A DNA stretch of 11,088 bases, from positions 1 to 11,088 of the IMG/VR virus record IMGVR_UViG_3300029573_000021. One strand, 5' to 3'. The notes under the pieces are model-generated. The model searched no databases and was not told where the DNA came from. It worked only from the letters and a program-made list of their open reading frames with translations. The stretch is from a virus. The translations under genes were made by a program, and so were the position numbers. This document shows positions 1 through 11,088 of this stretch, one piece after another. Position 1 is the first letter of the stretch; each line of letters opens with the position of its first letter.

Positions 1-597
1 TGAATTGCCAGCCGCCACCTTGGAGGCTTGAGCGGCGCCGGCATAGCCTTCCGCTTCTCTGGCTCGTTCCGCGGCGGTGATAGCCGCTCCGGTTGCCGTC
101 GTGGCTGCCTGACTCGCTGTGTCCGCGTCCGTGCGGGTGCTGGAAGCATCCTGCTGCGCCTGCTGGGCGGCGAGGGAAGCCGCCGTGTTGGAAAGCCACT
201 GCGCCTTGATGGTCTTGCCTGCCTCGATAGGAATCGCAATGCCCATCACCGGAATGTCGTACACAGTGGAAGCCTCAATGGGAGTCACGGACTCCACAGC
301 GCCGATGTAACCCGCAAATAGCCGTAAATCCTCTCCGGATTCATCCTGGGCATGGATGGCATACGGCCAGCGGCCAATAGGAAGGGCGGGAAAGGTAAGC
401 TCCAGGTAATTCTCCTGTTCGCCATGCTCGATTGTGATGGGCAGCTCTCCTTCCTCCGTTTTCACGGTGCCCGCAAAAGAAACGCCCGTTACCGGGAACG
501 GAGATTGAGTCACGTCCTCACGCAAAAGCCAGCCTATGCGCTTGGCATAGCCGGCTGTCGTGGACAAATGGCGTGTAATCCCCAGAAAATTAAGCAT
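1..597 (-). CDS. Hypothetical protein, N-terminal 199 aa only (ORF runs off the left edge). The distal part is Ala/Gln/Thr-rich and loosely reminiscent of phage fibre proteins.
   Basis: Absent from the ORF track because it has no stop in the window. Hand translation from ATG 597..595 gives MLNFLGITRHLSTTAGYAKRIGWLLREDV...LSNTAASLAAQQAQQDASSTRTDADTASQAATTATGAAITAAERAREAEGYAGAAQASKVAAGNS. I checked all 199 in-frame triplets on the + strand and none is tta/cta/tca. An AAGGAGG lies only 1 nt upstream of the ATG, which is unusually short spacing, so the start is tentative. The + strand ORFs 28..321 and 352..705 are its antisense shadows. Confidence 0.6.
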   Translation of the reverse strand, partial: MLNFLGITRHLSTTAGYAKRIGWLLREDVTQSPFPVTGVSFAGTVKTEEGELPITIEHGEQENYLELTFPALPIGRWPYAIHAQDESGEDLRLFAGYIGAVESVTPIEASTVYDIPVMGIAIPIEAGKTIKAQWLSNTAASLAAQQAQQDASSTRTDADTASQAATTATGAAITAAERAREAEGYAGAAQASKVAAGNS

Positions 598-631
598 GCC
601 TCCTTCATGAGGCAAACCCGGAAAAATCTCA

Positions 632-659
632 AGTTGCCGAGTGTCACTACTTTTTGCCG
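632..659 (-). promoter_or_regulatory. Copy 2 of a repeated intergenic element: an exact 15-mer AGTTGCCGAGTGTCA plus a second TTGCCG hexamer 20 bp away.
   Basis: The 15-mer at 632..646 is identical to 1180..1194. TTGCCG occurs at 634..639 and 654..659. The element sits directly after the terS stop (647..649) and 34 nt upstream of ATG 597. Confidence 0.45.
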
Positions 660-1144
660 GACTTTACGGGAGGATCAAATGGCAGGGACGCCAAAAGAAT
701 CATAAAGTTCTCTCCTGCATCTACTTTCATCTTCTCTGGTGCATAGGCTCCATCCATCTTGTTGAGCTCGGCAATGGCTGCAATTTTCGATGGCATCTTG
801 AATTTCATGCCATTTTCATCAATGGAAGACTCTTGGCAAAGCTCTGACGTGTTGTCAATATCACCGATGGGAGTTGTCACAACGCGGGAAAGCCATTCCA
901 TGCGTTCCTGCTTGGTCAGCACGGCGGATTTATTCAACTGGGCGTTCAATTCGTCAATCATTCGCACAATTTCAGCATCTTTGGACAAACGGGAAGCCGC
1001 CTTACTTGCCGCCTCATTGCTCATGTCCTTGCGTTTGTAAGCCTTACGGTATGCGTCCGCCTTGGACAATTTTCCATCAACCAGGAGCCTTGCAAACTCC
1101 TTCTTCTTCTCCGTCGTCCTGGATTTGTTACCCTCTCTCTTCAT
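647..1144 (-). CDS. terS: Terminase small subunit (Terminase_2 / P27-type family)
   Basis: 165 aa. The N-terminal pattern KKKEFARLLVDGKLSKADAYRKAYKRKDMSNEAASKAASRLSKDAEIVRMIDEL, followed by ...KIAAIAELNKMDG, matches the usual HTH-like N-terminus and the conserved ALELLGK-like segment of small terminases. A GGAGG lies 13 nt upstream of the ATG, which is long spacing. Confidence 0.8.
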   Translation of the reverse strand: MKREGNKSRTTEKKKEFARLLVDGKLSKADAYRKAYKRKDMSNEAASKAASRLSKDAEIVRMIDELNAQLNKSAVLTKQERMEWLSRVVTTPIGDIDNTSELCQESSIDENGMKFKMPSKIAAIAELNKMDGAYAPEKMKVDAGENFMILLASLPFDPPVKSGKK

Positions 1145-1179
1145 ACCAATATTTTACCCTCCTGTTTTTCGGCGTGTCG

Positions 1180-1207
1180 AGTTGCCGAGTGTCAACGTTT
1201 CTTGCCG
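1180..1207 (-). promoter_or_regulatory. Copy 1 of the repeated element (15-mer AGTTGCCGAGTGTCA plus a second TTGCCG 20 bp away), upstream of terS.
   Basis: The 15-mer is at 1180..1194, with TTGCCG at 1182..1187 and 1202..1207. It lies 35 nt upstream of the terS ATG (1144), in the 69-nt gap after the wHTH gene. On the minus strand it reads TTGACACTCGGCAACT, which begins with a -35-like TTGACA. Confidence 0.45.
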
Positions 1208-1213
1208 ATAGCA

Positions 1214-1501
1214 TCAACCTGCTGACTTTGAATCCTCAACTCCATCCAAAAAATCACGCCCCTGCTTGCTCAAATAATGCACACAGGGACGTGACCCGGT
1301 TTTGACCACGTCGCCAGTCCTTGCCAGGTAATCCAGCCTGTGGGACACGTTACTGGGGTCCAGATGGCACCTGTCAGCAATCTCCCGTGACGTTCTTCCC
1401 GGATGATCTCGGACCTCCATCAGGATAAGCAGTTGCGACGGCCGCACCCTCTGGCGGACAATGTTCCGCAACAGGTCTTTTCTGACTGACGACTCGTTCA
1501 T
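1214..1501 (-). CDS. Winged helix-turn-helix transcriptional regulator (MarR/ArsR-like)
   Basis: 95 aa. The segment LLILMEVRDHPGRTSREIADRCHLDPSNVSHRLDYLARTGDVVK is a typical wHTH recognition-helix region. It has an ATGA overlap with the upstream DnaC-like gene, and an SD (GGGAGGG) is embedded in that gene's 3' end. Confidence 0.7.
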   Translation of the reverse strand: MNESSVRKDLLRNIVRQRVRPSQLLILMEVRDHPGRTSREIADRCHLDPSNVSHRLDYLARTGDVVKTGSRPCVHYLSKQGRDFLDGVEDSKSAG

Positions 1502-2121
1502 TCTCCCTCCCTTCTCATGTAGCGTTCAAAGCAGTAGTCCGGCGCGTCCTCGACCCTGCATACCACGTTTTCGCCCCGGTACAGGCGGGAGGCGATACGG
1601 GCATCCAAATGTTCCCCGATATGTTTCGGCAGCAGGTTGGAGGTGAGCATCGTCCATTTCCCGAGCCGTCCGTCAACAACACGGTTCAGCGCGGACAGAA
1701 TGGAAGGCGTGGTGTTCTCAGCTCCGATGTCGTCCAGAATCAGCACGTACACCTCTTTGACCAGATACTCCACGAATGCCCAGTCCCCGGAACGAAGCAT
1801 GGAAACCACCTTTTGCCACTTCCAAAGCTGGATTGGAATCGTGGGGCGCTCTTTGACCAATGCAGTCCTCACGGACTCCGCCAGATGCGTCTTGCCCACC
1901 CCGGAAGCCCCCAACAGGGAAAGCCAGCGGCGCGGACGAACCTTGTTCACCACGTCGTTGATGAACCACTGTGCCTCGCGGTGCATGGCTTGAACCTCTG
2001 GGTGCACTCGCTCGTCAAAGCCGCCCATATCGTACCGTACAGGCTTGTAATTGCGGACAATCCCGTTTTGAGATGGCGCAAGGGCAACTTGCCCAGCCAA
2101 GTGTTGAATATCATCCATCAT
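1498..2121 (-). CDS. DnaC/IstB-like AAA+ ATPase (replicative helicase loader)
   Basis: 207 aa. Walker A is LLGASGVGKTHLA and Walker B is VLILDDIG. The gene is short and sits directly downstream of, and overlaps (ATGA at 2118..2121), a replication-organizer-like gene. AAGGAG lies 7 nt upstream. Confidence 0.85.
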   Translation of the reverse strand: MMDDIQHLAGQVALAPSQNGIVRNYKPVRYDMGGFDERVHPEVQAMHREAQWFINDVVNKVRPRRWLSLLGASGVGKTHLAESVRTALVKERPTIPIQLWKWQKVVSMLRSGDWAFVEYLVKEVYVLILDDIGAENTTPSILSALNRVVDGRLGKWTMLTSNLLPKHIGEHLDARIASRLYRGENVVCRVEDAPDYCFERYMRREGE

Positions 2122-2861
2122 TCGTATCTCCTTCCTGCGTTGGCGTCCTTCCGTCCAGATGGACCTTGTTGCCGCCCATGCTGCACATTATTGGTTGCCC
2201 AGGAGCGGGCATACTTGCGGGCCGCCGGCTTCCAATCGGCAAGAGGAATCCCCTTGCTGTCCCGCCAGCCACGGGCGCTGAAATCATCAAAAAACGACTC
2301 TGCGCACCGTTTCAGTTCGTCTCCCTTGGGAGTCATAAGCTGGGCCGCCATGAAAAGCCGCACTTCCTCCGCACTCCGTGGGAACTGTTCTACACCCCTG
2401 TTTACAGAGCACGGCTCCGACTCCGTATACGTCTTCGTCTCCGTCTCCGTATAAGCGGTGGATTTCCGTGACTCACCGTTATTCACCGTGGATTCCCGTG
2501 AACTACCGTGACTCACTGTATTACACGGTGAATCACCGTCAGGAAGCGGGAACTTGGGCTTACTCTGTCTGCGCTGCCCGAAATTGATGATCTGCACATA
2601 ATCCTTGCCCCCGACACAGTATGCCCTTACAAGCCCGGCTTCCTCCGTTTCATGGAGGCAGTCTTGAATGTCCTGGTTACTGACTTTGTCAAGGTGCAGG
2701 GGAAATAAGCGAGTCCTCAATACCGTTGGTCGAGCGTCAAACAGGCCGTAGTCATCCGCCACCAGCAAAAGCCGATGGAAGAAACACTCGGTTCGCCACG
2801 ACAAAGCCGCTACCTTTTCCGAATCGAGAAACCCTTCTCGTATCATGCGTGATGTTGCCAT
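2118..2861 (-). CDS. Putative phage replication initiator / replisome organizer (lambda O-like role), a two-domain protein with a repeat-bearing linker
   Basis: 247 aa. The N-terminal domain (FLDSEKVAALSWRTECFFHRLLLVADDYGLFDARPTVLRTRLFP...GKDYVQIINFGQRRQ) resembles N-termini of prophage replication/DnaD-like organizers. The C-terminal domain contains FFDDFSARGWRDSKGIPLADWKPAARKYARSW. Pairing with the DnaC-like loader and the internal iteron-like array supports the role. The family assignment is from memory only. Confidence 0.55.
   Translation of the reverse strand: MATSRMIREGFLDSEKVAALSWRTECFFHRLLLVADDYGLFDARPTVLRTRLFPLHLDKVSNQDIQDCLHETEEAGLVRAYCVGGKDYVQIINFGQRRQSKPKFPLPDGDSPCNTVSHGSSRESTVNNGESRKSTAYTETETKTYTESEPCSVNRGVEQFPRSAEEVRLFMAAQLMTPKGDELKRCAESFFDDFSARGWRDSKGIPLADWKPAARKYARSWATNNVQHGRQQGPSGRKDANAGRRYE
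2454..2543. repeat. Array of about nine tandem 10-bp units (consensus yaCCGTGa.t) ending in an inverted repeat; candidate origin iterons
   Basis: CCGT starts at 2466, 2476, 2486, 2496, 2506 and 2536, with CTGT at 2516 and CGGT at 2456 and 2526, all in exact 10-bp phase. The 11-mer CCGTGACTCAC is exact at 2466..2476 and 2506..2516. An inverted repeat ACGGTGA-a-TCACCGT lies at 2525..2539. Just upstream are CTCCGTATA x2 (2421..2429, 2445..2453) and a GTCTYC x3 run (2431..2448). Confidence 0.55.
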
Positions 2862-2862
2862 A

Positions 2863-3675
2863 TCAAAAAAGCGTCAGTTGGGGGTTGTAGTTGAGCCACA
2901 GGCATTCAATCTTCTTGCCGCCCTGTGTGTCGTGGGAGACCTTGCATTCTTTCCGCCAGCCGTCCAGATAGGCGGAATAAAGCTCGGAATCGTAGCCGGA
3001 TAGGACAACCTTGCCTTTCAAGGTCTGGAGGAAAACAAGAAGCCGTTCATGGTCCTCTTGGTCGTACTCATGCGCGTACCTCACGCGGTTGCCGAGGGTA
3101 GATTGCACATAGGGAGGATCCACGTAATGCAGTGTATCCGGCGTATCGTACCGGGACATGACCTGCAGAGCATCCATGTTGTTGATCTCGATATTCCGGT
3201 TCCGGAGTTCGGCCGCACATTCTCGCACTACGGCCGGATATTCCCGCCATGTCTGCGGGTAGGGTGTTGTTCTCAATAGACCATTACGTTTGAACCCCGG
3301 CTTGTGAATACCTCCGCCGTAGGACATCATGGAGTTGACGGCAAAGCGGAGAGCATCTTCGACTGGATCTTCCGCGATTTCAAATGACCTGGCATAGGCT
3401 TCTTGTGCGTATGGCGTCAATTCCAACAGACTGGCCAGCCGCGCGGATTTTTCCGTATCGCGCAAAACCTCGAAGAAGTTCACCACCCGGTCATAAAGGT
3501 CGTTATAGACCTCCATCCATGCAGGCTGCTTGTTAAGCAACACAGCCCCGGAACCTCCGAACGGTTCAACATAGATTTTGTGAGGCGGGAAAAAGCTGAT
3601 AATCCAGGGGGCGATTCTGTTCTTGCCTCCAAGGTATCGGGCCAGAGCCCTTTTCCGTGGTGCTCTAGTGTTCAT
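2863..3675 (-). CDS. DNA adenine methyltransferase, D12 class (Dam-like); no cognate restriction gene in the window
   Basis: 270 aa. YLGGKNRIAPWI is present, motif I is VEPFGGSGAV and motif IV is YVDPPYV. The order and spacing are typical of MethyltransfD12 enzymes. Target specificity cannot be read from the sequence. Confidence 0.9.
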   Translation of the reverse strand: MNTRAPRKRALARYLGGKNRIAPWIISFFPPHKIYVEPFGGSGAVLLNKQPAWMEVYNDLYDRVVNFFEVLRDTEKSARLASLLELTPYAQEAYARSFEIAEDPVEDALRFAVNSMMSYGGGIHKPGFKRNGLLRTTPYPQTWREYPAVVRECAAELRNRNIEINNMDALQVMSRYDTPDTLHYVDPPYVQSTLGNRVRYAHEYDQEDHERLLVFLQTLKGKVVLSGYDSELYSAYLDGWRKECKVSHDTQGGKKIECLWLNYNPQLTLF

Positions 3676-4163
3676 AATACAGCCACCTTTCCATGCCCCT
3701 GATTCTGCAATGTGTACAACAGGGGCGCTTCTTGGTTATCCCACGCCACAAGGCAACTCGGAGCGTTGGGCTGGTTGCCGGGCGTTTCTCCGTCCGGGCG
3801 GCAAAAGCGGATGCGGCCTTTCCAGAGGAACAGATACCGGGCACGGTGCAACACACACCGCTGAAACCAGCGCGTGTCCGACCTCATGAAAATGAGCGCC
3901 AGCCCTCCGCCCTGGTGCATACTCATGCGCTCCATGAACGCTTCTGCTTCATTCCCATAAGGAGGGTTAAGCCATACGCGCCCCTCCCATGGCATCAGAA
4001 GGCCGTTATCCTCCACGGTGTAGTTAACACGGGCACAATCCCACGGGCGCACAGTAGCGGCGCAGGGGTCCACATCAAAATGCCCCAGCAGATCCAATAC
4101 GTAGCGCGGAGTGAGCCAGACGTTCGTGGTTTTCTCGGTTTTTGGAGTGTTAAACGTGTTCAT
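3672..4163 (-). CDS. Phage-type DNA N6-adenine methyltransferase (small Dam_MT family)
   Basis: 163 aa. WLTPRYVLDLLGHFDVDPCA is followed by the catalytic WLNPPYG motif, and the size is typical of this phage family. ATGA overlaps occur at both ends (3672..3675 and 4160..4163), with a strong SD (AAAGGAGGGAGA-ATG). Confidence 0.8.
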   Translation of the reverse strand: MNTFNTPKTEKTTNVWLTPRYVLDLLGHFDVDPCAATVRPWDCARVNYTVEDNGLLMPWEGRVWLNPPYGNEAEAFMERMSMHQGGGLALIFMRSDTRWFQRCVLHRARYLFLWKGRIRFCRPDGETPGNQPNAPSCLVAWDNQEAPLLYTLQNQGHGKVAVL

Positions 4164-4489
4164 TCTCCCTCCTTTCTCGGCTCCCAGTTATTGGGAATTT
4201 CGTCGTCAATACCTGTGCAACAAAAACAAGGGGAACCAGATTTCATGTCGCGATGAAGGTGCATGCAATTTTTGCAATTTCGCTCCTTTAAAGACATCCA
4301 CGCCCTGCACGCGGCCCGCTTCCGCCATGTGTCGCGGATAAGTGCATTTAATCCGCACATGTTGCGTTGCATATGCCAAAAGGAAAGCCCCATATCGGGC
4401 ACATCCGCGAAATACTTTTTGCTTCTGTGGGCTTTAAGCCAGCCGCGGGAGCGCCCATACTCAAACCAGGCTTTCTGCTCAGGCGTCAT
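4160..4489 (-). CDS. Hypothetical Cys-rich protein (109 aa), possible zinc-binding C-terminus
   Basis: The ORF track starts this at 4519. I prefer ATG 4489 (MTPEQKAWFEYG...) because AAGGAGG lies 6 nt upstream and the overlap with the preceding gene then drops to 11 nt. The C-terminus is NCKNCMHLHRDMKSGSPCFCC. I recognise no family. Confidence 0.6.
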   Translation of the reverse strand: MTPEQKAWFEYGRSRGWLKAHRSKKYFADVPDMGLSFWHMQRNMCGLNALIRDTWRKRAACRAWMSLKERNCKNCMHLHRDMKSGSPCFCCTGIDDEIPNNWEPRKEGE

Positions 4490-4967
4490 TTTCTTCCTCC
4501 TTGGTAGGGTTCCAATCACGACAGCAGTTTTTTAGATCGCTTATGATTCCGTGGGTGTAGCAAAAATAATCACCTTCGTTCATTTCACAGTTTGCACACG
4601 ATTTTTTGAATGGGAACCTCCTTTCAAACACAATTTTTACCTGCCCTGCCTTCGCCAAGTCATGCACACGGTCAATCCCCATGGCCTTGCAGGCTCCGTC
4701 CAGGTACGCTTTGCAGCGGGCAAGGCAGTTGTCCGCGTCCGGCTTGTTGCCCTTGAAGTACCAGATCACCCGGTAATGCGTCGGCTGCATCTTGTGGCCC
4801 TTCAGGGCTTCCTGCGTCACGGCACCGGCCATTGTTCGGGCGCGGCGCTTGGCAGACGTCTTCTTGTAGCCGGCCACAATGGCCCCCCTCTGCGTGAGAG
4901 GGGCCTTGGCGTTGGGCGACAGGCAGCGCGGCGTATGGGGCAAGGTAATGGTCAGCGTGGTCATCAT
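4479..4967 (-). CDS. rusA: RusA-like Holliday-junction resolvase with a Cys-rich C-terminal extension
   Basis: 162 aa. ITLPHTPRCLSPNAK (a PPS.N-like N-terminal motif) and GNKPDADNCLARCKAYLDGACKAMGID (the D-x-D-N ... LDG core of RusA) are present. An extra roughly 40-aa tail SCANCEMNEGDYFCYTHGIISDLKNCC is not part of canonical RusA. It has an ATGA overlap with the nuclease gene and a GGAGG 6 nt upstream. Confidence 0.65.
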   Translation of the reverse strand: MMTTLTITLPHTPRCLSPNAKAPLTQRGAIVAGYKKTSAKRRARTMAGAVTQEALKGHKMQPTHYRVIWYFKGNKPDADNCLARCKAYLDGACKAMGIDRVHDLAKAGQVKIVFERRFPFKKSCANCEMNEGDYFCYTHGIISDLKNCCRDWNPTKEEENDA

Positions 4968-6130
4968 GCCGCACCTCCCCCTATCTCCTTCACGGAGCCA
5001 TCAGAGACTTTCACTTCTGCGCACCCTGCAAGCGTCTTCCGCAGCCAATCCTTGGACTCGGCTACCTTGGCGCCAGCATCCGCGGCCTTCCGCACGGAAT
5101 GCACCAGCTTATCCAGGTCGGTAATCCCCACCTTGCAGCAGGACGTGAACGCCGGTGCCGTGATGCCATCGGGGAACAAACCGTTGAGGATTTGAAAGGC
5201 CGCCGCGGCATCCGTGATCGTAAACGCCTTCTTGCCGGGGGCCAGAACCAGCCCGGGAATATCCACTTCGGCTTTCAGATCCGCCTTCACTTTACCTTCC
5301 ACGGAAGCCGCCCACTTCTTCGCCAGCTTGGCGAGGTCATAAGCTTCCCGACGCTTTTCGGGGGTCCACTGCTCCCAGGCAGCCGTTAAATCCCCGGACG
5401 TGACGTTCACCAGGGCCAGAGACACTGCCGGGCAGGAAGACTGGGCCCGGCAATACCGGCAAGCCTTCTCGCTGGGTTTCAGCGGAGCGTGTTCGTCCTG
5501 CGCCAGCTTGATGCAGGTTTGGAAAAACGCCCGTGCCTGCTCCACGCTCTCGCGAGTGTACCGGCACACGGCAGGTTCCTTCCGGCTCGCATAAGGCTGC
5601 AAAATGCAAACAAACACCTCATCTATCATTTCAAATTCAGGCAACCTGTAGCCACACTTGGAATCTGCCACCAGCACGGCCAGGGCGCTCAACTGCAAAT
5701 TGCACTCGGCAGCCGCCACCGGCAGGTGGCCAAACTTGTAATCAATCACCAGCGCTCTGCGGCCCCAGTAAACTACCAGATCAGGCTTCCCGGAAAACAT
5801 TCCATCCTTTTCAAAATACCGCACTTCGCGCATGAACTGTTCTCTCAACAAATCCTTGCTGAAATCCGACATTTCCAGGTACTTCTCACACAGGGAAATT
5901 TCCGTCTCGCGGCACCAAGCCACGGCTTCGGCGTCCTCCGGGTCCTCCGGCATTGTCCCTTGCTCCATGTGGACATGCAGCATGGTTCCCAGGGCGGCAT
6001 CATCGCTCTCTTCGTCCACCGGGCACTTCCTTTCTGCATTCCAGCTTCCGGGGCAGAGGAAAAGCCTCTGCATCCCGCTGGCGCTGGGCAGCCCCTGCCG
6101 TTCGTCCTCGATGATCTCTGTATCAAACAT
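4964..6130 (-). CDS. PD-(D/E)XK nuclease, Cas4-like with Fe-S cysteines (DUF2800-like phage exonuclease)
   Basis: 388 aa. The nuclease core is GKPDLVVYWGRRALVIDYKFG (D...D/E-x-K). One N-terminal Cys (LFLCPGSW) plus the C-x2-C-x5-C motif CRYCRAQSSC gives the Cas4/AddB-type four-Cys pattern. About 150 aa follow as a C-terminal extension. Confidence 0.75.
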   Translation of the reverse strand: MFDTEIIEDERQGLPSASGMQRLFLCPGSWNAERKCPVDEESDDAALGTMLHVHMEQGTMPEDPEDAEAVAWCRETEISLCEKYLEMSDFSKDLLREQFMREVRYFEKDGMFSGKPDLVVYWGRRALVIDYKFGHLPVAAAECNLQLSALAVLVADSKCGYRLPEFEMIDEVFVCILQPYASRKEPAVCRYTRESVEQARAFFQTCIKLAQDEHAPLKPSEKACRYCRAQSSCPAVSLALVNVTSGDLTAAWEQWTPEKRREAYDLAKLAKKWAASVEGKVKADLKAEVDIPGLVLAPGKKAFTITDAAAAFQILNGLFPDGITAPAFTSCCKVGITDLDKLVHSVRKAADAGAKVAESKDWLRKTLAGCAEVKVSDGSVKEIGGGAA

Positions 6131-6149
6131 AAGGTCAGTAAGTCAGGGG

Positions 6150-7178
6150 TTAATGTTCAAAAGTGCCAAAGGAGGGCGCATCCTCCGGTACATCCAGGCC
6201 GGGAATACCGTCTTCCGGCGCCGGAGCGGTTACAGGCGGCGGGGCCTGCGTCGTCTTGGGGGCCGCCTTGGGAGCGGGAGCAGATACAGGAGTCTTCGGC
6301 AGGTCGGGTTTCCTGGCGGGCTGGTCGTCATCCGGGAACACTTCCTTCACCCGCACCATACCATCAACAATGCCGTTATAAATATTGCTTAAATCTCGCA
6401 ATTCATTTACGGTCATTTCTTCAAGCTTGTGCCCCAATTTGGTTTCGAGCAGGGCGCGCGTCACTCCATAAGCTAAAAAATTAGCTTCCAGGGATCGGAG
6501 AATATCAGCCTTATCACGCTTAAATCCACTCTCCTGCGTATTTTTTACGGCTTCCAGCGCTTCATCAGTCAACCAGCCGGGAAGTACCTGCAAGATGCAG
6601 GCGCGGATGCGGCGAGAAGCCATATTGGCGCACAGTTCGTAAACATCCCGTTCGTTATCAAGGGCGACACGCAGCATTTTTCCAGTCTTTTTCCCTTTGG
6701 AATCAGTCTCATTCTTATCGCGGGTATGAGGTACAGAGAAAGCAATTTCCCGGCGAACATTGGTCTCCTTGTCAAAACAATAGGCAAGACATTCGGACAC
6801 ATTGCAGCCGTTTCCATCTGCTCCCTTCGGGTCCCAATGGCGGGCAACTTCCTTCCATCCGGCTTCCGCATTGCCCCATGCGCCAATCAGCGCTTCCGCC
6901 AAGCGGATGCTAGGGCCCGTCACGGTCGTATTTCCGCGGGGATAGGAATAAGTGGCGGATTGCGCCAACTTCGGTTGAGCACAAGCCTGTTTCATTCTCA
7001 AGGTCACTTCAGCTAAATCCCGCGGAAACTGCTTGGCGATCCAAATGGAAGCCAGCACGGAAGTAACGGCTGCATTGCTTGTCATGGCAGCCAGGGCTCC
7101 GCCACTGGCGGGAGCCTGAACGGCAAAAGGATTGCCTGGTGCTTGATTGGTGAGTTCGTTTGTTGTATTCGTATTCAC
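6150..7178 (-). CDS. Putative single-strand annealing / recombination protein (function inferred from context), with a Pro/Ala-rich tail
   Basis: 342 aa and clearly coding (long ORF with no competing frame). Its position immediately upstream of the exonuclease and RusA suggests the SSAP partner of an exo/annealase pair. GPSIRLAEALIGAWGN looks like a conserved core, but I cannot place the family. The annotated start is GTG 7178 without an SD, so the start is uncertain. The C-terminal tail is PKTPVSAPAPKAAPKTTQAPPPVTAPAPEDGIPGLDVPEDAPSFGTFEH. Confidence 0.5.
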   Translation of the reverse strand: MNTNTTNELTNQAPGNPFAVQAPASGGALAAMTSNAAVTSVLASIWIAKQFPRDLAEVTLRMKQACAQPKLAQSATYSYPRGNTTVTGPSIRLAEALIGAWGNAEAGWKEVARHWDPKGADGNGCNVSECLAYCFDKETNVRREIAFSVPHTRDKNETDSKGKKTGKMLRVALDNERDVYELCANMASRRIRACILQVLPGWLTDEALEAVKNTQESGFKRDKADILRSLEANFLAYGVTRALLETKLGHKLEEMTVNELRDLSNIYNGIVDGMVRVKEVFPDDDQPARKPDLPKTPVSAPAPKAAPKTTQAPPPVTAPAPEDGIPGLDVPEDAPSFGTFEH

Positions 7179-7215
7179 GTTATTAGTATTCTATTGGGTT
7201 AGTTATTGATAACAG

Positions 7216-7250
7216 GCCGGGTTCAGTTGCCGCTGACCCGGCTATTTTTT
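7216..7250 (+). terminator. GC-rich hairpin followed by T6; its geometry fits a + strand intrinsic terminator although the flanking genes are on the minus strand
   Basis: GCCGGGT(T)CAG at 7216..7226 pairs with CTGACCCGGC at 7233..7242 (10 bp with one bulge). The loop is TTGCCG, followed by TA and TTTTTT (7245..7250). On the minus strand the hairpin is followed by CUGUUAUCAAUAAC, which is a poor U-tract. Confidence 0.4.
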
Positions 7251-7253
7251 CAG

Positions 7254-7634
7254 TTAAAAAAGGTTTTTGAGCAGGAGGAAAATTAAGAAGAGGAATGTTC
7301 CTCCGGCAGTAACCAGTCCCCACCAGAAAATCAGGTAAGCGAGGATTTTGGTAATCCGGGACCCTGATTGGGCGGCTTGGGTATAGTTCCAGCATCGCTC
7401 CTCTTCGTCCGGGATGCCGTTGAGGCGTTCCCTGGCACATAACGGGCACAGATAGCGCGCGGTGAAGACGCCGTCCTGATGGTCCCCTACGAGGGACATC
7501 CATGAAGACGAAGCTTTCAGCGGCGCCGCGCACATATAACAACGCGCCGTCTTTGCGGGGTGCGGGTTGTTGGTGAGCGTTTCCACCATCCCCTTGAAGG
7601 GGCCCCGGTCAATGATGTGTTGATGTGTGGTCAT
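7254..7634 (-). CDS. Hypothetical zinc-ribbon protein with a C-terminal transmembrane anchor
   Basis: 126 aa. There are two CxxC pairs (CYMC ... CPLC) about 37 aa apart. The C-terminal hydrophobic stretch is ILAYLIFWWGLVTAGGTFLFLIFLLL. It has an ATGA overlap with the upstream gene (7631..7634). Confidence 0.7.
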   Translation of the reverse strand: MTTHQHIIDRGPFKGMVETLTNNPHPAKTARCYMCAAPLKASSSWMSLVGDHQDGVFTARYLCPLCARERLNGIPDEEERCWNYTQAAQSGSRITKILAYLIFWWGLVTAGGTFLFLIFLLLKNLF

Positions 7635-7942
7635 TTTCTTTTGTTAGTTAAGTATTTTTCCACGTCTTCCATGTTATAAAGGGTTCCTTTTCCGACTCCT
7701 TCCAGCCTTCTTACATTCTTCCCCGCCCGTGCCAGGATGTTATCCATCTGCCGGGAGGAAATGTCATAATAAGTGGCTAATGTGGAGCTTTTAGCGTATT
7801 TCTTTTCGATTGCTCCGAAAATGGAAACGGAAGACGATTCAGGCGTAGAAGGAACAGGCGTGGTTGCCAGCTCCCGCAACACTCCGGCCAGCGTTTCCAG
7901 CGCGGTCGCAAGGGTGGTCATGGTTGTGTCGTTTTCGCTCAT
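7631..7942 (-). CDS. Hypothetical protein with a C-terminal excisionase/MerR-type HTH (HTH_17-like)
   Basis: 103 aa. The segment STLATYYDISSRQMDNILARAGKNVRRLEGVGKGTLYNMEDVEKYL follows the 'helix-turn-helix ... G.G ... l..wl' pattern of AlpA/Xis-type domains. Confidence 0.6.
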   Translation of the reverse strand: MSENDTTMTTLATALETLAGVLRELATTPVPSTPESSSVSIFGAIEKKYAKSSTLATYYDISSRQMDNILARAGKNVRRLEGVGKGTLYNMEDVEKYLTNKRK

Positions 7943-8212
7943 GTTCGTTCTTCTGAATTGGCCGCCCGGACGGGACTTTACGCCGCCCCGCGCCTGCCAG
8001 ACCGTATTACTTATTTGGTTTTGGTTTTAGGCCCCACCTGGGCCGGGCGATTGGTTAAAAGTCGTTTAGTCGTCGTAGTGTCCGTCCGGGTTGTCCGTCG
8101 TGGCATGGTCCCGTTCGTACCGCACCAGGGCGTTTTCGAGGGCCGCGGCTGCGGTTTCGTGTTCGTTCATCAGCCGTTCGGATGCACCGGTCTTCTTCGT
8201 CGTATTCGATGC

Positions 8213-8428
8213 TCATTTTCGCCCTCCTTTCTTCAAAAATTCTTGAGATCTTTTCTCAAGCCACGCCGTTACTTCGTCAAGTTTGTAACGCGGGTGTGTT
8301 CCTTTTCCTCCCAGCCCGCCGGAAAAATAAACACGGGGACAACCTTCCTTATTAAGTCGAACTAGAGAACCCTTGCTAATGTTCAGGGCCTTGCGTAGTT
8401 CCTCGCTGGTGATGTATGGTGTATTCAT
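8213..8428 (-). CDS. xis: Excisionase / AlpA-family HTH DNA-binding protein
   Basis: 71 aa. MNTPYITSEELRKALNISKGSLVRLNKEGCPRVYFSGG...YKLDEVTAWLEKR is the typical HTH_17 excisionase-family layout. It lies near the integrase. Confidence 0.75.
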   Translation of the reverse strand: MNTPYITSEELRKALNISKGSLVRLNKEGCPRVYFSGGLGGKGTHPRYKLDEVTAWLEKRSQEFLKKGGRK

Positions 8429-8485
8429 ATGTTTTTTCTTGTTTGTCTTTGATGTAAACGCTATTGCCTCTACTTCCGTTTAAGC

Positions 8486-8677
8486 CTATTCTCTGTATTC
8501 CATGATTACTTTAATTTCTGTTGATTGTTCTTCTTCGATAGCCAATAGACCGTTTTTAATTATTACTTTCGGGTATTTCTTCTTCACGGTTAATCTTTTG
8601 TTCTCCTTGTAAAAACCATGATAAAGCTCATAACGAATGATAGAGAGGTCGTTATGAACGTCCAAGCTACCAAGCAT
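8486..8677 (-). CDS. Hypothetical 63-aa protein (competes with the overlapping 34-aa ORF below)
   Basis: A 63-codon open frame in roughly 35-40% GC DNA is moderately unlikely by chance. However, ATG 8677 has no SD; the nearest GGAGG is 21 nt upstream. I recognise no family. Confidence 0.4.
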   Translation of the reverse strand: MLGSLDVHNDLSIIRYELYHGFYKENKRLTVKKKYPKVIIKNGLLAIEEEQSTEIKVIMEYRE

Positions 8678-8694
8678 TGCCAGTCAGTCATCAT
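8590..8694 (-). CDS. Possible 34-aa single-pass membrane peptide (not in the ORF track)
   Basis: Hand translation gives MMTDWQCLVAWTFITTSLSFVMSFIMVFTRRTKD*. The ATG at 8694..8692 overlaps the lipoprotein stop (ATGA). AAGGAGG ends 4 nt before the first ATG and 7 nt before the second. The peptide is a roughly 22-residue hydrophobic core followed by the basic tail TRRTK. It is too short for the open frame to be statistically convincing. Confidence 0.35.
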   Translation of the reverse strand: MMTDWQCLVAWTFITTSLSFVMSFIMVFTRRTKD

Positions 8695-8966
8695 TTAGCC
8701 TCCTTTCGTGTTATTCTCGCGGTGCCGGATATAAAGAGTTCCTCACCGTCCGGTTTAGTGACCAGATAGCCATAAATATCCTTTTTATAATCACTTATTG
8801 CCTTCACGCACTCAGGGTCGTTAGTGGAAAAAGAAATATCGCGAAGACCTGGCTGTTCGATCTTAATAATCCACTCTTTATTCCCTTCTGAAATGTGGTC
8901 ATAAGGGCGCGGATTACAGCCGCACAGAACAAGCCCGGACAAGACGAGGGCGAACAGAGCTTTCAC
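8691..8966 (-). CDS. Small lipoprotein (91-aa precursor)
   Basis: The signal peptide plus lipobox is MKALFALVLSGLVLCG|C. The GTG start overlaps the upstream stop (GTGA), and a GGAGG lies 7 nt upstream. The mature part of about 75 aa has no recognisable family. Confidence 0.75.
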   Translation of the reverse strand: MKALFALVLSGLVLCGCNPRPYDHISEGNKEWIIKIEQPGLRDISFSTNDPECVKAISDYKKDIYGYLVTKPDGEELFISGTARITRKEAK

Positions 8967-9211
8967 TTCTTCGCCTCCCCCTCGTTGATGATGGATGCCC
9001 TAACGGCAGCACTAAGAGCGCTTTTACCTGAGCTTATGAGATCTATCGCCTCCTGTAGTCTGAAACTGGAATTCATGTAAAAATAGAACTGGTCCAAAGG
9101 GACGCTAGCTTCATATTTTTTTTCTTCCTCGAAGATTGTTTCCAGTTTTGAGAGAATGACAAAAAGATCATCCTGTATTCTTATTATCTCTGCTTTTTGT
9201 TTTGCGGTCAT
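8963..9211 (-). CDS. Hypothetical 82-aa protein, predicted helical and cytoplasmic
   Basis: MTAKQKAEIIRIQDDLFVILSKLETIFEEEKKYEAS... It is translationally coupled to the lipoprotein gene. Its ATG lies 2 nt after an in-phase TAA of the upstream interrupted ORF (TAATCATG). Confidence 0.65.
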   Translation of the reverse strand: MTAKQKAEIIRIQDDLFVILSKLETIFEEEKKYEASVPLDQFYFYMNSSFRLQEAIDLISSGKSALSAAVRASIINEGEAKK

Positions 9212-9213
9212 GA

Positions 9214-9394
9214 TTATCGCTTGGCGGGTTCGGGGTTCTTCGGCTGCGTTGGGCGGGGAAGCCCGCGCCTTTTGAGAATGTCAAGGAAGGCTTCTTCTGG
9301 AGCCTTTCCGGATTCAACGCACTCTTGGATAAGTGCTTTGCTTGCCAATCTATCTGCAGCAATTTTTTTCGATGGGGATTTTGATTTCGATCAT
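9214..9394 (-). pseudogene. Small ORF interrupted at an A7 homopolymer; a 59-aa product is restored by removing one A
   Basis: ATG 9394 gives MIEIKIPIEKNCCR*, with the stop at 9352..9350. The run of 7 A on the minus strand (T7 at 9363..9369 on +) precedes a 47-codon open frame: IAADRLASKALIQECVESGKAPEEAFLDILKRRGLPRPTQPKNPEPAKR*. That frame ends at TAA 9216..9214, 2 nt before the next gene. There is no obvious SD at 9394. Confidence 0.3.
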
Positions 9395-9468
9395 GGCTGG
9401 AATGGTGGGTTTTCGCTAGTTGATGTGTATATAATTAGCGGATTTGCTCAAATAAGCCAATAGGGAGG

Positions 9469-9762
9469 TTATTTGTTATTTGCTTTTTCTCGTATTTCTC
9501 GGGCGATGTTTTCATAATCTTCGGGTGTAAGGATTACGTTTTGAGTTTGTTGAACTAAATAAGCGGTAATGATTTCAGTCATCGTCATATTCTGATCTTT
9601 TGCTCTCTTTTGAAATTTTCGGAAGAGGACGATGGGGATCCATACTGAAATCTGTTTTTTGTCTATCTTCCGTTGACTTGGCATGCGCTCAACATAATCG
9701 GTGACTAACCACCAGTCAACACTATTTTTCATCTTTTTTACATTTTTTTCATCCAGCATCAT
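9469..9762 (-). CDS. Ribbon-helix-helix (CopG/Arc/MetJ-type) DNA-binding protein
   Basis: 97 aa. KQISVWIPIVLFRKFQKRAKDQNMTMTEIITAYLVQQ fits the beta-strand/helix/helix RHH pattern. An AGGAGA lies 6 nt upstream of the ATGATG start. It is the first gene leftward of a divergent intergenic region. Confidence 0.7.
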   Translation of the reverse strand: MMLDEKNVKKMKNSVDWWLVTDYVERMPSQRKIDKKQISVWIPIVLFRKFQKRAKDQNMTMTEIITAYLVQQTQNVILTPEDYENIAREIREKANNK

Positions 9763-9790
9763 TCCGGATCTCCTAAAAGTATTCGCGTAT

Positions 9791-9840
9791 CCCCCTCTGG
9801 CAAATGGCTATTTATTTTGACCGAATGCTGACCCCCTCTG
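9791..9840. promoter_or_regulatory. Two exact 9-bp direct repeats (CCCCCTCTG) in the 90-bp divergent intergenic region; candidate operator
   Basis: The repeats are at 9791..9799 and 9832..9840, a 41-bp offset. They lie between the RHH gene (-) and the 93-aa gene (+). A 9-mer repeat inside 90 bp is unlikely by chance (order 1e-2). Confidence 0.4.
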
Positions 9841-9852
9841 CTTCTTGAAAAA

Positions 9853-10134
9853 ATGACTACCAAACTAGATGACCAGATCAAAGCCTTGGTAAATTCGGAC
9901 AAGGCTCCGCCTGTGCCGACAATAGAAAAAATAGAAGAGGAAACTAAAAGAGATGAAGTAGCTTTGGAAAAAGAGAAAAAGCATACTGTGCATCAGGCTT
10001 GGAAATGGGTGCTGGATTGTAGAAGAGAAACGGTACATCATGACTACTGGATTTTTATCAACCCTCGTTGGGTACATGGTAAAATCAGTTCAAAAATATG
10101 TTTAATCTCTAGGAAATCCTGTCAAAATGATTGA
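9853..10134 (+). CDS. Hypothetical 93-aa protein (Lys/Glu-rich N-terminus, Trp/His/Cys-rich C-terminus)
   Basis: This is the only plausible frame in the region; the antisense ORF 9865..10077 is Phe/Ser-rich junk. It is followed 67 nt downstream by a strong + strand intrinsic terminator. There is no clear SD and I recognise no family. Confidence 0.5.
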   Translation: MTTKLDDQIKALVNSDKAPPVPTIEKIEEETKRDEVALEKEKKHTVHQAWKWVLDCRRETVHHDYWIFINPRWVHGKISSKICLISRKSCQND

Positions 10135-10201
10135 AAAACGATGAGAATGTGATATAAAAGTGCTTTCCTGAATAAGGATCCTTTCTGTATTCATTCTTTT
10201 T

Positions 10202-10232
10202 CCGCCTGCGTCGGGAGACGCGGGCGGTTTTT
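10202..10232 (+). terminator. Rho-independent terminator
   Basis: CCGCCTGCGTC (10202..10212) pairs with GACGCGGGCGG (10217..10227), an 11-bp stem with one G-U pair and a GGGA loop. TTTTT follows directly at 10228..10232. Confidence 0.8.
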
Positions 10233-10477
10233 ATGTGCGAGGGTTCATTTTTTGTGTCATAATATGTCTCCCTTTACATACTCCTGCATCCGTGGATGCG
10301 GCTTTCTTGGGGTGCTATACGGTATACTGTACAGGTGACCCGTTAAAAACTTATGGACAAGACGCTAAATCCCTCCGCGATGCCAATTCTCGTCAGCACA
10401 CGACGGAATGGGCCTTGATTTTCCTACGTTTTGCGCAGTTTTGAGCGCACCTGAAAGCACCTGACAGAAAAAAGTAC

Positions 10478-10517
10478 CCTGTACATGCGACTGTACATTG
10501 TCTAAGGACTGTACAGC
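10478..10517. promoter_or_regulatory. Three closely spaced CTGTACA boxes immediately upstream of int; candidate operator or arm-type sites
   Basis: The palindromic core TGTACA occurs at 10480, 10492 and 10510 (as CCTGTACAT, GACTGTACAT, GACTGTACAG). A fourth copy, ACTGTACAG, is at 10326..10334. Only one other TGTACA exists in the whole window (3713). The last box ends 5 nt before the int ATG. Confidence 0.4.
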
Positions 10518-10520
10518 ACT

Positions 10521-11088
10521 ATGGCAGGCATCATCAAACGCAACAATAAATGGGTGGCCGTCTTCCGGTCTCTGGACGGCAAAGAGCTGCGAAAGACAAC
10601 CGGAATCGACGTGGTTCCCAGGGCGCTTCTCCCGGGAGCGAATAAGAAATCGGTCATGTCTCAAAATGAAGCCCGGGCTCGTCTCGTCGCCCAGGAGATG
10701 GAGAAGGAAGCCCGCTATGGGGTTTTTGACCTGGACAAGGTGAAGGCCATTGCCGGAGATCAAGCGGGCGTGCTGAAAGCCACCATGAACGGCATGACGG
10801 TGAGCCGGTTCCTGTTTGACTGGCTGGACGGACGGAAAAACAAGAAGCGGGCCTATGAGCGGGACGGCATGGCCGTCCGCCGGCTGCTGGCGTACCTCGG
10901 AGACCGACGGAATATGCCCCTGGCCGCCTTGAATAAAGGCATGGCTAAAGATTTTGTAGAAACTGAATTAGAGCGCGTTTCCGCAGGTACCGTCATCCGC
11001 TACGTGTCCACGCTTTCCACGGAGTTCACTTCCCTGCTCCGCCGTCATGGCATCGTGGAAGACGAGCCTACAGAGGTGAAGGGGGACC
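10521..11088 (+). CDS. int: Tyrosine recombinase / phage integrase, N-terminal 189 aa (runs off the right edge; the catalytic domain is not visible)
   Basis: Absent from the ORF track because it has no stop in the window. Hand translation gives MAGIIKRNNKWVAVFRSLDGKELRKTTGIDV...MTVSRFLFDWLDGRKNKKRAYERDGMAVRRLLAYLGDRRNMPLAALNKGMAKDFVE.... This is the typical arm-binding N-terminus (K/R-R-x-x-x-W-x-x-x-F/Y-R) followed by a SAM-like core-binding region. The context (xis and phage genes) agrees. Confidence 0.75.
   Translation, partial: MAGIIKRNNKWVAVFRSLDGKELRKTTGIDVVPRALLPGANKKSVMSQNEARARLVAQEMEKEARYGVFDLDKVKAIAGDQAGVLKATMNGMTVSRFLFDWLDGRKNKKRAYERDGMAVRRLLAYLGDRRNMPLAALNKGMAKDFVETELERVSAGTVIRYVSTLSTEFTSLLRRHGIVEDEPTEVKGD

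What the first reader, a model, noticed from the sequence alone, without database searches (positions are those of the whole stretch)
2421..2543. A 10-bp-phased repeat array inside the linker of the replication gene is a candidate origin of replication
About nine consecutive 10-bp units (consensus yaCCGTGa.t) run from 2454 to 2543. CCGT starts at 2466, 2476, 2486, 2496, 2506 and 2536, with one-mismatch versions at 2456, 2516 and 2526. An exact 11-mer, CCGTGACTCAC, occurs at 2466 and 2506. The array ends in the inverted repeat ACGGTGA-a-TCACCGT (2525..2539). Just upstream are CTCCGTATA x2 and GTCTYC x3. One helical turn per unit places all sites on one DNA face. The array maps to the Ser/Thr-rich, low-complexity linker (TVSHGSSRESTVNNGESRKSTAYTETETKTYTE) between the two domains of the putative initiator. 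This is the same arrangement as the lambda ori iterons inside gene O (established). A 10-nt period is not a codon multiple, which favours selection at the DNA level.
Basis: partly seen in the sequence, partly recalled or inferred. Interest (0 to 1): 0.6.

Follow-up and report, generated by a model that had tools for sequence, protein, structure and literature searches.

The report
Replication origin inside phage initiator gene
Nine DNA repeats spaced one helical turn apart sit inside the replication-initiator gene of an Akkermansia gut phage; they are kept as DNA rather than as protein code and are swapped together with the protein's DNA-binding domain, so they are very probably a lambda-style replication origin, a familiar design in a new host group.

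Summary
Window 2451-2540 holds nine 10-bp units, CAC(G/C)GTGAnT on the coding (minus) strand. This is the most 10-periodic stretch of the 35.6-kb record.

The repeat is a DNA signal, not a peptide signal:
- Synonymous recoding never reproduces the periodicity (0 of 20,000 resamplings).
- Variation among relatives ignores codon position and follows position within the unit.

In about 100 related loci, from Akkermansia and Verrucomicrobiota phages plus four GenBank phages, each type of the winged-helix N-terminal domain carries its own phased motif at the same place. The array and the N-domain are exchanged as one cassette (window 2457-2852). The C-terminal domain instead travels with the downstream DnaC-like loader or DnaB-like helicase.

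A second DNA element, (GAGWCG)7 at 2412-2453, follows the array. All three mosaic junctions fall in it or at its edge.

Best reading (confidence 0.72): a lambda-O-like origin inside the initiator gene.

Points against:
- There is no AT-rich unwinding element nearby.
- There is no sequence homology to lambda O.
- There is no experiment.

This is a new member of a known kind. The scan has reported the same layout, iterons plus a hexamer tract, on other DNA before. Its practical value is as a candidate replicon for Akkermansia genetics.

The parts
2118..2861 (-). Replication-initiator gene (247 aa, P0001): N-terminal winged-helix domain, linker carrying the repeats, C-terminal partner-specific domain
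   Evidence: PHROG 1408/2149 'replication initiation protein', E 1.6e-17. No Pfam, NCBIfam or PDB sequence hit. Public homologues are named only 'hypothetical protein', Akkermansia muciniphila.
2541..2861 (-). N-terminal domain (aa 1-107), predicted winged helix-turn-helix; the proposed iteron reader
   Evidence: AlphaFold2 model on a 13-sequence alignment, pLDDT 82. It matches BFVD models named 'Replisome organizer' at TM 0.79-0.85, E down to 4e-9. Matches to PDB winged-helix regulators (CodY-C, Fur, ArsR, TubR) are weak, E 4e-3 and TM about 0.5. Variable sites fall at codon positions 1/2/3 as 5/5/32, which indicates purifying selection on the protein.
2451..2540 (-). Iteron array: nine 10-bp units, consensus CAC(G/C)GTGAnT. 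The core is a palindrome around a free central base.
   Evidence: Unit positions 2, 3 and 5 (A, C, G) are nearly invariant, at 90, 96 and 93 of 99 units. The centre base is G 51, C 33, A 12, T 3.
2412..2453 (-). Hexamer tract (TATACG GAGACG GAGACG AAGACG TATACG GAGTCG GAGCCG): seven CpG at exact 6-bp spacing, translated as YTETETKTYTESEP. It is the site of module exchange and of copy-number slippage.
   Evidence: It is the longest CG-every-6 chain in the record, n=7 with the next at n=5. Mosaic junctions lie at 2456/2457, 2421/2422 and 2415/2416. L009 and L010 differ by one GAGACG unit. The same kind of tract is read in another frame or inverted in distant relatives.
2121..2414 (-). C-terminal domain (aa about 150-247); its type goes with the downstream replication partner
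   Evidence: The C-domain type of the window goes with a DnaC-like loader that is 89-100% identical, whatever the N-domain type. Other C-domain types go with a DnaB-like helicase or with no loader.
1498..2121 (-). DnaC-like helicase-loader gene (207 aa, P0002), overlapping the initiator stop by 4 bases
   Evidence: PHROG 50, E 1.6e-22. Pfam Bac_DnaA and IstB_IS21 ATPase domains score above their cut-offs.
2457..2852 (-). The exchange cassette, array plus N-domain: the only part of the replication module without DNA similarity to locus L011
   Evidence: In blastn of L011 against the window, similarity covers 1490-2456 (82%) and resumes at 2853-2890 (97%).

Best explanation
The array is the set of binding sites (iterons) of this phage's own replication initiator, written into the linker-coding part of the initiator gene. 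Together with the adjoining hexamer tract it forms the phage's replication origin, on the plan of ori-lambda inside gene O.

Proposed mechanism:
1. The winged-helix N-domain (aa 1-107) binds the nine CAC(G/C)GTG units. These lie one helical turn apart on one face of the DNA, so the bound proteins form a bent or wrapped oligomer.
2. The C-domain recruits the DnaC-like loader encoded just downstream, and through it the host DnaB helicase.
3. Strand opening happens at or beside the array. Transcription through the gene, or the (GAGWCG)n tract, may help.

Shown here:
- The repeats are real.
- Selection acts on the DNA, not the peptide.
- The array and the N-domain are inherited and exchanged together.
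- The C-domain goes with the loader or helicase.
- The same layout is found across the whole protein family.

Inferred:
- That the N-domain actually binds the array.
- That replication starts here.
- Where the DNA opens.
For: 1. DNA-level selection.
- Resampling synonymous codons for the same 30 residues gives period-10 identity 0.362 +/- 0.045 against 0.575 observed. None of 20,000 resamplings reaches the observed value.
- Among nine distinct arrays of close relatives, variable columns are spread 10/7/10 over codon positions. In the N-domain they are 5/5/32.
- Unit core positions 2, 3 and 5 vary in 3 of 27 columns, against 24 of 63 elsewhere (Fisher p 0.012).
- Central G/C flips change residues (NNGESRK to NHREPRK or THREPRK) but keep the palindromic core.
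- The Akkermansia genome locus L098 has only 58-59% N-domain identity and a different linker peptide, yet carries the same CACSGTG motif in 10-bp phase.

2. Co-variation with the N-domain.
- The window's cluster (16 loci) has 9.6 CACSG half-sites per 130-nt linker, against 0.5 in the rest of the gene, and no GTWAC.
- The L035 cluster (35 loci) has 4.0 GTWAC against 0.0, and no CACSG.
- Other N-domain types carry AAACAGTTG, GCAYATGC (11-bp period) or AAACATNTG.
- In 10 of 14 types the best period-10/11 window of the roughly 5-kb locus lies in the linker.

3. Cassette exchange. The swap boundaries map to 2456/2457 and 2852/2853.

4. Other candidate binders are excluded.
- L013 and L011 share 92%-identical DNA over the MarR-like and TerS genes but have different arrays.
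- The window and L013 share the array, but their MarR-like proteins are 31% identical and their TerS proteins 59%.
- L006 and L007 have neither gene nearby.

5. The C-domain type goes with the loader or helicase, as expected for a lambda O / P type division of labour.

6. Same position as known cases.
- The annotated lambda iterons lie at gene nt 349-433 of O.
- In lambda the origin is in the middle of gene O (PMC7466680). SPP1 oriL lies within gene 38 and is bound by gp38 (PMC6316719).

7. The N-domain fold matches predicted 'replisome organizer' proteins at TM about 0.8.
Against: - No experiment shows binding or initiation.
- There is no AT-rich, easily melted stretch next to the array. The 40-bp stacking energies across 2401-2560 are -56 to -59 kcal/mol, against a record mean of -58.9. 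The weakest nearby spots are at 2097 and 2841.
- There is no detectable sequence homology to lambda O (hhalign probability 0.1%) or to any Pfam or PDB entry.
- Ten-bp units are shorter and more tightly packed than classical 18-22-bp iterons, so the stoichiometry is unclear.
- The same record holds a second initiator-loader pair with its own repeat cluster. The window's array therefore need not be the only origin, or the one in use. The record is two contigs joined by 10 N, so that pair may belong to another phage.
Confidence: 0.72

Rival explanations
1. The initiator does bind the array, but the array serves only regulation: autorepression by roadblock inside its own gene, titration, or copy control by handcuffing. 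Replication would start elsewhere in the genome.
For: Co-variation with the N-domain shows only that protein and sites belong together, not what binding does. No AT-rich unwinding element is adjacent. A second initiator module exists in the record.
Against: Wherever this layout has been tested, the in-gene repeats are the origin: lambda (PMC7466680) and SPP1 (PMC6316719). The layout, including a second repeat tract next to the sites, is kept across the whole family in several phyla. No other phased cluster of the motif exists in the window.
Confidence: 0.13
2. The array is bound by a different protein of the phage or of the host. Examples are the MarR-like winged-helix protein (1214-1501), the small terminase as a pac site, or a partition or host factor.
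For: Two more DNA-binding proteins, MarR-like and TerS-like, are encoded within 1.5 kb downstream. Phased repeats are also typical of pac sites and centromeres. Weak PDB fold matches include the centromere binders TubR and AspA.
Against: The array type does not follow the MarR-like or TerS type and does not follow the C-domain or loader. It follows only the N-domain, with swap boundaries that enclose exactly array plus N-domain. A host factor would not explain at least five different motifs within Akkermansia and Verrucomicrobiota phages.
Confidence: 0.05
3. The repeat is only a by-product with no function as DNA: a low-complexity peptide linker with a 10-residue (30-nt) repeat, or a slippage- or conversion-generated microsatellite.
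For: The strongest self-match offset is 30 nt (0.49-0.63), a codon multiple. The linker is Ser/Thr-rich. The neighbouring hexamer tract clearly slips in copy number.
Against: - Periodicity at 10 nt exceeds every one of 20,000 synonymous recodings.
- Variation shows no third-position excess but respects unit position.
- Peptides differ while the DNA motif and phase persist (L098).
- Neutral slippage would not give each N-domain type its own motif at the same place.
Confidence: 0.04
4. The palindromic units act at the RNA level, as an mRNA structure that slows translation or affects stability.
For: The units can pair. The minimum free energy of the 156-nt stretch is -53.5 kcal/mol.
Against: The z-score is only -1.84, and 10 of 200 shuffles fold as well. 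Strict 10-nt phasing and motif exchange with the N-domain have no RNA rationale.
Confidence: 0.02

Closest known systems
ori-lambda inside gene O of phage lambda and the lambdoid/Stx phages (O initiator, P loader)
   Same: - The binding-site repeats lie in the middle of the initiator gene, between an N-terminal DNA-binding part and a C-terminal part that works with the loader encoded next. The annotated lambda iterons are at gene nt 349-433 (PMC7466680); here the array is at nt 322-411.
- A second, different sequence tract follows the repeats. In lambda it is a purine-rich A/T tract.
- Origin specificity and loader specificity are separable modules.
   Different: - There is no sequence homology and no Pfam Phage_rep_O hit.
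- Here there are nine 10-bp units in strict helical phase. Lambda has four 18-bp palindromes about 20-24 bp apart.
- The following tract is (GAGWCG)7 at 57% G+C with average stability, not an AT-rich unwinding element.
SPP1 gp38 'replisome organizer' with oriL inside gene 38, and similar lactococcal/Lactobacillus phage origins
   Same: - The origin-binding protein binds direct repeats that lie inside its own gene, and a loader and helicase are encoded downstream (PMC6316719).
- The N-domain model here matches BFVD predicted structures named 'Replisome organizer' at TM 0.79-0.85.
- TP901-1, A2 and other dairy-phage origins inside the organizer gene are cited from my own knowledge and were not checked here.
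   Different: - There is no hit to the Pfam replisome-organizer families.
- SPP1 origins have an AT-rich DUE (PMC6316719), which is absent here.
- The host phylum is Verrucomicrobiota, not Firmicutes.
PHROG 1408/2149/5810 'replication initiation protein' family (for example Mycobacterium phage Bernal13 gp48, Marinomonas phage P12026 gp37, Moorella phage MCACPph1, Stenotrophomonas phage SOVA965)
   Same: - The family is matched by sequence: E 1.6e-17, and tblastn identity of 27-31% over the N-domain.
- These GenBank phages show the same layout at gene nt about 330-460: a few motif repeats (TCGCGAGAC, GATCACCGAAC, AATGCCRC), then a short-period tandem repeat (GGAACAGG x4, GGAACAG x5, GAGAAG x6, CCTTCT x6).
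   Different: The motifs, periods and partner genes differ. None of these records annotates an origin.
Iteron plasmids (Rep proteins of pPS10, R6K, RK2, F, P1)
   Same: Winged-helix initiators bind directly repeated, helically phased sites.
   Different: Plasmid iterons are 17-22 bp, about two turns apart, lie outside the rep gene, and are read by two-winged-helix Rep_3-type proteins (own knowledge). No such Pfam hit is found here.

Membership tests
Lambda-type origin inside the initiator gene (functional class) | A cluster of repeated sites inside the initiator's coding sequence, between its N- and C-terminal domains | tested here: met
   The array is at gene nt 322-411 of 744. The annotated lambda iterons are at nt 349-433 of 900.
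Lambda-type origin inside the initiator gene (functional class) | The repeats are specified by the initiator's N-terminal DNA-binding domain | tested here: inconclusive
   Binding cannot be tested with these tools. Indirect support is strong: motif and N-domain co-vary and are exchanged as one cassette, and no other gene tracks the motif.
Lambda-type origin inside the initiator gene (functional class) | An AT-rich DNA-unwinding element next to the repeats | tested here: not met
   Stacking energy around 2401-2560 equals the record mean. The adjacent tract is 57% G+C.
Lambda-type origin inside the initiator gene (functional class) | The C-terminal part is matched to a helicase loader or helicase encoded downstream | tested here: met
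   The C-domain type co-occurs with a DnaC-like loader (89-100% identical), a DnaB-like helicase (PHROG 19, E 3e-88) or no loader, independently of the N-domain type.
Lambda-type origin inside the initiator gene (functional class) | The fragment supports initiator-dependent replication | not testable with these tools
Lambda O protein family (Pfam Phage_rep_O) | Sequence homology to lambda O | tested here: not met
   hhalign of the N-domain profile against lambda O gives probability 0.1%. There is no Pfam hit at E up to 0.1-1.
PHROG 1408 'replication initiation protein' | Significant match to the family profile | tested here: met
   E 1.6e-17 over residues 2-167. Also matches PHROGs 2149, 16167, 5810 and 12556.
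Replisome organizer (SPP1 gp38-like) | N-terminal origin-binding domain of the same fold or family | tested here: inconclusive
   The fold matches BFVD models that UniProt names 'Replisome organizer' (TM 0.79-0.85). There is no Pfam or PDB sequence match. gp38 itself was not compared.
Iteron-plasmid Rep (Rep_3 / RepA / pi) | A Rep_3-type two-winged-helix protein with 17-22-bp iterons outside the gene | tested here: not met
   There is no Pfam Rep_3 hit. The units are 10 bp and lie inside the gene.

The most novel reading that the evidence does not exclude
The short-period tandem tract that follows the iterons is a second, functional origin element conserved as DNA across this large initiator family, not a mere flexible linker.

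Its forms are (GAGWCG)7 here, GGAACAG(G), GAGAAG and CCTTCT in GenBank phages, and hexamers read in another frame or inverted in environmental relatives. It would stand in for the AT-rich unwinding region of lambda. Candidate roles are the place where strands open, where the helicase is loaded, or a single-strand binding register. It would also serve as the shared crossover point that lets phages shuffle origin specificity and loader specificity.
Probability: 0.35. Interest if true: 0.7.

Novelty: new member of a known kind. Interest (0 to 1): 0.42.

Why it matters
1. It gives a concrete, testable origin and a minimal replicon (initiator plus loader, about 1.4 kb, window 1498-2861) for phages of Akkermansia muciniphila. 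To my knowledge, replicating vectors are scarce for this gut bacterium of medical interest.

2. The relatives offer a natural series of at least five site specificities (CACSGTG, GTWAC, AACAGTTG, GCAYATGC, AAACATNTG) on one small winged-helix scaffold. This is useful for working out how such initiators read DNA.

3. It shows that a protein family named only 'hypothetical protein' in public records, with no Pfam model, is a lambda-O-like origin-binding initiator.

4. The non-AT-rich hexamer tract beside the sites raises the question of how such origins are opened.

Tried and rejected
- Protein-level repeat only: rejected by synonymous resampling and by the pattern of substitutions.
- RNA structure: the fold is not exceptional (z -1.84).
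- pac site or MarR-like operator: rejected because the array type does not follow those genes.
- Homology to lambda O: none. Pfam, NCBIfam and PDB sequence searches on the N-domain were all empty.
- AT-rich DUE or a strong purine tract next to the array: not found. Purine fraction is 0.69, and about 4% of the record's 40-nt windows reach the local peak value of 0.70, so this is not exceptional.
- Sigma-70-like promoters or terminators in 1900-3100: none.
- Cumulative GC skew: extremes at 6900 and 35425. This is not informative, because all nearby genes are on one strand.
- Circular joining of the record's ends to place the second initiator next to the first: inconclusive. The record has an internal run of 10 N at 11089-11098, so the window is a whole contig.
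- Presence of the second initiator in five related proviruses: only their own first initiator matched.
- The count of NCG codons in the hexamer tract is circular, because the tract was defined by its CpGs. I do not use it as evidence.

Full report
**1. What is there**

All genes in this part of the window are on the minus strand. Read on that strand, the repeat is nine 10-bp units at window 2540 down to 2451:
GACGGTGATT CACCGTGTAA TACAGTGAGT CACGGTAGTT CACGGGAATC CACGGTGAAT AACGGTGAGT CACGGAAATC CACCGCTTAT.

The consensus is CAC(G/C)GTGAnT. The 7-bp core is a palindrome around its central base.

Directly after it (2453-2412) comes TATACG GAGACG GAGACG AAGACG TATACG GAGTCG GAGCCG.

- The array is the most 10-periodic 100-nt stretch of the whole 35,645-bp record (z 5.7).
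- A phased triple of the core occurs five times in the array and never in 200 shuffles.
- The CpG-every-6 chain is the longest in the record (n=7; next best n=5).

**2. Gene context**

- The repeats lie in the 247-aa ORF 2118-2861(-). It matches PHROGs annotated 'replication initiation protein' (E 1.6e-17). It has no Pfam, NCBIfam or PDB sequence match.
- Its public homologues are 'hypothetical protein' of Akkermansia muciniphila.
- Its stop overlaps the start of a DnaC-like loader gene, 1498-2121.
- Upstream are two adenine methyltransferase genes. Downstream are a MarR-like gene and a TerS-like gene.
- The host assignment rests on a 63-bp match to Akkermansia phage Chambord, on related loci in Akkermansia and Verrucomicrobiota genomes, and on source names.
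- An AlphaFold2 model of residues 1-107 (pLDDT 82) is a winged helix-turn-helix. Its best structural neighbours are predicted viral proteins named 'Replisome organizer' (TM 0.79-0.85). PDB neighbours are weak matches to winged-helix regulators.

**3. DNA signal or peptide signal?**

Three tests say DNA.

- (a) I kept the 30 residues PDGDSPCNTVSHGSSRESTVNNGESRKSTA and drew synonymous codons by the record's usage. This gives period-10 identity 0.362 +/- 0.045. The real sequence has 0.575, reached by none of 20,000 draws.
- (b) Among nine distinct arrays of close relatives, 27 of 90 columns vary.
  - By codon position the variable columns are 10/7/10, so there is no third-position excess. The N-domain of the same sequences shows 5/5/32.
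  - By unit position, the core positions 2, 3 and 5 vary in 3 of 27 columns, against 24 of 63 elsewhere (p 0.012).
- (c) The central base flips between G and C. This turns CACGGTG into its own reverse complement and changes the peptide (NNGESRK to NHREPRK or THREPRK) while keeping the site.
- In the Akkermansia genome locus L098 the N-domain is only 58-59% identical and the linker peptide is different (PPCATVEHGEARCATVSHRDSP). Seven CACSGTG units in 10-bp phase are still there.

**4. Who owns the array?**

Two scans of viral contigs and one of genomes gave about 100 loci.

- Loci with the window's N-domain type carry the array whatever follows:
  - the window's own C-domain plus a DnaC-like loader;
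  - a second C-domain type plus a DnaB-like helicase (L009, L010);
  - a third, longer C-domain with no loader (L012-L018).
- L011 and about 35 other loci have a C-domain (81% aa identity) and loader (89%) close to the window's, but an N-domain only about 50% identical. Their linkers hold no CACSG at all. They hold four GTWAC motifs with centres at multiples of 10 bp.
- Motif counts per 130-nt linker:

| Cluster | Motif | In the linker | Rest of the gene |
|---|---|---|---|
| Window's cluster | CACSG | 9.6 | 0.5 |
| L035 cluster | GTWAC | 4.0 | 0.0 |

  Each cluster has none of the other's motif.
- blastn maps the exchange precisely. L011 is similar to the window over 1490-2456 and again from 2853. 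The replaced piece is therefore exactly array plus N-domain.
- Other candidate binders do not track the array:
  - L013 (CACSGTG array) and L011 (GTWAC array) share 92%-identical DNA over the MarR-like and TerS genes.
  - The window and L013 share the array, but their MarR-like proteins are 31% identical and their TerS proteins 59%.
  - L006 and L007 have the array and neither gene nearby.

**5. The pattern is family-wide**

- Further N-domain types carry other phased motifs at the same spot: CCGTWAC (L034, L099, L100), AAACAGTTG (L038, L084), GCAYATGC at 11 bp (L071), CACATGC (L085) and AAACATNTG (L087, L089).
- In 10 of 14 types the best period-10/11 window of the whole locus is in the linker.
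- Four cultured phages in GenBank with 27-31% N-domain identity (Bernal13 gp48, P12026 gp37, SOVA965, Moorella MCACPph1) show the same layout at gene nt 330-460. There are a few motif repeats, then a short-period tandem repeat: GGAACAGG x4, GGAACAG x5, GAGAAG x6 and CCTTCT x6.
- In 15 of 17 family loci the best period-4-to-9 window of the locus lies directly after the iterons.
- In the Akkermansia types this second tract is (NNNWCG)n, read as TETETK.
  - In L084 and L085 the same DNA pattern (TAGTCG GAGACG ...) is read one frame over, as VVDEGVVG.
  - In L087 and L089 it is inverted, as ACTCCG = DSDSDT.
  - So the peptide is not what is kept.
- Its copy number slips: L009 and L010 differ by one GAGACG.
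- All three mapped mosaic junctions (2456/2457, 2421/2422, 2415/2416) fall in it or at its edge.
- In lambda, the annotated iterons are likewise followed by a distinct tract, purine-rich and AT-rich.

**6. What speaks against, and what is unknown**

- Nothing here shows binding or initiation.
- There is no easily melted stretch by the array. The classical third element of lambda-type and SPP1-type origins (PMC7466680, PMC6316719) is therefore missing or replaced.
- The protein is not a detectable homologue of lambda O.
- Ten-bp units leave little room per protein. The register (CAC-S-GTG or GTGA-n-TCAC) and the stoichiometry are open.
- The record also encodes a second initiator (PHROG 2509, E 1e-59) with a DnaC-like loader at 34064-35552.
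  - Its C-domain is 55% identical to the window's.
  - Its linker holds five GTWAC motifs followed by (AGAGA)n and (ACT)n.
  - The record is two contigs joined by 10 N at 11089-11098, and five related proviruses have only one initiator. I cannot say that both modules belong to one phage.

**7. Most likely mechanism**

1. The N-domain binds the nine units on one face of the helix and builds an oligomeric, DNA-bending complex, the analogue of the lambda O-some.
2. The C-domain brings in the phage's DnaC-like loader and through it the host helicase.
3. Opening occurs at or next to the array. Transcription through the gene may help, as in lambda (PMC7466680). The hexamer tract may also play a part.

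I put 0.72 on 'origin', about 0.85 on 'sites bound by the initiator's own N-domain', and the remainder mainly on a purely regulatory role.

**8. Comparison and novelty**

- It works like ori-lambda in gene O and SPP1 oriL in gene 38. It is not a sequence member of the lambda O family.
- It is a member of PHROG 1408, a family without Pfam coverage and without an annotated origin in any record I looked at.
- It is therefore a new member of a known kind.
- Earlier agents of this scan reported the same layout on other DNA, including a hexamer repeat beside iterons kept in other reading frames (e1-419818) and a G-rich 7/8-base array (e1-2010911). My analysis reached the same points independently on this family.
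- The value here is practical (a candidate Akkermansia replicon) and comparative (a clean set of specificity swaps), rather than conceptual.

Noticed in passing
G000 record 34785-35552 (-) and 34064-34852 (-), i.e. L002:1417-2184 and L002:696-1484: A second replication-initiator gene (255 aa; PHROG 2509, E 1e-59) and a second DnaC-like loader lie in the same record. The second initiator has a different N-domain and a C-domain 55% identical to the window's. Its linker also holds a motif cluster (5 x GTWAC within GTTACAAAAAC ATGTAACGCAA ATGTAACGC...AGCGTTACA...CCGTTACC), followed by (AGAGA)n and (ACT)n. Five related proviruses have only one initiator.
   Followed up: partly
G000 record 11089-11098: A run of 10 N lies directly after the window's end. 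The window is therefore a complete contig of a two-contig record, and linkage between the early genes in the window and the late genes, tRNA and second replication module on the other contig is not proven.
   Followed up: no
window 10440-10520: The second-best period-10 stretch of the record lies just upstream of the integrase start (10521). It holds CTGTACA x3 at 10479, 10491 and 10509, and GCACCTGA x2 near 10447-10465. These may be integrase arm-type sites, attP, or an operator.
   Followed up: no
L008 versus window 2451-2861: The N-domain DNA of L008 is 309/309 identical to the window, yet its array differs at 12 of 90 positions. Arrays therefore change faster than their flanks, probably by conversion between units or by short-patch recombination.
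   Followed up: partly
L106 (Mycobacterium phage Bernal13 gp48) and L108 (Marinomonas phage P12026 gp37), gene nt about 375-450: Nearly the same repeat unit is found in the initiator genes of phages of an actinobacterium and a gammaproteobacterium: GGAACAGG x4 with period 8, and GGAACAG x5 with period 7. Neither period is a codon multiple.
   Followed up: partly
window 1214-1501 (-) and 647-1144 (-): A MarR-like winged-helix gene and a small-terminase-like gene follow the loader in the early operon. The next ORF (615-1, open-ended) is Ala/Gln/Thr-rich and fibre-like, not a large terminase.
   Followed up: no
window 2378-2587 (+): A 69-aa GTG ORF on the opposite strand overlaps the array and the hexamer tract. 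It is most likely a by-product of the repeats and was not examined further.
   Followed up: no
window 2460-2500 (coding strand GGGAATCCACGG, GGAAATCCACCG): Two junctions between units resemble DnaA boxes at 6 of 9 positions (consensus TTATCCACA, from my own knowledge). This is too weak to count as evidence.
   Followed up: no

What the first reader, a model, noticed from the sequence alone, without database searches (positions are those of the whole stretch)
8486..8694. Two mutually exclusive readings exist downstream of the lipoprotein gene: an SD-coupled 34-aa membrane peptide or an SD-less 63-aa ORF
The lipoprotein's last codons contain AAGGAGG, followed by ATGATG overlapping its TGA. That frame encodes MMTDWQCLVAWTFITTSLSFVMSFIMVFTRRTKD, one hydrophobic helix plus a basic C-terminal tail. 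This resembles the shape of Hok/Fst/TisB-like toxins and of small holin or antiholin-like peptides. The ORF track instead reports a 63-aa ORF in another frame (8677..8486), whose ATG lies 21 nt from the nearest SD. Initiation signals favour the peptide and ORF length favours the 63-mer. Overlapping dual coding is also possible. Standard gene callers would miss the peptide.
Basis: seen in the sequence. Interest (0 to 1): 0.6.

Follow-up and report, generated by a model that had tools for sequence, protein, structure and literature searches.

The report
Unannotated membrane micropeptide gene in Akkermansia phage
Downstream of a small lipoprotein gene in an Akkermansia muciniphila phage, the real gene is a 34-residue single-helix membrane peptide that gene callers miss, while the 63-residue ORF found in databases is an annotation artefact; what the peptide does is still unknown.

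Summary
AAGGAGG lies at 8705..8699. ATGATG overlaps the lipoprotein's TGA at 8694..8689. There is a 34-aa ORF at 8694..8590 and a 63-aa ORF at 8677..8486.

Comparison with 41 related Akkermansia-phage loci settles the choice between the two readings. In 38 of 41 loci a 23-38 aa single-helix ORF overlaps the lipoprotein stop. These ORFs fall into five sequence types (A-E), representing at least three unrelated families.

Types A and B are 67% identical in DNA. The peptide frame stays open and conserved (dN 0.32, dS 1.76; 0 of 20,000 random-substitution trials reach the observed similarity). In type B the 63-aa frame has two stops and no ATG.

The 63-mer is therefore a composite. Its first 30 codons are the peptide gene read out of frame. 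Its last 33 codons (GTG 8587..8486) are a remnant of the N-terminal extension of a gene that is deleted in this window.

Databases hold the 63/68-mer but never the type-A peptide. I found no match to Hok, Fst, TisB or holin families, no antisense RNA family, and no nearby lysis cassette. The lipoprotein and the peptide can each be lost separately.

Function is inferred only: an inner-membrane accessory peptide, possibly for superinfection exclusion. First readers of this scan noted the same gene pair on other genomes.

The parts
8963..9211 (-). 82-aa upstream gene. Its stop overlaps the lipoprotein's GTG start (GTGA). This slot is variable in relatives (Bro-N/ANT antirepressor-like, RHH, HTH_17 or other small genes).
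8691..8966 (-). Lipoprotein gene (91 aa; signal peptide plus lipobox, invariant Cys17). An ORFan family confined to Akkermansia phages.
   Evidence: no Pfam/PHROG/NCBIfam/PADLOC hit
8699..8705 (-). Shine-Dalgarno AAGGAGG inside the lipoprotein's last codons (RKE), 4 nt before the first ATG and 7 nt before the second ATG of the peptide gene.
8590..8694 (-). The real gene: a 34-aa single-pass membrane micropeptide (type A). Its ATG overlaps the lipoprotein's TGA (ATGA at 8694..8691). The hydrophobic helix spans roughly residues 8-29 (8673..8608).
8486..8587 (-). GTG-start 33-aa ORF, 2 nt after the peptide's TAA. It is a remnant of the optional N-terminal extension (KKYPKVIIKNGLLAI...EQSTEIKVIM) of a 90/118-aa gene whose body is deleted in this window. 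Its coding status is uncertain.
8486..8677 (-). The 63-aa ORF, which is an artefact. Codons 1-30 are the peptide gene read in another frame; codons 31-63 are the GTG-start remnant.
8213..8428 (-). Next downstream gene: a 71-aa HTH_17 / excisionase-like DNA-binding protein.

Best explanation
The window is the early/lysogeny end of a temperate Akkermansia muciniphila phage. On the minus strand a leftward operon runs from an RHH regulator gene through an 82-aa gene, the lipoprotein gene and the 34-aa gene into xis-like, recombination and replication genes.

Shown: the 34-aa ORF (8694..8590) is a genuine protein-coding gene. It has a strong SD embedded in the lipoprotein's last codons and an ATGA stop/start overlap. 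Ribosomes finishing the lipoprotein, or binding the SD, therefore start on it. The product is one hydrophobic helix with a short acidic N-terminus.

Shown: the 63-aa ORF is not a gene. Its 5' half is the peptide gene read out of frame. Its 3' half begins at GTG 8587, two bases after the peptide's stop, and is what remains of an N-terminal extension of a downstream gene that is deleted here.

Inferred: the peptide inserts into the inner membrane, N-terminus out and C-terminus in. It acts there on a host or phage membrane component as an accessory function. The most likely role is superinfection exclusion or another phage-phage or phage-host conflict function, next to but not strictly dependent on the lipoprotein. 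I put this functional part at about 0.35-0.4 and the gene-structure part at about 0.9.
For: Conserved slot: in 38 of 41 evaluable related loci an ORF of 23-38 aa with a single hydrophobic helix overlaps the lipoprotein stop (ATGA, or TAATG in L057-L059). This includes the isolated Akkermansia phage DTMo-2021a and lipoproteins down to 66% identity.

Sequence types: there are five types (A-E). A/B are homologous and D/E are homologous, so at least three unrelated families exist. All reach transmembrane-grade hydrophobicity: KD 1.8-2.97 against a null 99th percentile of 1.81.

Purifying selection: types A and B differ at 35 of 105 nt with no indel. The peptide frame is open in both, with BLOSUM62 score 102-103, dN 0.32 and dS 1.76. 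None of 20,000 random-substitution trials reaches that score.

The 63-aa frame: in type B it has two stops and no ATG, with BLOSUM score 35.

Downstream start: the position of GTG 8587 is ATG in L005, L006, L008, L031, L042 and L051, always 2 nt (in L031, 8 nt) after the peptide stop.

Peptide survives loss of the lipoprotein: it is retained in frame in L051 (recombination between two AAGGAGGTGAA repeats) and in L042 (GTG start).

Initiation signal: the SD is among the strongest in the window.

Context: a low-GC (38-45%) cassette next to the int/switch region. The host is identified by 92% DNA identity to an Akkermansia phage and by A. muciniphila protein records.
Against: One contig (L027) carries a 4-nt slip (ACTGACTG to ACTG) that breaks the type-A frame. 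Two contigs (L034, L036) lack the peptide altogether, so it is dispensable.

Many of the 41 loci are near-identical copies of a few phages from different samples, so the number of independent observations is much smaller than 41. The strength of the case rests on the five types and on the A/B comparison.

Nothing ties the peptide or the lipoprotein to any known function. There are no family hits. The lipoprotein model has low confidence (pLDDT 60.7) and gives no significant fold match.

It is not known whether the operon is expressed in lysogens or only after induction.
Confidence: 0.75

Rival explanations
1. The peptide and the lipoprotein are obligate partners: an inner-membrane peptide plus an outer-membrane lipoprotein made in fixed ratio through ATGA coupling, forming one envelope-located exclusion or receptor-masking device.
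For: They are adjacent and overlapping in 38 of 41 loci, including lipoproteins only 66% identical. Coupled translation is suggested by the SD inside the lipoprotein's codons.
Against: Each occurs without the other. L034 and L036 have the lipoprotein only; L042 and L051 have the peptide only, retained in frame. The same lipoprotein subtype (KYHGDNRYY variant) is followed by type C in L011/L030/L033 and by type D in L012/L031/L035. Type D also sits away from the lipoprotein in L002/L013.
Confidence: 0.2
2. Only the act of translating the short ORF matters. It would be a relay that carries ribosomes from the lipoprotein gene to the next gene, and the peptide itself would have no function.
For: The ORF always overlaps the upstream stop, and the next gene starts 2 nt after its stop or overlaps it. 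Unrelated sequences fill the slot.
Against: There is amino-acid-level purifying selection between types A and B. All five types are single hydrophobic helices far above the background, which a mere relay would not require. L034 and L036 couple the lipoprotein directly to the next gene without it.
Confidence: 0.08
3. The peptide is a type I toxin of the Hok/Fst/TisB kind, or a small holin/antiholin that depolarises the membrane.
For: Size and shape fit: one helix, with a charged tail in type A. Many such toxins also have no detectable sequence family.
Against: There is no Pfam hit to Hok, Fst, TisB, Ldr, Ibs or holin families at E <= 0.1. No Rfam antitoxin RNA was found. No excess of promoter-like sites, and none on the opposite strand. 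No stable mRNA fold (z = 0.30). The gene is translationally coupled inside an operon rather than standing alone. The charged tail is not conserved. The endolysin (Amidase_3) lies about 10 kb away in the late region.
Confidence: 0.07
4. The 63-aa ORF is the real gene, alone or together with the peptide (overlapping dual coding).
For: It is the longest ORF. Gene callers report it, and it stands in GenBank as a hypothetical protein. It is open in all type-A loci.
Against: It has no SD. Its first 30 codons have two stops and no ATG in the homologous type B and are absent in types C-E. In relatives a start codon sits at the position of GTG 8587. Its C-terminal tail differs by a 1-nt indel between this window (MEYRE) and the common L003 type (MDTENRLKRK).
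Confidence: 0.03

Closest known systems
Small single-pass membrane proteins of bacteria and phages found by comparative genomics and ribosome profiling (e.g. E. coli AcrZ, MgtS, MgrB, SgrT, KdpF, CydX; human-microbiome and global smORF catalogues: bioRxiv 10.1101/494179, PMC11364881)
   Same: Under 50 aa, one hydrophobic helix, missed by standard gene callers, strong SD, and recognised through conservation of frame. Such proteins typically act by binding larger membrane proteins (my own knowledge of this literature).
   Different: No sequence relationship. Phage-borne. Sits in a slot where unrelated peptides replace one another. No partner or phenotype is known.
Phage superinfection-exclusion membrane proteins and lipoproteins: T5 Llp, phi80/N15 Cor, Streptococcus TP-J34 Ltp (PMC3952083), P22 SieA (PMC10883804), T4 Imm, HK97 gp15
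   Same: Small lipoprotein and/or small inner-membrane protein encoded in the early or lysogeny region of a phage, in a low-GC accessory cassette. The mature lipoprotein (about 75 aa) is similar in size to Llp and Cor.
   Different: No sequence or fold similarity was detected. No receptor or exclusion phenotype is known. The peptide is much shorter than SieA, Imm or gp15.
Type I toxins Hok/Gef, Fst, TisB
   Same: Length and single-helix shape; type A has a charged C-terminal tail.
   Different: No family hit, no antisense RNA, no own promoter or structured leader; translationally coupled within an operon; the tail is not conserved.
Modular 'boundary sequences' at gene junctions of mosaic lambdoid phages
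   Same: Short conserved junctions at which modules are exchanged. Here the motif is ACAGAAGGAGG(Y)GAAGAA|GTGA before the lipoprotein and ACGAAAGGAGG..AA|ATGA after it. A precise deletion between two AAGGAGGTGAA copies is seen in L051.
   Different: Here the junction is at the same time the SD, the C-terminal KE(A/V)K(K) codons, and the overlapping stop/start.

Membership tests
Hok/Gef type I toxin (Pfam PF01848) with Sok antisense RNA | Sequence match to the Hok/Gef profile (about 50 aa, N-terminal helix, conserved periplasmic Cys region) | tested here: not met
   Pfam scan at E <= 0.1 gives no family for the 34-aa peptide.
Hok/Gef type I toxin (Pfam PF01848) with Sok antisense RNA | Cis-encoded antisense RNA and a highly structured mRNA that controls translation | tested here: not met
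   No Rfam match at E <= 1 in 8200..9400. The fold of 8740..8560 is no better than shuffles (z = 0.30). No promoter-like site on the opposite strand.
Fst / TisB / Ldr / Ibs type I toxins | Sequence match to the family profile; stand-alone gene with its own promoter and an sRNA antitoxin | tested here: not met
   No Pfam hit and no Rfam hit. The gene overlaps the upstream stop by ATGA within an operon.
Fst / TisB / Ldr / Ibs type I toxins | Toxicity on overexpression (membrane depolarisation) | not testable with these tools
   Needs an expression experiment.
Holin / antiholin | Location in a lysis cassette next to the endolysin; late expression | tested here: not met
   The Amidase_3 endolysin lies at 18621..19151 of the phage record, about 10 kb away in the late region. 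The peptide lies in the early leftward operon next to the int/switch region.
Holin / antiholin | Match to a known holin family | tested here: not met
   No Pfam or PHROG hit.
Bacterial lipoprotein (for the upstream gene) | Signal peptide with lipobox L-x-[GA]-C and an invariant Cys at +1 | tested here: met
   MKALFALVLSGLVLCGC; Cys17 is invariant, and the variants LGGC, LCAC and LSGC all keep the pattern.
Llp / Cor / Ltp superinfection-exclusion lipoproteins | Sequence or fold similarity to a known member | tested here: not met
   No Pfam, PHROG, NCBIfam or PADLOC hit. The AF2 model has pLDDT 60.7 and gives no fold match with E <= 0.001 in PDB or BFVD.
Llp / Cor / Ltp superinfection-exclusion lipoproteins | Blocks adsorption or DNA entry of the same or related phages | not testable with these tools
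   Needs plating and adsorption assays in A. muciniphila.
Conserved small membrane protein gene (operational definition) | Frame open, start position conserved, purifying selection, and a TM-grade hydrophobic segment in diverged relatives | tested here: met

The most novel reading that the evidence does not exclude
Akkermansia phages keep a dedicated slot, flanked by recombination-prone SD/stop-start junctions, in which unrelated single-helix micropeptides (at least three families, 23-38 aa) are swapped. The slot would be a fast-evolving micropeptide arm of a phage exclusion or counter-defence system acting at the inner membrane, beside an outer-membrane lipoprotein. That would make it a new class of micropeptide-based phage-phage conflict gene in an important gut commensal.
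Probability: 0.25. Interest if true: 0.65.

Novelty: new member of a known kind. Interest (0 to 1): 0.4.

Why it matters
It corrects a systematic annotation error. In type-A loci the 63/68/120/148-aa 'hypothetical proteins' of Akkermansia muciniphila prophages (e.g. GKI07887.1; the 68-mer is seen on 371 contigs) carry 30 spurious N-terminal residues or are wholly spurious. The conserved 34-aa membrane peptide is never called.

It adds a family of phage micropeptides in a health-relevant gut bacterium.

It provides a clean natural example of how comparative genomics decides between overlapping readings. It also shows how SD-containing junction repeats let small modules be swapped or deleted precisely.

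If the peptide or the lipoprotein proves to exclude phages, they would be the first such functions described for Akkermansia phages, as far as the searches here show.

Tried and rejected
- **Family searches:** Pfam, PHROGs, NCBIfam and PADLOC gave nothing for the peptide types, the lipoprotein or the 33-aa remnant.
- **HMM search:** the lipoprotein profile against 1.84 billion representatives found only 2-3 true clusters. The three long hits (P0030-P0032) are multi-repeat proteins matched on short beta-hairpin-like stretches, which I regard as spurious.
- **Structure:** the AlphaFold model of the lipoprotein has pLDDT 60.7 (beta-beta-alpha-beta-beta). Foldseek against PDB and BFVD gave no match at E <= 0.001.
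- **Genome contigs:** both scans with the lipoprotein found nothing. The family is therefore absent from the GTDB species representatives scanned, or is masked there.
- **Peptide too short for some tools:** I used DNA patterns instead.
- **tblastn:** the peptide against 50,697 phage records gave no match at E <= 1.
- **Signals:** the promoter/terminator scan showed no excess over shuffles, Rfam gave nothing, and the RNA fold was not significant.
- **Literature:** searches found no description of this module.
- **AGG start codons:** I considered whether one matters here; no in-frame AGG start is needed for any reading.

Full report
**Observation**

The window is the first 11,088 bases of a 35,645-base IMG/VR virus record. 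The features lie on the minus strand.
- The lipoprotein ORF (8966..8691, GTG start, 91 aa) ends with CGA AAG GAG GCT AAA TGA.
- AAGGAGG occupies 8705..8699.
- ATGATG follows at 8694..8689, and the first ATG shares its last two bases with the lipoprotein's TGA (ATGA overlap).
- The ORF 8694..8590 gives MMTDWQCLVAWTFITTSLSFVMSFIMVFTRRTKD.
- The 63-aa ORF runs 8677..8486. Its ATG is 21 nt past the SD and has no SD of its own.

**Context**

The DNA is 92% identical over parts to Akkermansia phage DTMo-2021a. Identical or near-identical proteins are recorded in Akkermansia muciniphila genomes.

The minus strand carries a leftward operon, in this order:
- an RHH/Arc-like gene (9762..9469);
- an 82-aa gene;
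- the lipoprotein gene;
- the 34-aa ORF;
- an HTH_17 excisionase-like gene (8428..8213);
- small genes;
- a phrog_3657 protein and a PD-(D/E)XK exonuclease;
- replication genes.

An integrase fragment lies on the other strand at 10521 onward. The stretch 8200..10200 has 38-45% GC against 52-62% elsewhere in the window. About half of the genes in the operon have a recognisable SD, and the peptide's SD is among the strongest.

**Comparative test**

Scans with the lipoprotein as query gave 12 viral loci and 22 metagenome loci. DNA patterns from the peptide genes added five more viral contigs. A tblastn search gave the isolated phage DTMo-2021a. Two diverged lipoprotein clusters from an HMM search gave four more contigs.

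Of 41 loci with a lipoprotein homologue and enough downstream sequence, 38 have a 23-38 aa ORF whose start overlaps the lipoprotein's stop. The overlap is ATGA, or TAATG in L057-L059. Each of these ORFs encodes one hydrophobic helix.

| Type | Sequence | Loci |
|---|---|---|
| A | MMTDWQCLVAW... | 13 |
| B | MITDWQSLIVWVFITNSLSFIMNLIQFLVNIDKD | 3 |
| C | MIDLLTIILSTISITLCIFVLLTTKNHD, some with a 10-residue extension | 12 |
| D | MNDGVLLILLGGIIVFLMLIISNLDGR and variants | 9 |
| E | MNQDEFLIILNCFIIVMILCTAN | 1 |

A and B are homologous. D and E are homologous, judging by their shared flanking DNA. A/B, C and D/E show no similarity to one another.

The best 19-residue Kyte-Doolittle windows are 1.8 (A), 1.81 (B), 2.69 (C) and 2.97 (D). 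The null set of 339 stop-to-stop segments of 25-45 codons in the phage record has a 99th percentile of 1.81 and a maximum of 2.04.

Many loci are copies of the same few phages in different samples. The weight of the argument therefore rests on the distinct types, not on the count.

**Frame test**

Types A and B differ at 35 of 105 positions and have no indel.
- In the peptide frame both are open. 18 of 34 residues are invariant across the A/B alignment. The BLOSUM62 score is 102-103, with dN 0.32 and dS 1.76.
- In 20,000 trials where 35 random substitutions were put into the type-A gene, the frame stayed open in 29% of trials and the score was never reached.
- In the 63-aa frame, type B has no ATG at the corresponding place and two stop codons. 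The BLOSUM62 score is 35.

Types C, D and E have nothing resembling the 63-mer's first half.

**What the 63-mer is**

The 63-mer's codon 31 is GTG 8587, two bases after the peptide's TAA. At exactly this position L005, L006, L008, L042 and L051 have ATG (TAA-CT-ATG), and L031 has ATG a few bases further on. Those ORFs begin either MNKKYPKVIIKNGLLAI... or MNKEQTIV....

The segment KKYPKVIIKNGLLAI..EQSTEIKVIM is an optional N-terminal extension:
- in L010, L031 and L042 it runs in frame into a 90-aa protein family (M[DE]K.KSIV.LLIELDK...), giving 118 aa;
- in L006 and L051 it runs into an unrelated 112-aa family (MDLPHE...).

In the window, homology to L010 stops right after ATCATGGA, and the ORF ends five codons later (MEYRE*). 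The most common relative (L003 type) has a 1-nt difference there and ends MDTENRLKRK*. So the window's 33-aa ORF (8587..8486) is a remnant.

Between the window and L031 nearly all differences in this segment change the amino acid (my reading of the sequences). I therefore leave open whether it is translated to any purpose.

The 63-aa ORF is thus the peptide gene read out of frame, joined to this remnant.

**Annotation**

An exact look-up in a 15-billion-protein collection gave the following:
- the 63-mer is present (P0003 on 4 contigs; another 63-aa member on 55);
- the 68-mer is present (371 contigs; GKI07887.1, hypothetical protein, Akkermansia muciniphila);
- 120- and 148-aa versions of downstream genes are present, carrying the same spurious 30 residues;
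- the type-A peptide, type C, type D and the 33-aa remnant are absent.

Type B, where the competing frame is closed, is present (DAP17447.1, 37 contigs). In L056-L059 the gene calls leave a gap of about 100 nt where the peptide lies.

**Relation between lipoprotein and peptide**

- L034 and L036 have a lipoprotein with a swapped C-terminus, followed directly by the 90-aa gene, and no peptide.
- L027 has a 4-nt slip (ACTGACTG to ACTG) that breaks the type-A frame. This could be a real mutant or an assembly error.
- L051 lacks the lipoprotein. The upstream gene is joined to the type-B peptide exactly as expected from recombination between the two AAGGAGGTGAA copies that flank the lipoprotein gene in L005.
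- L042 lacks the lipoprotein but keeps the type-C peptide in frame behind the lipoprotein's GTG.
- One lipoprotein subtype is followed by type C in some loci and by type D in others. Type D also occurs further downstream in L002 and L013.

The two genes are usually neighbours but are separable modules. The junctions upstream and downstream of the lipoprotein share a motif (ACAGAAGGAGGYGAAGAA|GTGA and ACGAAAGGAGG..AA|ATGA). This motif is at once the SD, the last codons (KE[AV]K[K]) and the stop/start overlap. The gene upstream of the lipoprotein also varies: 82 aa, Bro-N/ANT 263-270 aa, RHH 80 aa, or HTH_17 71 aa.

**Function**

Nothing known matches.
- The peptide types, the lipoprotein and the remnant have no Pfam, PHROG, NCBIfam or PADLOC hit.
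- The lipoprotein family is tiny.
- Its model has low confidence and no significant fold match.

Against a type I toxin: there is no Rfam RNA, no promoter-like site on the opposite strand and no excess of such sites, no stable fold, and the gene sits inside an operon with translational coupling. Against a holin: the Amidase_3 endolysin is about 10 kb away in the late region.

What remains is inference from anatomy:
- a short acidic N-terminus (D at position 3 or 4 in all types);
- one helix;
- a short polar tail, basic in type A and the long form of C, which suggests N-out/C-in insertion in the inner membrane;
- a position in a low-GC accessory cassette beside the lysogeny switch;
- replacement by unrelated peptides of the same shape, as seen for genes in phage-phage or phage-host conflict.

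I therefore favour an accessory inner-membrane peptide that acts on a membrane component, with superinfection exclusion as the most likely role (about 0.35-0.4). An obligate lipoprotein partner follows at about 0.2, a mere translational relay at about 0.08, and a toxin or holin at about 0.07.

**Known versus new**

Small single-helix proteins missed by annotation are a well-known kind in bacteria and phages (bioRxiv 10.1101/494179; PMC11364881). Phage lipoproteins and small membrane proteins that exclude superinfecting phages are also known (PMC3952083; PMC10883804; bioRxiv 10.64898/2026.03.26.714494).

This is a new, family-less member of that kind. It has a clear case of mis-annotation and an unusual swap-slot architecture. 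First readers of this scan noted the same lipoprotein-peptide pair on other genomes. Those notes are unchecked, and I did not use them as evidence.

**Limits**

Counts of loci are inflated by repeated sampling of the same phages. The host assignment rests on similarity to one isolated phage and on database names.

Noticed in passing
window 8055-8216 (minus strand), compared with L003:3660-3870: The small acidic gene after the HTH_17 gene (MSIEYDEEDRCIR...DNPDGHYDD; 51-62 aa and intact in relatives) carries a 35-nt deletion in the window. This splits it into two frames (8216..8055 and 8170..8066). It is either a pseudogene or an assembly error.
   Followed up: partly
window 8699-8705 and 8967-8990; L005, L051, L042: Gene junctions on both sides of the lipoprotein share a motif that combines the SD, KE(A/V)K(K) codons and the stop/start overlap. 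In L005 two identical 11-nt copies (AAGGAGGTGAA) flank the lipoprotein gene, and L051 is the exact deletion product. These look like module-exchange boundaries.
   Followed up: partly
window 8486-8587; L006, L010, L031, L042, L051: The same roughly 17-28-residue leader (MNKKYPKVIIKNGLLAI...) is fused in frame to two unrelated downstream proteins (the 90-aa IVxLLIELDK family and the 112-aa MDLPHE family). Its DNA is conserved, but its substitutions are mostly non-synonymous. It could be a regulatory or leader element rather than a protein part.
   Followed up: partly
L005, L006, L026, L030, L035, L051 (about 750-1150 nt upstream of the lipoprotein): Another small single-helix ORF of 48 aa (MSGNVMLVFFLLAVLFG..C..GI[IV]EGCRRT.K.IL.NI...) lies next to the integrase in several relatives. 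It is not present in the window.
   Followed up: no
L007, L011, L030, L037 versus L002, L009: The type-C peptide exists in a 28-aa form and in a 38-aa form. The stop TAA is changed to CAA, and the extension overlaps the start of the next gene in another frame.
   Followed up: no
P0030-P0032: The lipoprotein profile weakly matches many repeats of long beta-propeller-like repeat proteins (LIKVNSSGVLDTTF...). This probably reflects only a shared beta-hairpin pattern.
   Followed up: no
G000 10521-11129: The integrase ORF is interrupted by a run of N (10 N in the record), so its apparent 202-aa length is an artefact of masking or assembly. Relatives have 395-399 aa.
   Followed up: no
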